UHGV virus genome: UHGV-0048736
DNA from: a virus
Strand: one strand, 5' to 3'
Length of the DNA: 10,511 nucleotides
In this document: positions 1-10,511 of the stretch, in pieces
Numbering within the stretch: the stretch's first letter is position 1
Layout of the letters: every line of letters begins with the position of its first letter
Notes under the pieces: model-generated
What the model saw: only the letters and a program-made list of their open reading frames with translations
What the model was told of the DNA's origin: nothing
Databases searched by the model: none
Made by a program: the position numbers and the translations under genes

Positions 1-175
1 TGTCAGTTATCATCTTCGGTTACGGTTATCGGCAGAACGCCCTGCCGCTGACAAGAGCTTATTTGCCTGACCAATTTACTCCACATGATAGATAACTATC
101 ATTTATATCATTTAGTTAATTAGTCTTTATTTTTCATTATGTTGCAAATAACAAGCCTGTCAAAAACAGTGATAT

Positions 176-198
176 TAACTACACCATTAACTACACCG
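176..198. repeat. Left copy of boundary direct repeat (putative att core)
   Basis: TTAACTACACCATTAACTACACCG here versus TTAACTACACCATTGACTACACCG at 10486-10509 (23/24). Each copy is internally a tandem (A/G)ACTACACC duplication. Confidence 0.6.
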
Positions 199-203
199 CT
201 TCA

Positions 204-230
204 CGAACAATATCGAACAACCGCGAACAA
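204..230. repeat. Three CGAACAA direct repeats with exact 10-bp phasing, next to the left att repeat (possible recombinase or accessory-protein binding sites)
   Basis: CGAACAA at 204-210, 214-220 and 224-230, one helical turn apart, starting 6 bp after the att repeat. Confidence 0.5.
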
Positions 231-517
231 AGATCAACACGCTTTAATCATTATCATTTTCCGGCTATCCGTCATGAAGCTAGTGGATGATCTGCGTGGT
301 GATTTCCACCATTCAGAGCAGGGGCGGTCATCATGCCCATGCCATAACAAAAACCCCATATTCGTGGTTTTTCTGTGTTGTGGCTATTCTGCCGTTGCCG
401 TGCTGGTGGATATTTCCGTTATGGGGATCACCATATCGGCATCATGCCCACCAGCCAGCGCAATTTTGCGCTTTTCTTTAAGTTCAGCAAGTTACCGCGC
501 CGGATTACGCCAATGGC

Positions 518-700
518 TGTTTCCGAAAGAATCAACGGGTTAGGCCTTAATGGGCTGCGTGGTAATTATCAGCATCCAGAATATGACGGGTTATGTTTCC
601 GACCTCCTCAATTTGAGGTTCCCGAAAATATCAACGGGTTAGGCTGGTTTCCCCGATGTTCGCCGCTGGCGAATTTCGAAAATATCAACCAGTTACCGCC
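518..700. repeat. Degenerate direct repeats of about 25 bp, three copies (TTCCGAAA-ATCAACGGGTTAGGC family)
   Basis: tgtttccgaaagaatcaacgggttaggc (518-545), gttcccgaaaatatcaacgggttaggc (618-644), tttcgaaaatatcaaccagttaccgc (674-699); a related CAAGTTACCGCGCC at 487-500. No supported ORF on either strand across 200-690. Confidence 0.5.
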
Positions 701-974
701 GCAACCGCTCCGGCTTCTTCCAGTGGTACGTAATTTTCTCCGTTTCCCGATACAGTGCCACGCGGCGATTGTAGGCCAGCATTTCAAGAACGCGGATCCG
801 TATGTTGCGCATATCCACATCATTAAGCTGGATACCATCACGGCGCATCACCTCAGCAACAACACGCGCATAATTTTCGGCTGTCACGCTGTCCGGCTGC
901 GTGGCCTGTTCGTCAGTCTGCTGGCTGATTCCACCAGCACGGCGGATTAATCCCAGTATTTCGGCTTCTGTCAT
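693..974 (-). CDS. Hypothetical protein, 93 aa
   Basis: ORF with ATG start and GGGTG-like Shine-Dalgarno upstream; no motif I can recognise. Lies just beyond the left cos copy. Confidence 0.5.
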   Translation of the reverse strand: MTEAEILGLIRRAGGISQQTDEQATQPDSVTAENYARVVAEVMRRDGIQLNDVDMRNIRIRVLEMLAYNRRVALYRETEKITYHWKKPERLRR

Positions 975-1008
975 TGTGCACCCATCGTTCTGATTGTCTG
1001 GTGTCGTC

Positions 1009-1225
1009 GGGTCCTTCCTGGAATTATGGACCCGTTACGGGGCGGCGACCTCGCGGTTTTTATCTGTTTATGAAAATTTTTCTGGAAAAAGCATGTCGGT
1101 ACTTCTCGAACATAACTATTTGTTTTTAAATAGATACACAATAAAAAGAAACGACACGGTAATCATCTAAAATGGCGATTTATGACGCTTTCATGTCGTT
1201 TCTCAGTTTTGTTCAATAATTGCGC
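1009..1225 (+). other. Lambda-type cos site, left copy, plus orientation: upstream hairpin, cosN and a cosB-like region with R-site-like motifs
   Basis: Exact lambda cohesive-end 12-mer GGGCGGCGACCT at 1040-1051 followed by CGCGGTTTTT...TTTATGAAAATTTTTCTGG, closely resembling the lambda left end as I recall it. R-site-like motifs: CATGTCGGTACTTCTC (about 1083-1098), GAAACGACACGG (1149-1160) and inverted CATGTCGTTTC (1191-1201). GGGTCC...GGACCC hairpin at 1009-1033. Confidence 0.75.
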
Positions 1226-1230
1226 GTCTG

Positions 1231-1773
1231 TTACTCGCCTTTCTTCTGTAGCAACTTTTCCGGTACGTTTCCGGTTGTTTCTTTCAAGTAATCAGCCAGT
1301 ATCTGTGGGAGGTTGTCGGCAACTCTGGCACTGGCATTACAGGCTTTAACCACTTCCCTTTTAAGCCTATCCAGCATGGCGGGGGTAATCTGTGGGAAGC
1401 TCCTTTGCATAGTAAGCGGGAGGCTGTCCATGATTGATGAAATCTGACTCGCCAGCTTTGAAAGCGCGTACAGGCAAAACTCAGTATCAATCACGTCACC
1501 GCGATCGCGCTCGTTTTTAAGTTCCTGCGCCTCCGCCTGTGCTGTCAGTAATCTGATCCTGACTCGTAAGAGTTCATCATCATCAATATCGCCTTTGTCG
1601 TTTGTAAGCTGGCTAATTGCATTGTTAACCCTATTGTCTATCACGCTGGCAACATCGTAAAACGCCTCACGGCCTTTACGTTCAACGGGAGTCACTCCCC
1701 ACTTGTCGAACGCTGTCGCACTTACACGGCAGCTTTTCGCCATGTTTTTTTTGTTCATCAGGTGCGATTTCAT
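1231..1773 (-). CDS. Terminase small subunit, lambda Nu1-like
   Basis: 180 aa (lambda Nu1 is 181 aa). LLTAQAEAQELKNERDRGDVIDTEFCLYALSKLASQISSIMDSLPLTMQRSFP matches the recalled Nu1 segment LTRAQADAQELKNARDSAEVVETAFCTFVLSRIAGEIASILDGLPLSVQRRFP. N-terminal region (KK..A......W...G.P...GKG.E..YD.A.VI) is consistent with the Nu1 DNA-binding domain. True start may be one of the in-frame ATGs at 1758 or 1743; no clear Shine-Dalgarno at any of them. Confidence 0.85.
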   Translation of the reverse strand: MKSHLMNKKNMAKSCRVSATAFDKWGVTPVERKGREAFYDVASVIDNRVNNAISQLTNDKGDIDDDELLRVRIRLLTAQAEAQELKNERDRGDVIDTEFCLYALSKLASQISSIMDSLPLTMQRSFPQITPAMLDRLKREVVKACNASARVADNLPQILADYLKETTGNVPEKLLQKKGE

Positions 1774-1775
1774 TA

Positions 1776-1811
1776 ATACACCAACTTAATTACTGCTTCA
1801 GGTTGGTGTAT
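1776..1811. promoter_or_regulatory. Perfect 10-bp inverted repeat ATACACCAAC-N16-GTTGGTGTAT abutting the Nu1-like start codon
   Basis: Arms at 1776-1785 and 1802-1811 are exact reverse complements; located 3 to 38 nt upstream of the start at 1773, between the right cosN copy and the gene. Confidence 0.5.
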
Positions 1812-1866
1812 TGTTTGCATCTTTCCCTTTTCATTCATAAAGATAGAGCAAACAACAAAACCACCA

Positions 1867-1875
1867 CCCCCCCCC
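1867..1875. repeat. Homopolymeric C9 tract (G9 on the coding strand) in the Nu1-like upstream region
   Basis: ccaccaccccccccctg read directly; lies between the right cosN copy and the Nu1-like start. Confidence 0.6.
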
Positions 1876-1896
1876 TGAAAAGGCTCATAAATAGCG

Positions 1897-1948
1897 AAAA
1901 ACCGCGAGGTCGCCGCCCCGTAACGGGTCCATATGCCGGAAAGGACCC
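1897..1948 (-). other. Second cosN copy, inverted orientation, collinear with the Nu1-like gene
   Basis: Positions 1897-1933 are the exact reverse complement of 1025-1061 (37/37). cosN GGGCGGCGACCT is on the minus strand at 1907-1918, followed on the minus strand by CGCTATTTATGA as in lambda and then divergent sequence. GGGTCC...GGACCC hairpin conserved at 1926-1948 with a different loop. Confidence 0.75.
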
Positions 1949-1950
1949 AT

Positions 1951-1974
1951 AAAAAAAAGCCGGATTTCTCCGGC
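1951..1974 (-). terminator. Rho-independent terminator after the 137-aa gene
   Basis: GCCGGA-tttc-TCCGGC hairpin (1959-1974) preceded on the plus strand by A8 (1951-1958), giving hairpin plus U-run on the minus transcript; 7 nt past the stop at 1981. Confidence 0.7.
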
Positions 1975-1980
1975 CTTGTC

Positions 1981-2394
1981 TCAGATGGTTTTCAGTATGC
2001 GATCGATGTCGCCGTCATCGCCCTGGTTTCTGCCATCGTATGCCATGCCAGCTGATACGGCTTGCGGGCTGTGCATGTCCATAAAGTTTTCAAAGGCTGC
2101 GGTAAGTTCCGGCGCAACCTTCGGACGTTCCTGCTCTATGGTCATGCTAAGGATGCTTTTAGCCGTACCAACATCGATACAAGGCACGTTTGCCATTGCA
2201 CGTAACAGCGGCTGATAGTCGCCAGATTCATCAAGCGCCATAATCGCATCAGCGCGCGGCTTGTCCTGCTCTTCCAGTTTGTTAAGTTGATATATGGCCT
2301 CGTAGGTTGATAACCCTCTGTCAGCCATTGCCCGCGCTTCGGCTTTAAATTTACTCGCCAGCGGTAGCGTCATGATGCTTTCATTCGTTGCCAT
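1981..2394 (-). CDS. Hypothetical head-module protein, 137 aa
   Basis: ORF with strong Shine-Dalgarno (AGGGGGAACG before ATG), 12 nt after the D-like gene; acidic C-terminal region. Function not assignable from sequence. Confidence 0.6.
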   Translation of the reverse strand: MATNESIMTLPLASKFKAEARAMADRGLSTYEAIYQLNKLEEQDKPRADAIMALDESGDYQPLLRAMANVPCIDVGTAKSILSMTIEQERPKVAPELTAAFENFMDMHSPQAVSAGMAYDGRNQGDDGDIDRILKTI

Positions 2395-2406
2395 CGTTCC
2401 CCCTGC

Positions 2407-2742
2407 TTATCGGGCCAGCGGCTGAACGGATACGCCAGAACCCGCAAAGGCGGCGCATTTTTTCGCATCGGTGTCGACGCTCTCAGGCCAGTTAACGGCG
2501 GCAATATTGAATATCCCCGTCTTGTAACACTGTGCTGATTTCTGCTTTGACGTGTCCACAGGATACGAAGTCAGATAAACAGCCTTGCCAGATTCCTGAC
2601 CATCCCACGGCTTAAACTCGCCATTGTCCGCCAGCATCAGCGGGGTAAATTCCTGAATAACGCCAGCATCAGCGGCAAAATGTACCAGCGTCGTGGCGAC
2701 CTGCTGACTGCCTGCAAATAACTCAATGTATGGAGTGTCCAT
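2407..2742 (-). CDS. Head decoration protein, lambda gpD-like
   Basis: 111 aa (gpD is 110 aa). TPLMLADNGEFKPWDG versus recalled gpD TPLMLDTSSRKLVAWDG; CYKTGIF..NWPE...AKKCAAFAG versus FYKSGTF..LWPE...TKKRTAFAG. GGGGG Shine-Dalgarno. Confidence 0.85.
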   Translation of the reverse strand: MDTPYIELFAGSQQVATTLVHFAADAGVIQEFTPLMLADNGEFKPWDGQESGKAVYLTSYPVDTSKQKSAQCYKTGIFNIAAVNWPESVDTDAKKCAAFAGSGVSVQPLAR

Positions 2743-2753
2743 AGAATCCCCCG

Positions 2754-3809
2754 TTAAGCAATTTTGACGGTAACAAATTTGCGAATATCTGCCGGAACCG
2801 GCTGCGGTGCGCTGTGCGTCTGCACGTACTCAATCGCCGGATCGCCGTCCTCAATCCAGTTTTTCGGGTAAAACATGTTTTGCGTTGCGCCCGTTCTTAC
2901 TGCGTCCTGATCCATAATCGCACCATAGGCCACCAGCCCTTTATTGTTGGTGTTGCCCAGGACAAGCAAATCAGGCTCAAGGAAATATTTTTCTGTGCCG
3001 TCGCTGTCGGCGTATTTGCCGGAATAGACGATAAGGGCAATATCGCCCAGATAGCCTTTAAAGCTCACCACTTCGCCCAGGTTTTTACAGGCCAGCTCTA
3101 CGGCGGACTCTGAACCACGGGAAAGATCGTACAGCTCACGGAATTTTTTAAAGCTGCGTAACGTGCGCCATACCTCAGCGCCCATAATCATGACGTTTGC
3201 GGGGCAACCAGCCTGATCAGCATAAAGCTCGATGTCATAGATTGGATCGTGTGTTTCCTTATCTGCCTCTGACCACTTTTTACCCGGTCCCTGTCTGGCG
3301 ATGTTTTTACTTGGGATCTTCCAGTCTATTTCATAGCGTTCTATGCCTTCGCCCTCAATGATGTTTTTTCCGGTCGTTATCGCATTCACCGCCAGCCATT
3401 CCACGCGCGCTTTAATGGCGTTTATCTGGCGGCGCATGTTGCCAGTAATCAGGCGCATACGGCGGTAGGTAGGGTCGTTAAGCTGTGCTGGATCTTCTCC
3501 AGCCATGCGCATGATGGTTTTTGTTGGATCGATTTCGTGCTTTGGCTTCATGTAGCCAGGTTTGATTGTGCTGGTTTCGTACCCTTTATCGCGCTGAACC
3601 TGGCTACCCACCATAGGCGAACAAAACGCCGACATGGTGACTTCTTCAATGTCCAGGGTATCCAGCATGATGTTTTGCGTGTTGAATGTCGCCACGTTCG
3701 GGAAAAACAGCGTAGTAAACAGAGGGCTGAATTTAAAATCCGCAATATCCCCGCGATTCAGGTACATGAAAAGCTGGTTAGTGTTAAGTGCCGTTGCTTT
3801 GCCTGCCAT
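2754..3809 (-). CDS. Major capsid protein, lambda gpE-like
   Basis: 351 aa (gpE is 341 aa). FKFSPLFTTLFFP versus gpE FKFDPLFLRLFF; KPGYMKPKHEI versus TPGYVKPKHEV; DPTYRRMRLI versus DPAYRRRRII; YPKNWIEDGDPA versus YPKNWVTTGDPA; C-terminal FVTVKIA versus FVSVQLA. GGGGGTG Shine-Dalgarno. Confidence 0.9.
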   Translation of the reverse strand: MAGKATALNTNQLFMYLNRGDIADFKFSPLFTTLFFPNVATFNTQNIMLDTLDIEEVTMSAFCSPMVGSQVQRDKGYETSTIKPGYMKPKHEIDPTKTIMRMAGEDPAQLNDPTYRRMRLITGNMRRQINAIKARVEWLAVNAITTGKNIIEGEGIERYEIDWKIPSKNIARQGPGKKWSEADKETHDPIYDIELYADQAGCPANVMIMGAEVWRTLRSFKKFRELYDLSRGSESAVELACKNLGEVVSFKGYLGDIALIVYSGKYADSDGTEKYFLEPDLLVLGNTNNKGLVAYGAIMDQDAVRTGATQNMFYPKNWIEDGDPAIEYVQTHSAPQPVPADIRKFVTVKIA

Positions 3810-4015
3810 TATTCACCCCCATAATTTTTATGCATCCCAAGCGCCGCAAGTAAATAAGAGCGTACAAGTGAACCTATCGACGGCTCCGGCGTCATCAGCG
3901 GATCCAGTCCAGCCGCTACGCCAGCCTCATAGTTTTTTTTGTGGCGCTGCTTGAGCACCTCCACGATTTCGGGGCTTATGTACACCGAAACACCACCTTT
4001 TTTCTCTTCAGCCAT
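3809..4015 (-). CDS. Hypothetical small protein, 68 aa, translationally coupled to the capsid gene
   Basis: Its TAA stop overlaps the gpE-like ATG by one nucleotide (TAATG); first gene of the head operon. Confidence 0.55.
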   Translation of the reverse strand: MAEEKKGGVSVYISPEIVEVLKQRHKKNYEAGVAAGLDPLMTPEPSIGSLVRSYLLAALGMHKNYGGE

Positions 4016-4050
4016 AGTAAGAAATTCCTCTTCGACTTAAAAAATCATAA

Positions 4051-4139
4051 CTGGATGTTCATCCAGCTCTGATTATAATCAGGATTGCATTTTGTGCAAT
4101 GATATTGAGTTGTGTTGCAAATTATGAAATGATGATCCC
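4051..4139 (-). promoter_or_regulatory. Putative promoter/operator region of the head operon, with clustered palindromes
   Basis: CTGGATG-tt-CATCCAG (4051-4066); perfect 14-bp palindrome CTGATTATAATCAG (4069-4082) containing TATAAT; ATTGCA-N5-TGCAAT (4084-4100); ATGATC-cc-GATCAT (about 4126-4139). All lie 35-125 bp upstream of the operon's first start codon. Confidence 0.4.
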
Positions 4140-4179
4140 GATCATGTGTGTCAGTGCACCAAAAAGCCTCATATGCAAA

Positions 4180-4217
4180 AGCCCGATAAGCCACCTCTGA
4201 CCTTATCGGGCTTTTTT
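4180..4217 (+). terminator. Hairpin plus T-run, plus-strand (possibly bidirectional) terminator
   Basis: AGCCCGATAAG (4180-4190) pairs with CTTATCGGGCT (4202-4212) around an 11-nt loop, followed by T6 and preceded by A4. No plus-strand ORF upstream. Confidence 0.5.
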
Positions 4218-4392
4218 ATCTGCCTGCAAAGATGTCGAACAAAAATTAACCACAACCATCATCTTTTTTGCATCAAAACAATTAAAAACAATAAATTACG
4301 CTCATGATGATGATGACGATAAAATCACAAAAATGCGCTTTTTTCCGCGCCTCCCGCCCCGTGTTCAGGCCCACCCCGCCAGGAGGACCCGT

Positions 4393-4415
4393 AAAAAAGC
4401 CGGATTGCTCCGGCT
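4393..4415 (-). terminator. Rho-independent terminator after ssb
   Basis: AGCCGGA-ttgc-TCCGGCT hairpin preceded on the plus strand by A6 (4393-4398); 16 nt past the ssb stop. Near-identical to the 1951-1974 terminator. Confidence 0.7.
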
Positions 4416-4430
4416 TCTGTCACTCGTCGC

Positions 4431-4853
4431 TTAAAACGGTATGTTATCCCCGTACGGATCATCATTCCCCGCCTGTTGTTTTGCCCTGTTCAGCGCGTCA
4501 GTAGCCTGGCCCTGTTGACCTTTTTTGCCGCCCAGTCGCGCCGTTCGCGCACTGATTACACTGTCTGCGATAACCTGCCAGCCCTGCCGCGTTTCTCCGT
4601 TCTGCCCAGTCCACTGGCTGATCTGCATGTTACCCGCCACGCTCAGGAGTTCACCCTTGCGGTGCCTTTCCAGTGCTTCGGCCTGTCTGCCAAATGCCAG
4701 GACGGATAACCACATCGTCGCCGTTCCGTCATCTGCCTGGCTGCACGGAAGGGGGACCGCCATACGCGCCAGCGTCATCGGTGTGCCCTTGCTGGTCTGT
4801 TTTACCTGCGGGTCGTCCACCAGCCGCCCGTAAGCGGCTATCTGTGCTGTCAT
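4431..4853 (-). CDS. ssb: Single-stranded DNA-binding protein
   Basis: 140 aa. OB-fold pattern alignable to E. coli SSB (TMWLSVLAFGRQAEALERHRKGELLSVAGNMQISQWTGQNGETR versus [44 protein letters not shown]); Gly/Gln-rich linker; C-terminal tail DDPYGDNIPF like SSB DFDDDIPF. ATGA start/stop overlap with the upstream 85-aa ORF. Confidence 0.8.
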   Translation of the reverse strand: MTAQIAAYGRLVDDPQVKQTSKGTPMTLARMAVPLPCSQADDGTATMWLSVLAFGRQAEALERHRKGELLSVAGNMQISQWTGQNGETRQGWQVIADSVISARTARLGGKKGQQGQATDALNRAKQQAGNDDPYGDNIPF

Positions 4854-5107
4854 GATTCCACCTCTCCGGTTTTAACGTTGATGGTTGTTACCTGTTCCGC
4901 TTCGGCAATCTCCCATTCTGTCAGCGTGGCAAAGTTTGCCGCCGCTGTGGTCATGAATGCGCTTATCAGGTCGGGATGTGCTTTCGCGTATCCTTCCCCC
5001 GTGTTGCGGTCGATGATTTTTATCGCCACTCTCAGCCAGTGCTCTGTAAGGTCAATGGCGCGGTTATGCTGCTTCTTCTGATTATTAAGTTTTCCTGATG
5101 TGCGCAT
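4850..5107 (-). CDS. Hypothetical protein, 85 aa
   Basis: ORF with GAGGGGG Shine-Dalgarno, coupled to ssb by ATGA overlap, immediately downstream of the iteron region. Confidence 0.55.
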   Translation of the reverse strand: MRTSGKLNNQKKQHNRAIDLTEHWLRVAIKIIDRNTGEGYAKAHPDLISAFMTTAAANFATLTEWEIAEAEQVTTINVKTGEVES

Positions 5108-5154
5108 TTTTATTTTTACCCCCTCGTTTAAAAAGTTTTGAGTTGTGCCTCCCC

Positions 5155-5383
5155 TTGTCTACCTTATCAACCTTACTGGCCACCATGCCAGTAATGGCGC
5201 GGCTTTCAGTGGGGTAGAGTGCTTTTATCCACTATCTACCCCGTATCTACCTCCCTGTCTGATTCAGGTAAAATCAGGTAGAGAGGGTAGATAGTAGGTA
5301 GACAGTAAAAAAAGGCTGTCTACCCAAGTTAATGTACTGAATTAAATGTATTTTTCTTTACTCTGGTAGACAGGGTAGACAGC
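5155..5383. repeat. Iteron array with AT-rich spacer: putative replication origin
   Basis: About ten copies of GGTAGA(C/T/G)AG in both orientations (5155-5164, 5213-5221, 5232-5240, 5243-5251, 5277-5285, 5286-5294, 5297-5305, 5316-5325, 5365-5373, 5374-5382). AT-rich stretch at 5326-5360. Directly downstream of the primase/helicase gene. Confidence 0.65.
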
Positions 5384-5395
5384 CATTGCAACAAA

Positions 5396-7144
5396 TTATA
5401 AAAACGCGTCGCAATCGTCTGTTGTTATTGCGTTAGTCTGCGTTACTCCTTTAACTTTCCGCGTAATATATTCATGTCCGTAAACTTTCGCGGCTGGCTT
5501 CATAGCCTTGCCAAAGTCATTTACGTTTAGCGGTTTGCTCCTGCCTGCGTACGCCATAAACGCCAGATAGACGCGGTAAAGGCTGTTTCTGGTCGTGTAC
5601 TTCACTGAATCGCCACCGCCGCCCATCATCAGGCCGCGTGCTTCCTCCAGAAAATTCAGGAACTGGCAAAACTCAATAACCGGATCCGTCTGTTGCTTTA
5701 TTGCCAGTGCTTCATCACCGTCACGCTGTTCAATGAGTAAAGCCCGTGCCTTTTCAGGGTCGGCAAAGTTCGCCAGCAAGCGGCGGATAATGACAGGGAT
5801 TTCAGCCGCGATCTTTTCCGGTAGCTCCCTGTCTTTTTCTGCCTCGCTTACGATGTTATCGAACCGGAATATCACCCGACGACGTGCCACACCTCCGGCC
5901 CGTTCGGTGAATATCATCGGATTGTTATTGGTTGCCAGCACCACCGCCCTGATTACCGCCGTAAAACGCTTTTCATATTTCGGGTTAATTTCCACGGGGT
6001 CGCCGCCCGTGATTTTCTTGATGCCCGTTCCTTCGCCTGTATATTTCGGCTGGTCTGCCAGGACGATAAGACGACTCCCGACAACCTGCGCACGCCCACC
6101 AGCATCATCAAGCGATGTCATTTCAGCGCTTACCGTGTTTTGTTTCCCTGCCAGAAGGCTGGCTATGTGTGTGAATGTACTTTTACCGCTCCCGCCGTCT
6201 CCGGTGGCCTCAATAAACATCTGCCAGTCGTACCGGTTCGCCATAATCATGTACAGCGCGGCACATATACGCATCATCTTGCGCGGGTCTTTTCCGGCTG
6301 CGTGCTCAAGCCATTTATGAAAGTTTGGCGCGTTATCGCGGATGTTCTCCCCGGGTGCTGGTGGCGTGTACTCAATGCCGTTGTGCGTGGTGATCCAGTT
6401 CTCCGGCGTGTGCGGGGAAAATTCCCCCGTTTTCAGGTCAAGCGCACCATTGGCGAACGGCAGCAAATCGCCGGACGGCTCGCCCATTGGTTCGGCAATA
6501 ACTTTTAACGCTTCCACGGCGTTATTGATTACGCGCTTGCTGAAAGTGGCCCTGTGCTCTGAATAGATCGCCACCATTTCGCGGCTCAGCTCCATTGTGC
6601 TGACCGGACACCATACCCCGCCGCGCCATACGTGAACGATTTCACTTTCAGGATGCACACAAACGCCATCAAAGCGCTCGGCAAGCAGCTGCGCACGCTC
6701 ACTGTCTGCCATTTGTGCCAGTTGCGTATTTTTCTGCTCCGGCATGGTAAGCCCTGCGGCAATATTTTCACGCTCAGCATTCAGATAGCGCCGCCAGTTT
6801 TCACACTTCTGGACGTGCATTCCTTCGGGGTAAAAATTTGCGTCCTGAATATCTGCCGCCGCCAGCTTCTGACCAATCTTTTTGGTCTCCACCAAATCCA
6901 GTTCTCCGGCCTGGTACAGCCTTACGCGCTTTTTCCCATCCGGAACAATTTTCAGTGCATCAAGTTCGGCAAGCTGATTTGGCCCAAGCCACACAGGCGG
7001 CACATTATCGCCGGATGCGGGGCCATCCTGCTCCTGCCATTGTTTCGCGTGCGACCAGGCATCACTACCCGCGAAAATAATTACCTCTGTGTCTTTGTGT
7101 TTTATTCCGCGTGGCTGTTTTTTTACGTTCGGTGCCAGTTTCAT
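5396..7144 (-). CDS. Replication protein: primase / SF3 (D5- or P4-alpha-type) helicase
   Basis: 582 aa. Walker A EATGDGGSGKSTF, downstream Walker B-like hydrophobic stretch (RLIVLADQP) and C-terminal region typical of P4-family primase/helicase; N-terminal roughly 250 aa is primase-like. ATGA overlap with the upstream 99-aa gene; CAGGGG Shine-Dalgarno. Confidence 0.9.
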   Translation of the reverse strand: MKLAPNVKKQPRGIKHKDTEVIIFAGSDAWSHAKQWQEQDGPASGDNVPPVWLGPNQLAELDALKIVPDGKKRVRLYQAGELDLVETKKIGQKLAAADIQDANFYPEGMHVQKCENWRRYLNAERENIAAGLTMPEQKNTQLAQMADSERAQLLAERFDGVCVHPESEIVHVWRGGVWCPVSTMELSREMVAIYSEHRATFSKRVINNAVEALKVIAEPMGEPSGDLLPFANGALDLKTGEFSPHTPENWITTHNGIEYTPPAPGENIRDNAPNFHKWLEHAAGKDPRKMMRICAALYMIMANRYDWQMFIEATGDGGSGKSTFTHIASLLAGKQNTVSAEMTSLDDAGGRAQVVGSRLIVLADQPKYTGEGTGIKKITGGDPVEINPKYEKRFTAVIRAVVLATNNNPMIFTERAGGVARRRVIFRFDNIVSEAEKDRELPEKIAAEIPVIIRRLLANFADPEKARALLIEQRDGDEALAIKQQTDPVIEFCQFLNFLEEARGLMMGGGGDSVKYTTRNSLYRVYLAFMAYAGRSKPLNVNDFGKAMKPAAKVYGHEYITRKVKGVTQTNAITTDDCDAFL

Positions 7145-7440
7145 TTTTTACCCCTGAATACGTTAAGCATCTTTTTTATTTCCTGAATATTGGCGCGTGC
7201 TTTCTCCCTGCTGGTTGGTTTACTGCGGGGCGCTGCCTGTACCAGAGAAAAATCACGCCGAAACTGATAAACAGGCATCACGCAATCATATTCGTAGCCT
7301 TCACGACGGTAGGTGATGCGCCGTTCTGCCACGCCTTTAATCGTTACCATGCCGCCATATTTATCGCGGTAAATATCGCCGTTCATAAATTCAGGACGAG
7401 CGGGGCCGCTGGCAGTAACGCCAGAATTTTTATTTTTCAT
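7141..7440 (-). CDS. Hypothetical protein, 99 aa, coupled to the primase gene
   Basis: ORF whose stop overlaps the primase start (ATGA); basic protein, function unknown. Confidence 0.6.
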   Translation of the reverse strand: MKNKNSGVTASGPARPEFMNGDIYRDKYGGMVTIKGVAERRITYRREGYEYDCVMPVYQFRRDFSLVQAAPRSKPTSREKARANIQEIKKMLNVFRGKK

Positions 7441-7445
7441 GTTTT

Positions 7446-7673
7446 TTATTCTCCGGTGTGCTGCGCTTTATTATTCTCGTGAATTGCCATCACTGTATTT
7501 AATTCATTAATAACAGGCGTTAATAGCGTACGCACGGCAGAAAACATCATTGAATCAGATTCATCGCCACTTTCCGGCACATCAATTAACTTAAGTAGTA
7601 ATGCGTCCATTTCCTTTGCGCGGATTAATGCGTTTTCAGAATGAACAAGAACATCAAAGGGTATTTTATGCAT
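7446..7673 (-). CDS. Hypothetical protein, 75 aa
   Basis: ORF with CAGGGGGTGAG Shine-Dalgarno; acidic small protein; 5-nt gap to the next gene. Confidence 0.55.
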   Translation of the reverse strand: MHKIPFDVLVHSENALIRAKEMDALLLKLIDVPESGDESDSMMFSAVRTLLTPVINELNTVMAIHENNKAQHTGE

Positions 7674-7869
7674 GACTCACCCCCTGGCGAATACGGGCAG
7701 CGAATACCATCACGCAGCCATCAGGAGATTGCTGACGCGCTTCCTGTTCGCTGGTGGCCTCAATGGTAATCACGCGCGGTTGTGCAGTGCTCAGGGTGAT
7801 AAAACGCCAGATGTATTTATTCAGGTTGTGCGAGTCCCGCCCTTGCGGGTGTGTGGTATGATTTCTCAT
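7666..7869 (-). CDS. Hypothetical small protein, 67 aa, first gene of the leftward early operon (possibly Icd-like; weak)
   Basis: Taken from the internal ATG at 7869 (GAGG Shine-Dalgarno 6-9 nt upstream) of a spurious 305-aa ORF. The position upstream of the primase mirrors the P4 left operon. The YIWRF...EQEARQ pattern is reminiscent of Icd-like proteins, but that is from memory only. Confidence 0.45.
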   Translation of the reverse strand: MRNHTTHPQGRDSHNLNKYIWRFITLSTAQPRVITIEATSEQEARQQSPDGCVMVFAARIRQGVSHA

Positions 7870-7965
7870 AGCTACCTCGATACTTTCGCTATCGTTGGTG
7901 GTTAGAAGCCCGGTTAGTGTTAGCGCACTGCCGGGTTTCGTCGTTTCTGCACCTTGCGCCAACAA

Positions 7966-8020
7966 GGTGTTGAACACCAATTTAAACCCAGGTGTTAAAC
8001 ACGTCAAGTGTTGAACACTT
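7966..8020. promoter_or_regulatory. Three operator-like palindromes (GTGTT-N-AACAC) in the divergent control region
   Basis: GGTGTT-G-AACACC (7966-7978), GTGTT-A-AACAC (7992-8002), AAGTGTT-G-AACACTT (8006-8020). A possible sigma70 promoter (TTGAAC -35 inside site 3, CATACT -10) faces the plus-strand regulator gene. Confidence 0.6.
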
Positions 8021-8068
8021 ATTTTTTTTCCTGCATACTGCATTTGTTTTTTATGAGGGGTACACCAC

Positions 8069-8248
8069 ATGGCGACAAAAGCAGTAAACGCAAAATCACA
8101 AACCGTTGCGGCAAGGGTTCCGCATGAAGTTATGAACAATGTTGAGGCGGTAAAAATGCCTGGCGAAAGTACGGGGCAATTTGTTACTGCGGCATTAAAA
8201 CGAGAAGTTGAATATCGCCAGCGGCGCAAGGCCAAAGAACCAGAGTAA
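8069..8248 (+). CDS. Small putative DNA-binding regulator, 59 aa (possibly ribbon-helix-helix)
   Basis: Not in the ORF track because it is under 60 aa. ATG at 8069 with GAGGGG Shine-Dalgarno 8 nt upstream; stop TAA at 8246-8248. Translation MATKAVNAKSQTVAARVPHEVMNNVEAVKMPGESTGQFVTAALKREVEYRQRRKAKEPE has a strand-helix-helix-like pattern and a basic tail. Sits immediately downstream of the operator triplet. Confidence 0.6.
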   Translation: MATKAVNAKSQTVAARVPHEVMNNVEAVKMPGESTGQFVTAALKREVEYRQRRKAKEPE

Positions 8249-8290
8249 TCACCATCAGCGCCGTGGTGTAAGGTATTACGGCGCATTGCT

Positions 8291-8479
8291 ATGCAGGACA
8301 ACACAATGACCGATAAAGAATTGACCAAAACATTATCACCGGCACGGAAAAGACGGCGCAGAAAGATAGAGCATGAATCAGAAAGATTCGCGCCATGTGC
8401 TTTTGCCCTTGAGCAATTCCTTAAAGAGTACAGGGAAAAGCGCTCATTGCAGGTATGGCAACGAACTGAACCAGACTGA
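8291..8479 (+). CDS. Hypothetical small protein (62 aa, or 57 aa from the ATG at 8306)
   Basis: ORF downstream of the small regulator gene and upstream of the plus-strand terminator. An AGGA Shine-Dalgarno-like motif favours the 8306 start. Arg-rich, no recognisable motif. Confidence 0.3.
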   Translation: MQDNTMTDKELTKTLSPARKRRRRKIEHESERFAPCAFALEQFLKEYREKRSLQVWQRTEPD

Positions 8480-8546
8480 TTGCATTGCCCACCAGCCGCA
8501 AATGTGGCATTGTTGGTGATGCGTTCAAGTTTAGTGTGTATCCATT

Positions 8547-8573
8547 GGCGACCGCCCCCGGTCGCCTTTGTTT
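8547..8573 (+). terminator. Rho-independent terminator of the rightward regulatory transcript
   Basis: GGCGACC-gccccc-GGTCGCC hairpin (8547-8566) followed by TTTGTTTT. Confidence 0.65.
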
Positions 8574-8593
8574 TATATGTCATATGCTCCCCT

Positions 8594-8803
8594 TTACGCT
8601 GCCTTACCTGAATTAATGCGATCCCGGCTTTTAACCCATTCCATAACCTCGGACAGCAGCCAACCTACAGAACGCCCACCAAGATTACGGCGAGACGGAA
8701 AGCTCCCTTTTTTCTCCAGTTCGTAGCGTGTAGTGCGACACACTCCAGTTAACTTACGACATTCATCCTCACGGATTACGCGATCTTCATTTATTTCACG
8801 CAT
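8594..8803 (-). CDS. alpA: AlpA-family phage transcriptional regulator
   Basis: 69 aa from the internal ATG at 8803 (the 98-aa ORF in the track starts at a GTG inside AT-rich promoter-like sequence). C-terminal half ...RRNLGGRSVGWLLSEVMEWVKSR fits the AlpA-family pattern as I recall it. Located next to the integrase as in P4-like elements and PICIs. Confidence 0.7.
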   Translation of the reverse strand: MREINEDRVIREDECRKLTGVCRTTRYELEKKGSFPSRRNLGGRSVGWLLSEVMEWVKSRDRINSGKAA

Positions 8804-8926
8804 ACAAAAACCTACATAAAAATTACGTATATAAACTTTTCTCTTAGCTGTAGATATATGAGATCGGATATTACTTAGATTCTTTTTCACCTATTAAATT
8901 AAAAACACAACCATGCTAAAGGCTTT

Positions 8927-8957
8927 GTTCGCTAAGGTTCGTAGAAGCTCGTTAGTG
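8927..8957. repeat. Three tandem 10-11-bp repeats (GTTCGCTAAG / GTTCGTAGAAG / CTCGTTAGTG) in the int-alpA intergenic region
   Basis: Read directly; about 125-155 bp upstream of the alpA start. Confidence 0.35.
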
Positions 8958-9183
8958 TTTAAAATCGTGTCACGAGTTTTTAAGCGACGCAACAAAAAAT
9001 GTCGTCATTTGGCATGACACCTGAATTACCTCATTAAAAACAAATAGATAAAACATCAGGTGTTGGAACAATCAAGAAACAGAGAATAAGAACTCAGAAG
9101 AAGACATTTCAATTTTTTTCGATAGTTGACACATATAAAGAGAAGATATTTGCAGATATTCCCCGATATTCTAAGATCTATTC

Positions 9184-9216
9184 ACGGCTGTAATCTCTTA
9201 AAGAAAAAACAGCCGT
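9184..9216. repeat. Inverted repeat ACGGCTGT-N17-ACAGCCGT just 3' of the integrase stop
   Basis: 8-bp perfect arms at 9184-9191 and 9209-9216; no U-run, so not a canonical terminator. Confidence 0.35.
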
Positions 9217-9222
9217 AATTTG

Positions 9223-10461
9223 TCAAGAATTTTGGGGGTAAATTCGCGGGGTCATAACAACGATTTTTTCATCATTGTTCTGGAGAAGCTCGAGACGGTC
9301 TACCCATAGATTAAGAGCATCACGTTTTGCATCAAGGTAGCGGGAGTGGTTATAGACTCGTTGCATCCCTGGCATCTGGTGGGCTGTAAGCTGCTCGACA
9401 ATATGCGGATCCACGCCTAAATCGTTCAGTATGGTTGTAAATGTGTGCCGGATATCGTGTAACGTCCAGGGGGCTTGATTAATTCGTCTGTGCGCTGTTC
9501 TTCCGTACTCTGCTACCGAAGATTGTCCTTTCAGTTCACCAAGCAATAAGCCTGTGTGTCTGTTCTGCTCCACCAGTTGCGTGACGAACGGCAAAATGCT
9601 TTCCGGTATTGGCCTGAATATGGCGACCTTCGTTTTGCTGTGCTCCTTCGGTACTGTCCAGAGCATTTCTTTAAAATCCCACTCCTGCACCTCAGAGCGC
9701 CTTAGCTCAGTGGTACGGCATCCAAAAACAATCAGGAGGCGAATTAGGGCGCTGTAGTATGGCGGGAATATTTTGTCATCCAGGGCGCGGAGTAATTCCC
9801 CAAGCTCCTTATTTGTTAGTACGCGCTCGCTCACTTCTGCTTTTTTTCCCACATCACCGACAACCATATCATCAAGAACGTTGCTGATTGCGTATCGTCG
9901 TTTTCGGCAGTACTTAAGCGCCTGTTTGCATACCTGTAGCAAAAATCCGGCAGATACTGGGCTTCGCTTTGCCATCTGGTCAAAACATGCCAACCAGTGC
10001 CGTAGCTCGCATTTTTCCAACGGCAAAGCGCCAATCTGGCTGATTATGTGTTTATTGATCCGGCTTTTCAGTGATTCGTAGTCAGTGCGCTTTTCCTTTG
10101 CATACGATTCAAGCCAGTAAGTGAGCGCTTCCTTAACTGTCACGGGGGCTAACGCATCCTGTACAGCACGATTAAGCTCATAGCGCGGATTTTTCCCCTC
10201 AGCCAGCCAGGCGCGACACTGTGCTGCTTTTTCCCTGGCTGCTTTCAGGCTCAGATCGGGATAATTGCCCAGTCTCAGACGTTCCGGTGATACCTGCCTA
10301 CCAGTTCCGGCCCTGTAAGTGAAATACCAGGTTAACAGGCCGCTGGTGGAATGTCTTACGCTAAGATTGCCACCGTCATTAAAAAAGGCGTTTTTTGTGG
10401 TTGGTGATCCGCTTAATTTTCGTAAAAGAGTGTCGCTAAGTCTATGAATTGCGCTGCTCAT
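9223..10461 (-). CDS. int: Tyrosine site-specific integrase, P4-type
   Basis: 412 aa. C-terminal catalytic region with HDIRHT (His-x-x-Arg) and a downstream tyrosine (RVYNHSRYL); N-terminal region typical of the P4-integrase arm-binding domain. Start codon 25 nt from the right att repeat. Confidence 0.93.
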   Translation of the reverse strand: MSSAIHRLSDTLLRKLSGSPTTKNAFFNDGGNLSVRHSTSGLLTWYFTYRAGTGRQVSPERLRLGNYPDLSLKAAREKAAQCRAWLAEGKNPRYELNRAVQDALAPVTVKEALTYWLESYAKEKRTDYESLKSRINKHIISQIGALPLEKCELRHWLACFDQMAKRSPVSAGFLLQVCKQALKYCRKRRYAISNVLDDMVVGDVGKKAEVSERVLTNKELGELLRALDDKIFPPYYSALIRLLIVFGCRTTELRRSEVQEWDFKEMLWTVPKEHSKTKVAIFRPIPESILPFVTQLVEQNRHTGLLLGELKGQSSVAEYGRTAHRRINQAPWTLHDIRHTFTTILNDLGVDPHIVEQLTAHQMPGMQRVYNHSRYLDAKRDALNLWVDRLELLQNNDEKIVVMTPRIYPQNS

Positions 10462-10485
10462 GTTTCGCGTTTCCGGTCATCAAAA

Positions 10486-10509
10486 TTAACTACACCATTG
10501 ACTACACCG
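10486..10509. repeat. Right copy of boundary direct repeat (putative att core)
   Basis: TTAACTACACCATTGACTACACCG, 23/24 identical to 176-198. Confidence 0.6.
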
Positions 10510-10511
10510 TG

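Follow-up and report, generated by a model that had tools for sequence, protein, structure and literature searches.

Candidate integrase arm-type sites and AlpA operators in the attachment region of the phage-inducible chromosomal island EcCIIHE3034

The element, its genes and its repeats

The window analysed here, a stretch of 10,511 nucleotides from UHGV virus genome UHGV-0048736, is 100% identical to the reverse strand of E. coli IHE3034 (NC_017628.1, 920406-930916) and represents a nearly complete copy of EcCIIHE3034, a known phage-inducible chromosomal island (PICI). Its first base directly follows the clpS start codon. EcCIIHE3034 was published as a 10.5-kb element located between cspD and clpS (NC_017628.1 920272-930825), with ATGATAGTTAT as its att core (PMC6092414 Table S1), and is entered as clpS_cspD.EcCIIHE3034 in the supplement of PMC10111431. 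As these published coordinates correspond to positions 92..10645 of the window, the element extends 134 bp past the window on its int side. All element genes are on the minus strand, and the unidirectional int-alpA-primase order, the packaging/interference genes without a full virion gene set, and the size of 10.55 kb are as expected of a Gram-negative PICI. Transfer at low frequency was reported for IHE3034 RS04635-RS04640::cat (PMC6092414 Table 1). When the Int protein was used for a search of genome contigs, only two matches were obtained, both unrelated (25% identity). The element, its att core, and its insertion site are already published: the DNA, the att, and the int-alpA-primase-capsid-terS order are those of Fillol-Salom et al. 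2018 (PMC6092414), although the putative arm sites described below are not annotated there. The main features, in window coordinates, are as follows.

85..106: true clpS-side junction ATGATAgATAACTATCATtTAT, with the crossover core ATAACTATCAT at 92-102
107..173: AT-rich spacer of 67 bp separating the core from the doubled 12-mer (P' arm)
174..197, plus strand: doubled 12-mer, ATTAACTACACC twice (reverse complement GGTGTAGTTAAT twice), candidate Int arm-type pair of the int-distal (P') arm
204..240, plus strand: array of three CGAACAA and one TCAACAC, candidate operators of a recombination directionality factor (RDF), AlpA
1773..1231, minus strand: Nu1-like TerS
minus strand: decoration protein gene
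3809..2754, minus strand: gpE-like capsid protein
minus strand: SSB gene
7144..5396, minus strand: D5_N-type primase
minus strand: icd-like gene and DUF4222 gene
8594..8803, minus strand: alpA, 69 aa, Phage_AlpA/Vis-type winged HTH (Pfam PF05930, E=3.8e-16; RefSeq annotation)
8925..8951, minus strand: third phased array, inverted, between int and alpA, upstream of the alpA ATG by 122-148 bp
9223..10461, minus strand: int, encoding a 412-aa tyrosine integrase with an arm-DNA-binding domain at its N-terminus (Pfam: Arm-DNA-bind_3, E=1.6e-16; Phage_integrase, E=1.5e-18)
10485..10508, plus strand: second doubled 12-mer, ATTAACTACACC ATTGACTACACC, int-proximal (P) arm

Two types of repeats stand out near the ends of the window, and both are real and non-random. 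The first is a 25-bp direct repeat, ATTAACTACACCATTAACTACACCG, found at 174-198 and again at 10485-10509 with 1 mismatch. The second consists of CGAACAA heptamers at 204-210, 214-220, and 224-230, i.e., with a period of exactly 10 bp, followed in the same phase by a degenerate fourth copy, TCAACAC, at 234-240. This phased CGAACAA triple was recovered in 0 of 200 shuffles, and the 204-230 array was the sole match when the window was scanned for three phased copies of GAAC. The original prediction had already recognized the direct repeat, given there as 24 bp, and the three CGAACAA copies at 10-bp spacing, and both stand; the unit of the repeat, however, is not ACTACACC duplicated contiguously but a 12-mer, ATTAACTACACC, present twice. 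From the repeat to the first CGAACAA, the distance is 5 bp (199-203), previously given as 6 bp.

Crossover core and insertion site

The duplicated core of the element is ATAACTATCAT, at 92-102 of the window, which matches the published EcCIIHE3034 att. Its partner falls outside the window, ~125 bp from the last base, and would be numbered 10635-10645 (junction 10628-10649); the right junction reads ATGATAaATAACTATCATcTAT. Empty alleles (L002 and L003) include ATGATAGATAACTATCATCTAT once and no 25-mer, and the empty clpS-yljB-cspD alleles of ATCC 11775 and of a K-12-like strain read ...ccacATGATAGATAACTATCATCTATcgttagc.... The corresponding attB, ATGATAgATAACTATCATcTAT, is located upstream of clpS and overlaps the yljB TGA stop codon, and its core region is a perfect palindrome (ATGATAG-ATAA-CTATCAT). 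Two polymorphisms, g/a and c/t, are combined as g..c in attB, a..t in attP, g..t at the clpS-side junction, and a..c at the far junction, and this sorting places the exchange inside ATAACTATCAT. The 25-mer at 174 is thus found 72 bp inside the true left junction. The original prediction, which took this sequence for the boundary repeat of the element, had proposed an empty-site comparison as a check, with boundaries elsewhere counting against it; that comparison does locate the boundaries elsewhere, with the 25-mer absent from the empty alleles and the true core at 92-102 and beyond the window end, and the label has to be abandoned. The proposal of a non-tRNA integration site was right, albeit for the wrong sequence, since the real and already published target is a non-tRNA site between clpS and yljB/cspD. 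The lack of tRNA 3'-end features noted at the time also holds: ARAGORN detected 0 tRNA or tmRNA genes in the window, and neither the window nor the empty site matched any Rfam family. An RNA gene at attB was rejected as a candidate based on these same searches.

Circular forms provide a direct view of the attP junction. In pZ1323HEC0475-3, a circular 10,790-bp sister PICI with a >99% identical Int and an identical AlpA protein, a single core, ATGATAaATAACTATCATtTAT, is followed outward by 67 bp, the 25-mer, and CGAACAA x3. On the int side, the int ATG is followed by 24 bp, the 25-mer, CGAACAA x2 and AAACAA, CGAACAC x2, and the core. An IMG/VR contig encoding a 100% identical Int (L015) displays the same attP junction, with one core, both 25-mers, and the heptamer arrays, and the same layout is found in a circular contig of the 042 type (L079, 119-bp terminal overlap). 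The P arm of EcCIIHE3034 past the window end likewise includes CGAACAA x2 and AAACAA, then CGAACAC x2, then the core, so that two more heptamers adjoin the core on the int side.

These comparisons already refute the reading in which the two 25-bp copies are attL and attR, with the repeat as the att core duplicated on insertion of a 10.3-kb element, and we assign it almost no remaining probability. This reading has the merit that the repeat is the longest direct repeat visible in the window and brackets int through terS, and that the same 26-mer is given as the “att core” of EcCIDI14 (PMC6092414 Table S1). The 25-mer is missing from empty sites, however, while both copies are kept in attP junctions, and the product allele of a 25-mer x 25-mer recombination was identified in 0 of 5,426 complete E. 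coli genomes, nearly all of which matched the constructed allele in two pieces only (657 bp span vs 889 bp). The EcCIDI14 entry does not rescue it: the true junction of that element reads ..CGCTGTGA|GTTGATG.., and because intact ISEc45 does not include the 26-mer, the published “att core” is a mis-assignment of the same kind. For the yejM PICIs, too, the att cores given are doubled motifs. We regard it as virtually certain that crossover takes place elsewhere than in the 25-mer.

Doubled 12-mers and the integrase arm domain

The function of the 25-mer was addressed by comparison with EcCICFT073 (roxA-phoQ, core GGACATATTT), EcCI042 (tqsA, core ATAACAGCA), and EcCIDI14, which is inserted inside the ISEc45 transposase gene. 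In these PICIs, the doublet GGTGTAGTTAAT x2 is found 22-24 bp upstream of the int start and again near the far end, with a variant, GGTGTAGTCACT x2, in EcCI042. In EcCIIHE3034, 24 bp separate the P-arm doublet from the int ATG downstream of it, and the doubled 12-mers are centred ~89 bp (P') and ~143 bp (P) from the core. Across the clpS-cspD, roxA-phoQ, and tqsA attPs, doublet centres fall at -88.5 to -91 and +142 to +144.5 relative to the core centre, and the doublet-doublet distance is 232-233 bp in all four core classes, including the ISEc45 one (EcCIDI14). The circular contig L079 is among the attPs measured in this way. Such a fixed geometry around interchangeable cores is a signature of the arm-type sites of a heterobivalent tyrosine integrase. 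The N-terminal domain of Int is itself weakly similar to the N-domains of CP4-like integrases (3jtz, 3rmp, and 3ju0).

We then evaluated covariation between the 12-mers and the integrase across the reference elements and 80 IMG/VR loci, of which ~25 were informative as most of these loci begin exactly at the int ATG and thus come without a P arm. Integrases with the arm domain NDGGNLSVRHST(S/N)GLL (β-sheet SVRHST) were always associated with GGTGTAGT(T/C)AAT in both arms, and those with SDGGNLSVKYLTSGKL (β-sheet SVKYLT) with GGTGTAGTCA(C/T)T in both arms, the exception being one GGTGTAGTTATT half-site (L091). An identical AlpA variant, LTGLSRTCRYRLEKAG, was present with both 12-mer types. When the CFT073 and 042 elements are compared, the 60 nt located upstream of the P-arm doublet show no difference, and within the doublet the same two positions differ in each 12-mer. 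Based on an alignment to 3jtz, the five arm-domain substitutions appear to map to β1-turn-β2. The 12-mer variant thus tracks the Int arm β-sheet and not AlpA, which makes an Int arm-type site the most likely identity for the 12-mer, and we consider the 25-mer to be a probable, if still putative, Int arm-type site on these sequence comparisons. Part of this covariation could reflect physical linkage, since attP and int are directly adjacent once the element is circular.

As arm-type sites, the four 12-bp half-sites, one doublet per attP arm, would most likely be bound by the N-terminal domains of an Int tetramer, as in lambda- and P2-type intasomes, with the core-binding and catalytic domains of Int acting at the palindromic core (ATGATAG-ATAA-CTATCAT in attB). 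As the int-proximal doublet is only 24 bp from the int ATG, its occupancy may also allow Int to regulate its own expression. A promoter scan predicted no sigma-70-like promoter in the P arm. One IHF-like match, TATCATTTAGTTA at 106-118 with 1 mismatch to the consensus, was dropped from consideration as it is not conserved in the sister element pZ1323HEC0475-3.

A similar arrangement was previously described for HE-PICIs, in which a doubled motif, tgTGTATTGCantgTGTATTGCa with a TGTATTGC core, is found at -81/+132 in attP (PMC10111431, “Attachment sites”). This motif was proposed to bind either Int arm domains or AlpA, and was reported as absent from other PICIs (PMC10111431). The doublets studied here share with it a tandem organization with a 12-bp period, two co-oriented copies, and fixed but unequal distances to the crossover. 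They differ in position (~-89/+143), in sequence (GGTGTAGTTAAT), in spacing (232-233 bp vs ~213 bp), and in the phased heptamer array that adjoins each doublet. New here are the putative identification of the 25-mer, for this family of PICIs, as a doublet of arm sites, the 232-233-bp geometry maintained with four different core specificities, the covariation between Int arm and 12-mer, and the recognition that the EcCIDI14 “att core” of the published table is this same 26-mer. Arm and core specificity of these PICI integrases would then seem to evolve separately.

Heptamer arrays, AlpA and the organization of attP

In every related PICI examined, 3-4 heptamers (TTGTTCG in PICI orientation) are located directly upstream of each doublet in an exact 10-bp phase, and two more adjoin the core on its int side. 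Additional phased copies occur between int and alpA: CFT073-type PICIs include ~6 GAACAA-like copies in this intergenic region, in L019 CGAAC is retained there at a 10-bp phase although its surroundings have diverged, and the 8925-8951 array of EcCIIHE3034 reads, on the plus strand, TTGTTCG n3 AGGTTCG n3 AAGCTCG, with one of the three copies exact. This conservation of number, phase, and position, in both arms and with four cores, supports the heptamers as candidate accessory recombination sites. The original prediction had suggested as much, and this part of it is retained, with the qualification that the 25-mer is a better candidate than the heptamers for an Int arm-type site.

Candidate ligands for such repeats include RDFs, which bind head-to-tail on tandem repeats one helical turn apart, with at least 3 operators required in the case of Apl (PMC7498355). 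Two features expected of RDF operators are found here, namely at least 3 phased tandem direct repeats and an RDF-family protein encoded by the same element (AlpA, PF05930). For dual-purpose RDFs such as Apl, Cox, and P4 Vis, promoters and att are bound through the same sites (PMC7498355). AlpA of EcCICFT073 activates the promoter of its own gene, and int-dependent excision and replication follow when it is overexpressed, while Pint activity is unchanged by AlpA (PMC6092414). We found no defined AlpA or Vis binding motif in the literature for comparison.

AlpA variants and heptamers fall into two matching classes. Class-1 AlpA (..VCRTTRYELEKKG..) pairs with nnGTTCG heptamers, and class-2 AlpA (..LSRSCRYRLEKAG.., ~60% identical) with TTGTnnC, in the arms as well as in the int-alpA array, and the two classes share the same Int arm β-sheet. 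The AlpA class is nevertheless confounded with the Int/core class, as every class-1 AlpA that comes with TTGTTCG arrays is found at clpS-cspD. No pairing of class-1 AlpA with another Int of the CFT073/042/IHE3034 family was identified, and all instances were at clpS-cspD except for a locus in strain A41 (L096). This locus encodes a near-identical class-1 AlpA along with an unrelated Int and its own Xis-like HTH, and no GAAC arrays were detected in the 7 kb examined. With an unrelated Int and a separate Xis-like gene, this locus leaves the test of the AlpA-heptamer association confounded. Overall, we estimate the chances that AlpA binds the heptamers, making them candidate RDF operators, as slightly below even, and a role of the heptamers in directionality is likewise putative. 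AlpA, as a candidate small DNA-bending RDF, would polymerise head-to-tail on the heptamers and bend the arm, which may promote or impede the loading of Int onto the neighbouring 12-mers, much as lambda Xis does beside P2. The array upstream of alpA could serve AlpA autoactivation.

The main rival is that the heptamers are extra, weaker Int arm-type sites, which would give each arm a run of 5-7 Int sites in a layout that can be likened to L5 or to the lambda P'1-3 sites, with AlpA playing no part at att. The heptamers do resemble the 12-mer core (GTGTAGT vs TTGTACG, TTGTAGC, and GTGTTCG) and continue the same run, and their arrays are found only with this Int family, with none in L096 and ATCC25922, where Int is unrelated. 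The transcription results also fit: four heptamers are found just upstream of int in EcCICFT073, yet AlpA was reported without effect on Pint (PMC6092414). Conversely, the heptamers are class-specific (..TCG vs TTGT..C) despite an identical Int arm β-sheet, a change in the Int arm domain (042 type) is accompanied by altered 12-mers but unaltered heptamers, and one of the arrays is upstream of alpA, far from the core. On balance, we view this explanation as unlikely, though still to be taken seriously.

Many host regulators recognize direct repeats with a 10-11 bp period, and a host protein, e.g., a winged-helix response regulator or a nucleoid protein, might bind the heptamers instead. The class-1 AlpA of L096, which occurs without such arrays, would be in line with this minor rival. 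Variation of the heptamer sequence among PICI classes within one host species, along with the positional association of the arrays with the Int doublets, makes it improbable, and we know of no E. coli regulator consensus recognizable in the heptamer. A swap of the two roles, with AlpA on the doubled 12-mers and Int on the heptamers, is marginally less probable again: both Int arm domains and AlpA are named for the analogous HE-PICI motif in PMC10111431, but here a single AlpA variant is found alongside either type of 12-mer, and it is the Int arm β-sheet that the 12-mer type follows. Finally, a nested or tandem history, in which a 10.3-kb element inserted via the 25-mer into a 232-bp remnant of an older element at attB, was rejected and has hardly any probability left: the CGAACAA repeats beyond the right-hand 25-mer do look remnant-like at first sight, but no remnant-only genome was found in the genome search, attP junctions hold the whole 232-bp unit, and the same geometry is observed in PICIs at three other sites.

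Taken together, our preferred model, in which the PICI recombines at ATAACTATCAT, the 12-mers are Int arm sites, and the heptamers are RDF (AlpA) operators, has a probability of roughly 60%. The attP architecture as such is ordinary for a tyrosine integrase, being the classical one of lambda-, P2-, and P4-type integrases, in which a palindromic core is combined with doublets of arm sites and with accessory repeats in phase, and established tyrosine-recombinase biology is not contradicted by any of these results. The attPs of P2 and 186 combine Int arm-site doublets with Cox or Apl boxes, and in the P arm of lambda, P2 is next to X1-X1.5-X2. As in these phages, EcCIIHE3034 encodes a heterobivalent tyrosine integrase with putative tandem arm-site pairs in both arms, and candidate RDF repeats one helical turn apart adjoin a putative Int arm site. 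The putative RDF may also regulate transcription through similar sites at a promoter, as dual-purpose RDFs do (PMC7498355). Unlike in these phages, phased arrays are found in both arms as well as beside the core, and the candidate RDF is an AlpA/Vis-family activator instead of Cox or Apl. The integrase domain layout is P4-type and, as in P4, is associated with an AlpA-family protein, whereas the P4 target is a tRNA-Leu gene and the EcCIIHE3034 target is a non-tRNA site. P4 Vis both regulates transcription and promotes excision (PMC6092414 discussion; PMC7498355), while the role reported for PICI AlpA is to activate the PICI cycle, not that of an excisionase.

A broader and more tentative reading, whose parts we consider jointly as possible but rather doubtful, is that E. 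coli PICIs with an Int of the CFT073/042/IHE3034 family share a fixed attP design, with two composite modules 232-233 bp apart and interchangeable cores. Each module would consist of 3-4 AlpA operators (10-bp phase) followed by two Int arm sites (12-bp phase), and a third AlpA operator array would be located at the alpA promoter. If this design holds, AlpA would be the missing RDF of Gram-negative PICIs, and would couple helper-induced autoactivation directly to excision. Candidate probes for the control of excision in Gram-negative PICIs would be 174-197 for Int and 204-240 along with 8925-8951 for AlpA. In automated island prediction, taking the longest terminal direct repeat as the limit will cut ~230 bp off the functional attP.

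Published attachment cores and doubled arm motifs

The published "att core" of EcCIDI14, an element inserted within the ISEc45 transposase gene, CGGTGTAGTTAATGGTGTAGTTAATT, is an arm-site doublet, that is, the doubled 12-mer proposed as a pair of integrase arm-type sites (L008, 3547-3573 and 14163-14189). The intact copy of ISEc45 is without CGGTGTAGTTAATGGTGTAGTTAATT (L008 vs L094), and the real junction of the element reads ..CGCTGTGA|GTTGATG... Likewise, the core listed for the yejM PICI, EcCIATCC25922, is a doubled arm motif (TTTGTAGTTATACG twice; L009, 1543-1836 and ~13007-13160), two further inverted copies of which lie in the int-proximal (P) arm. This element adjoins a tRNA-Pro and carries at its far end a damaged tRNA 3' fragment, CTCTCGTGGACCAAA. 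The att listed for NmCIFF6, TTTGGTAACACGTTTAGTAACAC, appears to be another motif of this type.

The clpS-yljB insertion site

The stop codon (TGA) of the 24-aa gene yljB falls partly within the att core, which is at 92-102 in the window; in the empty allele L002 the site is at 685-706. The site lies on the upstream side of clpS, only about 85-105 bp from its ATG, and integration therefore cuts clpS off from whatever sequence is upstream of it. The IHE3034 annotation marks clpA as frameshifted, and a type I-F CRISPR-cas locus lies directly beyond this gene (L001, 2366-4649 and 1-2153). The metagenome contig L015 (IMGVR_UViG_3300019373_000108) begins with an attP junction (1-280) and ends with an element-chromosome junction into clpS (10474-10780); it is probably a mixed assembly, built partly from integrated copies and partly from molecules that were excised or concatemeric.

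Candidate cos and regulatory sequences

Further features of the window are as follows:

1025-1080 and 1878-1933, copies in opposite orientation: inverted repeat, 56 nt, 89% complementary
~7880-7925, directly upstream of the icd-like gene: hairpin GCCCGGCAGTGCGCTAACACTAACCGGGCTTCT
~7950-8010, intergenic region separating the icd-like gene from ylcI/ynfO: operator-like palindromes GTGTTCAACAC (two copies) and GTGTTTAACAC

The inverted repeat brackets a Nu1-like terS (1231-1773), and its arms, GGGCGGCGACCTCGCGG...TATTTATGA, look like lambda-type cos sites. The palindromes enclose a TTGACG box, and a different pair (GTGGGCCACAC, two copies) occupies the equivalent position in the roxA-phoQ element EcCICFT073, which suggests a dimeric, element-specific regulator separate from the heptamer system of CGAACAA repeats. 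The hairpin, for which Rfam returned no family match, is conserved in all five aligned PICIs, the two strands of its stem both having changed, and may act as a terminator or as a regulatory RNA.

A PICI-like element of E. coli A41

In E. coli A41, nfeF adjoins a PICI-like element (L096; NZ_CP028735.1, 4376741-4383928) in which a class-1-like AlpA occurs together with an unrelated integrase of 473 aa, and a gene of its own encodes an excisionase-like HTH protein. The region upstream of int in this element carries different repeats, namely GATACTT.. and GGTATCC palindromes.

Follow-up and report, generated by a model that had tools for sequence, protein, structure and literature searches.

EcCIIHE3034, a previously described Gram-negative PICI of Escherichia coli, carries lambda-family capsid, decoration and small terminase genes

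Several satellites of the PICI type encode capsid homologues. EcCICFT073, the prototype Gram-negative PICI and a member of the Rpp type, carries c1499 and c1500. SaPIbov5 encodes Ccm, a capsid homologue that blocks phage; PmCI172 likewise carries a capsid homologue and makes small heads. These published examples contradict the preliminary description of the present DNA, in which PICI-type satellites were held to lack a major capsid homologue. SatelliteFinder counts capsid morphogenesis among the five core components of PICIs (PMC10085698), and 97% of the elements of its Type A were reported from E. coli (de Sousa et al. 2023, PMC10085698). EcCIIHE3034 has been assigned to NC_017628.1 920272-930825 (Fillol-Salom et al. 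2018, ISME J, PMC6092414). It encodes a TerS and has been tagged with cat at RS04635-RS04640. When IHE3034 was induced with mitomycin C, transfer of the tagged element yielded <1 to 40 CFU (PMC6092414). EcCICFT073, by contrast, transfers at high frequency.

The stretch of DNA analysed here (the window, 10,511 nucleotides) is 100% identical to NC_017628.1 920406-930916 of E. coli IHE3034. A single-base difference from IHE3034 lies in the G tract in cosB1, and the best match is strain N68. The window and EcCIIHE3034 share the strain record, the cspD-clpS site, the att core and the 10.5-kb size, and the site of the published cat marker falls inside the window. Only the final ~134 nt at the int-proximal end are missing. 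We are highly confident that the window represents nearly the whole of EcCIIHE3034, a 10.5-kb Gram-negative PICI integrated in the clpS-cspD interval of ExPEC strains and a sister of EcCICFT073 with its own Nu1-type terS in place of rppA. EcCIIHE3034 and its family are thus not new. The preliminary description had left this point undecided, but both the family and this very element have been published. The lambda-like capsid, decoration and small terminase genes are real but already described, since the satellite was named and experimentally marked in 2018. Among 5426 complete E. coli genomes, 494 contain the module. The compact architecture lacking TerL and portal recurs in these 494 genomes and in 80 related IMG/VR loci; in the 80 loci, no homologue of lambda TerL (A), gpW or portal (B) was found.

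To define the ends of the element, its two junctions were aligned with the unoccupied site of K-12. An 18-bp core, ATGATA(G/A)ATAACTATCAT, is present once in K-12 and duplicated at the junctions. The copy on the clpS side occupies window positions 85-102 (ATGATAGATAACTATCAT), and the distal copy lies ~120 nt past the window end, at coordinate 10628-10645 (L001 22628-22645). The mapped core agrees with the published att of EcCIIHE3034, ATGATAGTTAT, and with its published coordinates (PMC6092414), and the element measures 10,543 bp between the cores. In IHE3034, the core genes clpS/clpA flank one side and yljB/cspD/macB the other.

A pair of 25-nt direct repeats at 174-198 and 10485-10509, identical at 24 of 25 positions, had been proposed as the boundaries. 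The comparison with the empty site places them inside the element instead. Each repeat consists of two tandem 12-mers on the plus strand (ATTAACTACACC twice in the left one), and the second pair precedes the int start codon by 24 nt, an arrangement also seen in EcCICFT073. EcCICFT073 and an O157:H7 element, both of which use another attB, carry the identical 12-mer pair at each end. The pair therefore belongs to the element. Judging from their position, their conservation and the PF13356 domain of the integrase, the 12-mers are probably arm-type integrase binding sites. A terminal, mostly non-coding region (519-698) additionally contains three ~27-nt direct repeats (519-545, 618-644 and 672-698) and is conserved in EcCICFT073.

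The main genes all lie on the minus strand and are transcribed unidirectionally, away from int. The tyrosine integrase (9223-10461, minus strand) contains PF00589, an N-terminal arm-binding domain (PF13356) and a match to phrog_1. It is followed by an AlpA-family regulator (8594-8803, minus strand; PF05930, 4.8e-16; start codon from RefSeq). In the regulatory region, a YlcI/YnfO-family gene (8069-8248) is the only complete gene annotated on the plus strand. Small early genes (7141-7869, minus strand) comprise a DUF4222 gene (7141-7440), a 75-aa ORF (7446-7673) and an Icd-like cell-division inhibitor (7666-7869). The D5-type primase/replicase (5396-7144, minus strand) contains PF08706 (D5_N), PF19263 (DUF5906) and PF03288 (Pox_D5). 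Directly downstream of its gene, nine GGTAGAYAG iterons, grouped into two sets with an A-rich stretch between them, constitute the replication origin (5155-5382), whose layout is that of published PICI origins. Across the whole window the iteron matches 15 times, where 2.0 matches would be expected. An 85-aa hypothetical protein (4850-5107) and a single-stranded DNA-binding protein (4431-4853; PF00436) are encoded next, both on the minus strand.

The head block begins with a 68-aa conserved protein, h68 (3809-4015, minus strand; phrog_3255), which overlaps the start of E and is present in 80 of the 80 related IMG/VR loci. The major capsid protein (2754-3809, minus strand; 351 aa; PF03864, 5.8e-50) belongs to the gpE family with HK97 fold. 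It is 43% identical to lambda gpE, 43-46% across the gpE proteins of lambda, phage 21 and Gifsy-1, and ~95% identical to both c1499 of EcCICFT073 and the crystal structure PDB 3BQW. The gpD-family head decoration protein (2407-2742, minus strand; 111 aa; PF02924, 1.3e-17) is 99% identical to c1500 and 36% to lambda gpD.

A third gene of the block encodes a 137-aa homologue, h137 (1981-2394, minus strand), of lambda Nu3, the C-terminal scaffolding domain of gpC; it matches the C terminus of phrog_53 (9e-09). An hhalign comparison aligns it with residues 414-487 of a gpC-like S49 peptidase of a lambdoid prophage (probability 95%, E 3.6e-8). A BLASTP search connects it with P0041, a protein of 195 aa (E 3e-11), which in turn matches lambda Nu3 at E 2e-16. 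The AlphaFold model of h137 is all-helical and of low confidence. Some database entries name the protein a head-tail connector, a designation that finds no support in the models; the match is to Nu3 instead.

E, D and h137 are under purifying selection, with dN/dS of 0.07-0.15 (0.125 for E); a second E/D lineage gives 0.14-0.23. The proteins form old, satellite-specific lineages: identity between the two PICI E/D lineages is only 54%, and all phage homologues are <60% identical. The last gene of the element encodes a 93-aa conserved protein (693-974, minus strand; phrog_1561), 91% identical to its EcCICFT073 counterpart. This protein has no PDB relative and is therefore not an Rpp.

The small terminase (1231-1773, minus strand; 180 aa) is of the Nu1 family (PF07471, 2.3e-23; phrog_57, 3e-53). 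It is 35% identical to lambda Nu1, and its best phage match is N15, at 46%. The lambda cosN sequence (GGGCGGCGACCTCGC) is contained in two inverted cos copies, at 1025-1080 on the plus strand and 1933-1878 on the minus strand. The first site, cos1 (1774-1948, minus strand), comprises cosQ/cosN (core 1918-1904) and an element-specific cosB that is unlike those of cos2 and of the prophage. This site immediately precedes terS, as is canonical in lambda. In the gap between the Nu3-like gene and cos1, a terminator-like hairpin (1956-1977, minus strand) matches the consensus of a 9-bp stem followed by a T run. The second site, cos2 (1025-1230, plus strand), has cosQ/cosN and a phage-like cosB, is inverted relative to cos1 and points to the 3' end of terS. 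Window positions 1034-1127 share ~90% identity with the cos found in lambdoid prophages, for example the APEC O1 prophage, in which cos is upstream of Nu1-A-W-B-C-D-E. Both cos1 and cos2 are documented for EcCICFT073, and cos2 is taken to be the counterpart of the EcCICFT073 site of that name. As a copy of a resident-type lambdoid prophage cos, cos2 may enable the helper's own terminase to package the element.

The gene set of the preliminary description thus stands for the integrase, AlpA, primase, iteron origin, SSB, E, D, Nu1 and cosN. It had counted a single cos, overlooking the inverted copy, and had named E and D as the only shell proteins, missing the Nu3-family scaffold homologue.

EcCIIHE3034 and EcCICFT073 have the same gene order, and both possess two inverted cos sites, arm-type 12-mers and an iteron origin. 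Their identities are 94.9% for E, 99.1% for D, 99.3% for h137, 91.6% for Pri and 100% for the 85-aa protein. The two elements differ in the DNA between the cos repeats (non-homologous over 1087-1876), which contains terS in EcCIIHE3034 and rppA in EcCICFT073. In addition, the EcCICFT073 integrase is 77% identical and uses a different attB (roxA-phoQ), and EcCICFT073 has an extra PerC-family gene. Compared with lambda, E is 43%, D 36% and Nu1 35% identical, Nu3 is related through an intermediate, and cosN is identical. Only 4 of ~10 lambda head genes are represented, however, and their order is reversed, with E-D-Nu3 followed by cos-Nu1 and two inverted cos sites.

The features by which Gram-negative PICIs are recognized are found here: an integrase at one end and a specific attB with duplicated core, an AlpA-family regulator next to int (PF05930), a primase-replicase directly followed by an iteron origin, capsid morphogenesis genes (PF03864 and PF02924), a small terminase with cos (PF07471 and two lambda-type cosN), and unidirectional transcription within ~8-15 kb (10,543 bp). 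All five core components of the SatelliteFinder PICI definition are present and none of the forbidden ones. By its published component list, Type A has the same integrase, AlpA, primase-replicase, capsid morphogenesis and small terminase. Tail, holin, portal, head-tail connector and adaptor genes were not found among the window ORFs with Pfam, PHROG and NCBIfam, and no ORF in the window matches a protease or TerL. These results uphold the earlier view of a discrete integrated satellite with its own lambda-family capsid, decoration protein, TerS and lambda-type cos, which needs a cos-type lambdoid helper for portal, protease, TerL and tails.

Other satellite classes fit less well. An Rpp-type PICI was rejected because a full-length Nu1-family terS lies between the cos sites and the 93-aa protein has no Rpp relative. 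The cf-PICIs, such as EcCIEDL933, also have their own major capsid protein and TerS, and some share the int-alpA-pri left arm. They are, however, ~15 kb and additionally encode portal, protease, head-tail adaptors or connectors, HNH and TerL, none of which was detected in EcCIIHE3034. P4-like satellites, with their psu-delta-sid operon, epsilon and alpha primase, have only integrase, AlpA and a D5-type primase in common with the element, and Psu, Sid and Delta were unmatched in Pfam and PHROGs.

A life cycle can be proposed, its first steps on the basis of experiments with EcCICFT073. A lambdoid helper would switch on alpA; Int, probably directed by the ATTAACTACACC arm sites, would then excise the element at the 18-bp core, and Pri-Rep would replicate it from the iteron origin. 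By analogy, TerS would bind the element-specific cosB of cos1 and bring the gpA-type TerL of the helper to the lambda-type cosN. Concatemers would then be packaged into heads that use helper portal and protease, and helper tails would be attached.

The role of the capsid block admits more than one reading. E, D and the Nu3-like scaffold might build satellite-specific, possibly small, shells on the portal of the natural helper. Scaffold homologue, capsid and decoration protein form a coherent set maintained by purifying selection in old lineages, the genome, at 10.5 kb, has roughly one-quarter the length of lambda's, and PmCI172 offers a case of small heads. Nevertheless, EcCICFT073, whose E is 95% and D 99% identical and which has rppA instead of terS, packaged only phage-sized DNA with lambda as helper, and deletion of c1499 or c1500 left both its transfer by resident prophages and its interference with lambda unchanged. 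We therefore consider this reading unlikely, and the smaller capsids that the preliminary description expected from the element's own E are unsupported. It is still less probable that the block is an interference or defence module whose products co-assemble with or titrate lambdoid head components and so poison assembly. Capsid assembly is a common route by which PICIs interfere with helpers, SaPIbov5 Ccm provides a precedent, and the block is conserved but not needed for transfer in EcCICFT073; the same deletions, however, did not restore lambda plaques on EcCICFT073 cells, an effect that RppA may have masked. Descent of the locus by decay from an ordinary lambdoid prophage is highly improbable: although E, D, Nu3-like, Nu1 and cos are all of lambda families, core genes lie directly on both sides, the E-D-Nu3-cos-Nu1 order with the AlpA, primase and iteron module is of PICI type, the divergence from phage homologues, the purifying selection and the recurrent compact layout described above argue against it, and TerL, portal, protease, tail, lysis and immunity genes are not contiguous, in contrast to the true prophage of APEC O1 with its contiguous Nu1-A-W-B-C-D-E head module.

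The conserved h68-E-D-Nu3-like block most likely has a role in adding to or modifying the head shell. If it does build satellite-specific shells on a helper portal, EcCIIHE3034 would sit between the classical PICIs and the cf-PICIs.

The window constitutes almost all of EcCIIHE3034, a PICI of E. coli IHE3034. About 36 complete E. coli genomes contain a chromosomal stretch that matches it with 100% identity. One of them is IHE3034, where this counterpart occupies NC_017628.1 920406-930916 on the reverse strand and is flanked by clpS/clpA on one side and yljB/cspD/macB on the other. The IHE3034 chromosome also has, just past clpS and beside a frameshifted clpA, a type I-F CRISPR-Cas locus in which csy2 is a pseudogene (locus L001, 126-11649). 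EcCIIHE3034 was reported by Fillol-Salom et al. 2018 (PMC6092414) as a 10.5 kb, TerS-encoding element between cspD and clpS (NC_017628.1 920272-930825). The same study placed a cat marker between RS04635 and RS04640, a site that falls within the window. After mitomycin C induction, transfer of the marked element came to <1 to 40 CFU, and the study identified no helper. A search for later literature on EcCIIHE3034, EcCI18098, c1499 (the homolog of the capsid protein in EcCICFT073) or the crystal structure 3BQW found nothing past the 2018 paper.

The preliminary description had raised the possibility of an undescribed family. Both this exact element and its family were in fact published in 2018, and the standard definition of PICIs includes them. 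The PICI core used by SatelliteFinder is composed of an integrase, a regulator, a primase-replicase, a capsid morphogenesis gene, and a small terminase; elements with all five components are called 'Type A' and 97% of them were reported in E. coli (PMC10085698). EcCIIHE3034 contains five of the five core components and none of the forbidden ones. Since capsid morphogenesis is in the core definition, it was mistaken to assume that PICI-like satellites have no capsid gene. The interpretation as a lambdoid-dependent satellite was right, but the family was already published, so the finding as first submitted is a rediscovery that adds little.

The main genes are all on the minus strand of the window. 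They include a tyrosine integrase with an arm-binding domain, recognized by domain match (9223-10461), AlpA (8594-8803), an Icd-like protein (7666-7869), a DUF4222 protein (7141-7440), a D5-type primase-replicase (Pri-Rep, 5396-7144), an 85-residue protein identified by comparison with EcCICFT073 (4850-5107), and SSB (4431-4853). An iteron origin at 5155-5382 contains nine copies of GGTAGAYAG, a motif with 15 matches in the whole window against 2.0 expected. The capsid block follows, with the 68-residue protein h68 (3809-4015), a gpE-family capsid protein (E, 2754-3809; PF03864, E-value 5.8e-50), a gpD-family decoration protein (D, 2407-2742), and the 137-residue protein h137 (1981-2394). A Nu1-family TerS (1231-1773) and the 93-residue protein h93 (693-974) complete the set. 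No ORF in the window matched a portal, protease, TerL, tail or lysis protein, and the gene inventory of the preliminary description is therefore correct.

Several smaller features accompany these genes. TerS had no match in the PDB at an E-value of 0.01 or below, and a scan of genome contigs with E gave no relative. An assignment of h93 as Rpp was rejected: the PDB holds Rpp structures, yet a PDB sequence search gave no relative of h93. Three direct repeats of about 27 nt (GTTYCCGAAARAATCAACGGGTTAGGC-like; 519-545, 618-644, and 672-698) lie in the terminal region past the last gene, a region that is kept in EcCICFT073. The sole Rfam match in the window is below threshold, a weak similarity to the SymR antitoxin RNA at 7870-7942 on the plus strand (bit score 33, gathering score 61, E-value 0.003). 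It adjoins the Icd-like gene in antisense orientation. The similarity may be due to chance, or the segment may encode an antisense RNA that controls icd, as happens in P1 and P4. A 415 bp AT-rich gap with hairpins (e.g., 4170-4222) occupies 4016-4430. EcCICFT073 and the O157 elements carry a PerC-family accessory gene at this position; the gap is the accessory-gene slot of the family, empty in the window.

The boundaries of the element differ from those first proposed. The 25-nt direct repeats taken as its ends are present at 174-198 and 10485-10509, with 24 of 25 positions identical, and each consists of two tandem copies of the 12-mer ATTRACTACACC. Alignment of both IHE3034 junctions to the empty cspD-clpS site of K-12 places the boundaries outside them. 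Host DNA runs to ATGATAGATAACTATCAT at 85-102 on the clpS side and restarts at ATGATAAATAACTATCAT on the other (L001 22628-22645, equivalent to window 10628-10645, past the window end). The mapped att agrees with the published att, ATGATAGTTAT, and with the published coordinates. The empty K-12 site lacks the 12-mer pair. The pair does occur within each end of EcCICFT073 and of an O157:H7 element, both of which sit in another attB between roxA and phoQ; coordinates in related PICIs are 7885-7908 and 19104-19127 (locus L006), and 8176-8199 and 19153-19176 (locus L005). In every related PICI compared, one pair precedes int by about 23 nt. Because the integrase has a PF13356 arm-binding domain, the tandem 12-mers, whose repeat motif is ATTAACTACACC, are probably arm-type integrase sites.

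EcCIIHE3034 is a sister of the prototype EcCICFT073, which has rppA in place of terS. Protein identities between the two are 94.9% for E, 99.1% for D, 99.3% for h137, 91.4% for h93, 91.6% for Pri-Rep, 100% for the 85-residue protein, and 77% for the integrase. The capsid homolog of the window is also about 95% identical to PDB 3BQW, a 'putative capsid protein of prophage'. At the same cspD-clpS site, strain W619 harbors a second PICI lineage (locus L007, 9717-11503) with an integrase 99.8% identical to that of the window. E and D of this lineage share only 54% identity with those of the window, and an AlpA-like HTH gene (PF05930) takes the place of h137. The W619 element shows that PICIs reassort their capsid blocks as modules.

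The element contains two cos sites rather than the single one first described. cos1 is located at 1933-1878 on the minus strand, and the overlooked cos2 is inverted relative to it at 1025-1080. An inverted pair is present in 25 of the 31 loci with enough downstream sequence, and EcCICFT073 was already known to have two cos sites, of which cos1 is essential. Homology between EcCIIHE3034 and EcCICFT073 stops at 1087 and returns at 1877, leaving 1087-1876 non-homologous. The swapped unit is sequentially composed of cosB2, terS or rppA, and cosB1, and the two inverted cos repeats (1025-1080 and 1878-1933) exactly bracket it. They therefore look like the recombination joints of a swappable packaging-specificity cassette. 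The terS cassette of W619 shares 88% nucleotide identity with that of the window, whereas the capsid genes share just about 65%. Matches to terS-like DNA elsewhere in E. coli were considered as helper prophages; this was rejected, as the single match inspected turned out to be a different PICI in the same site.

The cosB of cos1 is element-specific. The sequence at 1034-1127, in contrast, shares about 90% identity with cos from lambdoid prophages, for example the one in APEC O1, where cos lies upstream of Nu1-A-W-B-C-D-E and has R-site-like elements in common with cos2. Together with its cosB-like flank, cos2 spans 1034-1230, and the prophage counterpart is at 7001-7200 of locus L008. This similarity suggests that cos2 imitates a resident-prophage cos and gives the terminase of the helper itself a handle on the element. 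Within cosB1, a perfect 11-nt inverted repeat (AATACACCAAC...GTTGGTGTATT; 1775-1785 and 1802-1812) abuts the terS start codon, and may serve as a pair of TerS R sites or as a hairpin that controls translation or transcription. One base differs in the G tract of cosB1 at 1866-1876, which reads GGGGGGGGG in the window and GGGGGGTGG in IHE3034; the best match of the window is strain N68.

A scaffold homolog had also been overlooked. h137 matches the C-terminal part of PHROG 53 ('head maturation protease') with an E-value of 9e-9, and its residues 47-121 align to residues 414-487 of a gpC-like S49 peptidase from a lambdoid prophage (hhalign probability 95%, E-value 3.6e-8). In addition, h137 matches the 195-residue protein P0041 (E-value 3e-11), which in turn matches lambda Nu3 (E-value 2e-16). 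Direct comparisons of h137 with lambda Nu3 and gpC by BLASTP and hhalign were not significant, with a weak match to gpC, so the link to Nu3 runs through P0041 or a prophage gpC. An exhaustive representative search gave just 10 relatives, and the AlphaFold model is helical and unreliable (pLDDT 47). Some database entries name the protein 'head-tail connector', an annotation rejected for want of NCBIfam or Pfam support in favor of the Nu3/gpC C-terminal family. We therefore describe the block as h68, the capsid protein, the decoration protein, and a Nu3-family scaffold homolog.

Selection maintains the capsid block. In the comparison with EcCICFT073, E has 50 synonymous and 26 non-synonymous differences, which gives a dN/dS of 0.125; the values for D and h137 are 0.15 and 0.07. 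The W619 lineage has values of 0.23 for E and 0.14 for D. Phage homologs are all less than 60% identical, with maxima of 46% for E and 46% for TerS (phage N15); the lineages are old and satellite-specific. The module is common: at least 80% of the segment at 1000-4020 is present in 494 of 5426 complete E. coli genomes. Among 80 IMG/VR loci with this E, h68 is present in all 80, D in 79, h137 in 74, terS in 38, and rppA in 20, and homologs of lambda A, W or B in none.

By analogy with the EcCICFT073 literature, in which these steps were shown, a helper would induce alpA, Int would excise the element, and Pri-Rep would replicate it from the iteron origin. The element's TerS would then bind cosB1 and recruit the gpA-type TerL of the helper to cosN, and concatemers would enter heads for which the helper has to supply portal, protease, connectors, and tails. 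Through cos2, the terminase of the helper itself may package the element. The element's E, D, and scaffold homolog may contribute to these heads, alter head size, or have an anti-phage role.

The preliminary description had proposed that the element builds small capsids from its own E. In its nearest relative, EcCICFT073, DNA packaged with a lambda helper is entirely phage-sized, and deletion of c1499 (E) or c1500 (D) altered neither interference with lambda nor resident-prophage transfer. The small-capsid mechanism is thus unsupported, and contradicted for EcCICFT073, though it may still apply with a cognate helper. The conservation of the block in a PICI is puzzling because the tested deletions had no phenotype: genes for a lambda-type capsid protein, a decoration protein, and a scaffold-like protein are kept under purifying selection in at least about 9% of complete E. 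coli genomes. What this block does is where the remaining value lies, and the reason for two cos sites in these PICIs is a further question of moderate interest. The Nu3-like homolog, the cos-bounded terS/rppA swap, and the likeness of cos2 to prophage cos offer handles for experiments. One answer, which we consider improbable, is that h68, E, D, and the Nu3-like protein form a 'shell plus scaffold' kit that, with the natural helper, builds satellite heads on a stolen portal, possibly of smaller T number. If so, these very common E. coli PICIs would stand, in evolutionary terms, midway from classical PICIs to cf-PICIs.

Follow-up and report, generated by a model that had tools for sequence, protein, structure and literature searches.

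A putative full-length small terminase gene between two convergent cos sites of different type in a phage-inducible island of the EcCICFT073 family

The DNA analyzed here (UHGV-0048736, taken over its whole length of 10,511 nt; hereafter the window) is a 10.3-kb cos-type phage-inducible chromosomal island (PICI) of Escherichia coli that belongs to the EcCICFT073 family. Its packaging region consists of two complete cos sites facing each other across a single gene (Table 1), and we consider it probable, at roughly 60%, that this region is a packaging cassette of dual specificity that tolerates inversion and can be swapped as a unit. The presence of two cos sites is not new in itself, because cos1 and cos2 of EcCICFT073 were published and tested together with RppA in 2018–2019 (Fillol-Salom et al. 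2018 ISME J; 2019 Mol Cell; PMC6092414, PMC6739421), and the novelty implied by a preliminary description of the window was therefore overstated. New are the following results of sequence comparison: the cassette holds a full-length Nu1/N15-like terS in place of rpp; the left cos is a complete one of the phage-21 type and stops exactly at the phage terS start; in a set of approximately 100 related islands, the cosB next to the gene is specific to islands, and the distal cosB is of four types with phage counterparts of unequal strength; and the cassette occurs inverted in some natural strains.

Table 1 Features of the island and its packaging cassette (positions in the window; strand "." for repeats)
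Feature	Position	Strand	Remark
att core repeat	174-198 and 10485-10509	.	direct repeat
hyp93	693-974	-	93-aa conserved island gene beside the cassette, distal-cos side; phrog_1561, E = 1.3e-55
cosQ-like GGGTCC...GGACCC, left cos	1009-1033	+	type B loop
37-bp inverted repeat, left arm	1025-1061	.	exact; 56 nt at 89% to 1080
cosN, left (distal) cos	1040-1051	+	exact 12-mer; homologous to cos2 of EcCICFT073
Phage-21-type cosB (cluster c4), left cos	1052-1230	+	by alignment to the annotated phage 21 cos
R3, left cosB	1089-1104		
IHF site I1, left cosB	1113-1125		
R2, left cosB	1146-1161		
R1, left cosB	1189-1205		
Island terS (predicted), 180 aa	1231-1773	-	Pfam PF07471 (Phage_Nu1), E = 2.3e-23
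Island-specific cosB (cluster c0), right cos	1774-1906	-	no phage match
37-bp inverted repeat, right arm	1897-1933	.	exact
cosN, right (gene-proximal) cos	1907-1918	-	exact 12-mer; homologous to cos1 of EcCICFT073
cosQ-like GGGTCC...GGACCC, right cos	1925-1948	-	type A loop
Intrinsic terminator after hyp137	1956-1977	-	9-bp stem, then T-run; just upstream of the right cos
hyp137	1981-2394	-	Nu3-like scaffold homolog, proximal-cos side of the cassette; phrog_1999
Decoration protein (D-like)	2407-2742	-	Pfam HDPD
Major capsid protein (E-like)	2754-3809	-	Pfam Phage_cap_E
D5-type primase	5396-7144		
int (tyrosine integrase)	9223-10461		

The definition of a PICI applied here asks for a length of ~8–12 kb, a terminal tyrosine integrase, a small regulator of the HTH/AlpA type, a primase-replication module, and an att site of its own, and excludes lysis and tail genes; the island fits it. 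The island measures 10.3 kb between its own att repeats and has a terminal integrase gene, a primase-replication module, and genes for an SSB, a RefSeq-annotated HTH regulator, an Icd-like protein, and homologs of the major capsid, decoration, and scaffold proteins. The att core contains a tandem ATTAACTACACC, and its reverse complement is the published att core of the PICI EcCIDI14 (Table S1, PMC6092414); the integration site, cspD-clpS, is that of EcCIIHE3034. The family assignment rests on homologs of the capsid (c1499) and decoration (c1500) proteins, followed by a packaging-specificity gene with lambda-like cosQ and cosN. No terL was found among the island genes by gene and Pfam annotation. 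Beside the cassette, hyp93 is nearly identical in CFT073, and hyp137 also matches the C-terminal part of the phrog_53 head-maturation protease. The gene order is the same as in CFT073, and the flanks of the two islands are 98–99% identical through both cos cores; the cassette interior is unrelated, which amounts to a swap of the cassette. Within the family, helper induction and transfer were demonstrated experimentally for CFT073 only (PMC6092414).

Both cos sites carry the 12-mer GGGCGGCGACCT as an exact match, for which 0.03 occurrences at ≤1 mismatch are expected by chance (dinucleotide-preserving shuffle), and each 12-mer lies in one arm of the 37-bp inverted repeat, which cannot be extended by even one base on either side. 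The left cosQ-like element aligns with the sequence upstream of cosN in lambda, 21, and PhiR5_1. The opposed 12-mers, the exact repeat, and the upstream hairpins with differing loops had all been claimed in the preliminary description and were found as described. The loop difference was considered as a specificity feature and rejected: the loop type varies by island and is sometimes identical on both sides (loci L007 and L013), and this sharing points to gene conversion.

The published cos2 matches the left copy, including the cosN flank TCGTCGGGTCCTTCCTGGAATTATGG. In the alignment of this copy with the cos of phage 21, positions correspond one to one and all of the annotated subsites are present, so that cosQ, cosN, R3, the IHF site I1, the inverted R2, and R1 stand in register at phage spacing; the copy also aligns with lambda and PhiR5_1. 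Over R3-I1, the left cosB was 87.9% identical to that of phage 21 and 79.5% to that of PhiR5_1. The lambda-like cosB with R sites proposed earlier for this position is thus a full set, predicted to be of the phage-21 type. The phage terS would start at 1228-1230, immediately next to the stop codon (1231-1233) with which the convergent island gene ends, and this bears out the earlier remark that the 3′ end of an inverted Nu1 gene stands where the phage gene would begin. Unlike the cos of lambda and phage 21, therefore, the left copy does not lead into its cognate terS and terL; a gene running towards it ends there instead, and 866 bp away lies a second cos that faces the first.

The right copy matches the published cos1. 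Over the stretch that runs from the terminator to the end of CGCTATTTATGA, only two differences separate it from CFT073 cos1, a single T in the T-run and a G/T change. It has the cosQ, the cosN, and the cosN-proximal spacer of a lambda-type cos and is collinear with terS; approximately 20 nt downstream of cosN it departs from lambda, PhiR5_1, and the left copy. Aligning both copies with phage cos regions, a check suggested at the outset, thus placed the left one in register with 21 and left the right one without a phage match, in agreement with the claim that the right copy is collinear with Nu1 and has a different downstream region. In the right cosB, TGGTGGTTTTGTTG (1853-1866) and ACACCAACCTGAA (1797-1809) are invariant, and a G-run/(GGT)n stretch (1867-1875) is variable. 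No R-type repeats are visible in it, and the lambda arrangement of three R sites with an IHF site is absent; in this it resembles N15 and the Rpp islands, for which a layout with a single R3 has been described (PMC9026076). Attention had earlier been drawn to a C9 tract (1867-1875) and a 10-bp inverted repeat (1776-1785 and 1802-1811). Both are present in the window, but neither is conserved among 34 distinct relatives, and we rejected them as functional elements; the C9 is one form of the variable (GGT)n stretch, and changes in one arm of the repeat are not compensated in the other.

The product of the cassette gene scored 83 bits against PF07471 (curated cut-off, 30), matched phrog_57 over its full length (E = 3.1e-53), and was 46% identical to N15 gp1, 41% to the PhiR5_1 protein, and 35% to the lambda protein. 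The alignments predict an N15-type winged-helix DNA-binding domain joined to a lambda-family oligomerization and C-terminal (TerL-binding-equivalent) part, as in a small terminase of the Nu1 family. N15 gp1, the closest relative, has the same deletions in the DNA-binding domain relative to lambda and 21, and the right cosB likewise lacks the R2/R1/IHF pattern and contains a stretch, GGTGGTTTTGTTGTTT, that resembles the N15 R3 region. The island differs from N15 in that its cosN is the lambda 12-mer and its R3-like motif, at which binding is a prediction, lies ~8 nt further from cosN. In about 50 loci the ORF was recovered over 174–180 of its 180 residues, at 84–100% identity. Promoter prediction gave none for terS, and just ahead of the right cos stands a strong terminator. 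We also considered whether the gene encodes an Rpp, defined as a protein of 139–154 aa with a winged-helix domain, no TerL-binding C-terminus, and homology to RppA, RppB, or RppC. This was rejected on the basis of its length, its Phage_Nu1 and phrog_57 matches, and a BLASTP E-value of 1.4 against RppA; a PDB search (E up to 1) gave no match of the cassette gene to RppC or TerS-fragment chains and no Rpp match for the two neighboring hypothetical ORFs. With a C-terminal segment that is missing from Rpp, the island TerS may not need a helper TerS. In EcCICFT073, too, a convergent cos pair brackets the packaging-specificity gene, with cos1 collinear with the gene and cos2 inverted beside hyp93, but that gene encodes a 144-aa Rpp, and both cosB regions of the window are unrelated to those of CFT073.

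The cosB regions of the related islands fell into six clusters. The gene-proximal types, c0 and c2, had no phage match; c0 stood beside terS in 50 of 50 loci, and c2 was always beside rppA. The distal partner in the terS loci was c4 in 20, c5 in 16, and absent in 12, and in the rppA loci it was c1 in 15 and c3 in 9. These four distal types, shuffled among cassettes, have phage counterparts of unequal strength: c1 is 98.2% identical to the PhiR12 phage cos, c4 is related to phage 21 as described above for the window, c5 has in common with phage SerU-LTIIb its three R sites, which have a CAGATCC core and co-vary, and c3 has an R3 that agrees with N15 in 15 of 16 positions. A search for a resident prophage carrying c5 placed this cosB almost only in islands; its only phage counterpart is the diverged SerU-LTIIb. 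The preliminary description had allowed that the left copy might prove decayed or absent in relatives: it is indeed absent from 12 of 50 terS islands, which makes it dispensable, but where present it is intact rather than degenerate. A cross-species survey of species-representative genomes returned nothing; viral and metagenome contigs served in their place.

In CFT073, each cos site permits plasmid transduction; island transfer falls when cos1 is deleted, rose with lambda and phi80 when cos2 was deleted, and ceases when both sites are removed (PMC6092414). RppA together with the helper TerS recognizes the cosB of cos1 and not that of cos2 (PMC6739421). This difference in Rpp dependence, the constant pairing of c0 with terS, and the 21-like left cosB lend comparative support to the dual specificity put forward in the preliminary description. 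Helper phage 4 of CFT073 has a 21-type cosB and CFT073 cos2 is of the PhiR12 type, suggesting that the distal cos need not match the resident helper. Given the result of the cos2 deletion, any benefit of a distal cos is putative. In the published accounts of EcCICFT073 that were consulted, we found no mention of the orientation or inversion of the cassette or of a phage match for cos2.

Inverted isomers of the cassette, which the preliminary description had proposed to look for in population data, occur among natural E. coli genomes. The terS-type cassette had the flipped junction in 5 genomes and the native one in 476; the flipped genomes form two lineages, in groups of 2 and 3, with different distal cosB regions and different att sites. 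The rppA-type cassette was flipped in 15 genomes and native in 69, counted on the second junction because the first (31 genomes) also matches gene-less cassettes with c1 at that place, and the gene-less cassette was flipped in 4 and native in 10. Flips were thus seen in three cassette types and at least four lineages, in counts that rest on consensus assemblies, which are blind to heterogeneity within a culture. The 15 junctions of the flipped rppA lineage are identical, and its interior is 100% identical over 213 nt to that of native-oriented islands, for example in strain 042. No invertase or other recombinase was found in or beside the cassette, whose only gene is terS and whose neighbors are hyp137 and hyp93. 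A short segment bounded by inverted repeats and occurring in both orientations recalls Hin, Gin, Cin, and the fim switch, but here a dedicated recombinase is lacking, the repeats are packaging cut sites, and the flips are rare and clonal. A search of published text found no account of inversion of PICI cos cassettes, although drawn maps could still show orientation.

In the reading that we favor, the island TerS would bind the right cosB through its N15-type winged-helix domain and recruit the helper large terminase through its C-terminal segment, after which island DNA would be packed into the capsids of the helper. The left cos, in turn, would let a helper with 21-type TerS specificity package the island directly. 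Termination in lambda is orientation-dependent and requires cosQ, then cosN, then I2. A terminase starting at one of two facing sites would meet the other backwards and, by analogy with lambda, should not cut there. Recombination between the repeats, a plausible origin of the flips, would invert the cassette without deletion, and since cosQ lies on both outer flanks, either orientation should stay packageable. The conserved cos cores could also act as homology arms for exchange of the whole cassette between islands and with phages.

The left copy might instead be a functionless by-product, a lambdoid piece from cos to the terS start that was captured by recombination at cosN and has persisted. 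We regard this as possible but unlikely. Its boundary at the phage terS start does look like a recombination scar, and both the loss of the distal cos from terS islands and the increased transfer after deletion of CFT073 cos2 (PMC6092414) agree with it; yet all 76 of the two-cos loci surveyed have an intact cosN (≤1 mismatch), each of the four distal types has retained a full cosB arrangement whose R sites co-vary together, these types are shuffled independently of the gene, and CFT073 cos2 supports plasmid transduction, transfer being abolished only by the double deletion. A role of the left copy mainly as an anti-helper decoy, with a helper-type cosB on a multicopy island titrating TerS/terminase or causing abortive cuts, seems very doubtful. 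The copy is a complete helper-type cos, and PICIs of this family interfere with helper packaging, but the interference in CFT073 maps to rpp and not to cos2 (PMC6739421). A terminase starting at the left copy would, moreover, still package the full island genome, so sequence data do not separate a decoy from dual specificity.

Two further readings concern the flips. A programmed invertible switch, toggling terS/rpp expression or packaging direction at high frequency within a population, would account for the flipped isomers in several types and lineages and for the perfect interior identity between the flipped rppA lineage and native islands, and the upstream terminator and the lack of a predicted terS promoter would make expression orientation-dependent. 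However, the terS flips are rare (5 of 481) and fixed within clones, with no invertase at hand, and within-culture heterogeneity is not something that consensus assemblies reveal. A dedicated inversion switch is therefore not supported, and we consider it improbable; the invertible cassette suggested in the preliminary description is supported in a weak sense, by the occurrence of inverted isomers. It is equally a long shot that the two convergent cos sites form a flip element that needs no recombinase and toggles the island between two packaging modes. On such a scheme, terminase might nick both cosN during helper growth and the excised cassette, with the same 12-nt overhang at its two ends, re-anneal either way, or helper Red recombination might act on the 22–53-bp repeats. 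Flipping would then uncouple terS/rpp from the island late operon, and the modes might be an interfering "hijack" through the island's own cosB and a quiet "hitch-hike" through the helper-type cos.

If the cassette is one of dual specificity, a distal site copied from a lambdoid-phage cos would offer a testable answer to why satellites of the EcCICFT073 type keep two cos sites: the distal site would belong to a specificity group other than that of lambda/phi80, and swapping it among islands would widen the usable range of helpers. This bears on predicting which phages mobilize which islands and on engineering PICI-based delivery vehicles. The arrangement has a parallel in SaPIs, which use either their own small terminase to redirect the helper TerL (SaPI-encoded TerS, pac) or a copied helper cos (SaPIbov5 and SaPIbov4, the latter also said to have two putative cos sites; PMC6092414); the present island differs in joining both strategies in one cassette and in lambda-type cos rather than headful packaging. 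Where a full-length TerS takes the place of Rpp, hijacking is predicted to work differently and without the helper TerS; such a gene is present in ~480 of 5,426 complete E. coli genomes, including O157:H7.

The window was 100% identical to a segment of E. coli SF-166 between clpS and cspD, and a 25-nt direct repeat (att) encloses 10.3 kb of it. The reverse complement of this repeat is the att core of the phage-inducible chromosomal island (PICI) EcCIDI14, and cspD–clpS is also where EcCIIHE3034 is integrated (Table S1 in PMC6092414); the element is therefore a catalogued type of Gram-negative PICI. Every island gene lies on the minus strand. The products are an integrase, an HTH regulator, an Icd-like protein, a D5-type primase, SSB, and TerS, together with a major capsid protein like lambda E, a decoration protein like lambda D, a 93-aa protein (hyp93), and a 137-aa protein (hyp137) that resembles the scaffold (Nu3-like) end of head proteases. 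The capsid-module homologs (1981-3809) follow the order E, D, Nu3-like along transcription, which reverses the lambda order (Nu3, D, E). Near-identical (95%) terminator-like hairpins, AAAAAAGCCGGATT(T/G)CTCCGGC, follow the scaffold-like gene (1953-1974) and the SSB gene (4393-4414). In SF-166 (L001 1-8261; L numbers denote surveyed loci), a type I-F CRISPR-Cas locus, with an internal stop in csy2, lies approximately 3 kb from the island.

The lambda cohesive-end 12-mer GGGCGGCGACCT occurs in two exact, opposed copies, whereas shuffles of the window gave an expectation of 0.03 matches at ≤1 mismatch. Both copies are housed in an inverted repeat that is exact over 37 bp and not one base more at either end, and that reaches 56 nt at 89% identity; each has an upstream GGGTCC...GGACCC element (cosQ) whose loop differs between the two. 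Since a terS gene also lies between them, the preliminary description of two inward-facing cosN sites with differing upstream hairpins, bracketing a Nu1-like gene, was correct at the coordinates it gave. A third near-match, GGGCGGCGACCC, with one mismatch, was found within the primase gene (5997-6008, minus strand; 0.03 expected by chance per window), but the sequence on either side (ATCACG...CGTGGAAATT) does not resemble a cos.

Features of the att and cos–terS regions of the window
Feature	Position	Strand	Basis
att repeats	174-198 and 10485-10509		25-nt direct repeat
Inverted repeat arms	1025-1061 and 1897-1933		37 bp, exact
cosN, left copy	1040-1051	plus	Exact 12-mer; phage 21 alignment
R3, left copy	1089-1104		Phage 21 alignment
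IHF site, left copy	1113-1125		Phage 21 alignment
R2, left copy	1146-1161	inverted	Phage 21 alignment
R1, left copy	1189-1205		Phage 21 alignment
terS	1231-1773	minus	Pfam Phage_Nu1, E = 2.3e-23; phrog_57, full length
cosN, right copy	1907-1918	minus	Exact 12-mer

The two-cos arrangement had already been published for this known satellite family and is rediscovered here. In EcCICFT073, either cos1 or cos2 alone permits plasmid transduction by lambda and phi80, and island transfer is lower without cos1, higher without cos2, and abolished without both (Fillol-Salom et al., PMC6092414). The island protein RppA pairs with helper TerS, and of the two cosB regions, the pair recognizes the one in cos1 and not the one in cos2 (2019, PMC6739421). 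Both cos sequences are printed in the supplement of the published work; the accessible literature on EcCICFT073 makes no mention of convergent orientation of the PICI cos sites. Alignment with the CFT073 island showed that the right copy of the window is cos1 and the left copy cos2, and that the CFT073 sites are likewise convergent, bracketing rppA. The two islands are 98 to 99% identical on both sides, through cosQ, cosN, and approximately 20 nt past cosN, whereas the interiors, comprising both cosB regions and the gene, are unrelated; the cassette is thus swapped between near-identical islands. What goes beyond the accessible literature is the terS-type cassette, the finding that the distal site is an entire phage cos belonging to a different specificity group, the modular pairing of cosB types, and the recurrent natural inversion of the cassette.

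By its sequence, the left copy amounts to an entire phage cos. Alignment to the annotated phage 21 genome placed all cos subsites in register, with 87.9% identity in the R3-I1 part, which bears out the lambda-like cosB with R-site motifs proposed previously. The phage terS would start at 1228-1230, immediately next to the codon that ends the convergent terS of the island, as had also been noticed. CFT073 cos2 (L004 11100-11300) is approximately 98% identical to the cos of PhiR12 prophages (L131, PhiR12_2), which were deposited later; the published statement that no phage cosB was to be found in EcCICFT073 accordingly fails for cos2.

The right copy departs from all phages after CGCTATTTATGA, and its cosB, which had no match among 50,697 phage records, is island-specific. 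The island TerS encoded downstream is nearest to N15 gp1 (46%) and shares its DNA-binding-domain layout; the C-terminal two-thirds are lambda-family and include a segment equivalent to the TerL-binding one of lambda Nu1. Identification of the cassette gene as an Rpp was rejected, as protein comparison gave no support. Two parts of the right-type cosB, TGGTGGTTTTGTTG and ACACCAACCTGAA, were invariant among the 34 distinct sequences of 50 terS islands. The copy is collinear with terS and differs downstream from the left one, as first described, but the C9 tract and 10-bp inverted repeat singled out there are not conserved: the tract is one form of a (GGT)n stretch, and the repeat varies in one arm with no compensating change in the other. 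This stretch (1867-1875), between cosN and TGGTGGTTTTGTTG, differs among islands in length and composition (G9, G11, and 3-nt losses; L014, L016, and L123), so that the putative TerS site lies at varying distances from cosN. Because the scaffold-like gene is separated from the right cos by a strong terminator and no terS promoter was predicted, cassette orientation could conceivably influence expression.

To survey relatives, we used the 137-aa flank protein as a query; viral contigs yielded 80 loci and metagenomes 37, and 97 loci, including nine reference loci, had both flank genes. Two convergent cosN sites flanked a terS cassette in 38 loci, and 12 terS loci had the proximal cos only; two cos sites were also found around rppA (26 loci) and around gene-less cassettes of 524 to 625 bp (14 loci), and five loci had no cosN. 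Clustering of the 90 nt past the shared spacer gave six cosB types, c0 to c5. Type c0 adjoins terS and c2 adjoins rppA in every case; the distal partner of terS was c4 in 20 loci, c5 in 16, and none in 12, that of rppA was c1 in 15 and c3 in nine, and gene-less cassettes combine c1 and c3. The distal types each have a phage counterpart: c1, the cosB of CFT073 cos2, shares 98.2% identity with the PhiR12 phage cos and is collinear with it to approximately 185 nt beyond cosN; c4 is 21-like; in c5, three R sites are jointly changed to a CAGATCC core, the R type found upstream of terS in phage SerU-LTIIb; and R3 of c3 shares 15 of 16 positions with N15. The distal site therefore looks like a working cos with the specificity of one phage group or another rather than the decayed remnant considered initially, although it is indeed absent from, and dispensable in, a quarter of terS islands (12/50). 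In L027, L031, L032, L034, and L093, only 389 nt separate the flank genes, without cosN at ≤1 mismatch, and L125 carries an RppC-like 153-aa gene, likewise without a recognizable lambda cosN. In the lambdoid SerU-LTIIb (L133), cosQ and cosB are lambda-like, yet the expected place contains no lambda cosN at ≤2 mismatches, and the cosQ–terS stretch is annotated as an "NU1-like protein" CDS.

The inverted isomer of 1062-1896, suggested earlier as something to look for, exists in nature. When the junction expected after inversion was queried in 5426 complete E. coli genomes, the flipped terS type was found at full length in five genomes, forming two clonal groups, versus 476 with the native arrangement. 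Two of these loci, which differ in att site and distal cosB type, have terS on the strand opposite to all its neighbors, and both were collinear with the synthetic isomer over approximately 1820 nt. The rppA type was flipped in 15 genomes (junctions all identical) versus 69 native, as counted with a flip-specific junction because a less specific query also matches gene-less cassettes; over 213 nt, the flipped interior has 100% identity with islands in the native orientation, for example the one in strain 042. WP4-S17-ESBL-08 shares the RppA and hyp93 accessions and att site of CFT073 but has the cassette flipped, and is collinear with the synthetic CFT073 isomer over 4389 nt at 98.4%. Gene-less cassettes occur in two orientations at 10 to 4; between L063 and L064, the flanks are collinear and the middle is inverted at 98% identity.

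The plain explanation for these flips would be homologous recombination, by RecA or helper Red, across the exact repeats that paired cos sites share, which span 22 to 53 bp in different islands; it is also possible that terminase cuts at both sites and the fragment, with the same overhang at both ends, re-anneals. During packaging, island TerS would bind the right cosB and bring in helper TerL, and a helper with a 21-type TerS may initiate at the left copy; coming from one site, a terminase would ignore the other because it is met backwards. The convergent layout may be favored because recombination between the repeats would invert the cassette instead of deleting it, and because cosQ on both outer flanks would keep either orientation packageable. 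The cosQ loop has two types, and in some islands the same type is present on both sides, pointing to gene conversion between the cos cores. Unlike the window and CFT073, L007 and L013 have the same loop type at both cos sites, and their inverted repeat is thereby 47 to 48 bp.

Follow-up and report, generated by a model that had tools for sequence, protein, structure and literature searches.

The window, by which we mean the whole 10,511-nucleotide stretch analysed here, is 100% identical to sequence in E. coli SF-166, where the element lies between the host genes clpS and cspD. The minus strand carries all of the long genes of the window, and those that concern us, together with one predicted terminator, are as follows:

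9223-10461, minus: tyrosine integrase
8594-8890, minus: AlpA
5396-7144, minus: D5-type primase
4431-4853, minus: SSB
2754-3809, minus: lambda gpE-like capsid protein
2407-2742, minus: gpD-like decoration protein
1981-2394, minus: 137-aa protein
1951..1977, minus: predicted intrinsic terminator after the 137-aa gene, stem 1977..1956, T8 1958..1951
1231-1773, minus: Nu1-family small terminase (TerS), 180 aa
693-974, minus: conserved 93-aa protein

The window corresponds to an E. coli phage-inducible chromosomal island (PICI), a satellite rather than a phage. Within about 10 kb at a chromosomal site, int, alpA, a primase/replicase, a capsid homologue and terS follow one another in a single direction, which is the canonical gene order of Gram-negative PICIs (PMC10085698, PMC6092414), and no tail, lysis or TerL genes are found among the genes of the island. 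Among 5426 complete E. coli genomes, 479 contain at least 80% of the region 960-2000, and the carriers of the island include O157:H7, O145, Nissle 1917 and ATCC 25922.

A first-pass annotation of this DNA had placed a terminator between the TerS gene and the head operon, and a minus-strand scan indeed predicts one there. It ends the capsid-gene operon just ahead of cosQ and is found in lineages with the 137-aa gene, being absent where the upstream gene is an AlpA-like one of 127 aa. The 137-aa protein itself corresponds to phrog_1999 and also matches the C-terminal part of the head maturation protease phrog_53 (E = 9e-9), which is the part that in lambda encodes the Nu3 scaffold, so that a scaffold-like gene may stand beside the capsid and decoration homologues of the island.

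Several other features of the island deserve mention. The 93-aa protein matches phrog_1561 (E = 1e-55, unknown function), and its gene lies downstream of TerS, or of the 144-aa gene of the sister island L010, either directly or after the second cos site (cos2), in all of the E. coli islands examined. On the plus strand a 27-nt direct repeat (GTTYCCGAAA..ATCAACGGGTTAGGC) occurs three times: two copies (519-545 and 618-644) lie towards the clpS-side end of the island, downstream of the 93-aa gene, while the third (672-698) overlaps the stop codon of that gene; these repeats might be iterons or integrase arm sites. A 21-nt inverted repeat at 4170-4222 (14 bp perfect, 4177-4190 / 4202-4215), with A- and T-runs on its flanks, looks like a bidirectional terminator between a 68-aa gene and the SSB gene.

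The small terminase of the island

The description of the gene at 1231-1773 as Nu1-like is well founded. The island TerS matches Pfam PF07471 with 83 bits (cut-off 30) over residues 33-148 and phrog_57 with E = 3e-53 over residues 1-174, and over about residues 5-166 it is 46% identical to N15 gp1 and 35% identical to lambda Nu1. N15 gp1 is the closest characterised TerS and has a similar N-terminal AFDKWGV segment. The alignment extends to the C-terminal IPGLLxxYI region (LPQILADYL vs IPGLLSEYI), and sequence homologous to the end by which Nu1 binds TerL is retained in the island TerS. The start codon is kept in 17 homologues. No close phage copy of the protein was found in the collection, where all matches were below 60% identity.

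The AlphaFold2 model of TerS is of low confidence (pLDDT 54.9, pTM 0.28, with residues 1-27 at pLDDT below 50) and too poor to confirm a winged-helix fold at the N-terminus, which aligns with N15 gp1 from residue 5, and a PDB sequence search with TerS gave no match, neither RppC nor the DNA-binding domain of lambda Nu1 being recovered. The coding sequence contains an A8 run on the coding strand at 1745-1752 (AACAAAAAAAACATG), in codons 8-10 of the TerS N-terminus. The database includes TerS homologues of 178-181 aa; P0007 (178 aa), the only one of these that was aligned, lacks two residues near position 88, far from the A8 run.

Layout and conservation of the cos sites

The TerS gene had been credited with a leader of its own and described as bracketed by two cos hairpins. 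Two inverted copies do flank the gene (1025-1080 and 1878-1933, 56 nt each and 89% complementary, both with GGGTCCT and GGGCGGCGACCT), but each is a complete cosQ plus cosN and not a hairpin, and the supposed leader, the interval 1774-1918, is simply a cos site. We number this site, cos1, along the minus strand, taking 1918, where the cohesive end starts, as bp 1, which puts the TerS start at bp 146. The order on the minus strand is cosQ, cosN, I2, R3', I1', R2', R1' and the TerS gene, with the following features:

1942..1948, minus: cosQ of cos1, GGGTCCT, in the block GGGTCC.TTC; matches CGGGTCCTTTCC, R4 of the phage 21 record
1907..1918, minus: cosN of cos1, 12-nt cohesive-end sequence GGGCGGCGACCT, identical to the lambda left end
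1884..1896, minus: conserved block CGCTATTTATGAG, bp 23-35, kept across genera
1867..1875, minus: G9 on the coding strand (= C9), bp 44-52, between I2 and R3', known from an allele series
1851..1868, minus: R3' candidate GGTGGTGGTTTTGTTGTT, bp 51-68, a near-invariant block with the N15 R3 core
1833..1847, minus: I1' candidate (IHF-site position) TCTATCTTTATGAAT, bp 72-86, from position and block conservation
1802..1813, minus: R2' candidate CAATACACCAAC, bp 106-117, the distal repeat arm, inverted relative to R3', from conservation and spacing
1775..1785, minus: R1' candidate GTTGGTGTATT, bp 134-144, the proximal repeat arm, containing the SD-like GGTG (1782..1779)

This arrangement is of the lambda type: a 12-nt cosN sequence with cosQ about 30 bp upstream, a candidate R2 box inverted relative to R3, a direct candidate R1, and the inverted pair ahead of the TerS gene. 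The lambda cosB has the same plan as that of phage 21 (PMC9026076), in whose GenBank record the annotated features are R3 (bp 50-65), I1 (72-86), an inverted R2 (107-122), R1 (150-165) and gene 1 (bp 189). Lambda and phage 21 agree with the candidate subsites of cos1 in order, orientation and near coordinates (R3 at about 50-68, I1 at 72-86, and an inverted R2 at about 106-122), and share with cos1 an inverted R2/R1 pair directly upstream of the TerS start and a cosN and cosQ that are identical or near-identical. Lambda also has CGCTATTTATGA in common with cos1, and its R2, at about bp 109-124, has the position and orientation of R2'. The last 6 bp of the CGCTATTTATGAG block overlap the position of the annotated I2 of phage 21 (bp 30-44, TATGAAAATTTTTCA), and lambda reads CGCTATTTATGAA at the coordinates of that block. 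The I1' candidate, an AT-rich block, is identical to phage 21 I1 (bp 72-86) at 10 of 15 positions and to lambda bp 72-86 at 9 of 15, and is only weakly similar to the IHF consensus. The differences from the two phages lie in the boxes, which read CGTTTCC in lambda and CATGTCGG in phage 21 but are G/T-rich in cos1 (GGTGGT..TTGTTG / GGTTGGTGT); in R1', which is about 17 bp nearer R2' than the R1 of either phage and overlaps the ribosome-binding site; and in the absence of a TerL gene after cos1 and TerS.

In sequence the boxes resemble that of N15, the R3 of which has been mapped to bp 48-60 (PMC9026076), where N15 reads GAGGTTGTTGTTT. The sequence TTGTTGTTT at bp 61-69 of cos1 is also that of N15 bp 52-60, inside N15 R3. 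The distal arm, when reverse-complemented to AGGTTGGTGTAT, agrees with N15 R3 at 10 of 12 positions. At the equivalent place, just upstream of the TerS genes of more distant related phages, stands GAGGTTGGTTGTTG or GTTGTTGTTT. The N15 cosB consists of a single R3, with gene 1 from bp 89 (PMC9026076), and N15 needs R3 only; cos1 differs from it by the extra conserved I1-like and R2' blocks, by a TerS start at bp 146 and by a distance between cosN and the TTGTTGTTT core that is 9 bp greater. On these likenesses the distal arm is best read as a candidate inverted R box (R2') of N15-type specificity, and the proximal arm as a candidate R1'. R3' and the reverse complement of R2' are moderately similar (about 8/12 ungapped), and motif searches of the window with N15 R3 or with the arm sequence gave no enrichment over shuffles. 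Because the motif statistics are not significant, the assignment of the R boxes rests on position and conservation.

Conservation was assessed over 24 distinct leaders taken from E. coli genomes, from two species genomes and from contigs encoding TerS homologues with identities as low as 57%, the sources being E. coli, Enterobacter and Citrobacter (by source name), Kosakonia, Superficieibacter and metagenome contigs. A profile scan of contigs with the TerS alignment gave 6 loci only, and a contig scan with a single TerS protein found nothing. All of the collected leaders share one context, capsid-decoration-(137-aa or AlpA-like gene)-cos-TerS. The GGGTCC.TTC block is kept in 20 of 20 aligned leaders, one of them with a 1-nt gap after GGGTCC. 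At R3', GGTGGTGGT[T/G]TTGTTGTT is near-invariant in most of the 24 leader variants, which span at least five genera, a few showing single-base departures; the TATC....ATGAWT block (bp 74-86) of I1' is kept across genera; and R2' reads CAATACACC[A/C]AC in 19 of the 24, the others having 1-3 substitutions. The cosN sequence, the ribosome-binding site and the ATG are among the conserved blocks as well.

Spacing is also conserved. The distance from the TTGTT core of R3' to the CAATAC of R2' is exactly 45 bp in all 24 variants, even though what lies between has diverged strongly from genus to genus. The distance between CAATAC and the ATG ranges from 40 to 45 bp among the leader variants, and that between the bp 23-35 block (CGCTATTTATGA) and the TTGTT core is 38 bp, with variants of 35, 37 and 39. 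Only R3' and R2' behave as constrained sites. R1' is the least constrained box: most E. coli lineages have it in degenerate form, and lineages beyond the E. coli clade lack it. R1' perfectly complements R2' in the lineage of the window only, which includes the O157:H7 and O145 islands. Elsewhere its position is taken by GTGGGGATATTG, GTGGGGGTATTG or GTTGTGGTATCA (other E. coli lineages), by GAGGT (other genera) or by GTAGATGTATTG (metagenome contig L025, with a TerS 76% identical), the arms in this last case being complementary at 10 of 12 positions. A covariation of TerS residue 18 (S/G) with the A/C of R2' was considered and set aside as suggestive only: the main clades agree with it, but in L029-L031 an unchanged protein motif goes with a different R2'.

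The second site, cos2, recognised from its sequence likeness to the cos of lambda and to the annotated cos of phage 21, is phage-type and oppositely oriented:

1009..1204, plus: cos2
1009-1015, plus: cosQ
1040-1051, plus: cosN
1089-1104, plus: R3''
1111-1125, plus: I1''
1146-1161, plus: R2''
1189-1204, plus: R1''

Its cosB is complete, the four subsites standing at the coordinates they have in lambda and phage 21. The site aligns with lambda cos over 151 bp at 74%; phage 21 is the closest (R3 13/16, I1 13/15), and the lambda core TGTCGTTTC is found in R1''. Comparison of the window (1009-1230) with L012, L013, L010, L008 and L017 shows that the cosB of cos2 is a module interchanged among islands with about 98% identity elsewhere, with 40% divergence in 1086-1230 vs 2.4% in TerS. 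There are at least four R-box types, CATGTCG.., TCAGATCC.., ATGTCCGGTT.. and one with a different cosN. Two cos sites are already known from EcCICFT073, where their purpose has been posed as an open question (PMC6739421), and the present comparison suggests that one cos serves the island's own TerS and that the other matches the cosB of a helper.

Readings of the inverted repeat and the G-run

The inverted repeat reported at the TerS start codon is present and perfect, but it is 11 bp long rather than 10 and lies 1 nt rather than 3 nt from the ATG. AATACACCAAC (1775-1785) pairs with GTTGGTGTATT (1802-1812) across a loop of 16 nt, and on the coding (minus) strand the proximal arm stops 1 nt before the ATG at 1773. 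Perfect 11-bp inverted repeats with a 3-30 nt loop were obtained in 38 of 500 dinucleotide shuffles of the window, and homopolymers of at least nine in 213 of 500; the repeat is only modestly unusual by chance, and a homopolymer of that length is not unusual. As neither feature is statistically striking alone, their significance rests on position and on comparison with relatives. Among the roles that had been proposed for the repeat, that of a TerS self-binding site appears best supported, its arms standing at the R2 and R1 places of a lambda-type cosB. We think it probable that 1774-1918 is the cos1 of a PICI that encodes its own complete TerS, and that the repeat is the R2'/R1' pair of this site and not part of a regulatory leader.

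An effect on translation has to be weighed against this. The arms could pair in the mRNA and hide the GGUG and the AUG-adjacent region, so that TerS synthesis would stay low until the stem melts. The first-pass annotation had seen no Shine-Dalgarno sequence and had supposed that translation control might be unusual, but the SD-like GGTG (1782..1779) sits 5 nt before the ATG, and its predicted anti-SD duplex (-8.4 kcal/mol) compares with -4.1 in lambda Nu1 and with values between -7 and -10 in most close relatives, where GGGGA or GAGGT takes the place of the GGTG. The GGUG does fall within the 3' arm of the hairpin, the stem of the window lineage is predicted to be stable (-14.5 kcal/mol for a 45-nt segment, and -19.9 kcal/mol for an 81-nt segment, z = -3.3 vs shuffles), and in some distant relatives a conserved CACCCAC can pair with a GAGGUG or GGUGGG ribosome-binding site (-10.5 kcal/mol in L032). 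Against such a device stand the relatives at large: most lineages have a disrupted stem and other genera have none, 6 of its 11 pairs are broken in relatives and not one pair shows a compensatory change, and the stems predicted for other E. coli lineages reach only -3 to -7 kcal/mol. Moreover, the fixed 45-bp R2'-R3' spacing is a constraint at the level of DNA that an anti-SD role leaves unexplained, and the unchanged hairpin of the window lineage is uninformative, as the surrounding divergence is only 2.4%. An Rfam search found no family, the sole match being to a miRNA at chance level (E = 0.92). We consider it unlikely that the repeat is to be explained as an occluding hairpin. The hairpin may lower TerS translation in the window lineage and is not a conserved device; since inverted G/T-rich R boxes form such a hairpin anyway, this effect would be compatible with the cosB reading. 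It is also conceivable that only the distal element is functional and that the palindrome is a lineage-specific accident, the proximal arm having no function. The frequency of equally good repeats somewhere in the shuffled windows (the same 38 of 500) would allow this, and the proximal arm differs in most lineages and is an ordinary GAGGT in other genera. Yet the arms are 77.7% complementary over 11 E. coli-clade variants, compared with 25-43% in slid registers, and this, with the 10/12 complementarity kept by L025, suggests descent from a true inverted pair. We regard an accident as distinctly improbable.

The C9 tract lies at 1867-1875 as reported, and the variation in length that had been anticipated is seen when isolates are compared, with G6, G9, G11 and G13 alleles on the coding strand. 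These alleles are the sole differences over 2.48 kb between the window and four other genomes, which makes the tract a true hot spot for mutation. In 5426 genomes the exact G9 context was seen three times, G9 being found in the window and two other genomes only, and G6 is the allele of most close relatives; G11 is found in UPEC129, G13 in PA45B and DLL557, and G3-TGG-TGG-TGG-TGG in the O145 and O157 islands. From this series the G-run evidently derives from an ancestral (TGG)n tract by T-to-G substitutions. As the step from G6 to G9 is such a substitution, the cosN-R3' spacing is unchanged and is at the family norm in the window. In G11 a T has been lost, G13 combines a T-to-G change with one additional G, and three lineages lack one TGG unit.

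A tract of this kind might be a contingency switch, with frequent changes in the length of the G-run altering TerS expression or the function of cos1. That five genomes differ in nothing else over 2.48 kb would fit such a switch, as would the location of the run in the cosN-to-R3 interval and the shifts of -3, -1 and +1 in cosN-R3' spacing among natural variants. In lambda, a 3-bp deletion in this interval causes a severe packaging defect (PMC9026076), and an effect of the G-run on the efficiency of cos1 is possible for that reason. The run is, however, not a classical phase-variation tract, being non-coding and 94 bp upstream of the ATG, and a sigma-70 promoter scan of 900-2100 found no match. 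G6 and G9 differ by substitution with the same spacing, the single-base differences in length come from three assemblies only and could owe something to homopolymer assembly errors, and the bases immediately 5' of R3' differ freely from one genus to another. We regard a contingency switch as very unlikely. It would be a long shot, drawn from the analogy with lambda, to suppose that the hypermutable (TGG)n/G-run tunes or turns off packaging from cos1, that use then shifts between cos1 and cos2, and that the paired cos sites are a form of helper-range bet-hedging.

The island TerS beside known systems

If the repeat is the R2'/R1' pair of cos1, as we favour, a simple scheme for the packaging of the island can be drawn. 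The island TerS, with its N15-like DNA-binding end, would bind R3' and R2' across a bend that IHF may make between them, and would recruit the large terminase of the helper to cut the cosN of cos1; island DNA could in this way be packaged independently of the cosB specificity of the helper. R1' would double as the ribosome-binding site. From the Nu1-like C-terminus of the protein, the lack of a close phage copy and the Rpp-sized gene that occupies the same slot in L010, we infer that TerS binds cos1 and recruits the helper TerL directly. The finding is real and largely explained, as a lambda-style cosB for a satellite-encoded TerS, and for purposes of annotation the inverted repeat belongs within cos rather than in a regulatory leader. 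Two modest things are new, a previously undescribed multi-box cosB of TerS-type enterobacterial PICIs and a hypermutable tract in its spacer; a literature search found no paper on the cosB of such islands. The candidate binding sites are precisely placed and can be put to the test.

The nearest known elements are the EcCICFT073-type PICIs (cos1-rppA-cos2; Fillol-Salom 2018/2019), which have their backbone in common with this island, including the capsid E homologue, the decoration D homologue and the two cos sites. Publications on the packaging of enterobacterial PICIs treat Rpp-type islands, the cos of which is described as having none of the repeated R boxes (PMC6739421, PMC9026076). The Rpp proteins are 135-153 residues long, have a TerS-like DNA-binding domain, are without the TerL-binding end and depend on the TerS of the helper (PMC9026076). 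EcCICFT073-type islands combine Rpp with a cos that has no repeated R boxes (PMC9026076), whereas the present island combines a full-length TerS with several R-like boxes. We considered whether the island protein is itself an Rpp and rejected this, as it has 180 aa and aligns to Nu1 and N15 gp1 through their C-termini.

The sister island L010 carries a 144-aa gene of Rpp-like size in the exact slot of TerS, between the same two inverted cos sites. At the R3 position of its cos1 (bp 53-65; L010 4765-4777) stands ACACCACCACCAC, which is the complement of the (TGG)n in the TerS-type R3' and resembles the R2' arm ACACCAACC. The present island represents an alternative to Rpp, in which a full-length Nu1/N15-type TerS with its own multi-box cosB takes the same slot between inverted cos sites, and the TerS cassette and the Rpp-like cassette form a natural matched pair for studying how satellites re-target the terminase of their helpers.

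A further parallel is offered by the staphylococcal pac islands (SaPIs), in which a satellite-encoded small terminase, the SaPI TerS, redirects the large terminase of the helper to satellite DNA (PMC6739421). SaPIs package by the headful (pac) mechanism with a TerS of an unrelated family, whereas this island is cos-type and its TerS belongs to the Nu1 family. By analogy, we infer that the island TerS would be the cos-type counterpart of the SaPI TerS.

Follow-up and report, generated by a model that had tools for sequence, protein, structure and literature searches.

The Capsid Module of the Classical Gram-Negative PICI of Escherichia coli IHE3034 and Its Putative Nu3-Like Scaffold Gene

The head genes of the DNA analysed here (the window, 10,511 nucleotides deposited as UHGV virus genome UHGV-0048736) are the capsid, or "morphogenesis", module of a classical Gram-negative PICI, the published IHE3034 island of E. 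coli. The presence of capsid and decoration genes in such PICIs is already known; one detail is apparently unreported. The gene that follows them encodes a protein of 137 aa which, by its sequence, is Nu3-like and scaffold-derived, and which is referred to below as mini-Nu3; the study that described the island (PMC6092414) does not identify this gene as scaffold-like. Single deletions within the module, made in a sister island, gave no phenotype. With a cut-down Nu3 scaffold as the third gene, the question shifts away from that of a "stray capsid gene". We tentatively propose, with a probability of about 0.4, that the satellite could build its own shell from island E, scaffold and D on the portal, protease and terminase of the helper.

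Identity and Ends of the Island

The window is 100% identical to the island located between clpS and cspD of E. coli IHE3034, described in 2018 as a classical Gram-negative PICI (Fillol-Salom et al., PMC6092414). A preliminary description of the window had missed that the element was already known. That study also included a marked version of the IHE3034 island in its tests, which was transferred from its native strain at no more than 40 transductants per ml (PMC6092414). When the window was set against the unoccupied clpS-cspD site of K-12, the left copy of the att core fell inside the window and the right copy approximately 120 nt past its end, which gives an island length of 10,543 bp.

85..106, no strand: att core, left copy, imperfect 22-mer ATGATAGATAACTATCATTTAT (comparison with the empty K-12 clpS-cspD site)

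A 15-mer present at window positions 174 and 10485 was also considered as att and was ruled out, as the empty site that it predicts is nonexistent.

The gene content is that of a PICI. A tyrosine integrase (Phage_integrase and Arm-DNA-bind_3 domains) is encoded at one end, att repeats flank the element at a specific chromosomal site, and an AlpA-type regulator (Phage_AlpA, E = 3.8e-16) and a primase module with D5_N/DUF5906/Pox_D5 domains are present. All annotated genes of the island run on the minus strand, bar one small YlcI/YnfO-family gene. The island encodes a packaging-redirection protein, a Nu1-like TerS, and has no tail, lysis, portal or large-terminase genes.

Layout of the Head Operon

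Four minus-strand ORFs of the head operon were confirmed, encoding the 68-aa, E-like (351 aa), D-like (111 aa) and 137-aa proteins, and the RefSeq annotation has the identical four genes. They are listed here with the neighbouring signals and packaging functions.

4030..4135, minus strand: conserved region upstream of the head operon, predicted to control it (alignment of five islands)
3809..4015, minus strand: 68-aa leader of an orphan family, translationally coupled to E via TAATG (ORF and overlap)
2754..3809, minus strand: E-like major capsid protein, 351 aa, HK97 fold, satellite-specific lineage (PF03864 match)
2407..2742, minus strand: D-like head decoration protein, 111 aa (PF02924 match)
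1981..2394, minus strand: mini-Nu3, stand-alone scaffold-like protein, 137 aa (homology to phage 21-type C/Nu3)
1956..1977, minus strand: terminator-like hairpin, a 9-bp stem followed by a T run, directly 3' of the 137-aa gene
1907..1918, minus strand: cosN cohesive-end sequence GGGCGGCGACCT, with a flank of about 25 nt near-identical to that at the left end of lambda and of phage 21
1231..1773, minus strand: Nu1-like small terminase, 180 aa, downstream of cos (PF07471, E = 2.3e-23)

The stop codon of the 68-aa gene and the start codon of E overlap as TAATG ('ggtgaaTAATGgcagg'). The ORFs and the RefSeq genes bear out the order given in the preliminary description, in which the 68-aa gene is joined by TAATG to the E-like gene and followed by the D-like and 137-aa genes; the span that it assigned to the operon (2407-4015) left out one member, the 137-aa gene (1981-2394). 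It was also right that E precedes D, the reverse of the lambda order (C/Nu3-D-E-FI); the related islands that were examined all had the same arrangement. The ORFs, Pfam matches and RefSeq annotation of the window include no portal, protease or large terminase, in agreement with the preliminary description as to the first two, and the island must therefore borrow both portal and protease.

The block at 4030..4135 probably acts as the control region of the head operon, judging from the signals within it: a sigma-70-like TTCATA-18-TATCAT, the palindromes ATTGCA-N5-TGCAAT and TGATTATAATCA, and the RBS AAGAGGA. A promoter-like match lies at 4128-4099. Across the five islands, including VG35A2, the capsid gene of which has approximately 66% nt identity, conservation is higher in this block than in the coding sequence.

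The 68-aa leader protein matched solely phrog_3255 (unknown function) and no Pfam or NCBIfam family. Its own family is tiny, with 16 representatives retrieved by an exhaustive profile search of 1.84 billion proteins, and structure comparison gave no fold match and hence no assignable fold. The dN/dS of the gene was 0.10-0.76, and 0.26-0.48 in pairs diverged enough. Salmonella islands encode homologs of 77-79 aa just upstream of E, without the overlap. Two candidate identities were rejected: lambda gpW, likewise of 68 aa, did not align, and the beta-alpha-alpha fold match to solved ribbon-helix-helix proteins, sought for a regulator of this class, was not found.

Beyond the hairpin and cosN, the small terminase aligns with lambda Nu1 along almost its whole length at 35% identity and is the island's own packaging-specificity subunit.

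The Capsid and Decoration Proteins

The E-like protein matched Pfam Phage_cap_E (PF03864) over positions 16-328 of 329 (E = 5.8e-50) and is 43% identical to lambda E. It also matched PDB entry 3BQW ("putative capsid protein of prophage") with E = 2.8e-229; the sequence of this entry is near-identical as judged from the score alone, and the structure serves as an HK97-type representative. The full-length family match and the fold together place island E among the Phage_cap_E capsid proteins of HK97 fold. The D-like protein matched HDPD (PF02924, E = 1.3e-17) and is 36% identical to lambda D. Its closest solved relative is SHP of phage 21 (1TD0/1TD3, E = 1.5e-13), lambda gpD (1C5E, E = 3.5e-9) ranking behind, and both the Pfam match and the solved structures assign it to the lambda gpD/phage 21 SHP family.

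Identity of E is 53-71% among the PICI lineages versus 41-46% to phage E, and none of the 50,697 phage records contained an E more than 46% identical to that of the island. For D, identity to phage homologs is 29-45%. With these values, PICI E and D form their own satellite-specific lineage, old and diverged from the phage homologs. The preliminary description had allowed for a recent capture, with E and D indistinguishable from those of a helper and missing from related islands; the identity ceiling in the phage records speaks against such an event, and related islands retain the genes. The E protein of the helper of EcCICFT073, a PICI closely related to the IHE3034 island, is 100% identical to phage 21 E, and identities between the island and this proven helper amount to 45% for E, 43% for D and 37% for the scaffold tail.

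A Stand-Alone Scaffold-Like Protein

The 137-aa protein is composed of two Tri-box-type repeats (approximately aa 5-40 and 48-84) and a Nu3-type C-terminal tail (approximately aa 95-137). It matched phrog_53, "head maturation protease", at positions 494-567 of 583 (E = 9e-9), and its diverged VG35A2 homolog matched the same family independently. In tblastn searches only the 3' end of C/Nu3 genes in phage 21-type phages was matched. The alignment with phage 21 gp6 residues 115-192 has 37% identity over 83 residues (E = 4e-11), and residues 416-493 of the C protein of the EcCICFT073 helper also align, with 37% identity. The Tri-box motif, I[LM]xxxEAxGxE...PGMTVExARxILAA, was modelled from phage repeats only, and residues 49-82 of the island protein scored above all 1000 shuffles; the N-terminal repeat is tied to Nu3 only transitively, through the VG35A2 homolog (z = 8.7, 0/2000 shuffles). 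In the tail, TAAFENFMDMHSPQAV...DGDID of the island aligns with TAMFEHFMANHSPAAV...DGDAD of phage 21. This tail is common with phage 21-type proteins and is not shared by lambda Nu3, and direct BLAST of the 137-aa protein against lambda C/Nu3 gave no match. The AF2 model is all-helical, and its low confidence (pLDDT 46) precluded a fold search. Shorter variants occur naturally, with 93 aa (one repeat) and approximately 79 aa; the 79-aa gene after D in Salmonella is weakly similar to mini-Nu3 (E ~0.07), which is suggestive.

On these alignments we regard the protein as Nu3-like and scaffold-derived, and we do not call it a Nu3 orthologue because its gene stands alone 3' of D in an island that has no protease gene. 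The claim that the operon has no scaffold was accordingly mistaken, since homology links the 137-aa protein to the scaffold portion at the C-terminal end of phage 21-type C/Nu3, and a guess made at the same time, that this protein might be scaffold-like, proved correct. The assembly of E on a helper scaffold and portal, as then presumed, stands only as regards the portal, the borrowing of which is supported; the premise of a helper scaffold falls with the presence of mini-Nu3. A faint resemblance of the N-terminus to gpFI had been mentioned as well. BLASTP gave a best E of 0.46 over 13 residues, the quoted segment LPLASKFKAEARAMADRGL falls in the first, diverged Nu3-type repeat, and a gpFI identity was rejected.

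Distribution and Selection

The full-length module is present at no less than 91% nt identity in 598 of the 5,426 complete E. coli genomes, about one in nine, among them O157:H7, O145:H28, Nissle and ExPEC strains, and its synteny extends to Salmonella. The search of species-representative genomes for related loci found none. A capsid gene is carried by 21 of 29 reference Gram-negative PICIs.

In each of five islands that integrated independently the four genes are intact, and every one of them has a dN/dS below 1 (0.09-0.18 for E and 0.05-0.32 for D). The module is under purifying selection and has been retained across differing integrases, attachment sites, replicons and packaging genes. Type-A islands, like that of IHE3034, reside mostly at chromosomal sites and not inside helpers. 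In type-B islands E and D are present and the Nu3-like gene is absent, which means that not every member of the lineage has the scaffold; their third gene was considered as a Nu3-like candidate and turned out to encode an excisionase-like HTH protein. One type-B island, L008, is located inside a prophage capsid gene. Records of ~20-kb "phages" with an E-like gene (vB_EcoM-569R10) were considered as possible satellites and rejected, since what they contain is an incomplete myovirus prophage in which C, D and E follow the normal order.

Possible Functions of the Module

In lambda, the capsid protein and the scaffold alone form, by self-assembly, icosahedral shells of native type, which gpD then decorates at 420 sites (PMC9295703). 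By this standard the island carries exactly the minimal set for a lambda-type shell: E, mini-Nu3 and D. In the proposed pathway, induction by the helper would be followed by co-assembly of E and mini-Nu3 into a shell around the helper portal. The helper C protease, the C-terminal targeting tail of which is homologous to that of mini-Nu3, would mature the shell, and the island DNA would be cut at cos and packaged by island TerS with helper TerL. Island D would then lock the expanded, filled shell, to which helper tails would attach. The island would thus be a "shell-only" partial capsid-former, between the classical PICIs and the capsid-forming PICIs.

In favour of this proposal, the four genes are intact and under purifying selection, the module is retained in E. 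coli and Salmonella, E, D and the scaffold tail have all diverged from their counterparts in the helper, and cos and TerS lie directly downstream of the module. To our knowledge, the only role of a decoration protein in established lambda biology is to stabilise expanded, DNA-filled shells, and the conservation of a cognate D argues that shells containing island E get filled. Against it, deletion of c1499 (capsid) or c1500 (decoration) in EcCICFT073 left both the transfer by the resident helper and the interference with lambda unchanged, and all DNA packaged with lambda as the helper was phage-sized (PMC6092414). Classical E. coli PICIs have been described as packaged in large capsids, probably as concatemers, and four island units make up 98% of the phage 21 genome, so helper heads fit the island well without an island capsid. 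The transitive link of the N-terminal repeat to Nu3, the low-confidence AF2 model and the type-B islands with E and D but no Nu3-like gene also count against it. If the satellite does build its own shell, transport of island concatemers in helper heads would provide a second route, and laboratory transfer assays would then not depend on the module. Conserved genes without such a phenotype have a precedent: cpmA and cpmB are conserved but not needed for SaPI transfer, and the C-terminal capsid-binding motif of CpmB is common to the helper scaffold (PMC6893505). A broader and rather doubtful version holds that classical enterobacterial PICIs generally are partial capsid-formers, in which E, D and mini-Nu3, with the 68-aa protein as an accessory, form a shell on the helper portal, and the number of scaffold repeats (two, or one in the variants, versus three in phage 21-type helpers) sets the shell geometry. 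Such an effect would show only when a phage 21-type helper is used, and it would have escaped notice because the only published size test for this island family used lambda.

The number of repeats also bears on capsid-size redirection, in which island E, the shortened scaffold or both would force small, one-genome shells that exclude the helper genome. Mini-Nu3 has the C-terminal tail of the helper scaffold yet two repeats instead of three, in parallel with CpmB of SaPI1, its natural variants are shorter still, and Ccm of SaPIbov5 is a precedent for a capsid-protein homolog that alters capsid size. A 10.5 kb monomer would fill approximately 88% of a crudely scaled T=3 capacity, and the lambda used in the size test has a Nu3 tail that differs from the phage 21 type. 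Nevertheless, we consider such redirection unlikely. The crude T=4 capacity would be filled to 57% by a monomer and to 114% by a dimer, which does not match the T=4 solution usual among satellites, while a tetramer fills the phage 21 head at 98%. The earlier suggestion that a differing E determines capsid size gained no support, as EcCICFT073 yielded phage-sized DNA with lambda and the capsid and decoration deletions were neutral for transfer (PMC6092414). The same deletions weigh against a defensive role, a still slimmer prospect in our judgement, in which island E, scaffold and D would enter mixed assemblies with capsid components of the helper or an invading lambdoid phage, or sequester them, and so lower phage yield. 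Portal-less decoy shells and trapping of the protease through the Nu3 tail may be proposed as examples. Classical PICIs do interfere strongly with helpers, lambda E and scaffold alone yield portal-less shells (PMC9295703), and the mini-Nu3 tail mimics the targeting tail of the helper protease. However, when the post-ori genes of EcCICFT073 were expressed singly, only c1503 (RppA) inhibited lambda, and its deletion fully restored plaquing (PMC6739421), whereas deletion of c1499 or c1500 gave no relief of interference (PMC6092414). Neither would a poison or decoy need a conserved cognate D.

Captured late genes have also been proposed to provide a backup copy (PMC10111431), and the module could in principle replace helper capsid functions that are interrupted, as by helper-embedded PICIs in prophage E, defective or repressed. 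HE-PICIs target E more often than any other gene, and among the late genes of Gram-negative PICIs those for capsid proteins are the most common (PMC10111431); in addition, the position of L008 within a prophage capsid gene is in line with this idea. We find it improbable for the present module, given that the IHE3034 island and most type-A islands integrate in the chromosome outside helpers, that 41-46% identity makes a simple drop-in replacement unlikely, and that PICI E and D are an old, separate lineage not captured from current helpers. The absence of a deletion phenotype (PMC6092414) and a gene order scrambled relative to phages would suit a functionless remnant of a once more complete head module. 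This reading, already disfavoured, is scarcely credible: the ORFs are intact, dN/dS is well below 1 in all lineages, and synteny, translational coupling and the upstream control region are conserved across E. coli and Salmonella. If no particles are built from the three structural proteins, the strong purifying selection on them needs another explanation.

Comparison with Known Systems

EcCICFT073, the model classical Gram-negative PICI (c1499 capsid, c1500 head decoration), has the same four genes in the same order, which are 95% (E), 99% (D), 99% (137-aa protein) and 68% (68-aa protein) identical to those of the IHE3034 island. In place of the RppA of EcCICFT073 the IHE3034 island encodes a full Nu1-like TerS, and its primase takes the position filled by a RepA helicase in some relatives.

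The Tri-box repeats of the 137-aa protein are common to phage 21 gp5/gp6 and lambda C/Nu3, the C-terminal tail only to phage 21, and there are two repeats in the island protein and three in phage 21. The scaffold of both phages is nested in the protease gene upstream of D/E, whereas the 137-aa gene stands alone downstream of D and E. Nu3 is reportedly intrinsically disordered, according to the title of the 2011 article by Medina et al. on gpNu3, and the predicted helical, low-confidence structure of the 137-aa protein fits this title-level description. Lambda phage-like particles, in which E and Nu3 form shells with gpD, contain the same three protein families, which are sufficient in lambda; those particles are an engineered expression system.

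The resemblance to staphylococcal islands is a functional analogy only. Like CpmB of SaPI1, mini-Nu3 is small, predicted to be helical and equipped with the C-terminal end of the helper scaffold, and island E, like Ccm of SaPIbov5, is homologous to the capsid protein of the helper but diverged from it. A sequence relationship is not expected, and the PICI module has the capsid, decoration and scaffold homologs together. Unlike in the CpmB and Ccm systems, no size change was observed in the EcCICFT073 family with lambda as the helper.

Capsid-forming PICIs (cf-PICIs, e.g., EcCIEDL933) also encode their own major capsid protein, and their int, alpA and rep modules can be common with classical PICIs. 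In addition they encode a portal, protease, head-tail connectors, HNH and large terminase; by its ORFs, Pfam matches and RefSeq annotation the IHE3034 island has none of these and does not belong to the cf-PICIs. The capsid genes of PICIs and cf-PICIs separate almost perfectly in a published phylogeny (PMC10085698). If E, mini-Nu3 and D build particles, classical and capsid-forming PICIs would form a continuum in how much of the virion the satellite makes itself, and a partial capsid-former would stand, in evolutionary terms, between satellites stealing complete capsids and cf-PICIs, which steal tails only.

Identity and layout of the island

At 100% identity, the window matches the chromosome of E. 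coli IHE3034, in which it lies between clpS and cspD, and the element is the "IHE3034" island that was cat-marked and counted among the TerS-encoding Gram-negative phage-inducible chromosomal islands (PICIs) by Fillol-Salom et al. 2018 (PMC6092414). Set against the empty site in K-12, the island measures 10,543 bp and has an imperfect 22-nt att core; the unit spans window position 85 to position 14649 of the IHE3034 locus (L001), so that its integrase-side end falls approximately 120 nt beyond the window end. With one exception, a small YlcI/YnfO-family gene, all annotated genes are encoded on the minus strand. Their order from the right end is integrase, AlpA, primase, SSB, head operon, terminator hairpin, cos, TerS and a 93-aa gene.

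Annotated features of the window
9223-10461, minus: tyrosine integrase
8594-8803, minus: AlpA regulator
between AlpA and primase in gene order, minus except the YlcI/YnfO-family gene: small genes and a DUF4222 gene
5396-7144, minus: D5-type primase
4431-4853, minus: SSB
3809-4015, minus: 68-aa gene, sharing one base with the E-like gene (TAATG overlap)
2754-3809, minus: E-like capsid gene, 351 aa (PF03864, E = 5.8e-50; 43% identity to lambda E with just two gaps)
2407-2742, minus: D-like decoration gene, 111 aa (PF02924, E = 1.3e-17; 36% identity to lambda D)
1981-2394, minus: 137-aa gene, starting 12 nt past D
1907-1918, minus: cosN, GGGCGGCGACCT
1231-1773, minus: Nu1-like small terminase (TerS)
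693-974, minus: conserved 93-aa gene

Among the mechanically called ORFs is one of 305 aa at 7666-8583 (minus) that runs across several small annotated genes (Icd-like, YlcI/YnfO and a fragment of a BRO-N pseudogene); it is absent from the RefSeq annotation and probably spurious. In the IHE3034 flank (L001:1-3649), clpA beside the island is annotated as frameshifted and is followed by a type I-F CRISPR array and cas1f.

The head operon

The preliminary description read an operon of four genes, with E before D and TAATG coupling, and the ORFs, the overlap and the PF03864 and PF02924 matches bear this out; its view that portal and protease are missing also agrees with the ORFs, Pfam matches and RefSeq annotation of the window, in which neither these nor a large terminase was found. 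The proposed span of 2407-4015, however, misses the 137-aa gene, and the claim that there is no scaffold does not hold, as the product of that gene is Nu3-derived. Each of the four genes has a plausible RBS, and a terminator-like hairpin follows the 137-aa gene.

The 68-aa protein matched only one uncharacterised PHROG, with no Pfam or NCBIfam family and no phage match, and an exhaustive profile search of 1.84 billion proteins yielded 16 representatives of its family. Its gene overlaps the E start in E. coli, and the Salmonella homolog (77-79 aa) lies just upstream of E. Judged by dN/dS (0.26-0.48 in informative pairs; a single pair of near-identical sequences reaches 0.76), the protein is constrained.

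Upstream of the 68-aa gene, region 4030-4135 (minus) is conserved beyond the level of coding sequence across five islands and contains the palindromes ATTGCA-N5-TGCAAT and TGATTATAATCA; it probably acts as a regulated promoter for late expression or as an operator. Between ssb and the operon, the islands of O157:H7 (L005:10639-10911) and CFT073 (L007:1-208) have a gene for a PerC-family regulator, which is missing from the window island. The last 26 residues of one PerC-like protein (P0061) are the C-terminus of the 68-aa protein, and it probably arose through fusion or frameshift.

The 137-aa protein as a cut-down, Nu3-like protein

The match of the 137-aa protein to PHROG 53 ("head maturation protease") is confined to profile positions 494-567 of 583 (E = 9e-9), and its tblastn matches are limited to the 3' ends of C/Nu3 genes in phage 21-type phages, the same phages that give the best matches to the island E. 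Residues 49-131 align with residues 115-192 of phage 21 gp6, a Nu3 homolog (37% identity, E = 4e-11). In phage 21 gp6 there are three "Tri boxes" in tandem (depositor annotation "function unknown"), and in lambda Nu3 there is one. On a model built from the four phage repeats only, residues 49-82 scored above 1000 of 1000 shuffles; the N-terminal 45 residues were not detected directly (424/1000 shuffles) and are colinear with unit 1 of the diverged homolog in the VG35A2 island (z = 8.7, 0/2000 shuffles). This unit fits the phage model (0/1000 shuffles) and is internally repeated; the homolog as a whole is 30% identical to the window protein and separately matches PHROG 53 positions 500-577. Taken together, the phage-model, VG35A2 and gp6 matches identify the protein, at the level of sequence, as two repeats of the Tri type followed by a tail like that of phage 21, which makes it a cut-down, Nu3-like putative scaffold. 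The earlier guess of a scaffold-like protein was thus correct, as the matches fall in the Nu3-type scaffold part of C/Nu3, while the faint resemblance of its N-terminus to gpFI has to be abandoned: similarity to gpFI is absent, and the quoted segment falls in the first repeat.

The AF2 model is all-helical with low confidence (pLDDT 46). The title of a 2011 paper by Medina et al. reportedly describes gpNu3 as disordered, and the model may be regarded as compatible with such disorder, without proving it. Some homologs are labelled "phage head-tail connector protein" by NCBI, a label suspected to go back to "head-tail preconnector", as phage 21 gp5/gp6 were formerly called. Three homologs of 93 aa (P0025, P0028 and P0029) are natural in-frame deletion variants without residues 21-64, between repeated 'RAMA' motifs, and retain one repeat and the tail.

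Distribution and lineage of the module

Of 5,426 complete E. coli genomes, 598 carry the whole module at 91% nucleotide identity or more; O157:H7, O145:H28 and Nissle are among them. The order 68 aa, E, D, ~140 aa is kept across islands differing in integrase, attachment site, replicon (primase or RepA helicase) and packaging gene (TerS or Rpp-like). The published sister island EcCICFT073 has the same module, and, judging by position, c1501, where the published tetA marker sits, is probably its 137-aa gene. Salmonella islands encode the 68-aa homolog, E, D and then a 79-aa protein weakly similar to the 137-aa protein; in one of them, cargo genes for a HicA/HicB toxin-antitoxin pair lie downstream of the packaging genes (L012:12653-13388). 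A second, "type-B" module (L008:6376-8162, L009:6376-8162, L010:6212-8159) combines a 346-aa E and a 113-aa D with an HTH protein that resembles excisionases (phrog_2790), the 68-aa and Nu3-like genes being absent from all three loci. The L009 island occupies the clpS-cspD site, as the window island does, and L008 carries a TIR-domain gene as cargo.

The E proteins of PICIs are 53-71% identical among types and genera versus 41-46% to phage E, phage E proteins (one myovirus included) being 54-62% identical to one another; D shows the same pattern. No phage E above 46% identity to the island E was found in 50,697 phage records. The preliminary description named, as what would refute it, E and D equal to a helper's own genes and their lack in related islands; identity of at most 46% for E and retention of the module point the other way.

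The cos site

The cosN lies between the head-operon terminator and terS, just upstream of the latter, so that a linear packaged genome would begin with terS and finish with the head operon. Its flanks extend over ~1880-1925, with ~25 nt near-identical to lambda and phage 21. A degenerate second terminator hairpin and cos-like sequence, ACGGGGCGGGAGGCGCGG, occurs at ~4235-4425 (minus) between ssb and the 68-aa gene, giving imperfect direct repeats of ~85 nt on both sides of the module. The ~170-nt repeat-bearing segment is common to the Nissle island and absent from the O157, CFT073 and VG35A2 islands.

Possible functions of the module

A relic is contradicted by selection: all four genes are intact in the five islands compared, with dN/dS below 1 in each (E 0.09-0.18; D 0.05-0.32; 68-aa gene 0.10-0.76; 137-aa gene 0.07-0.63). 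Interference with the phage, or decoy shells, is weakened as an explanation, since deletion of c1499 (capsid) or c1500 (decoration) of EcCICFT073 left lambda interference unchanged (PMC6092414) and, when each gene downstream of ori was expressed singly, c1503 (RppA) was the sole lambda inhibitor, its deletion fully restoring plaquing (Fillol-Salom 2019, PMC6739421). A backup copy for helper-embedded islands is a rival suggested by the L008 island, which sits within a prophage capsid gene. Redirection to small capsids is another. Only phage-sized DNA was packaged from EcCICFT073 with lambda (PMC6092414), and the published size tests of this family used lambda as the phage, though the helper head is phage 21-type. 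A crude capacity estimate fits a T=3 monomer and does not fit T=4.

Lambda capsid protein needs no partner other than the scaffold to build native icosahedral shells, to which gpD is added afterwards (PMC9295703). The island, without any portal-vertex component, thus has just the genes of the minimal shell set. In lambda biology, a decoration protein is not known to be of use except on shells that have expanded and been filled, and the conservation of D alongside E argues that shells of island E would be filled with DNA. The minimal set and the conserved D lead us to favour, tentatively (probability about 0.4), a satellite-built shell: island E, scaffold and D would form it, the helper would supply portal, protease, TerL and tails, and island cos and TerS would direct packaging.

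Comparison with known systems

The element has been published before, and so have its capsid and decoration genes, c1499 and c1500 having been noted and singly deleted with no change in transfer by the resident helper (PMC6092414). According to Mageeney et al. 2023 (PMC10111431), 21 of the 29 Gram-negative PICIs taken as reference have a capsid gene, which is dispensable for transfer. In de Sousa et al. 2023 (PMC10085698), "capsid morphogenesis" counts among the core components of PICIs and is "thought to modify" the capsids that they hijack. The crystal structure 3BQW, which has been used to represent the HK97 fold and as a model for molecular replacement, is essentially the island capsid protein. 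A link between a Gram-negative PICI gene and a scaffold was not found in the PICI literature examined, and a search pairing Nu3 with PICI returned unrelated papers only. What is new and useful is the recognition of the module as a complete, minimal kit for a shell, through which its function becomes directly testable.

The order in lambda and phage 21 is C/Nu3-D-E-FI, and E before D, the mirror image of the phage arrangement, is a genuine difference. The helper prophage of EcCICFT073 at icd has a phage 21-type head module with phage 21 gene lengths (L007:39933-47551); in this module, E matches that of phage 21 at 100% identity and D at 98%, and the C protein is as long as its phage 21 counterpart. 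Satellite E, D and scaffold tail are 45%, 43% and 37% identical to this helper, and the nearest solved relative of island D is phage 21 SHP rather than lambda gpD. Four island units amount to 42,172 bp (98% of the phage 21 genome, 87% of lambda), which would agree with the packaging of concatemers into heads of full size. The missing deletion phenotype does not contradict a satellite-built shell, because the island can also travel as such concatemers in helper heads and because cpmA and cpmB of SaPIs are likewise conserved, yet dispensable for transfer (PMC6893505).

Follow-up and report, generated by a model that had tools for sequence, protein, structure and literature searches.

Organization of the island

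The window, i.e. the whole stretch of 10,511 nucleotides analysed here, is on sequence grounds an EcCICFT073-like phage-inducible chromosomal island (PICI), a phage satellite of E. coli. Every credible gene lies on its minus strand. Gene calls and family searches identified a tyrosine integrase (9223-10461), and gene calls and Pfam the AlpA protein (8594-8890, PF05930). The AlpA open reading frame as listed has a GTG start and 98 aa; the Pfam domain and the homologues fit an internal ATG at 8803 (69 aa). A DUF4222 protein is encoded between AlpA and the D5-type primase (5396-7144), and an SSB follows at 4431-4853. An intergenic region of 415 bp separates the SSB gene from the first gene of the next operon (3809-4015), which encodes a 68-aa homologue of c1498 matching phrog_3255 and has its ATG at 4015..4013 and the ribosome-binding site AGAGGA at 4031..4026, on the minus strand. 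Behind it are genes for a lambda E-like capsid protein (2754-3809; PF03864, 6e-50), a lambda D-like decoration protein (2407-2742; PF02924, 1e-17) and a 137-aa protein that is similar to the C-terminal part of a head protease/scaffold (1981-2394). Matches to phrog_1999 and phrog_53 fall within this capsid-homologue unit (1981-3809). A Nu1-like small terminase or Rpp-type protein is encoded at 1231-1773. The AF2 monomer model of the 68-aa protein consists of a coil and two helices (pLDDT 75), and searches of folds, PDB profiles and Pfam gave no match for it. An earlier sequence-only reading linked the region upstream of this operon to capsid production. This wording is too strong, since the E and D homologues of EcCICFT073 are reported to be dispensable for transfer and interference (PMC6092414).

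The intergenic DNA is 95% identical to that of E. coli CFT073 at the EcCICFT073 locus, where the operon genes are c1498-c1501. A 111-bp stretch around the palindromes described below is found in 601 of 5426 complete E. coli genomes (~11%), among them Nissle 1917, ATCC 25922 and O157:H7 and O145 strains. None of these E. coli genomes carries an annotated feature at this place.

A conserved block upstream of the capsid-homologue operon

A palindrome search of the whole window (arms of at least 6, loops of at most 6) returned 30 palindromes in 10.5 kb. Four of them lie inside 95 bp (4051-4145), the densest cluster of the window: CTGGATGttCATCCAG (4051-4066, 7-bp arms), the perfect 14-mer CTGATTATAATCAG (4069-4082), which contains TATAAT on both strands, ATTGCAttttgTGCAAT (4084-4100, 6-bp arms) and ATGATCccGATCAT (4132-4145, 6-bp arms). 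Both the cluster and the perfect 14-bp palindrome around TATAAT had been noticed in the sequence-only reading, and both were found again here, directly upstream of the first capsid-homologue gene, the operon being on the minus strand. The span then given, 4051-4139, does hold the cluster, but the fourth palindrome extends 6 bp beyond it. In 300 dinucleotide-preserving shuffles of the whole window, four or more palindromes per 100 bp occurred with P=0.003 and three or more within 52 bp with P=0.02; such a density was reached in none of 1000 shuffles of the 415-bp intergenic region.

To place the cluster in an evolutionary context, relatives were gathered via the 68-aa protein, via two DNA patterns in IMG/VR, and from CFT073. 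Together they amount to 134 loci, found in E. coli, Salmonella and metagenomes. Across this set, a block of about 85 bp (4049-4131) is nearly invariant and reads, from 4131 to 4049 on the operon strand, ATCATTTCATAATTTGCAAC...TTGCACAAAATGCAAT..TGATTATAATCA...CTGGATGAACATCCAGTT. The invariant columns in the alignment of relatives are TTGC, AAAATGCAA, TGATTATAA, CTGGAT and AT.CAGT, and the DNA immediately upstream of the block is completely different between lineages. In a comparison with a Salmonella element (56% identity between the 68-aa proteins), nucleotide identity is 79.5% in the block, 58.5% in the 68-aa gene, 69.5% in the capsid gene and 53.6% in the 100 bp upstream of the block. The block is thus more conserved than the adjacent coding DNA and therefore under purifying selection. 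Palindromes 1-3 are conserved in the relatives; the fourth, which lies outside the block, is not. It is broken in CFT073 (GATCGGGATAAA) and absent from the relatives L002 and L005 and from the Salmonella lineages, where other sequence replaces it, and is probably incidental.

These data bear on one alternative, namely that short palindromes have clustered by chance in AT-rich intergenic DNA and have no function. Short dyads are indeed plentiful in such DNA, and the lack of conservation of the fourth palindrome would fit. The shuffling results speak against it, however, and the conservation of the block beyond that of the neighbouring genes already contradicts chance, so that we consider this explanation extremely improbable.

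The most divergent relative, locus L182 (305-442 of metagenome contig ERZ1034969 NODE-4161), also encodes a 68-aa protein that is 56% identical. It has no 16-bp SOS box (see below), and keeps the upstream dyad O2, a perfect O1, a TAAAAT hexamer in place of TATAAT and a short AATCA/TGATT hairpin. Rfam gave no family in the palindrome region and sub-threshold matches elsewhere in the window, blastn of 4016-4230 against a phage database and scans of genome contigs gave no match, and the literature found holds nothing on these sequences themselves, nor on LexA control of Gram-negative PICIs.

Promoter elements

The block 4049-4131 is very probably, judging from its conserved elements, a tightly built and regulated promoter of the capsid-homologue operon. 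Inside the 14-bp palindrome, the minus strand carries a perfect consensus -10 hexamer, TATAAT (4077..4072), that is kept in 132 of the 134 loci; the exceptions are TATAAC in one locus and TAAAAT in L182. The longer string TGATTATAATCA is present in 130/134. Upstream, with a 16-bp spacer, is a weak -35-like hexamer, TTGCAC (4094..4099, minus strand), which agrees with the consensus at 3/6 positions and is at the same time the left half-site of the dyad O1. Within this hexamer, TTGC alone is conserved (alignment A3). Transcription is predicted to start at about 4063-4067, near 4065. The promoter scan did not call the TTGCAC/TATAAT site because it demands 4/6 matches at -35. The alternative promoter that it proposed, TTCATA-18-TATCAT, was discarded, its -10 being unconserved in Salmonella.

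The suggestion of a tightly controlled promoter, made in the sequence-only reading, thus holds as far as TATAAT, the dyads and the fixed spacings are concerned, all of them near-invariant over 134 loci. It does not hold for the 14-bp palindrome. In 10 of 34 sequences the outermost bases of this 14-mer fail to pair, so that its symmetry is not maintained, and we rejected it as a selected dyad.

A putative LexA site at the predicted start

The gene-proximal palindrome (core 4051-4066) looks like a good LexA/SOS box rather than an AlpA target. The SOS-box-like 20-mer AGCTGGATGAACATCCAGTT (4068..4049, minus strand) starts 4 bp past TATAAT and spans about -3 to +17 relative to the predicted start. 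It has the format of an SOS box, with a 16-bp core CTG-N10-CAG, an AT-rich centre and the frame TACTGTATATATATACAGTA. Scored with a position weight matrix built from known E. coli SOS boxes, the 20-mer reached 20.2 bits (real boxes: median 20.1, minimum 13.3). The next best site in the window scored 7.1 bits, and 200 shuffles gave no match. In a second test, which used 18 published boxes (PMC3009722, Table 4), its heterology index (HI) is 8.1, against 0.3-8.5 for these boxes, and an HI of 5.2-9.2 is kept in 132 of the 134 loci. Only one palindrome of the cluster matches a known operator, that of LexA, which lends no support to the earlier proposal of a switch by AlpA or helper induction. The 14-mer was also considered as a second LexA box and dismissed (HI 31).

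The conservation count of the SOS box is partly circular, because the pattern that brought in 85 of the 134 loci demanded its CTGGAT...ATCCAG arms. The independent sample consists of 37 loci retrieved by protein; the upstream sequence was examined in 35 of them, and the box is kept in 34. Variants that spoil the palindrome (CTGGATGTTCATACAG, CTGGATGAACATACAG; ATACAG) turn CCAG into the consensus ACAG. They shift towards the LexA consensus, as would be predicted by selection for LexA binding and not by selection for a hairpin. Against the LexA model stands L182, the most divergent homologue, in which the box is missing. This locus is a natural deletion variant and as such useful for the LexA hypothesis. 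Induction of PICIs through alpA has been reported to be SOS-independent (PMC6092414). In genotoxic-stress data for CFT073 exposed to AGXX, c1500 changed by +0.38 (not significant); the rows available for this data set include neither sulA nor c1498 nor c1499, so it is uninformative.

Dyads O1 and O2

Two further dyads lie upstream of the -10 hexamer. O1, TTGCA-N5-TGCAA (4085..4099, within the palindrome 4084-4100), is centred at about -27, and its left half doubles as the -35. It is conserved in the 134 loci and a perfect palindrome in L182. O2, TTTCA-N5-TGCAA (4115..4129), centred at about -57, repeats O1 in degenerate form, exactly 30 bp further upstream; TTTCATAATTTGCAA (O2) is present in 125/134 loci. 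Together they form a direct repeat (D2) of 19 nt, 79% identical, with a spacing of 30. Neither this 30-bp spacing nor the 6-bp gap from O1 to the -10 is altered in Salmonella or even in L182. From these features we infer that O1 and O2 (TTKCA-N5-TGCAA) are candidate operators of a second dimeric regulator, most simply a repressor because of its position. The motif does not recur elsewhere in the ~130 PICI loci, in other intergenic regions, in PalpA or in the helper phage lambda. The orphan dyads offer a handle for finding the missing regulator.

Two candidates for this role were set aside. PerC, as an obligatory neighbour and regulator, is contradicted by the distribution of perC, which was detected upstream in only 53 of 95 loci and is absent from the window and from the Salmonella loci. 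The product of the 68-aa gene, as a ribbon-helix-helix autorepressor acting on O1/O2, gave an E of 0.15 for RHH_1 and 0.12 for BrnA, in one homologue only, and this reading has no fold or PDB support.

Hairpins and probable terminators

The SOS-box-like palindrome forms the apex of a larger structure. On the operon strand, the extended hairpin AAUCAGAGCUGGAU-GAAC-AUCCAGUUAUGAUU followed by six U (4039..4074, minus strand) resembles an intrinsic terminator, having both the stem-loop and the U-run. The AATCA that ends TATAATCA pairs with TGATT past the SOS box, and the 5' arm (4074..4061) begins inside the -10. Because of this overlap, the hairpin would be complete only in RNAs starting upstream of 4077. 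RNA folding gave -13.4 kcal/mol (z -5.0) for the window and -17.7 kcal/mol (z -7.1) for CFT073. The stem, AU-rich with four G-C pairs, has 14 pairs that are paired in 95% of alignment cells, and the T-run is invariant. At three pairs both partners have changed, for example from C-G to U-A at 67/93. Such compensatory changes indicate that something besides LexA also constrains the DNA of the block. At wobble pairs, 24 cells are compatible with the sense RNA vs 8 with the antisense RNA.

Among these changes, the replacement of AATCA/TGATT by AATTA/TAATT breaks the 14-bp palindrome and keeps the extended hairpin. Here a C-to-T change in the right half of the palindrome is compensated in the downstream arm and not in the left half. 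As the compensation sits in the downstream hairpin arm, the 14-bp palindrome is best seen as a -10 plus one arm of the larger hairpin.

Two more terminator-like hairpins were found in the intergenic region. T2, GCCCGATAAG...CTTATCGGGC (4176..4217; inverted repeat I1), appears to work in both directions, being followed by six T on the plus strand and by four on the minus. Its folding energy is -23.5 kcal/mol (z -5.6); it is conserved in the E. coli relatives and marks the upstream limit of the control region. The predicted terminator T1, AAGCCGGAGCAATCCGGCTT followed by T's (4397..4416, minus strand, 8-bp arms), comes after the SSB gene and closes the replication operon. The same hairpin also follows perC in CFT073, L002 and L005.

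Expression of the operon in CFT073

A published RNA-seq study of CFT073 shifted from 23 to 37 °C provides expression data for the homologous operon (PMC12890032, supplementary table). The log2 fold changes were +2.24 for c1498, +2.05 for c1499, +1.45 for c1500 and +1.17 for c1501, all significant and corresponding to a 2.2- to 4.7-fold change, whereas SSB (+0.24), primase (+0.31), c1503 (+0.33) and sulA (+0.25) were unchanged (PMC12890032). The authors themselves remarked on the induction of this part of the island (c1498-c1501, 5032-7066 of our CFT073 locus L001) while the rest of it stayed flat (PMC12890032). Since c1498-c1501 change apart from the upstream genes, a separately regulated unit begins between SSB/perC and c1498. 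This fits a promoter at 4049-4131. The induction at 37 °C occurred without SOS, as seen from sulA, so LexA cannot be the sole control and repression is not tight. The protein binding O1/O2 is a candidate for the remaining, non-LexA control, and it may be what raises c1498-c1501 expression at 37 °C in uropathogenic E. coli.

Proposed regulation and alternative explanations

We lean, with slightly more confidence than doubt, towards a sigma-70 promoter-operator of the capsid-homologue operon in which LexA would occupy the start site and another dimeric regulator O1/O2. According to this model, RNA polymerase with sigma-70 would use TATAAT and the weak TTGCAC on the minus strand, with a start near 4065. 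A LexA dimer on -3 to +17 would block initiation, and RecA-stimulated cleavage of LexA upon DNA damage, the signal that is also the inducer of lambdoid helper prophages, would free the promoter. A second dimeric regulator, most simply a repressor, would act at O1/O2. The hairpin and its U-run would stop transcripts arriving from upstream and, together with T1 and T2, insulate the operon from the AlpA-driven replication operon. The 14-bp palindrome would then be mostly a by-product of the -10 and of the AATCA that pairs with the downstream TGATT.

Another way to read the palindromes, and that of the sequence-only reading, is as sites through which the PICI activator AlpA or an induced helper-phage protein turns the promoter on. 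EcCICFT073 is known to be activated by AlpA, which also acts positively on its own promoter (PMC6092414); the strongly conserved O1 and O2 have no assigned binder, and a weak -35 suits an activator-dependent promoter. However, no motif common to this region and the alpA promoter, other intergenic regions of the island or lambda rises above the level of shuffled sequences, and the dyad recurs neither elsewhere in the ~130 PICI loci nor in the helper phage lambda. Activators are also not usually centred at -27 and -57, and the former position overlaps the core promoter. Moreover, CFT073 cultures that have not been induced express and regulate the operon, with no change in the AlpA-dependent replication genes. 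A switch by AlpA or the helper is in our judgement unlikely. The terminator-like hairpin could instead belong to a terminator/attenuator of the lambda pR'-Q type, to which we attach a similarly low probability. RNAs from an upstream start, e.g. at the invariant CATAAT (4125..4120) or from read-through, would stop at the 4039-4074 hairpin after ~75 nt, the capsid genes would be reached only with an antiterminator, and the internal TATAAT would be a sigma-dependent pause site. On the operon strand, a hairpin of -13.4 to -17.7 kcal/mol with six U could credibly serve as an intrinsic terminator, and its compensatory changes and mostly sense-fitting wobble pairs (24 vs 8 cells) agree with a role in RNA. 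The placing of a dyad between -35 and -10 and of a terminator before the first gene also recalls the architecture of Q and of P. aeruginosa AlpA (PMC7969949, PMC9371919). Yet the upstream promoter would have no conserved -35, since conservation ends at 4131, and TATAAT, at about +38, would be far past known sigma-dependent pause positions. In L182 the main stem is gone, although the dyads and the -10 are retained. Similarity to lambda pR' does not go beyond chance 13-mers; a 13-mer that the region has in common with the lambda 6S region is likewise at chance level. For the TATAAT promoter itself, the initially transcribed region is the SOS box and contains no -10-like hexamer of the Q-type pause. 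The island AlpA was considered as a Q-like antiterminator and rejected. It is a PF05930 protein of ~70 aa whose top match in the PDB is 8c3t ('AlpA family phage regulatory protein'), and no match to the cryo-EM chains of P. aeruginosa AlpA (PaAlpA) was found. The two proteins are unrelated in sequence, so the shared name is coincidental.

The palindromic -10 could also fire on the plus strand, as a symmetric two-way promoter with a second start near 4086. The resulting RNA of ~130 nt would end at T2 (4176-4217), and the block would be the 5' part of a small RNA. TATAAT is identical on both strands and the -35 equally poor (3/6) both ways; in all E. coli relatives it is the plus-strand side of T2 that has the longer T-run (six to seven), although T2 has no gene before it on that strand; folding of the plus-strand RNA gave a z of -3.4; and the SOS box also covers the -35 of the plus-strand promoter. 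On the other side, Rfam has no match for such an RNA, the 45 nt that separate the block from T2 are entirely different from lineage to lineage with no visible compensation, wobble pairs in two hairpins favour the minus-strand RNA, and a 33-codon ORF on the plus strand is unconserved. Taken together, we find this two-way arrangement improbable. A combination of these elements with the LexA model, speculative and rather doubtful to us, would be a gate in which the promoter sits inside the terminator, with the -10 in the 5' arm of the terminator and the LexA operator at its apex. Transcription that comes in from the replication operon driven by AlpA would be stopped, the capsid-like genes would be reached only by internal initiation, licensed by LexA cleavage and the O1/O2 regulator, and the symmetric -10 may fire backwards to give an SOS-controlled small RNA ending at T2. 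If the gate were true, the late module of Gram-negative PICIs would be an independent SOS-sensing unit, convergent with operon I of the staphylococcal SaPIs.

Returning to the promoter-operator with LexA, its interest lies in the timing of late genes (capsid-homologue and packaging genes), which for Gram-negative PICIs is not described in the literature found. The known control of these elements consists only of AlpA autoregulation and of helper-dependent induction of alpA (PMC6092414, PMC6739421). The hypothesis put forward here is that the late module senses DNA damage directly via LexA, apart from the AlpA switch; it makes of a conserved region present in ~11% of complete E. coli genomes a concrete hypothesis. 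If LexA does not bind, the region would be an ordinary, well-conserved promoter.

Comparison with known regulatory systems

The closest parallel is found in staphylococci, where the promoter of SaPI operon I is reportedly controlled by LexA (Ubeda et al. 2007, Mol Microbiol 65:41). Their paper is cited in both E. coli PICI papers, in which LexA is otherwise unmentioned (PMC6092414, PMC6739421). In both cases a phage satellite has a packaging/capsid-related operon with its own SOS-box promoter, the box here being a predicted one, and the operon would be freed by the same DNA-damage signal as the helper prophage, as we propose for this island. The E. coli element differs by its two further conserved dyads, by the overlapping hairpin and by the SOS-independent induction of alpA. 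The staphylococcal LexA motif differs in sequence, and any relation to SaPI operon I would therefore be convergent. Among E. coli boxes, those of ruvAB and cho (CGCTGGATATCTATCCAGCA, CACTGGATAGATAACCAGCA; PMC3009722, Table 4) are of the same CTGG...CCAG subtype with a similar HI, and the 20-mer has exactly the arms of the ruvAB box, CTGGAT-N4-ATCCAG. Differences lie in the four central bases and in the flanks, and the box lies here in a mobile element, not before a repair gene.

With lambda pR'/Q and P. aeruginosa PalpB/AlpA, the region has in common a binding element between -35 and -10 and a hairpin with a U-run before the first gene. In contrast to both, the 5' arm of the hairpin overlaps the -10, so that transcripts of this promoter would contain only part of the hairpin; a -10-like pause element is missing after the start, and the island AlpA is unrelated in sequence to the P. 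aeruginosa antiterminator. Warman et al. (2021, Nat Microbiol) are said to have described symmetric bidirectional promoters, in which opposite-strand -10 elements overlap through sequence symmetry. The TATAAT palindrome likewise represents overlapping opposite-strand -10s. The hexamers are here offset by 3 bp, which would place the starts ~21 bp apart, vs the 18 typical of bidirectional promoters.

Other features of the island

Two exact copies of the lambda cosN 12-mer GGGCGGCGACCT are present in opposite orientation, at 1040-1051 on the plus strand and 1907-1918 on the minus strand. They flank the Nu1-like gene and a 93-aa gene, in agreement with the cos1 and cos2 sites reported for EcCICFT073. 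The palindrome region had also been considered as a cos site, and the location of these 12-mers led us to drop this idea. A 170-bp segment (4228-4397) of the intergenic region is missing from CFT073, where the perC gene occupies that place. It is 88-92% identical to DNA of many E. coli prophages, and in the Sakai prophage Sp15 its homologue lies between the Rz endopeptidase and small terminase genes, which is the lambdoid cos position. This segment may be a packaging-site fragment captured from another helper type.

Downstream of the primase gene, at 5220-5317 on the minus strand, are long inverted and direct repeats with iterons of the CTACC type, which gave a spurious Rfam match to mir-3927. 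These iterons are presumably the replication origin of the PICI, and the palindrome region was accordingly discarded as an origin, iterons being located elsewhere. Finally, a sub-threshold Rfam match to the SymR antitoxin RNA (33 bits vs a gathering threshold of 61, E=0.003) was obtained at 7870-7942 on the plus strand. It falls inside a doubtful 305-aa ORF (7666-8583), in a region that has no protein-family support, and short plus-strand ORFs, including 8069-8248 and 8291-8479, oppose the general gene direction. The area around 7870-7942 could be a regulatory RNA or an immunity region.

Follow-up and report, generated by a model that had tools for sequence, protein, structure and literature searches.

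Why does a phage satellite carry a gene for an SSB (single-stranded-DNA-binding protein) of its own, and how closely is that gene tied to the 85-aa gene, ORF85, that it overlaps? The two genes lie in UHGV virus genome UHGV-0048736, whose entire 10,511 nucleotides, referred to below as the window, were analyzed. A first-pass annotation had regarded the SSB as an unusual cargo and put forward two functions for it: support for the element's own replication, or competition for the proteins with which host and helper SSBs interact. Here we consider what kind of protein this is, in what genetic company it is found, and which of the two functions fits it better.

The window corresponds to an E. coli phage satellite

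The whole window represents a phage satellite from E. coli, a Gram-negative phage-inducible chromosomal island (PICI), and is 100% identical to sequence of E. coli IHE3034, in line with the earlier assignment of the gene to a satellite. The island is located between clpS and cspD, is bounded by direct repeats 25 nt long (174-198 and about 10485-10509), and displays the characteristics of a PICI: a size of about 10-15 kb, att repeats, a terminal integrase, unidirectional transcription, an AlpA-type regulator (the annotated HTH gene, for which NCBIfam returned no AlpA call), a pri-rep initiator gene and, immediately 3' of it, an iteron origin (Table 1). In RefSeq, all annotated island genes are on the minus strand except for two short plus-strand ORFs. 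Five further plus-strand ORFs lie antisense within 4431-5107 (77, 102, 60, 67 and 40 aa); they are absent from the RefSeq annotation and we take them to be mechanical. Downstream of ssb follows a head module consisting of a lambda E-type capsid gene, a gpD-type decoration gene, a scaffold-like gene and a Nu1-type TerS (Pfam, PHROGs), which leaves ssb where the first-pass annotation had placed it, with the iterons at 5155-5382 on one side and a lambda-type head module on the other. An Rfam scan of the entire window, covering P4-like CI/seqA, C4, isrK and other RNAs, yielded no family at gathering score. By sequence, the island is a close relative of the model island EcCICFT073, for which helper-dependent induction, replication, and high-frequency transfer with lambda and phi80 are known (PMC6092414, PMC10530653).

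Table 1. Island features discussed in the text and their positions in the window
Feature	Position	Strand	Description
Hypothetical ORF	274-543	+	RefSeq annotation
Terminator-like hairpin	4393..4418	-	GAAGCCGGA-GCAA-UCCGGCUU, then U run; begins 13 nt past ssb stop
ssb	4431..4853	-	140-aa single-stranded-DNA-binding protein; PF00436, TIGR00621, AF2, Foldseek
ATGA overlap	4850..4853	-	ORF85 stop TGA shares bases with ssb start ATG; read from sequence
Shine-Dalgarno-like GGAGAGGTGG	4858..4867	-	4 nt upstream of ssb ATG, within ORF85 3' end
ORF85	4850..5107	-	85-aa predicted helical protein, phrog_1231; first gene past origin
Iteron origin	5155..5382	.	9 copies of GGTAGAYAG, both orientations, around AT-rich stretch; between primase gene and ORF85
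pri-rep	5396..7144	-	P4-type primase-helicase; D5_N, DUF5906, Pox_D5 (Pfam); TIGR01613; phrog_864
YlcI/YnfO family gene	8069-8248	+	RefSeq annotation
HTH regulator	8594-8803		RefSeq annotation
Integrase	9223-10461		One island end

The replication module closely resembles that of EcCICFT073. With at most one mismatch allowed, the iteron motif matches the window 15 times, against 2.0 matches expected by chance, and nine of the 15 fall within the origin. The 288-bp intergenic region that contains it differs at 2 positions from its EcCICFT073 counterpart, and the primases are 92% identical with no differences from about residue 165 on. In EcCICFT073, the functionally tested ori is reported to lie immediately 3' of the replication initiator gene; a rep-ori segment whose insert is described as comprising the rep gene and the ori site only conferred plasmid replication in DH5alpha, and colony numbers fell significantly once the ori was deleted (PMC6092414). 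The window's pri-rep is the initiator of the replication module that includes ssb.

The island encodes an OB-fold SSB

RefSeq lists the SSB as WP_000126681.1 and ORF85 as the hypothetical protein WP_001260558.1 in the 100%-identical IHE3034 record, with coordinates that agree with ours. The SSB is recognized by PF00436 (E 4.9e-15, 55.9 bits; cut-off 26), TIGR00621 (59.4 bits; cut-off 53.95) and phrog_44, and at E <= 1e-3 it matches 26 PDB SSB sequences. The AF2 model shows a beta-barrel with one helix (residues 55-62) for residues 1-103, at pLDDT 82-93, and a disordered stretch for residues 104-140, at pLDDT below 50. A Foldseek search of the PDB with this model returned bacterial SSBs exclusively among the top 50 matches, with TM scores of 0.6-0.78 (normalized to the target). 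By profile and predicted fold, the island protein is thus a genuine OB-fold SSB; the first-pass annotation had named it one, with an IPF tip, and had left the decision to a homology search, which came out in its favor.

The protein consists of an OB fold (1-103), a short disordered linker (about 104-130), and the C-terminal tip DDPYGDNIPF. Across the family the linker varies in length and sequence and the tip is strongly conserved: 100 of 105 full-length cluster representatives end in -PF, 94 of them in -IPF. The OB domain is under purifying selection (omega 0.13-0.25). When the island protein is aligned to E. coli SSB, its residues W48, F54 and W81 correspond to W54, F60 and W88; there is no aromatic residue at the position of W40, and a leucine replaces His55 of the tetramer interface. 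Given these two differences and an identity of 28%, the DNA-binding mode and tetramer formation of E. coli SSB cannot be assumed for the island protein. The tail of one common O157:H7 variant ends in ISF. This is the change found in the E. coli ssb-113 mutant, where it disables partner binding, and the function of the tip may be relaxed or different in that lineage.

Among 50,697 phage records, the best match to the SSB is 32% identical. A handful of plasmid records contain a close copy, and these resemble integrated islands or chromosome filed as plasmid. Descent from a conjugative-plasmid or phage SSB lineage was rejected on identity, and by these comparisons the SSB lineage is satellite-specific. 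PADLOC-DB contained no match at E <= 0.01 for SSB, ORF85, or four neighboring small proteins, and our literature search found no experimental test of the island SSB.

ssb is a common component of PICI replication modules

Of 5426 complete E. coli genomes, 1866 matched SSB and/or ORF85 DNA in a two-gene query and 1814 matched SSB DNA. The chromosomal ssb is evidently not matched by the island SSB query, since otherwise every genome would score. The module recurs in EcCICFT073, in islands of O157:H7 and Nissle 1917, and in a capsid-forming PICI. SSB has, moreover, already been listed in the 'Replication' gene category of Gram-negative PICIs, together with Primase and DUF5906 (2023, PMC10111431); the presence of an SSB in PICI replication modules is therefore already known. 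The description as unusual cargo does not hold: ssb-ORF85 is an ordinary, standard part of enterobacterial PICIs, and roughly one in three complete E. coli genomes carries the pair. Some related islands are without it, EcCIMP1 among them, going by its description (PMC11773190).

The module was observed beside four replicase types and two capsid modules. SSB accompanies a P4-type primase in the window, EcCICFT073, and the Nissle 1917 island, a RepA-family helicase in O157:H7 islands and a capsid-forming PICI, and DUF927 or TOPRIM-DUF927 proteins in further islands. Whichever replicase is present, SSB is always just downstream of replicase and origin in the islands compared, and the packaging module that follows it varies from a lambda-type capsid with TerS or a gene at the Rpp position, to a full HK97 capsid set, to none. 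The constant replicase neighbor and the variable packaging neighbor indicate that ssb travels with replication functions and not with packaging functions.

This distribution also bears on the possibility that ssb is hitch-hiking or decaying cargo without a present function for the island. Some islands do lack ssb, truncated copies exist (e.g., a fragment in a disrupted prophage portal gene), as do frameshifted ones (loci L057 and L073), and the rep-ori segment of EcCICFT073 alone replicates a plasmid (PMC6092414). However, about a third of E. coli genomes contain intact copies, the gene shows purifying selection and a conserved tail, and its position persists in mosaic islands whose integrases, replicases, and capsid modules differ, all of which makes decay a highly improbable explanation.

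ORF85 and ssb are joined but not inseparable

On the minus strand, the junction of the two genes reads GGAATC-ATGA-CAGC, with the SSB ATG at 4853-4851 and the ORF85 TGA at 4852-4850. The Shine-Dalgarno-like GGAGAGGTGG is expected to act as a ribosome-binding site, and such a dedicated site in combination with the ATGA overlap suggests that translation of ORF85 and SSB is coupled. At the other end of ssb, the terminator-like hairpin (RNA fold -24 kcal/mol, z -2.28) has a 95%-identical 22-nt copy at 1953-1974. A consensus terminator scan did not include the hairpin among its predictions; if active, it would terminate the transcript of the replication module ahead of the head genes.

One might go further and regard ORF85 and SSB as an obligate two-protein unit, so that the functional entity would be the pair and not SSB by itself. 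ORF85 could then, for example, chaperone, load, or regulate SSB, with the ratio of the two proteins governed by the ATGA overlap. The same 4-nt overlap is found in EcCICFT073 and in the O157 and Nissle islands, as well as in 21 of the 37 close viral-contig loci that have an ORF downstream. An SSB ORF follows ORF85 directly in 36 of these 37 loci, two of them split by a frameshift, and the 37th locus ends about 200 bp past ORF85. In E. coli genomes, both genes are present in about 1884 of about 2633 places, an approximate count obtained by inclusion-exclusion. These observations speak for a unit; others speak against it. An 11-nt spacer takes the place of the overlap in 13 of the 37 loci, and three have a larger gap (two owing to a frameshifted SSB, one in a distant family member). 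By the same approximate inclusion-exclusion, about 480 places hold SSB without ORF85 and about 270 ORF85 without SSB. In one capsid-forming PICI a 101-aa gene intervenes between ORF85 and SSB, and in DUF927 and TOPRIM-DUF927 islands SSB comes straight after the origin with no ORF85 between them.

At 40 loci of distant ORF85 relatives, no SSB was detected within 6 kb. A general ORF85-SSB linkage was rejected on account of these SSB-less loci and the ORF85-less DUF927 and TOPRIM-DUF927 islands. In addition, the window's ORF85 is identical to that of EcCICFT073, with SSBs 74% identical, and its SSB is identical to that of the Nissle island, which has another ORF85 variant; from these opposite patterns, ORF85 and SSB recombine independently. 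We therefore consider an obligate unit unlikely. Since either gene occurs without the other, the pairing is lineage-specific, and of the coupling to an 85-aa gene that the first-pass annotation had described, the overlap at 4850-4853 stands and obligatory pairing does not.

ORF85 belongs to a widespread origin-associated family

The whole of ORF85 matches phrog_1231, a PHROGs family without annotation (E 2.8e-47; positions 4-83 of the 83-position profile), and has the family core motif IDxxFGxGYAKxHPELIAAFMxTAA. Neither Pfam nor NCBIfam contains a match, and a Pfam search at E <= 1 with ten distant relatives gave sub-threshold noise only. Close relatives, 160 in number, occur in Enterobacteriaceae; a library of 1.8 billion proteins contains 642 representatives at E <= 1e-3, the distant ones of which also match phrog_1231. 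The AF2 model is all-helical (mean pLDDT 68.8), and a Foldseek comparison with the PDB gave nothing below E 2.9 and no functional clue. A tblastn search of 50,697 phage records found no match, so that ORF85 is not a gene of sequenced phages, although it belongs to a PHROG. Scanning GTDB genomes for relatives yielded three loci only, because that collection holds one genome per species. A relative in Methylovulum is located in a phage-like region with a primase encoded on the opposite strand. With an omega of 0.27-0.34, ORF85 is under purifying selection.

What is new here is that ORF85 belongs to a wide family, whose members in distant elements come after a primase-helicase and an iteron origin with no SSB present; we found no mention of a link to replicase and origin in family descriptions of phrog_1231. 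ORF85 is primarily associated with the replicase-origin unit and not with SSB, and is most plausibly an origin-proximal replication or early-regulation accessory. A bolder and tentative idea, unlikely as a whole, is that ORF85 is an unrecognized, widespread origin-proximal replication accessory of self-priming primase-helicase replicons in satellites and temperate phages, which in enterobacterial PICIs has been joined to a satellite-specific SSB. Helicase-primase, ORF85, and SSB would then make up a three-protein replisome starter set, and the SSB tip could additionally divert SSB partners of the host or helper.

Discussion

Of the two functions on offer, support for the island's own replication best fits the gene neighborhood, evidence that is correlative only. 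We propose that the island protein is an accessory replication SSB of the PICI replication module that recruits host Pol III through its tip, and we consider this reading probable. After induction of the island by a helper phage, an early rightward transcript might be made that encodes the primase-helicase followed by ORF85 and SSB, in keeping with the common orientation of these genes. The primase-helicase would open the iteron origin, and the compact island SSB would cover the exposed single strands. Its conserved ...D-x-IPF tip could then bind the host proteins that chromosomal SSB engages, in particular chi, a subunit of the Pol III clamp loader. With helicase, primase, and SSB brought by the island, mainly host Pol III and gyrase would still be needed. 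In vitro, alpha-dependent replication of P4 requires host SSB, Pol III holoenzyme, and gyrase, and is not known to require DnaB, DnaC or DnaG. Finally, the hairpin after ssb would close the replication module ahead of the head operon.

In this capacity the SSB would be accessory and not essential, since the rep-ori segment of EcCICFT073 alone replicates a plasmid and some related islands lack the gene pair. Nor is the need for a second SSB obvious, given that host SSB is abundant and sufficient for replication of the rep-ori plasmid. It is feasible that the benefit is quantitative rather than absolute, providing more SSB capacity while island and helper both replicate heavily. The sequence comparisons show the identity, fold and tail conservation of the SSB, the gene order, the distribution, and purifying selection; we infer that the SSB coats single-stranded DNA at the island origin, recruits partners by its tip, is transcribed together with the primase, and brings a quantitative benefit.

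Alternatively, the SSB could work chiefly as a competitor or adaptor. Its IPF tip might titrate the host's exonuclease I, RecQ, RecJ, PriA, or chi, or helper-phage proteins that dock on the tip (e.g., Red-beta-type recombinases), thereby protecting island DNA or handicapping replication and recombination of the helper. Phage single-strand annealing proteins recognize the C-terminal tip of SSB. A strongly conserved tip behind a linker of variable length and sequence would suit such a role, as would an SSB lineage confined to satellites and not shared with sequenced phages, which is what one expects of a satellite-specific tool, and helper interference by PICIs is documented (PMC6092414, PMC6739421). 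Yet the OB domain is constrained as strongly as expected for a working DNA binder, its DNA-contacting aromatics W48, F54 and W81 are retained, and the constant neighbors of the gene are replicase and origin, not interference or packaging genes. The interference candidates tested in the 2018 study were the homologs of capsid (c1499) and head-decoration (c1500) proteins only (PMC6092414), the 2019 study on packaging redirection does not mention an SSB (PMC6739421), there was no match in PADLOC, and the O157 variant with the ISF tip would compete poorly. Interference is therefore decidedly unlikely, and an accessory role in replication is the reading we retain.

PICIs play a major part in gene transfer and in phage interference among Enterobacteriaceae, and their replication has so far been described as requiring the Pri-Rep initiator and the origin only. 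An accessory SSB is unsurprising in kind, as mobile elements often carry one. If the island SSB raises island copy number or permits replication under saturation of the host SSB, it would help to set the transfer frequency and, by the same token, be of use in engineered PICI delivery vehicles. The ORF85 family, for its part, offers a cheap target for finding a new origin-associated factor.

Comparison with known systems

EcCICFT073 of E. coli CFT073 (Fillol-Salom et al. 2018, PMC6092414; 2019, PMC6739421) shares with the window island the order int, alpA-like HTH, Icd-like, DUF4222, P4-type primase, iteron ori, ORF85 and ssb, followed by a 68-aa gene, a lambda E-type capsid gene, a gpD-type decoration gene, a scaffold-like gene, and a final 93-aa gene; its ORF85 is the same protein (WP_001260558.1). 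The two islands differ in their site, with EcCICFT073 adjoining phoQ, in the perC gene that EcCICFT073 has after ssb and the window island lacks, and in the Nu1-type TerS of the window island, which is matched in EcCICFT073 by a 144-aa hypothetical gene that we take from its position to be rpp. The window SSB diverges from that of EcCICFT073 after about codon 33, pointing to a recombination breakpoint within ssb.

With the chromosomal SSB of E. coli, the island protein has in common the OB fold, a disordered linker, an acidic IPF tip, and aromatic residues where E. coli SSB has W54, F60 and W88. It is 28% identical to E. coli SSB and shorter (140 aa versus 178 aa); its linker has about 30 residues in place of about 60 and lacks the long Gly/Gln/Pro-rich tract. 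Its tip (DNIPF) is less acidic than the DDDIPF of E. coli and, unlike chromosomal SSB, it comes from a mobile element and is one that the cell can do without.

Accessory SSBs are also found on conjugative plasmids and phages, the F plasmid and phage P1 being examples. Here too, the element has an SSB of its own with a host-like tip besides the essential host gene, presumed to cover the element's own burst of single-stranded DNA. In contrast to these, the island SSB represents a distinct lineage, and its gene follows a satellite iteron origin instead of residing in a conjugative leading region.

Genomic context of the island

The 10,511-base window matches the chromosome of E. coli IHE3034 at 100% identity, with the island placed between clpS and cspD, and at least 80% of the window is found in one place in 36 complete genomes. 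Direct repeats of 25 nt (174-198 and about 10485-10509) bound an island of ~10.3 kb and are likely its att sites; the near-identical flanking repeat reads ATTAACTACACCATT[A/G]ACTACACCG (4174-4230 and 14485-14541 in the coordinates of locus L001). Every RefSeq-annotated island gene lies on the minus strand except two short plus-strand ORFs, one of the YlcI/YnfO family and one hypothetical, and the gene architecture is that of a Gram-negative phage-inducible chromosomal island (PICI). A 305-aa minus-strand ORF at 7666-8583 was set aside as mechanical; RefSeq has the Icd-like gene, the BRO-N fragment and the plus-strand YlcI/YnfO gene there. Near the island's left end, next to the Nu1-type small-terminase module, the 19-nt repeat CGAAAATATCAACGGGTTA occurs in three copies (524-542, 623-641 and 677-695; 89-100% identity, at spacings of 99 and 54 nt), which may be cosB-like terminase-binding sites.

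Annotated features of the island, listed largely in gene order
Feature	Position	Strand	Basis or remark
Integrase gene	9223-10461	-	RefSeq annotation
HTH regulator gene		-	RefSeq annotation
BRO-N pseudogene fragment	8244-8499		RefSeq annotation
YlcI/YnfO family gene	8069-8248	+	RefSeq; NF041551 E 2e-16
Icd-like gene	7666-7869	-	RefSeq annotation
DUF4222 gene		-	
P4-type primase-helicase gene	5396-7144	-	D5_N, DUF5906, Pox_D5; TIGR01613
Intergenic region, 288 bp			between primase-helicase gene and ORF85
ORF85	4850-5107	-	
ssb	4431-4853	-	
68-aa gene		-	after ssb in gene order
Lambda E-type major capsid gene		-	
gpD-type decoration gene		-	
Scaffold-like gene		-	
Nu1-type small terminase gene	1231-1773	-	
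93-aa gene		-	last in gene order

Identity and conservation of the island SSB

The 140-aa ssb product clears the curated cut-offs of both PF00436 and TIGR00621, and 26 distinct SSB sequences in the PDB match it. AlphaFold2 models residues 1-103 with confidence as a barrel rich in strands and containing one helix, followed by a disordered tail (104-140), and each of the best 50 Foldseek matches of this model among PDB structures is a bacterial SSB. Profile matches, barrel and SSB-only structural matches therefore bear out the first-pass annotation, which had read the gene as an OB-fold SSB; the homology search that might have shown otherwise returned an SSB. Aligned with E. coli SSB, the product is 28% identical: W48, F54 and W81 correspond to W54, F60 and W88, the aromatic residue at the W40 position is absent, and the His55 position is occupied by Leu.

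The tail ends in IPF as originally described (tip DDPYGDNIPF), and 100 of the 105 full-length 90%-cluster representatives of the lineage end in -PF, 94 of these in -IPF. Omega of the OB domain is 0.13-0.25 against four island variants, indicating purifying selection, and such conservation weakens the proposal that ssb is functionless cargo, which we consider highly improbable. The SSB of an O157:H7 island (strain TR01; locus L005, 7919-8329) ends in ...GDDISF, not ...IPF. A penultimate proline-to-serine change is the ssb-113 defect of E. coli SSB, and disables partner binding. The ISF tip suggests that tip function is relaxed or altered in that lineage. It is also through the tip that the island protein would compete for SSB partners or interfere with the helper, an explanation that we regard as improbable.

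Organization of the replication module

The window contains 15 copies of the motif GGTAGAYAG (at most one mismatch), where 2.0 are expected; nine of the 15 fall within 5155-5382, in both orientations, flanking an AT-rich stretch. With this iteron cluster on one side and the head genes on the other, the first-pass placement of the gene pair between origin and head operon stands. EcCICFT073, the model Gram-negative PICI of E. coli CFT073, differs from the window at 2 of the 288 positions of the whole intergenic (ori) region. Its origin has been placed immediately 3' of the initiator gene, and in DH5alpha a plasmid replicated from a rep-ori segment described as rep gene and ori site (PMC6092414). 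SSB is therefore unneeded for initiation as such.

On the minus strand, 4859-4846 reads GGAATC-ATGA-CAGC, with the ssb ATG at 4853-4851 and the ORF85 TGA at 4852-4850. Start and stop codons therefore overlap in the ATGA noted at first reading, and the ssb ATG is preceded, at a distance of 4 nt, by a GGAGAGGTGG run. In the 37 close loci that have a downstream ORF, the junction is a 4-nt overlap in 21, an 11-nt spacer in 13 and a larger gap in 3; the ATGA overlap between ORF85 and ssb is not universal. A hairpin, with a U-run after it, begins 13 nt past the ssb stop (RNA fold -24 kcal/mol, z -2.3). A 22-nt terminator-like hairpin (plus strand AAAAAAGCCGGATT[T/G]CTCCGGC) is present in two copies with 95% identity, at 4393-4414, after ssb, and at 1953-1974, between the scaffold-like gene and terS, and these two module boundaries appear to share one predicted transcription stop signal. 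From the primase gene to ssb, no terminator-like site turned up on the gene strand in a consensus scan.

A satellite SSB in a constant position

The best match of the SSB among 50,697 phage records is 32% identical, close copies in the plasmid collection are few, and a search of 5.8 billion proteins returned hundreds of variants. The best 120 of these are all annotated as SSB, and those with a named source belong to Escherichia, Shigella, Citrobacter and Salmonella. The lineage is essentially satellite-specific. In islands without ORF85, SSB sits directly past the origin gap, after a DUF927 or TOPRIM-DUF927 primase-helicase, and its place immediately after replicase and origin is unchanged across four replicase architectures. 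What follows it is variable (perC, ProQ/FinO, lambda-type or HK97-type heads, or none), and this pattern of constant position and changing downstream genes points to SSB as a component of the replication module.

The evidence best fits a role of ssb as an accessory gene of replication, and support of the island's own replication is its most likely function. Past fold, tail, position and conservation, we infer every step. Helper induction would start an early island transcript yielding the primase-helicase and then ORF85 and SSB, the three genes probably being co-transcribed given their co-orientation, and the hairpin after ssb would separate this replication unit from the head operon. SSB would coat DNA unwound at the iterons, and its conserved tip would bring in host Pol III (chi) along with further SSB partners. 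The benefit would be quantitative, with SSB capacity raised during joint replication of island and helper.

ORF85 and the phrog_1231 family

ORF85 matches phrog_1231 (E 2.8e-47), while Pfam, NCBIfam and PADLOC gave no match. Its AF2 model is all-helical, of moderate confidence, and found no match in a PDB fold search. Omega is ~0.3, so this is a real gene. All close relatives (65% identity or more) come from Enterobacteriaceae. When 1.84 billion cluster representatives were searched with a profile, 642 proteins were recovered at E <= 1e-3, mostly of 60-140 aa, which share the core IDxxFGxGYAKxHPELIAAFMxTAA and match the same PHROG.

Genomic context was drawn from 80 IMG/VR loci, of which 37 close and 40 distant ones were analysed. 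The close loci have the PICI arrangement, and in 36 of the 37 an SSB ORF lies immediately downstream of ORF85 (frameshift-split in two); the remaining locus ends ~200 bp past ORF85. Jackhmmer searches seeded with the E. coli and window SSBs found no SSB within ~6 kb of the relative in any of the 40 distant loci. Upstream neighbours there are enriched for primase-helicases: 37 scanned ORFs gave Prim-Pol (7), VapE-like (5), DUF5906 (3) and DUF927 (2) domains, which overlap within proteins. Four independent cases (IMG/VR contigs L034, L035/L041, L043 and L045) have an AT-rich gap of 255-346 bp between a TOPRIM-DUF927, PrimPol-VapE or DUF5906 replicase and the ORF85 relative. In each gap an 8-mer specific to the locus is repeated 6-9 times, whereas shuffled sequences reach no more than 3-5; the iterons of L034, L035, L043 and L045 are ACCGACAA, ATCCAACC, AGGTGGCA and GTTGAGTA. 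These gaps are predicted iteron origins like that of the window, and the unit replicase-ori-phrog_1231 recurs without SSB.

Only about one fifth of roughly 31 non-redundant distant loci have this arrangement; in the others, small early-region genes surround the relative, for example those of repressor-like HTH/S24 proteins and antiterminator Q. Since the distant neighbours are replicase/origin or early-region genes with no SSB, the deeper tie of ORF85 is to those regions, and pairing with SSB is a feature of enterobacterial PICIs. The idea that the two form an obligate unit, which the close loci might suggest, is weakened by their independent distributions and seems unlikely. It is conceivable, if rather doubtful, that ORF85 acts close to origins as a replication factor of general occurrence.

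Prevalence and comparison with known satellites

The SSB and its 85-aa neighbour had been taken for unusual cargo. This view did not survive comparison: the same module is present in EcCICFT073, and in O157:H7, capsid-forming and Nissle islands, and a two-gene blastn query (ssb and ORF85) matched 1,866 of 5,426 complete E. coli genomes, in 2,633 places. Queried alone in these genomes, ORF85 found 2,153 places and ssb 2,364. Inclusion-exclusion gives roughly 1,880 places with both genes, ~480 with ssb only and ~270 with ORF85 only, counts that are approximate because the detection limits of the queries differ. Only a third of the genomes match, which shows that the query does not catch the chromosomal ssb. 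A published analysis of PICI gene content had already put 'Primase, SSB and DUF5906' together as the replication category, co-localised with mapped origins (PMC10111431). A literature search for a functional test of any PICI SSB found no paper, and the main EcCICFT073 papers (PMC6092414, PMC6739421) make no mention of SSB. The gene is a standard, already annotated part of a known satellite family, its model member included. The modest new points are the satellite-specific, replicase-independent SSB lineage, the ssb-113-like tip change in a common O157:H7 variant, the lineage-specific and breakable ORF85-SSB coupling, and the recurrence of phrog_1231 directly after iteron origins of diverse primase-helicases.

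Among related islands, those of O157:H7 carry both ORF85 and ssb with a RepA-family helicase as replicase, and a capsid-forming PICI with a full HK97-type head set has a 101-aa gene between the two. The Nissle 1917 island (tRNA-Pro) has an identical SSB and a 92-aa ORF85 variant, whereas its integrase and att site are different. In EcCICFT073 the 85-aa protein is identical to ORF85 (same RefSeq accession) and its gene overlaps that of a 136-aa SSB by 4 nt; SSB is 74% and primase 92% identical, and capsid genes are held in common. EcCICFT073 differs in carrying a 144-aa hypothetical gene, taken by position to be rpp, in place of the Nu1-type small terminase gene, and, like the O157 island, it has perC after ssb, which the window island lacks. 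Across 4431-7144, the C-terminal ~420 aa of its primase, the ori and ORF85 are identical or nearly so to the window, whereas the window SSB diverges beyond about codon 33; compared over this segment with EcCICFT073 and the Nissle 1917 island, the window sequence points to fine-scale mosaicism.

Follow-up and report, generated by a model that had tools for sequence, protein, structure and literature searches.

An iteron array 3' of pri-rep as the probable replication origin of the Escherichia coli island EcCIIHE3034

The repeat array at positions 5155-5382 of the DNA analysed here (10,511 bp, hereafter the window) is very probably the vegetative replication origin of a Gram-negative phage-inducible chromosomal island (PICI), namely EcCIIHE3034 or an identical copy of it, located at cspD-clpS in Escherichia coli. 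This assignment is supported by published experiments on the almost identical sequence of EcCICFT073. The array is not new, since the 99%-identical sister copy was described and experimentally tested in 2018 and the island of the window was named in the same study (Fillol-Salom et al. 2018, PMC6092414).

The island and its repeat array

The window is the reverse complement of positions 920406-930916 of E. coli IHE3034, with 10510 of 10511 positions identical. The island is integrated between cspD and clpS, and the att core ATGATAGTTAT is found at window position 92. The IHE3034 locus is listed as the PICI EcCIIHE3034 by Fillol-Salom et al. (2018, ISME J, PMC6092414, Table S1). The hallmarks of a PICI are present in the window, including int, alpA, pri-rep, cos sites and a specific att site. 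All window genes are on the minus strand, and the features relevant here, in gene order, are as follows.

9223-10461, minus strand: tyrosine integrase, the first gene in the order
Between integrase and pri-rep, minus strand: AlpA-type regulator, followed by small ORFs including those for an Icd-like protein and a DUF4222 protein
5396-7144, minus strand: pri-rep, encoding a putative 582-aa initiator-helicase with D5_N, SF3 P-loop (DUF5906) and Pox_D5 C-terminal domains
5155-5382, both orientations: the whole iteron array (PICI ori), 11 iterons in two inverted modules, within the published Δori deletion
5113-5139, minus strand: invariant 27-nt leader containing the Shine-Dalgarno region (AAAACTTTTTAAACGAGGGGGTAAAAA) for the ORF that follows, adjoining the array and outside it
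4850-5107, minus strand: 85-aa conserved hypothetical protein (phrog_1231), the first gene past the origin, WP_001260558.1 in PA45B, CFT073 and IHE3034
4431-4853, minus strand: island-encoded SSB (Pfam SSB, 5e-15)
Beyond the SSB gene, minus strand: lambda-E-type major capsid protein, decoration protein and small terminase

Two perfect lambda-type cosN sites (GGGCGGCGACCT) lie in inverted orientation at 1040-1051 (plus strand) and 1907-1918 (minus strand), with the small-terminase gene between them. Each is contained in a 65-bp repeat, the two repeats being 89% identical, and the sequence at 1034-1127 is 90% identical to the cos region of phage 21. The pair agrees with the cos1 and cos2 sites described for EcCICFT073.

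Two other regions of the island were noted. The noncoding 170 bp between the SSB gene and the capsid operon (4228-4397) are 88 to 91% identical to unannotated DNA of Stx-converting phages and VT1-Sakai. On the minus strand at 7666-8583, a mechanically predicted 305-aa ORF has a repressor-like C terminus but is not one gene in RefSeq, where this DNA is divided among an Icd-like gene, a BRO-N pseudogene fragment and, on the opposite strand, a YlcI/YnfO gene. This split annotation suggests a decayed regulatory region.

The hexamer GGTAGA occurs 11 times on both strands of the 10,511-bp window, against an expectation of 2.2. Ten of the 11 copies are confined to 222 bp (5158-5379), and the remaining one stands alone at 9299 within the integrase gene. 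Together with one degenerate copy, the ten clustered hexamers form an array of 11 iterons at 5155-5382, five on the plus strand and six on the minus strand. The exact 9-mer GGTAGANAG is present seven times (5232-, 5277+, 5286+, 5297+, 5316-, 5365+ and 5374+), and three further copies each deviate at one position of the 3' tail (5155-, 5213+ and 5243-). A sequence-only reading of this DNA had reported about ten copies of GGTAGA(C/T/G)AG in both orientations within 230 bp, with an AT-rich stretch among them. The counts agree with that description, and the coordinates it gave, 5155-5383, bracket the array correctly.

The array lies in a 288-bp gap bounded by the pri-rep stop codon and by a small ORF, beyond which comes the SSB gene. 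Its edge at 5382 is 13 bp past the stop codon (5396-5398). Numbered from the pri-rep side, its parts are the following.

5365-5382, plus strand: iterons 1-2 (GGTAGACAG GGTAGACAG), on the pri-rep-stop side of the A+T-rich spacer, with core columns invariant in five aligned lineages
5325-5364: A+T-rich spacer, the presumed DNA unwinding element, 78% A+T with low duplex stability
5316-5324, minus strand: iteron 3 (GGTAGACAG), opposing iterons 1-2 across the spacer
5277-5305, plus strand: iterons 4-6 (GGTAGAGAG, GGTAGATAG and GGTAGACAG), spaced 9 and 11 bp apart
5232-5251, minus strand: iterons 7-8 (GGTAGATAG and GGTAGATAC), where the inverted second module begins
5213-5221, plus strand: iteron 9 (GGTAGAGTG), located by the 9-mer search
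5173-5212: G+C-rich spacer of the second module, with an invariant CATTACTG at 5189-5196 and a local hairpin (TTACTGGC/GCCAGTAA)
5155-5172, minus strand: iterons 10-11 (degenerate GGTTGATAA and GGTAGACAA), located by the 9-mer search and homologue comparison

The 40-bp spacer at 5325-5364 parts the two initiator-proximal iterons from the other nine, and by nearest-neighbor energy its least stable 30-mer is within the lowest 0.6% of all 30-mers of the window. At the site of the degenerate iteron GGTTGATAA (5164-5172, minus strand), EcCICFT073, BH100N, strain 10 and O103 all have a perfect GGTAGATAA, with an intact GGTAGA.

The second half of the array (>,>,<,>,>, with start-to-start gaps of 11, 22, 46 and 9) is the first module inverted, minus one iteron. 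The 46-bp gap of this second module (5173-5212) is conserved and is G+C-rich instead of A+T-rich. Such a conserved G+C-rich spacer is not explained by a simple model in which two iteron sets flank one A+T-rich region.

Conservation was assessed in an alignment of the window, BH100N, strain 10 and O103 WL1467, in which the gap holding the array is about 75% identical. The iteron cores had 54 invariant columns out of 66 (82%), compared with 50 of 179 (28%) for the other columns of the array (Fisher P = 2.5e-14). The 11-iteron layout was kept almost to the base across these lineages, and the C-terminal domain of the initiator was nearly identical. Of 5426 complete E. coli genomes, 418 contain the array region; its location is chromosomal in every case, and identities range from 100% down to about 75%. 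A phage collection gave no match to the origin, even in distant mode, and matches to the whole window in that collection were limited to cos-like sequence and one short unrelated segment.

These data bear on whether the cluster might consist of chance or neutral repeats without function, a reading favored only by the shortness of the motif and carrying a negligible probability. Among 200 dinucleotide-preserving shuffles, the maximum number of GGTAGA hexamers was 6 and none reached the 11 observed. In addition, the iteron cores were invariant where the spacers had diverged. The chance reading is refuted by the conservation data and the counts.

Two candidates within or near the array were rejected. 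A 49-aa ORF on the plus strand (5145-5294) is made of iterons and is unannotated in every RefSeq copy, and it was dismissed as a gene. The other candidate, TTATCCACT (5224-5232, plus strand), lies between iteron 8 and iteron 9 and differs from the DnaA-box consensus at a single position. Because BH100N, strain 10 and O103 do not share this DnaA-box-like sequence, the match was treated as chance and is probably fortuitous. A scan of 4900-5600 gave a single terminator-like match, on the wrong strand and inside the downstream ORF, and no terminator between pri-rep and the array.

Published evidence from a near-identical origin

The window sequence at 5090-5410 and the region 3' of pri-rep in EcCICFT073 are identical at 319 of 321 positions (99.4%). 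One of the two base differences spoils iteron 10 in the window, changing GGTAGA to GGTTGA. The origin of EcCICFT073 was described as iterons flanking an A+T-rich region, with the A+T-rich part as the possible melting site (PMC6092414, Fig. 2). The likeness of the two islands covers the position of the origin directly 3' of pri-rep, the 11-iteron layout and the initiator from residue 151 to its end. EcCIIHE3034 differs from EcCICFT073 in its integration site, in having terS, in the absence of perC and in carrying another N-terminal allele of the initiator.

In the published experiments, a segment containing pri-rep and ori of EcCICFT073 maintained a temperature-sensitive plasmid in DH5alpha at 44 °C with no phage present (PMC6092414). 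The rep mutant of this plasmid gave no colonies, and the Δori plasmid gave significantly fewer colonies but not zero (PMC6092414). The colonies that remained may reflect residual activity elsewhere or plasmid integration. Overexpression of AlpA in a nonlysogen led to pri-dependent replication of the island (PMC6092414). The sister origin of EcCICFT073 has thus been shown to belong to a replicon that is independent of helper replication proteins (PMC6092414).

The cloning primers in the supplement of PMC6092414 were placed on the window, where the equivalents of 5085 and 5392 mark the ends of the pri-ori and pri-Δori clones, respectively. These ends indicate that the published ori deletion is equivalent to window positions 5085-5391 and includes the whole array. 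The reverse primer rep-2c, as printed, is one C short compared with both genomes and was placed by means of its 3' end as it reads in the genomes. The published forward primer matches CFT073 but not the window, the two islands having different sequences upstream of pri-rep.

The sequence-only reading had proposed a probable origin that would let the element replicate independently of helper replication proteins. Both proposals are borne out by the EcCICFT073 work: rep-ori maintains a plasmid without phage and the loss of ori impairs this, and replication after AlpA overexpression in a nonlysogen depends on pri. The cloning test suggested along with them, in which the array fragment would be combined with the initiator supplied in trans, has essentially been published for EcCICFT073 with regard to rep-dependent maintenance and the impairment caused by ori deletion, but in the published plasmid test ori was in cis with rep (PMC6092414).

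Initiator protein and iteron specificity

The predicted product of pri-rep was matched by the Pfam families D5_N (2e-15), DUF5906 (5e-10) and Pox_D5 (8e-5) and by the TIGR01613 'P4 family' model (8.5e-32). Residues 186-430 matched PDB entry 7OLA, labeled 'DNA primase' (3e-15), which we take to be the SaPI5 primase-helicase PriRep5. Residues 486-574 matched PDB entry 1KA8, the origin-binding domain of the P4 alpha protein (1e-6), and are accordingly predicted by homology to form a winged-helix origin-binding domain. The initiator thus appears to pair an SF3 helicase with a winged-helix domain for iteron binding at its C terminus, as is characteristic of PICI and SaPI initiators.

Residues 151-582 of Pri-Rep are 100% identical to those of EcCICFT073 Pri-Rep, whereas residues 1-150 are about 65% identical by a rough reading of the alignment. 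Residues 1-150 (window 6695-7144) are thus a mosaic region of a protein annotated as a primase. The N-terminal ~125 residues are 60% identical to the N terminus of the RepA-type protein of EcCI042; this match to an otherwise unrelated initiator indicates that the N terminus is a shared module. No primase domain was detected in the N-terminal 150 residues with Pfam (E ≤ 10) or NCBIfam. A single-sequence AlphaFold2 model of the N terminus was weak (pLDDT 59) and showed an alternating strand-helix pattern. A Foldseek search of the PDB with this weak model gave no hit at E ≤ 1e-3, and only generic Rossmann/flavodoxin-like folds appeared. As judged by these searches, the 'primase' label is not supported by a detectable catalytic domain, and the recognizable parts are the D5_N/SF3 helicase and the origin-binding domain only. 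The earlier placement of the array downstream of a primase/helicase gene is correct for the helicase-initiator, whose gene does adjoin the array.

The proposed course of replication combines the literature on EcCICFT073 with homology to better-known initiators. A helper phage would turn on AlpA and the rightward operon, as reported for EcCICFT073. The C-terminal winged helix of Pri-Rep would then bind the GGTAGA iterons, as suggested by its homology to P4 alpha and SaPI Rep and by the covariation of iteron word and initiator allele. Pri-Rep on the two flanks of the 40-bp A+T-rich spacer (5325-5364) would melt the spacer, and its SF3-type helicase part may load itself as a hexamer with no separate loader, as SaPI Rep does. 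Replication would presumably be completed by host polymerase, probably host primase, and the SSB of the island. Concatemers would finally be cut at the cos sites of the island and packaged by the helper, in line with the literature. By analogy with SaPI Rep, binding by Pri-Rep, melting of the spacer and self-loading are all likely.

The relation between iteron word and initiator was compared for three initiator types, represented by the words GGTAGA, TGTTCACC and AAGTGAG; a fourth Pri-Rep allele, that of EcCIED1a (NC_011745.1), was left out of this comparison. Islands with a near-identical C-terminal initiator domain all have GGTAGA. EcCIRM13514, whose initiator domain matches 1KA8 at 1e-23, has TGTTCACC/GGTGAACA iterons 3' of rep, nine of them exact (11 to 12 including one-mismatch variants). 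EcCI042, with an initiator of the RepA-family helicase type, has six copies of AAGTGAG 3' of rep. The iteron word of each island clusters almost exclusively 3' of the rep gene of that island. As in the PICI and SaPI families, the iteron word thus appears to be specific to the initiator allele. Since the N-terminal ~125 residues are common to the EcCI042 protein, the iteron reader must sit in the helicase/C-terminal part.

The AlpA protein of EcCI042 is 100% identical to that of a capsid-forming PICI (cf-PICI, with its own full set of head genes) in CP088587.1. This cf-PICI has an initiator of the window type (91% identical) and eleven GGTAGA iterons. Identical AlpA proteins therefore occur with different initiators and different iterons, indicating that the repeats follow the initiator and not AlpA.

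This comparison weighs against the repeats being operators for AlpA, or for another island regulator, that control the downstream operon (hypothetical gene, SSB and capsid genes). Such a role is very unlikely, although the array is just upstream of the next ORF and the 27 nt preceding that ORF are invariant. The invariant 27-mer is outside the repeats and resembles a ribosome-binding leader. No sigma-70-like promoter was found in the scan of 4900-5600, and the published target of AlpA is its own promoter (PMC6092414).

CP088587.1 is also of note in itself. It was deposited as a 32,560-bp circular 'plasmid', pD17EC0246-3, described as nonmobilizable, and the genes around its cf-PICI are ordinary chromosomal ones (clcB, mlc, asr, mdtIJ, pntAB and ydgH). 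It is either an assembly artifact or a chromosomal circle maintained by the PICI replicon.

Relation to P4, SaPI and iteron plasmid origins

The array had been likened to the ori/crr of satellite P4 in its placement relative to the alpha gene. On the P4 map, crr (4291-4590) is directly 3' of alpha (4636-6969), and ori (~9300-9420) is on the opposite side of the operon. The array of the window is therefore placed like crr and not like ori, and it is a single cluster, whereas in P4 ori and crr are separate parts kilobases apart.

The internal layout gave a different picture. Read in the direction of the initiator gene, iterons 1-6 of the window (5277-5382) are oriented <,<,>,<,<,<, with start-to-start gaps of 9, 46, 22, 11 and 9. 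In P4 ori (9300-9420) the orientations are identical and the gaps are 10, 43, 22, 11 and 10, and the module of EcCIRM13514 (8055-8180 of the locus analyzed) has gaps of 10, 43, 20, 12 and 8. The P4 arrangement of two iterons, an A+T-rich interval of 43 to 46 bp, one reversed iteron and three more is thus reproduced by iterons 1-6 of the window. The P4 analogy is partly right, in that the position corresponds to crr and the first six iterons correspond to ori proper.

The iteron word of P4, TGTTCACC, was taken from the GenBank annotation and sequence of P4, because a literature search on that word gave no paper. It is absent from the window, where the word is GGTAGA(C/T)AG, and GGTAGA is absent from the P4 sequence. 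EcCIRM13514, a sister PICI allele, has the iteron of P4 itself. In alignment, P4 ori and the EcCIRM13514 module scored far above shuffled controls (z = 14.7), whereas P4 ori and the window module aligned weakly (z = 2.9). This weak score is attributed to the difference in iteron word. P4 shares with Pri-Rep the homology of the origin-binding domain (1KA8), but P4 alpha is a 777-aa protein with a primase domain, compared with 582 aa and no recognizable primase domain for the initiator of the window. The resemblance to P4 in layout and binding domain is real, although the different word and the lack of a bipartite arrangement place the window origin outside the P4 type.

The crr-like position raises the possibility that the array is a cis element to which the initiator binds so as to enhance replication or to control it by copy control or handcuffing, and that synthesis starts elsewhere in the island. 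The array is exactly where P4 has crr, directly 3' of the initiator gene, and the published deletion lowered plasmid establishment without abolishing it. This alternative is nonetheless improbable. The array is the sole iteron cluster in the island, the only other GGTAGA being the lone copy in int, and an A+T-rich unwinding element lies between opposed iterons inside the array. Furthermore, the first six iterons match P4 ori, and not a crr unit, in count, orientation and spacing. An origin remains the preferred interpretation of the array.

The organization of SaPI origins is closer. As summarized in PMC9371898 for Ubeda et al. 2007 and later work, the origin of SaPIs, the Gram-positive PICIs, has hexamer-scale iterons directly downstream of rep that are divided by a central A+T-rich region and are oppositely oriented on its two sides. 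The summary describes SaPI Rep as an SF3 helicase whose C-terminal winged helix reads the iterons and which melts A+T-rich DNA without ATP and loads itself. The window likewise has short iterons, 11 copies of the GGTAGA core where 6 to 12 copies of a 5- to 6-nt core are typical, in two sets that flank an A+T-rich region and face each other across it. It differs from SaPIs in that the iteron words are unrelated, in the presence of two inverted modules, the second with a G+C-rich spacer, and in the N-terminal domain of the initiator, which is not a recognizable primase.

Iteron plasmids (pSC101, R6K, RK2 and P1) and the lambda origin also have an initiator that acts on repeats beside an A+T-rich unwinding element. 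Their repeats are direct and 17 to 22 bp long, they have conserved DnaA boxes, and the helicase is a separate protein, DnaB, with a loader. In contrast to the Rep_3/pSC101 type, in which DnaA/DnaC load the host DnaB, the repeats of the window are 6 to 9 bp long and occur in both orientations, and the initiator is itself the helicase. The only DnaA-box-like sequence of the window is the nonconserved match described above. Taken together, the origin of the window is closest to the PICI/SaPI-type family and not to P4.

The organization of PICI origins was called unique to PICIs by Fillol-Salom et al. 2018 (PMC6092414). A literature search found no paper discussing the likeness of PICIs and P4 in ori layout and binding domain. 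The PICI array may be a derivative of the P4 ori module that is located directly behind the initiator gene and is present twice in inverted orientation; we regard this reading, taken as a whole, as evenly balanced between true and false. If it holds, specificity would have been reset by a joint change of the winged-helix domain and two iteron bases (GGTGAACAG to GGTAGACAG). P4-like satellites and the PICIs of E. coli would then be one replicon family exchanging domain-plus-iteron cassettes, and the same N-terminal 125-residue module would be joined to either an SF3-type or a RepA-type helicase.

Three aspects of the present analysis are mildly new. These are the base-level map of the 11 iterons, the natural variants that tie the iteron word to the helicase/C-terminal part of the initiator and not to AlpA or the N-terminal domain, and the finding that the iteron layout is the same as that of P4 ori, which bears on whether the replicons of PICIs and P4-like elements have an independent or a shared origin. 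For the biology of the islands, the origin lets the satellite amplify without the replication proteins of its helper before it hijacks the helper capsids. This self-amplification makes the origin central to the spread of virulence genes by such islands.

Follow-up and report, generated by a model that had tools for sequence, protein, structure and literature searches.

Organization of the locus

The whole stretch of 10,511 nt that was analysed, referred to here as the window, is a PICI-type phage satellite of E. coli of about 10 kb that is inserted between cspD and clpS. It is 100% identical to an island of E. coli IHE3034 carrying int, alpA, primase, SSB, capsid and TerS genes. Three small ORFs lie on its minus strand at positions 7666-7869 (67 aa), 7446-7673 (75 aa, hereafter orf75) and 7141-7440 (99 aa), and the last member of the gene chain encodes a P4-family primase/helicase of 582 aa (5396-7144, minus strand; TIGR01613, D5_N, DUF5906 and Pox_D5). 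The ORFs and their junctions proved to be as the first-pass annotation of this DNA had described them: the first and second ORFs overlap by 8 nt (7666-7673), a gap of 5 nt (7441-7445) separates the second from the third, and the third runs into the primase gene through an ATGA (7141-7144). A repeat search also revealed an array of iterons of the GGTAGACAG type in both orientations (5151-5387), directly downstream of the primase gene, which is probably the ori served by this operon. An Rfam match to mir-3927 was rejected because it corresponds to this array.

The same three small CDSs were annotated by PGAP at the identical IHE3034 locus, and SD sequences precede all three. In related islands, a working set of which was drawn from IMG/VR, the pN/pS ratio was 0.08 for codons 19-62 of the first ORF, which encode its Icd domain, 0.30 for orf75 and 0.43 for the 99-aa ORF, a DUF4222 gene, illustrating that the three ORFs are genuine coding sequences. 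The first ORF, here called icd, always comes first in these islands. The expectation that the small genes recur in syntenic islands was borne out for icd and the DUF4222 gene, which were found together in approximately 76 of 80 related islands, but not for orf75, which was absent from approximately 46%. A scan of genome contigs with the Icd alignment returned two loci only, one of which (Edwardsiella) was useful. Together, the three ORFs lie closest to the promoter in an early/replication operon that is organized like the left operon of P4, in which orf88/vis is followed by eta/kil with PLE and the CI RNA, epsilon, orf151, orf106 and alpha.

The first small gene is a homolog of P1 icd and P4 kil

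The kil/icd-like cistron (7666-7869, minus strand) begins with an ATG that is preceded by GAGG with a 5-nt spacer, and its product consists of an N-terminal leader, MRNHTTHPQGRDSHNLNK, and an Icd domain at residues 19-62. This protein matched the NCBIfam model NF033153 with 67.1 bits (cutoff 25; model positions 1-48) and showed 33% identity to P1 Icd over 52 aa in BLASTP (E = 1e-7). The same model matched P1 Icd with 52.6 bits and the C terminus of the P4 eta/cI ORF, the last 65 aa of which correspond to Kil, with 73.9 bits; the pairwise comparison of the 67-aa protein with the P4 ORF gave only E = 0.12. Judged by these matches, the first gene is a clear homolog of P1 Icd and P4 Kil, and its product, a small protein, is likely to be toxic and to inhibit the division of host cells.

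According to the first-pass annotation, none of the three products could be assigned from sequence, and the 67-aa product had only a weak Icd-like flavour. Our searches contradict both statements, as two of the three were strongly matched (NF033153 at 67 bits, PF13973 at 85.6 bits) and the Icd match is the first of these. The idea that host-modulating factors are encoded here holds for the first gene, which belongs to the family of the P1 cell-division inhibitor Icd and P4 Kil; helper sensing, the other role suggested, gained no support for any of the three. The three proteins had no Pfam, PHROG or NCBIfam match to Psu, which had been put forward as a family to be sought, or to Sid, Delta and similar proteins, and they had no match in PADLOC, where the primase showed a marginal mad3 match only (E = 0.0019). 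In a PDB sequence search, nothing was found for Icd or DUF4222, and orf75 gave only noise; in tblastn searches of phage records, a single record was recovered for Icd and no DUF4222 relative of the window type.

The label 'transcriptional repressor' of phrog_6196/1743 was rejected as a function for this protein; most likely, the label traces to an old protein annotation of the P4 cI ORF, which bears that product name. In PMC10111431, 'icd' mostly denotes the isocitrate dehydrogenase integration site.

A long open frame connects alpA with icd

An eta-like open frame of 305 codons (7666-8583, minus strand) ends with the 67-aa ORF, which thus represents the internal-start form of a nested pair. 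The long frame starts 10 nt after the stop codon of alpA (8594-8803, minus strand, PGAP coordinates; PF05930, 58.8 bits), is preceded by the SD sequence AGGGGAG and ends in the Icd domain. In islands with a full-length alpA alignment, tblastn placed its start 12-15 nt past the last aligned alpA sense codon. When the 200 codons ahead of the icd ATG were read in its frame, 51 of 66 distinct related sequences contained no stop, while each other frame contained approximately 12. The long ORF had no Pfam domain, and its interpretation as a Bro-N or other domain protein was rejected on this account. Its sequence is of low complexity and not protein-like, and it overlaps two plus-strand genes; it probably serves as a translated leader and does not yield a folded protein. 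The openness of the frame and the analogy with P4 suggest that it is translated, and its position appears suited to translational coupling to alpA.

This arrangement parallels that of P4, in which the equivalent long frame lies at positions 8168-8812 of record L087. In both elements, an alpA-family gene is followed by an adjacent long ORF that ends in an Icd-like domain and contains a nested short form (Kil, 65 aa in P4; 67 aa in the window); the Icd-domain ORF overlaps the next small gene, which is epsilon in P4, by 8 nt; and the small genes are chained to a P4-family primase gene. The elements of a nested gene pair of P4 type were all found in the window, namely the long ORF beside alpA, its Icd-like end and an internal ATG at 7869 with an SD sequence. 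The P4-like position that the first-pass annotation had claimed for the small genes is therefore upheld by the Icd-like domain and the 8-nt overlap of the P4 ORF preceding epsilon, but the gene name icd that it used for P4 belongs to P1, the P4 counterpart being kil/eta. A passage in PMC10111431, citing Forti 1999, states that Kil kills cells, that eta is coupled to the alpA homolog and that translation of eta prevents termination in P4.

A predicted antisense RNA covers the icd start

Upstream of the icd start codon, we detected a predicted cis-antisense small RNA of approximately 75-80 nt on the plus strand (7870-7950), which is complementary to the 5' UTR of icd including its SD sequence. 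It comprises a 5' stem-loop bearing the anti-SD sequence CCUC, a single-stranded stretch, UUGGUGGUUAGA, a GC-rich terminator hairpin and a U-rich tail. The Rfam model of SymR (RF01809) aligned over its full length, beginning exactly after the icd start codon, with 33.3 bits (E = 0.0032), below the gathering score of 61. A model of the predicted RNA (R1) gave 95.8 bits, and its reciprocal match at exactly the SymR coordinates was weak (12.7 bits, E of about 0.05). RNAalifold and pair counts revealed that 98.1% of the pairs were formed and that 6 of the 10 terminator pairs showed compensatory changes, and none of 500 shuffled alignments was as good; the 5' stem-loop gives no covariation support because it is nearly invariant. 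The RNA was predicted in 1296 of 5426 complete E. coli genomes (approximately 24%), almost always under an Icd-like CDS, and nearly all of its 115 distinct copies face an ORF with an Icd-like motif.

The putative promoter of this RNA lies within icd. It is an extended -10 element, TGgTATGAT (7854-7862, plus strand; icd codons 3-6), located 7 nt before position 7870; the hexamer itself occupies 7857-7862 in codons 3-5, and the predicted RNA start at 7870 abuts the icd start codon (7867-7869). It has no recognizable -35 element and would depend on the extended -10. Among the 115 distinct sequences, the hexamer was TATGAT in 103, TATAAT in 9, TATAGT in 1 and TATTAT in 1, one further sequence being out of register, and TGG stood ahead of the hexamer in 109. 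T1, A2 and T6 were retained in all four variants: some of these replace His4 with Tyr or Asn, whereas A2, a third codon base at which a change would be synonymous, is invariant. pS in icd was approximately 6-fold lower in codons 1-18 (0.026) than in codons 19-62 (0.157), although part of this synonymous-site constraint could have other causes, since the eta-like frame, the SD sequence and the N terminus of Kil are specified by the same invariant block. The structure, the strand and the conservation of the promoter, as seen in silico, indicate that an antisense RNA appears to cover the SD sequence of icd, with a predicted start site, terminator and expression. This RNA of approximately 80 nt has not been catalogued before and resembles SymR below the Rfam threshold.

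In E. coli K-12, SymR is likewise an RNA of approximately 77 nt that is antisense to the translation start of a toxin gene; it blocks translation of symE, and its promoter lies inside symE (PMC1891008). Both RNAs form two hairpins, with similar spacers (UUGUGAUUAG vs. UUGGUGGUUAG) and similar loops in the second hairpin (GUGUUGGCGCAC vs. GUGUUAGCGCAC). In addition to the low scores in both directions given above, the two systems differ in that SymE has an AbrB fold, is unrelated to Icd, is controlled by LexA and stands alone rather than heading an operon.

In the immI operon of P1 (c4 RNA - icd - ant1/ant2), a homologous Icd protein is encoded by the first cistron, which overlaps the next gene through an ATGA, and a small RNA blocks the icd ribosome-binding site; the P1 annotation describes icd as 'apparently required for expression of ant'. 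However, C4 comes from an upstream position on the same strand and works by short pairings between loop and target, whereas the RNA predicted in the window is fully complementary and comes from the other strand, and the downstream gene is an antirepressor in P1 but replication genes follow in the window. The immunity RNA of P4 is also of a different kind, a processed CI RNA from the sense strand (Rfam C4) with a seqA/isrK-like target inside the Ash domain. No Ash domain was found in the window, and an Rfam search that recovered both C4 and isrK in P4 and in the related island L085 found neither of them in the window, even at E <= 1. What the window has is the opposite-strand RNA over the kil/icd ribosome-binding site together with a divergent ylcI-orf62 unit and operators.

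Internal promoter, operators and divergent unit

A promoter scan predicted a sigma-70 promoter of the icd operon within the long frame (TTGACG-17-TAAATT, 7979-8007, minus strand), which parallels the position of PLE inside eta of P4. Its -35 element and spacing are kept across islands with differing operators. Three palindromic operator-like sites of the form GTGTT[G/A]AACAC (7967-8018), detected by repeat search, flank the -35, the spacer and the -10/+1 region. On the plus strand lies a divergent gene of the YlcI/YnfO family (8069-8248, 59 aa; NF041551, 59.7 bits), whose ATG is preceded at approximately 30 nt by a conserved -10 element, TATACT/CATACT. Downstream of this gene come orf62 (8291-8479) and a terminator (8547-8575) placed by the terminator scan. 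The sequence of the operator-like sites tracks the adjacent ylcI-like allele and not the alpA allele, and the YlcI-like protein is a candidate operator-binding repressor, but this covariation may simply reflect linkage. The predicted antisense RNA, the nested long ORF and the internal promoter of the icd operon together with the operators form a regulatory layer that the first-pass annotation had missed.

The second and third small genes

orf75 (7446-7673, minus strand), whose start overlaps the icd stop codon by 8 nt, encodes an acidic two-helix hairpin, which was modelled by AF2 with a pLDDT of 86 (helices at 6-30 and 38-72). It had no Pfam, NCBIfam or PADLOC match and matched only phrog_2196, to which no function is assigned, and its relatives form only 8 representative clusters among 1.84 billion proteins. 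The gene is present in 41 of 76 islands; elsewhere, other small ORFs take its place, and the slot between icd and the DUF4222 gene is a mosaic of approximately 5 unannotated families. These families had no Pfam match either, the sole match of that search being Phage_ASH, on the leader-Ash-Icd fusion ORF of L085. orf75 (family C1) was weakly linked to two of the other families (C9 and C14) by hhalign with a probability of 39-46%, which was too low to merge them. orf75 is a fast-evolving accessory gene in an exchangeable slot, which is held by epsilon in P4. A relationship to the epsilon family, raised by the first-pass annotation, found no support (hhalign probability of 0.4%), the resemblance being confined to the position and the 8-nt overlap, and neither orf75 nor the DUF4222 protein showed similarity to P4 orf106; the small genes downstream of icd are unrelated to epsilon, orf151 and orf106. 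The product of orf75 would most likely inhibit a helper or host factor by protein binding, and this mosaic slot of uncharacterized small proteins is a good hunting ground for inhibitors of this kind.

The third gene (7141-7440, minus strand) encodes a protein with a DUF4222 domain at residues 16-68 (PF13973, 85.6 bits, gathering threshold 27; also phrog_285, 1.3e-30), and its stop codon overlaps the primase start. It adjoins the primase start in nearly all of the approximately 76 related islands, with 33-100% identity, and its small product may be an obligate partner of the primase. The predicted fold, an SH3/Tudor/KOW-like barrel at residues 23-68 with a C-terminal helix, suggests an adaptor to the primase or RNA polymerase. 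The same Pfam domain occurs in another small prophage-encoded protein, RgdR of EHEC O157:H7, to which it is likened by domain only: RgdR is a reported activator of the Ler cascade (type III secretion) with an RGD motif, whereas the window protein is tied to the primase. If its role is as proposed, DUF4222, a domain known only from this EHEC regulator, would be linked to primase function.

A model of P4-like immunity and its alternatives

Satellites of the PICI type occur commonly in Gram-negative bacteria and mobilize genes for virulence and defence, but their silencing and switch-on are poorly understood; AlpA is already known, and immunity RNAs of the C4/isrK kind have been described from some islands only. 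The homologies, the synteny, the structure and strand of the RNA, the conservation of its promoter and the open frame are seen in silico, and we consider it fairly probable that the locus works by P4-like immunity, with a cis-antisense RNA in place of the CI/C4 RNA. Under this model, icd would be the first cistron translated from the internal, constitutive-type promoter at 8007-7979 and would act as the translational gate of the operon, the downstream cistrons being chained to it through overlapping or closely abutting stops and starts. In a resting island, the plus-strand RNA would pair with the SD region of icd and leave leaky transcripts from the internal promoter untranslated; by analogy with P4 and P1, these would be terminated or degraded ahead of orf75, the DUF4222 gene and the primase gene. 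The operators, probably bound by the YlcI-like protein, would add transcriptional repression. Upon induction, transcripts entering from alpA would be translated continuously along the 305-codon frame, across the antisense target and into icd, and this would bypass the block, so that Kil/Icd, the accessory gene, DUF4222 and the primase would be switched on together. If this is true, the Icd-like gene, listed by annotators as 'accessory', is the control point of the replication operon, and there is a testable reason for a frame of 300 codons to be kept open across two opposite-strand genes.

The Icd-like gene and its antisense RNA might instead be mainly a type I toxin-antitoxin or abortive-infection module, in which the RNA antitoxin silences the toxin until a phage trigger leads to a growth stop, and replication control would then be secondary. 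The geometry of SymE/SymR, with the RNA over the translation start and its promoter inside the ORF, fits this explanation, as does the fact that the module is very widespread, often with several copies per genome; the predicted RNA and its overlap with the icd start are what was seen of such a pair, in silico only. A further parallel is the cell-death system of the ECOR61 prophage, in which a prophage-like element carries a cluster of small genes that joins an Icd-like protein to a primase. This 6-gene cluster causes cell death when phage orf24 is expressed, removal of the Icd-like gene abolishes killing, and the protein is the likely effector of prophage-encoded cell death (Silas et al., bioRxiv 10.1101/2023.04.06.535777). 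However, all six genes were needed in ECOR61, and the Icd-like protein there, as described, is extended far at its N terminus, in the manner of the leader-Ash-Icd fusions of L085 and unlike the short form of the window. In addition, PADLOC gave no match, and icd invariably heads the replication operon, chained to the genes behind it, which is the gate position of P1 and P4. We therefore regard a primarily toxin-antitoxin function as unlikely, and the two roles are compatible with each other.

The conserved, structured block might instead have no antisense function and act in cis, either in the sense transcript or at the DNA level, for example as an SD-sequestering leader hairpin, a protein-binding site or a terminator of readthrough transcription, with the three genes as independent accessories. 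The sense leader can indeed pair ACC/GGU around a CGAUA/UAUCG hairpin and partly occlude the SD sequence, the 5' stem never varies, the promoter scan found no two-hexamer plus-strand promoter here, and the block is multiply coding. The strand test points the other way. On the plus strand, 618 of 630 pairs were canonical, 94 of them G·U, whereas on the minus strand 526 of 630 were canonical with 2 G·U; the mean MFE was -34.6 kcal/mol for the plus strand vs. -22.3 kcal/mol for the minus strand, and the plus strand was the more stable, by approximately 12 kcal/mol, in 30 of 30 sequences. A U-rich tail follows the hairpin on the plus strand only, in every sequence type examined. Moreover, TAnnnT is kept in every -10 variant despite amino-acid changes, and the SymR model aligns at full length from just after the start codon. 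A mere cis feature is thus a distinctly improbable explanation. It is very improbable indeed that, instead of a real gene, any of the three ORFs is an open frame that arose by chance in an untranslated leader on the primase mRNA: orf75 lacks a curated family and has very few relatives, but all three ORFs are under purifying selection (pN/pS of 0.08, 0.30 and 0.43), have SD sequences and were called by PGAP, two have strong family matches, and the AF2 models of orf75 and the DUF4222 barrel core are confident.

Extending the P4-like immunity model beyond the window, we tentatively propose, as a possibility somewhat short of an even chance, that a SymR-related RNA family is the immunity determinant in many PICI-type satellites, where it would gate the toxic Kil/Icd and, by translational coupling, the entire replication operon and be overridden by ribosomes coming from alpA along a 'junk' frame of approximately 300 codons that stays open for this purpose alone, possibly with action in trans, cross-immunity and a toxin-antitoxin or abortive-infection role. 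If so, islands without a P4-type CI RNA would have their missing immunity element in the antisense RNA that approximately 24% of E. coli genomes carry. Islands that otherwise diverge are invariant, at the nucleotide level, in the target and the antisense core; for this reason, the RNA might act in trans as well, and this would result in cross-immunity between co-resident satellites.

The three small genes and the identity of the first

The first-pass annotation had described three chained small ORFs next to the primase gene, and these were borne out with the claimed sizes and junctions. All lie on the minus strand: icd (7666-7869, 67 aa), orf75 (7446-7673, 75 aa) and a DUF4222 gene (7141-7440, 99 aa), joined to one another and to the primase gene that follows (5396-7144, 582 aa) by an 8-nt overlap, a 5-nt gap and an ATGA, respectively. 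The Shine-Dalgarno sequence (SD) of each start sits within the 3' end of the gene before, and the PGAP annotation of the corresponding locus in E. coli IHE3034 contains the identical three CDSs. Across related islands, pN/pS came to 0.08 (Icd domain), 0.30 (orf75) and 0.43 (DUF4222 gene), indicating that all three ORFs are coding; orf75 and the DUF4222 gene are fast-evolving.

It had also been stated that none of the three could be assigned from sequence and that the 67-aa product had a weak Icd-like flavour. Two of the three can in fact be named from curated models (NF033153 and PF13973), and the match of the icd product to NCBIfam NF033153 is strong, at 67.1 bits against a cutoff of 25. This product also aligned with Icd of phage P1 (33% identity over 52 residues, E 1e-7), which itself matches NF033153. 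On these matches, the first gene is a member of the Icd/Kil family. In addition, a P4 ORF with the historic label 'cI gene product' scored 73.9 bits on the same model through its C-terminal 48 residues. This ORF belongs to a 214-codon frame (8168-8812 of the P4 locus, L087) with an Ash-like stretch; the frame overlaps the alpA-like orf88 at the latter's end, and its last 65 residues start with Met, in agreement with the nested eta/kil pair as summarised in PMC10111431. The PHROG label 'transcriptional repressor' was set aside because it most likely stems from a superseded protein annotation of P4's cI ORF. That Icd-like genes are common in satellites has been catalogued before, and the proposal that the three small genes are helper-sensing factors found no support.

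A predicted antisense RNA opposite the icd ribosome-binding site

The single notable Rfam match in the window was a full-length one to the SymR family on the plus strand at 7870-7942 (33.3 bits, E 0.0032, below the gathering score of 61), its first position lying directly after the icd start codon. We collected 80 related IMG/VR loci and one from Edwardsiella, and later more than 100 others through a pattern search. Starting approximately 47 nt before the icd ATG and reaching to about codon 17, the DNA is near-invariant, synonymous sites included, and this invariance extends to Edwardsiella, where protein identity is only 53%. Within icd, pS was 0.026 for codons 1-18, compared with 0.157 for codons 19-62.

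The plus-strand fold consists of a 5' stem-loop carrying an anti-SD CCUC, a single-stranded UUGGUGGUUAGA, a GC-rich hairpin with compensatory changes at 6 of its 10 pairs, and then a U-rich tract. The share of paired cells was 98.1%, versus 92.0% in shuffles (0 of 500 were as good) and 29-57% when the partners were slid. Canonical pairs numbered 618 of 630 on the plus strand (94 of them G·U) versus 526 of 630 on the minus strand (2 G·U); the mean MFE was -34.6 versus -22.3 kcal/mol, with the plus strand stabler in 30 of 30 sequences, and in all sequence types the U-rich tail after the hairpin was confined to the plus strand.

An extended -10 element, TGgTATGAT (7854-7862, plus strand), lies 7 nt before 7870. 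Among 115 distinct sequences, the hexamer was TATGAT in 103, TATAAT in 9, and TATAGT and TATTAT in one each, the remaining one being out of register; T1, A2 and T6 are retained in all four variants. Some of these variants turn His4 of Icd into Tyr or Asn, yet position 2 of the -10, the synonymous third base of the same codon, is constant. Between the -10 and the RNA start, the two bases specifying residue 2 differ freely among sequences (Arg or Leu). A covariance model derived from 30 of the sequences and run on six sources scored 95.8 bits on the window and recovered SymR of K-12 at its exact annotated start, though weakly (12.7 bits, E about 0.05). In their spacer and second-hairpin loop the two RNAs are alike. 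Taken as sequence evidence, these data indicate that a SymR-like cis-antisense RNA of approximately 75-80 nt (7870-7950, plus strand) very probably exists, with its SymR-family assignment below the gathering score.

The same model gave a weak match (14.8 bits) in phage P1 (4731-4788 of locus L084, minus strand), near the expected end of a transcript that would run from the annotated PaskilA promoter (start 4916) antisense to the 5' end of kilA; this is probably only terminator resemblance. We also noted an invariant GC hairpin, CCCGC-CCTT-GCGGG (7836-7849; icd codons 8-12, PQGRD), which lies just upstream of the -10 and outside the predicted RNA. It could reflect a protein-binding site, mRNA structure or a protein-level constraint.

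A long open frame and a predicted promoter with operator-like sites upstream of icd

The icd frame stays open for 305 codons (7666-8583, minus strand), back to an ATG at 8583 that is preceded by AGGGGAG and lies 10 nt past the alpA stop. It runs antisense to a ylcI/ynfO-family gene (8069-8248) and orf62 (8291-8479), crosses the intergenic promoters and enters icd. Of 66 distinct upstream sequences from related islands, 51 had no stop in the 200 in-frame codons that precede the icd ATG, while the other two frames of the same sequences averaged about 12 stops and were never stop-free. This openness is seen over the whole 33-100% identity range of ylcI-like alleles and also where an island has no ylcI-like gene, and wherever tblastn gave a full-length alignment to alpA, the first ATG of the frame lay 12-15 nt past the last sense codon of alpA. 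A domain search of the predicted 305-codon product found none, and its composition is Cys/Ser/Thr/Arg-rich and non-protein-like; we therefore read the frame as one kept open for ribosome transit rather than for a folded protein, by analogy with P4 eta, for which such a role has been proposed (PMC10111431, citing Forti 1999). A 'BRO-N pseudogene' called by PGAP (8244-8499) falls in this frame.

Inside the long frame, approximately 100 nt upstream of the icd ATG, is a predicted sigma-70 promoter, TTGACG-17-TAAATT (8007-7979, minus strand), whose -35 and spacing are kept in islands with differing surrounding sequence. Three operator-like GTGTT[G/A]AACAC palindromes (GTGTTNAACAC sites; 7967-7977, 7992-8002 and 8008-8018) flank its -35, spacer and -10/+1 and lie between back-to-back divergent promoters. 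Other islands carry different GTG-N5-CAC-type repeats instead, and the operator sequence tracks the allele of the neighbouring divergent ylcI-like gene, not that of alpA, which makes the YlcI-like protein a candidate repressor. This pattern could also be explained by linkage alone. A separate conserved -10 (CATACT/TATACT) and a strong terminator (8547-8575) belong to the plus-strand unit; as a whole, the ylcI-like gene, orf62 and terminator (8069-8575) look like an immunity/repressor module.

A mosaic accessory slot before a fixed DUF4222-primase pair

Synteny was counted in 76 islands in which both ends of the stretch between icd and the DUF4222 gene could be mapped. The expectation that the small ORFs would be present in syntenic islands held for two of them: icd is the first gene in 76 of 76, and the DUF4222 gene (33-100% identity) adjoins the primase start in nearly all. 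The orf75 family occurs in only 41 of the 76, and as the sole gene of the slot, as in the window, in 9. The interval varies in length from one small gene to roughly 1.3 kb, and approximately five unannotated families make up its mosaic.

Relatives of orf75 formed only 8 representative clusters among 1.84 billion proteins. The protein is acidic and predicted to form a two-helix hairpin (pLDDT 86), for which a fold search returned nothing beyond generic hairpins. It occupies the position of P4 epsilon, with the same 8-nt overlap, but showed no similarity to P4 epsilon or orf106. The model of the DUF4222 protein (PF13973, 85.6 bits) has a barrel of SH3/Tudor/KOW-like type at residues 23-68 (pLDDT 83-90) and a helix at the C-terminus, a predicted fold too common to call its function. 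RgdR, an EHEC prophage protein reported to activate the Ler/T3SS cascade, is the sole characterised DUF4222 member that we located, and no relative of the window's subtype was found in deposited phage genomes.

Directly after the primase stop comes a densely packed array (5151-5387) in which GGTAGACAG-type iterons, at least 10 of them, occur in both orientations; this array is probably the replication origin of the island. A sub-threshold Rfam 'mir-3927' match (5220-5317) was rejected as spurious, being the inverted-repeat iteron array.

A proposed model of icd control

The first two steps of our model rest on sequence evidence and the others on analogy with P4 (PMC10111431, Forti 1999), SymR (PMC1891008) and P1 immI (genome annotation). 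First, while the island is at rest, occupation of the operators, probably by the YlcI-like protein, would reduce transcription from the internal promoter. Second, in any transcript made, the icd SD would be paired by the antisense RNA. Third, untranslated icd mRNA may be terminated or degraded, so that the coupled downstream genes, including the primase, would be off and the toxic Kil/Icd would not be produced. Fourth, upon induction, transcripts from the alpA side would be translated non-stop through the eta-like frame, past the antisense target and into icd, which would bypass the block. Fifth, Kil/Icd would halt division as the primase drives replication of the island at the iteron origin; orf75 may act on a helper or host partner, and DUF4222 may aid the primase. 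The novelty lies in the regulatory architecture: a proposed P4-like nested eta/kil gate in a PICI under an uncatalogued, predicted SymR-like cis-antisense RNA, in the place where P4 uses the CI/C4 RNA, together with the mosaic accessory slot and the fixed DUF4222-primase pair.

Distribution and Ash-containing forms

The promoter and antisense RNA were found in 1296 of 5426 complete E. coli genomes, with up to 6 copies per genome, nearly always under an 'Icd-like' CDS. Nearly all of the 115 distinct copies oppose an ORF starting M(R/L)N(H/Y)TTHPQGRD with an Icd-like motif. In about a dozen, an Ash domain (PF10554) is inserted between the leader and the Icd domain, and these longer forms harbour C4 and isrK RNAs within the Ash region, as P4 likewise does. 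Two sister islands, one in E. coli 11A20CPO008 at the same cspD site (3515-4054 of L085) and the other L034, have the same leader and antisense RNA with Ash (PF10554) before the Icd domain; because C4 and isrK are embedded in the Ash insertion, they hold both the antisense module and a P4-type immunity-RNA module. Rfam and domain searches of the window found no Ash domain and no C4 or isrK match, and its only recognisable immunity RNA is the predicted antisense RNA.

The island and its surroundings

Around the small-gene locus, 1.1 kb of sequence matches the chromosomes of E. coli IHE3034, O18 and numerous further ExPEC strains at 100% identity. The IHE3034 counterpart is an island of approximately 10 kb between cspD and clpS, containing an integrase, alpA, a P4-family primase, SSB, a lambda-type major capsid and decoration protein, and a small terminase. 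By gene content, this layout is that of a Gram-negative PICI-type phage satellite. In the window, the lambda-E-like major capsid protein, D-like decoration protein and small terminase span 1231-3809, and the island's annotation lists neither a portal nor a protease gene. The island is closer to the capsid-gene-bearing '11capE' type of PMC10111431 than to complete capsid-forming PICIs. The Rfam int-alpA RNA (RF02996) was found in one related island (62-128 of L026); the window gave no match to it even at E<=1. Beyond the window, the clpA gene adjoining the IHE3034 island (1-1650 of L001) is annotated as frameshifted.

Follow-up and report, generated by a model that had tools for sequence, protein, structure and literature searches.

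How is the leftward early operon of this mobile island controlled, and what part do the repeated palindromes and the very small gene beside it play in that control? The question was pursued in a stretch of viral DNA of 10,511 nucleotides (the window, meaning the whole of the DNA analysed), with emphasis on the interval between two divergent genes. Judged by its gene content, the window is a Gram-negative PICI of the EcCICFT073 type. The 10.5-kb island sits between clpS and cspD and carries the hallmark genes int, alpA, a P4-type primase gene with an adjacent origin, homologues of capsid and decoration genes, and terS. EcCICFT073 also has capsid and decoration homologues (PMC6092414), and the Nissle island, which is of the EcCICFT073 type, has the same layout and the same control module. 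The primase is 40% identical to P4 alpha, and the origin iterons, at least ten copies of GGTAGA(C/T)AG at 5150-5390, directly follow the primase gene and lie apart from the palindromes. DNA resembling the 1.5-kb control region is present in 1746 of 5426 complete E. coli genomes.

The genes on the two sides of the interval are as follows:

7666-7869, minus strand: Icd-like gene, 67 aa, first in the leftward operon (NCBIfam NF033153, E = 1e-18; RefSeq annotation)
7879-7874, minus strand: Shine-Dalgarno sequence of the Icd-like gene
Minus strand: leftward early operon, comprising the Icd-like gene, orf75, a DUF4222 gene, the primase gene and further genes
8055-8060, plus strand: Shine-Dalgarno sequence GAGGGG of the 59-aa gene
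8069-8248, plus strand: 59-aa YlcI/YnfO-family gene, predicted ribbon-helix-helix (RHH) repressor

A tblastn search gave no P4 homologue of the Icd-like protein. To the right of the 59-aa gene, alpA follows after about 350 bp. The original prediction, which was made without database searches, had proposed a strong Shine-Dalgarno sequence for the 59-aa gene, and one is indeed in place. It had also called the gene unlisted; this holds for the ORF track, from which the gene is missing because it falls one residue short of the default cut-off of 60 aa, but not for public annotation, in which the protein is WP_000201461.1, "YlcI/YnfO family protein" (RefSeq).

Between the Icd-like gene and the 59-aa ORF lie three candidate operators, with centre-to-centre spacings of 25 and 16 bp; the original prediction had described them as near-perfect palindromes, and all three turn out to be exact:

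7967-7977 (centre 7972): operator O1, GTGTTGAACAC, 102 nt 5' of the start codon of the 59-aa gene
7992-8002 (centre 7997): operator O2, GTGTTAAACAC, 77 nt 5' of that start codon
8008-8018 (centre 8013): operator site 3, GTGTTGAACAC, 61 nt 5' of that start codon

These three are the only matches to GTGTTNAACAC with at most one mismatch in the whole window, and shuffled versions of the window contained 0.29 such matches on average, with three reached in none of 200 shuffles. The following predicted signals lie around them:

7979-8007, minus strand: predicted leftward early promoter PL (-35 TTGACG at 8007-8002, 17-nt spacer, -10 TAAATT at 7984-7979)
8011-8039, plus strand: predicted promoter PR, driving the 59-aa gene rightward (-35 TTGAAC at 8011-8016, 17-nt spacer, -10 CATACT at 8034-8039)
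7950-7969, minus strand: stem-loop CACCTTG/CAAGGTG where the leftward mRNA is predicted to begin
8547-8576, plus strand: terminator-like hairpin GGCGACCGCCCCCGGTCGCC followed by TTTGTTTTAT

Transcription from PL would start near 7972; O1 follows closely after the leftward -10 and spans this predicted start, and O2 falls within the 17-nt spacer of the same promoter. PR is the best-scoring pair in the promoter comparison, its -10 aligns with a (T/C)ATACT hexamer conserved in homologues, and the promoter that had been suggested to overlap site 3 is plausible; as site 3 lies over the -35 of PR, autoregulation of the 59-aa gene is implied. A stem-loop occurs at the matching place in most related loci, with differing sequences. 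The hairpin at 8547-8576 probably ends the rightward transcript, which would carry the 59-aa gene and orf62. We also observed that the plus-strand terminator (8547-8566) is unidirectional, and that weak minus-strand terminator-like hairpins are found at 8466-8442 and at the equivalent place in two related loci, L033 and L012. Read-through from alpA into the early operon, bypassing PL, is a speculation on which the terminator scans are equivocal.

The arrangement was then compared across 25 related loci, which come from numerous enterobacterial genera. The original prediction had made its reading depend on the palindromes also occurring in homologous islands, and sites are present in these relatives, most commonly at about 100, 77 and 32 nt 5' of the start codon. 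Most loci have an equivalent of O1, differing in sequence from class to class, 99-103 nt from the start codon, and nearly all have one of O2 at 76-78 nt. The PL pair is fixed in the same manner: the -35 at 62 nt and the -10 at 90 nt 5' of the start codon recur at the same position in 22 of the 25 loci and are at most 1 nt off in two more, with scores of 8.5-10.5 on a scale that ends at 12.5 (up to 12 for matching hexamer positions and 0.5 for a spacer of 17 nt). The position of the third site is not conserved; it is found at 61 nt only in the window, L002 and L004, whereas in most relatives it lies at 32 nt, directly after the rightward -10.

The positions of O1 and O2 bear directly on whether the operators serve the early operon at all. 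The 59-aa protein might be mainly an autoregulator, or an accessory of partition or packaging, with AlpA alone deciding induction. AlpA activates EcCICFT073 genes and is needed for induction, and its over-expression by itself suffices to induce replication of that island, for which no repressor was reported (PMC6092414); moreover, the K-12 relatives YlcI and YnfO are without known regulatory role. However, O1 and O2 occupy the region from the -10 to the start and the spacer of a positionally conserved PL in almost all loci and have no role at the protein's own promoter, and we consider this account unlikely.

The segment between the operators and the Icd-like gene carries a second candidate element, an antisense RNA gene from 7870 to about 7946 that the original prediction had missed. 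Its predicted parts are:

7870 to about 7946, plus strand: SymR-like cis-antisense small RNA of about 77 nt, with a predicted 3' end
7871-7882 with 7890-7902, plus strand: hairpin 1, carrying the anti-Shine-Dalgarno CCTC at 7875-7878
7905-7919 with 7926-7939, plus strand: hairpin 2
7936-7948, plus strand: U-rich tail TTTCGTCGTTTCT, absent on the minus strand
7854-7862, plus strand: extended -10 TGgTATGAT, within codons 3-5 of the Icd-like gene

The predicted RNA spans the Icd-like gene's Shine-Dalgarno sequence, and the extended -10 reads TGgTATAAT in the Nissle island. A -10-like hexamer is present in 26 of 26 loci, always ending exactly 7 nt ahead of the position that aligns with the annotated 5' end of K-12 symR. 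The relation to SymR is reciprocal, with sub-threshold matches: the Rfam symR model (RF01809) scores 33.3 bits in the window and 40.4 bits in L008, below its gathering score of 61, and our RNA model R1, which scores 75.9 bits in the window, finds the annotated K-12 symR with 34.9 bits (E about 1e-6). Covariation is seen in 16 of the 26 pairs of the two helices. Literature searches found no antisense RNA described for Icd-like genes.

The Icd-like gene had at first suggested a C4/CI-type RNA. In P1 an icd-type small ORF stands first in the operon, and in both P4 and P1 a sense RNA of the C4 family occupies the leader before the icd-type gene. The P4/P1-style sense immunity RNA was rejected as a candidate: C4, isrK and c4-a1b1 (RF01695 clan) gave no Rfam match in the window even at an E value of 10, and the same models match P4 itself strongly (74.9, 60.8 and 44.1 bits, respectively). 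Conversely, R1 has no match in P4.

These precedents nevertheless bear on whether 7870-7946 is nothing more than a folded leader at the 5' end of the leftward mRNA, such as a sense immunity RNA of the P4 CI or P1 c4 kind, and the minus-strand leader does fold too (z = -3.1). Apart from the missing C4-family match, the strand on which the structure is conserved points the other way. Within the helices, 96.6% of the alignment cells are paired on the plus strand, as against 80.0% on the minus strand; there are 114 G-U cells, which would be C-A mismatches on the minus strand, and only 2 of the opposite, A-C kind; and alifold gives -34.8 kcal/mol for the plus strand and -13.1 kcal/mol for the minus strand. 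Together with the fixed 7-nt distance of the -10, the plus-strand U-rich tail and the reciprocal matches to SymR, an experimentally characterised antisense RNA, these observations make the leader-only account very unlikely and favour a SymR-like antisense RNA.

Turning to the 59-aa protein itself, it belongs to NCBIfam NF041551 (59.7 bits, E = 2.1e-16, residues 9-50; curated cutoff 30 bits), as do YlcI (DLP12) and YnfO (Qin) of K-12, and its homologues across genera are 49-86% identical. RHH proteins were the best fold matches of its structure model. An hhalign comparison with Arc was weak (E = 0.015, probability 3%) and in the expected register, with T12/A14/R16 on Arc Q9/N11/R13 and R-V-P-x-E-V on Arc R-W-P-R-E-V; the comparison with Mnt was not significant. 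PDB searches with the single protein sequence and with its profile returned nothing meaningful, and Foldseek gave no match in the PDB. The only Pfam match, to Med10, was at chance level and was discarded. In the phage collection a single relative was found, in an 'induced prophage' of 16.5 kb, probably a satellite. Literature searches yielded neither a functional study of YlcI/YnfO nor an RHH regulator in PICIs. Computationally, the protein displays one feature expected of an RHH regulator, in that repeated palindromic sites lie over promoters and their predicted specificity follows the β-strand residues.

The latter pattern emerges from the comparison of proteins with sites. Ten operator classes were distinguished, each paired with one class of N-terminal arm and predicted β-strand (residues 11-15), and the two to four sites of a locus are all altered in concert. 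Between L002 and the window, the 59-aa protein and the operators are identical, while AlpA, Int and the primase are only 26%, 22% and 50% identical. We regard it as highly improbable that the palindromes are read instead by a host factor, by the Icd-like protein or by the primase, for which they would be origin iterons, even though PHROG 6196 and 1743 label the Icd-like family 'transcriptional repressor' and the sites lie near the replication operon. For the Icd-like protein, identity reaches 89% between the window and the Nissle island and 85% between L008 and L019, yet the operators differ within both pairs; conversely, the window and L003 share an operator class although their first genes are unrelated (16% identical). 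The divergence of the primase between L002 and the window, with identical sites, and the separate iteron cluster argue against the primase, and the different site sequences of two E. coli islands disfavour a host factor. That the palindromes are AlpA sites from which AlpA switches on the leftward operon seems barely credible, for although AlpA is required for EcCICFT073 induction (PMC6092414) and alpA is close to the 59-aa gene, the AlpA DNA-binding segment of L027 is that of L010, L013, L014 and L020 while its sites read CTGGATTCCAG and not GTGTCAGCCAC, AlpA diverges between the window and L002 with no change in the sites, and O1 and O2 lie across the core promoter and its start, a repressing rather than an activating position.

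Taken together, sites fixed over both promoters that covary with the 59-aa protein, and not with AlpA, the Icd-like protein or the primase, point to the protein as their reader, and on this comparative evidence it very probably represses the early operon and also its own gene. The proposal that the palindromes are operators through which the divergently encoded protein acts on the early and replication operon is therefore supported, as a prediction, by strong comparative evidence: the conserved site positions in 25 loci, the covariation, the independence of the sites from AlpA, the Icd-like protein and the primase, and the RHH matches.

We consider it likely that the interval as a whole is a control region that places two locks on the early operon, an RHH repressor and a SymR-like RNA, which together probably keep the replication operon of the island silent. 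The first lock would be transcriptional. The 59-aa protein would bind the 11-bp palindromes as an RHH dimer, probably one dimer per site, with its β-sheet reading the central bases and its N-terminal arm the outer ones; with O2 in the spacer and O1 on the start of PL, occupancy would block RNA polymerase at this promoter, and binding of site 3 over the -35 of its own promoter would give negative autoregulation. The second lock would be post-transcriptional. Transcribed constitutively from the extended -10 inside the Icd-like ORF, the SymR-like RNA (about 77 nt) would be complementary to the PL leader over its full length, beginning at the Shine-Dalgarno sequence and extending outward; it would block translation of the Icd-like protein and probably destabilise or polarise the transcript, as SymR does for symE. 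Since AlpA over-expression alone induces EcCICFT073 (PMC6092414), any repression must be overridable by AlpA. The locks may be lifted by AlpA or by a helper-phage signal.

Several known systems combine parts of this arrangement. The immI region of phage P22 contains the RHH repressors Mnt and Arc, the antisense RNA sar and the ant gene. As in immI, the window has a divergent, predicted RHH repressor with candidate operators over the early promoter and a predicted small cis-antisense RNA over the ribosome-binding site of a downstream gene; the operators, the RNA and the target, which in P22 is an antirepressor, are different. No ant-like gene was found in the window, a BRO-N pseudogene fragment being the only such annotation. 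Of the repressor/antirepressor switch that had been envisaged here, the repressor is backed by the comparative evidence and nothing supports an antirepressor partner.

In plasmid pMV158, CopG (an RHH protein) and the antisense RNAII control repB (PMC4485353). There, and by prediction in the window, an RHH repressor of small size acts jointly with a short antisense RNA to limit a replication-initiator operon, the RNA blocking translation at the ribosome-binding site; but in pMV158, a Gram-positive rolling-circle plasmid, copG is co-transcribed with repB from one promoter, whereas the window is a phage satellite with a divergent RHH gene, three separate 11-bp palindromes and an Icd-like first target. 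SymR itself is the antisense RNA on symE of E. coli K-12 (Rfam RF01809; PMC1891008). The predicted RNA of the window shares with it the two-hairpin antisense layout of about 77 nt, a promoter inside the target ORF, a 5' end at the target start codon, complementarity to the target Shine-Dalgarno sequence and leader, and the -10/start register. The target differs, being an Icd-like protein and not the AbrB-fold, SOS-induced toxin SymE, as does the upstream control, with predicted RHH operators in place of LexA boxes, and the RNA resides in a mobile satellite. As in P4 and P1, the early operon opens with a small RNA element and a P4-type primase follows, but in P4 and P1 the RNA is sense-strand, arises by processing of the leader and works on repeated target sequences, whereas that of the window would be antisense. 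A divergent repressor beside the excision and replication operon also recalls Stl of SaPIs and Rpr of Gram-positive PICIs, which are, however, larger helix-turn-helix proteins inactivated by helper-phage proteins; for Gram-negative PICIs, induction has been reported via the activator AlpA (PMC6092414).

The published model of Gram-negative PICIs rests on the activator AlpA, and the class has been thought to be without a repressor. A more far-reaching possibility, which we advance tentatively, is that the YlcI/YnfO RHH protein fills the vacant place of a master repressor in Gram-negative PICIs and cf-PICIs, as a functional counterpart of SaPI Stl with many immunity classes, that the SymR-family RNA is a second lock, overridden by AlpA or a helper protein, and that symR/symE of E. 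coli is a domesticated copy. The module is conserved and directly testable, and it is present in the EcCICFT073/Nissle-type island that is already used experimentally. If the reading is true, it would give the YlcI/YnfO family a function, none being assigned at present, and would provide natural sets of orthogonal repressor/operator pairs. It would also widen the SymR RNA family, so far tied to a single toxin locus on the chromosome, to include mobile satellites throughout Enterobacterales, and would add a layer to the silence of these satellites by which expression of a homologue of a cell-division inhibitor is avoided.

Judged by its gene content, the window is a Gram-negative phage-inducible chromosomal island (PICI) of the EcCICFT073 type described in PMC6092414. 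An island that E. coli PA45B carries between clpS and cspD matches it at 100% identity, and its layout is the same as that of the Nissle 1917 island. All annotated genes but one are leftward.

Leftward genes and predicted operators of the window
9223-10461, leftward, integrase
8594-8890, leftward, AlpA
8008-8018, site 3, exact 11-bp palindrome, GTGTTGAACAC
7992-8002, O2, exact 11-bp palindrome, GTGTTAAACAC
7967-7977, O1, exact 11-bp palindrome, GTGTTGAACAC
7666-7869, leftward, Icd-like protein
leftward, 75-aa ORF
leftward, DUF4222 protein
5396-7144, leftward, P4-type primase
leftward, SSB
leftward, major-capsid and head-decoration homologues
leftward, terS

Directly past the primase stop codon, iterons of the form GGTAGA(C/T)AG (at least 10 copies, both orientations, 5150-5390) probably mark the island replication origin; the Rfam 'mir-3927' match at 5220-5317 is spurious and reflects the inverted iterons. 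The AlpA ORF (8594-8890, minus strand) has a GTG start and encodes 98 aa, with the Pfam AlpA domain at residues 36-86 of this form, and the RefSeq version is shorter (69 aa, 8594-8803). Beside the capsid and decoration genes, a 137-aa protein (1981-2394, minus strand) matches the C-terminal part of phrog_53 (head-maturation protease, E 9e-9), possibly as a scaffold or protease remnant belonging to the capsid module.

The original prediction described three near-perfect palindromes between divergent genes, spaced 25 and 16 bp centre to centre, and a short rightward regulator gene. These palindromes proved to be exact and the sole copies in the window at up to one mismatch, while the shuffled control gave a mean of 0.29 and reached three in 0 of 200. 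The rightward ORF (8069-8248, 59 aa, Shine-Dalgarno GAGGGG at 8055-8060) is also a genuine gene: RefSeq names its product a YlcI/YnfO family protein, it passes NCBIfam NF041551 with 59.7 bits (cutoff 30), and its homologues form 74 clusters from Escherichia, Salmonella, Klebsiella, Pectobacterium, Serratia, Proteus, Xenorhabdus and others. The 62-aa ORF at 8291-8479 (plus strand), between this gene and the plus-strand terminator at 8547-8566, matches phrog_21027 (E 1.6e-15) and is kept in the Nissle island; it is without RefSeq annotation, and RefSeq places a minus-strand BRO-N pseudogene fragment there.

To characterize the sites across relatives, a scan with one genome per species yielded 31 loci encoding relatives of the 59-aa protein, and the 25 with an intact upstream region were compared. 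Most of the 25 carry the palindromes in a class-specific sequence and share a common architecture whose spacing relative to the start codon is fixed, with the first site about 99-103 nt and the second 76-78 nt before it, followed by ACGTCAA (the -35 TTGACG of the leftward promoter), a T-rich stretch, (T/C)ATACT, and a third site at about 32 nt, overlapping the start of the protein's own promoter. The position of the predicted leftward early promoter, PL, is invariant (62 nt before the start codon for the -35, 90 nt for the -10), with a spacer of mostly 17 nt and a score of 8.5-10.5 (maximum 12.5: 12 hexamer matches and a 0.5 bonus for 17-nt spacing). O2 therefore falls in the PL spacer and O1 on the -10-to-start region. 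In the window and in the Edwardsiella (L002) and Kosakonia (L004) loci, the -35 of the gene's own promoter carries a site, 61 nt upstream of the start codon, consistent with the predicted overlap of site 3 with a rightward promoter; the Kosakonia locus has both the 61-nt and 32-nt sites. In four loci (L013, L021, L022 and L032), probably decaying copies, rearrangement has cost the regulator gene its operator region, wholly or in part; the antisense-RNA hairpin of L022 lies right against the regulator gene, and the Icd-like start codon of this locus is mutated (CAC, not CAT).

The site sequence varies among loci, and the copies inside one locus all change together. Ten classes were distinguished by comparing residues 11-15 of the protein, and its N-terminus where distinctive, with the site sequence.

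Protein residues 11-15 and site sequence in the ten classes
QT[VLI]AA, site GTGTTGAACAC
QSLKS, site GTGTGGCCCAC
[KR]KLEA, site GTGTCAGCCAC
KRFDV, site GTGTCGGACAC
QKTSV, site GTGACGGACAC
QK[VL]Q[AT], site GTGGA[CG]TCCAC
QKMSA, N-terminus M[TS]RDNVNN, site CTGGCACCCAG
QKIQA, N-terminus MTRDHINK, site CTGGATTCCAG
AQKKI (Klebsiella), site GTG[CT]ACCCCCAC-like
QSLTA (Nissle, EcCICFT073-type), site GTGnCTTACAC-like

Such concerted change is the signature of a co-evolving protein-operator pair. Mere linkage would give class-specific neighbours, not two to four scattered copies switching to one new 11-mer. Among other candidate readers, AlpA is opposed by L002, in which the 59-aa protein (identical over 57 aligned residues) and the sites match those of the window at only 26% AlpA identity (integrase 22%, primase 50%, Icd-like protein 53%), and by locus L027, whose AlpA segment is identical to that of L010, L013, L014 and L020 and whose operator class is different. 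Operator classes differ between the window and Nissle, whose Icd-like proteins share 89% identity, and between L008 and L019, where these proteins share 85%; moreover, the first leftward gene can be unrelated among loci of one class. A host factor is excluded by two E. coli islands with different sites, and the origin iterons lie elsewhere (5150-5390). As recombination breakpoints part the candidate readers, the 59-aa protein is the only consistent partner of the palindromes, and comparative evidence (conserved layout, concerted classes and linkage breaks) strongly supports their prediction as operators of this divergent regulator.

The protein itself probably has a ribbon-helix-helix (RHH) fold. 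Pfam and PDB sequence searches were uninformative, and an AlphaFold2 model from a 27-sequence alignment (pLDDT 79.7) shows helices at 19-28 and 35-56 after an N-terminal segment that is poorly defined. A weak hhalign alignment to Arc (E 0.015, probability 3%) places R16-V17-P18-x-E20-V21 on R13-W14-P15-R16-E17-V18, and T12, A14 and R16 on Arc Q9, N11 and R13, the base-contacting residues of Arc. The homologous regulator of the Nissle island (L033 7388-7693) has 101 aa, with about 40 extra C-terminal residues.

The interval 7870-8248 thus holds the predicted regulator and operators, but it is richer than first described, as it also appears to encode a SymR-like antisense RNA. The Rfam SymR model matches the plus strand at 7870-7942 below threshold (33.3 bits, gathering score 61; E 0.003 over the window, 2e-4 locally), and L008 scores 40.4 bits. 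The region is kept in 26 distinct loci, in which RNAalifold gives two hairpins of 26 pairs, 16 with compensatory changes. On the plus strand 96.6% of hairpin cells are paired, compared with 35-47% in slid-partner controls, and the covariation score (0.363, versus 0.168 in shuffles) was reached in 0 of 500. The structure is specific to the plus strand: 114 G-U cells would be C-A mismatches on the minus strand, where pairing is 80.0%, the opposite pattern occurs in only 2 cells, and alifold energies are -34.8 (plus) and -13.1 (minus) kcal/mol. R1, a covariance model derived from the same loci, scores 75.9 bits on the window, 63.2 on the Nissle island and 34.9 on annotated K-12 symR. The symR match spans the full length in the right orientation, with E 2e-6 when 51 kb is searched and 3e-7 for the 6-kb locus with filters off. 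R1 matches 27 of the 31 loci, each time immediately left of the operators, and found no match in P4.

A -10-like hexamer is present in 26 of 26 loci, always ending exactly 7 nt upstream of the base aligned to the annotated K-12 symR 5' end. It belongs to an extended -10, TGgTATGAT, in the window (7854-7862) and to a perfect one, TGgTATAAT, in the Nissle island. In the same register K-12 has TAGAAT, mutation of which abolished SymR (Kawano et al., PMC1891008). On the plus strand, TTTCGTCGTTTCT comes after hairpin 2. CCTC at 7875-7878 makes the RNA complementary to the Icd-like gene's Shine-Dalgarno, and in most relatives the anti-Shine-Dalgarno lies in the hairpin 1 loop. From these sequence features we conclude that 7870 to about 7946 is a cis-antisense RNA gene of ~77 nt, a distant SymR relative with a different target and not a member by the Rfam threshold. 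Seven loci from Xenorhabdus and one Enterobacteriaceae MAG (L010, L012, L014, L017, L020, L023 and L026) have a poorly conserved first leftward ORF of only 41-43 aa at the Icd-like position but a highly conserved RNA and RNA promoter, suggesting that constraint falls on the RNA and leader rather than on the protein.

We propose two locks. The RHH protein on O1 and O2 would occlude PL, and on site 3 would limit its own synthesis, while the antisense RNA would pair with the ~100-nt PL leader and block initiation of the Icd-like gene, and may also alter mRNA stability or downstream expression. As the Icd-like family is named for the P1 cell-division inhibitor, the RNA/Icd-like pair may also be type I toxin-antitoxin-like. 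An inverted repeat CACCTTG/CAAGGTG would fold into a stem-loop (7950-7969) where the PL mRNA is predicted to begin, at the same place but with a different sequence in most of the 25 loci, and could be an mRNA stabiliser or an extra half-operator. In the case of SymR, symE translation was repressed more than its mRNA level was lowered (PMC1891008). AlpA over-expression is sufficient to induce EcCICFT073 (PMC6092414), so AlpA would have to bypass or override the locks, possibly through read-through from the alpA promoter, for which terminator scans were equivocal.

Neither an RHH repressor with its operators nor a cis-antisense RNA is new as a kind of component. Functionally closest are pMV158 CopG with RNAII, which controls repB, and the P22 immI region, where Mnt and Arc accompany sar; both combine RHH repression with a small antisense RNA, and the RNA of the window is related to SymR. 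The operon layout resembles those of P4 (left operon) and P1 (immI operon); both of these, however, use the sense-strand C4/CI RNA family, which the Rfam search did not find in the window and did find in P4. In Gram-positive PICIs, Stl or Rpr is the divergently encoded master repressor, while the presence of a repressor in Gram-negative PICIs has been called unclear (PMC6092414). The searchable literature holds no description of YlcI/YnfO function, of many co-evolving specificity classes, of SymR relatives in satellites or of a repressor layer in Gram-negative PICIs.
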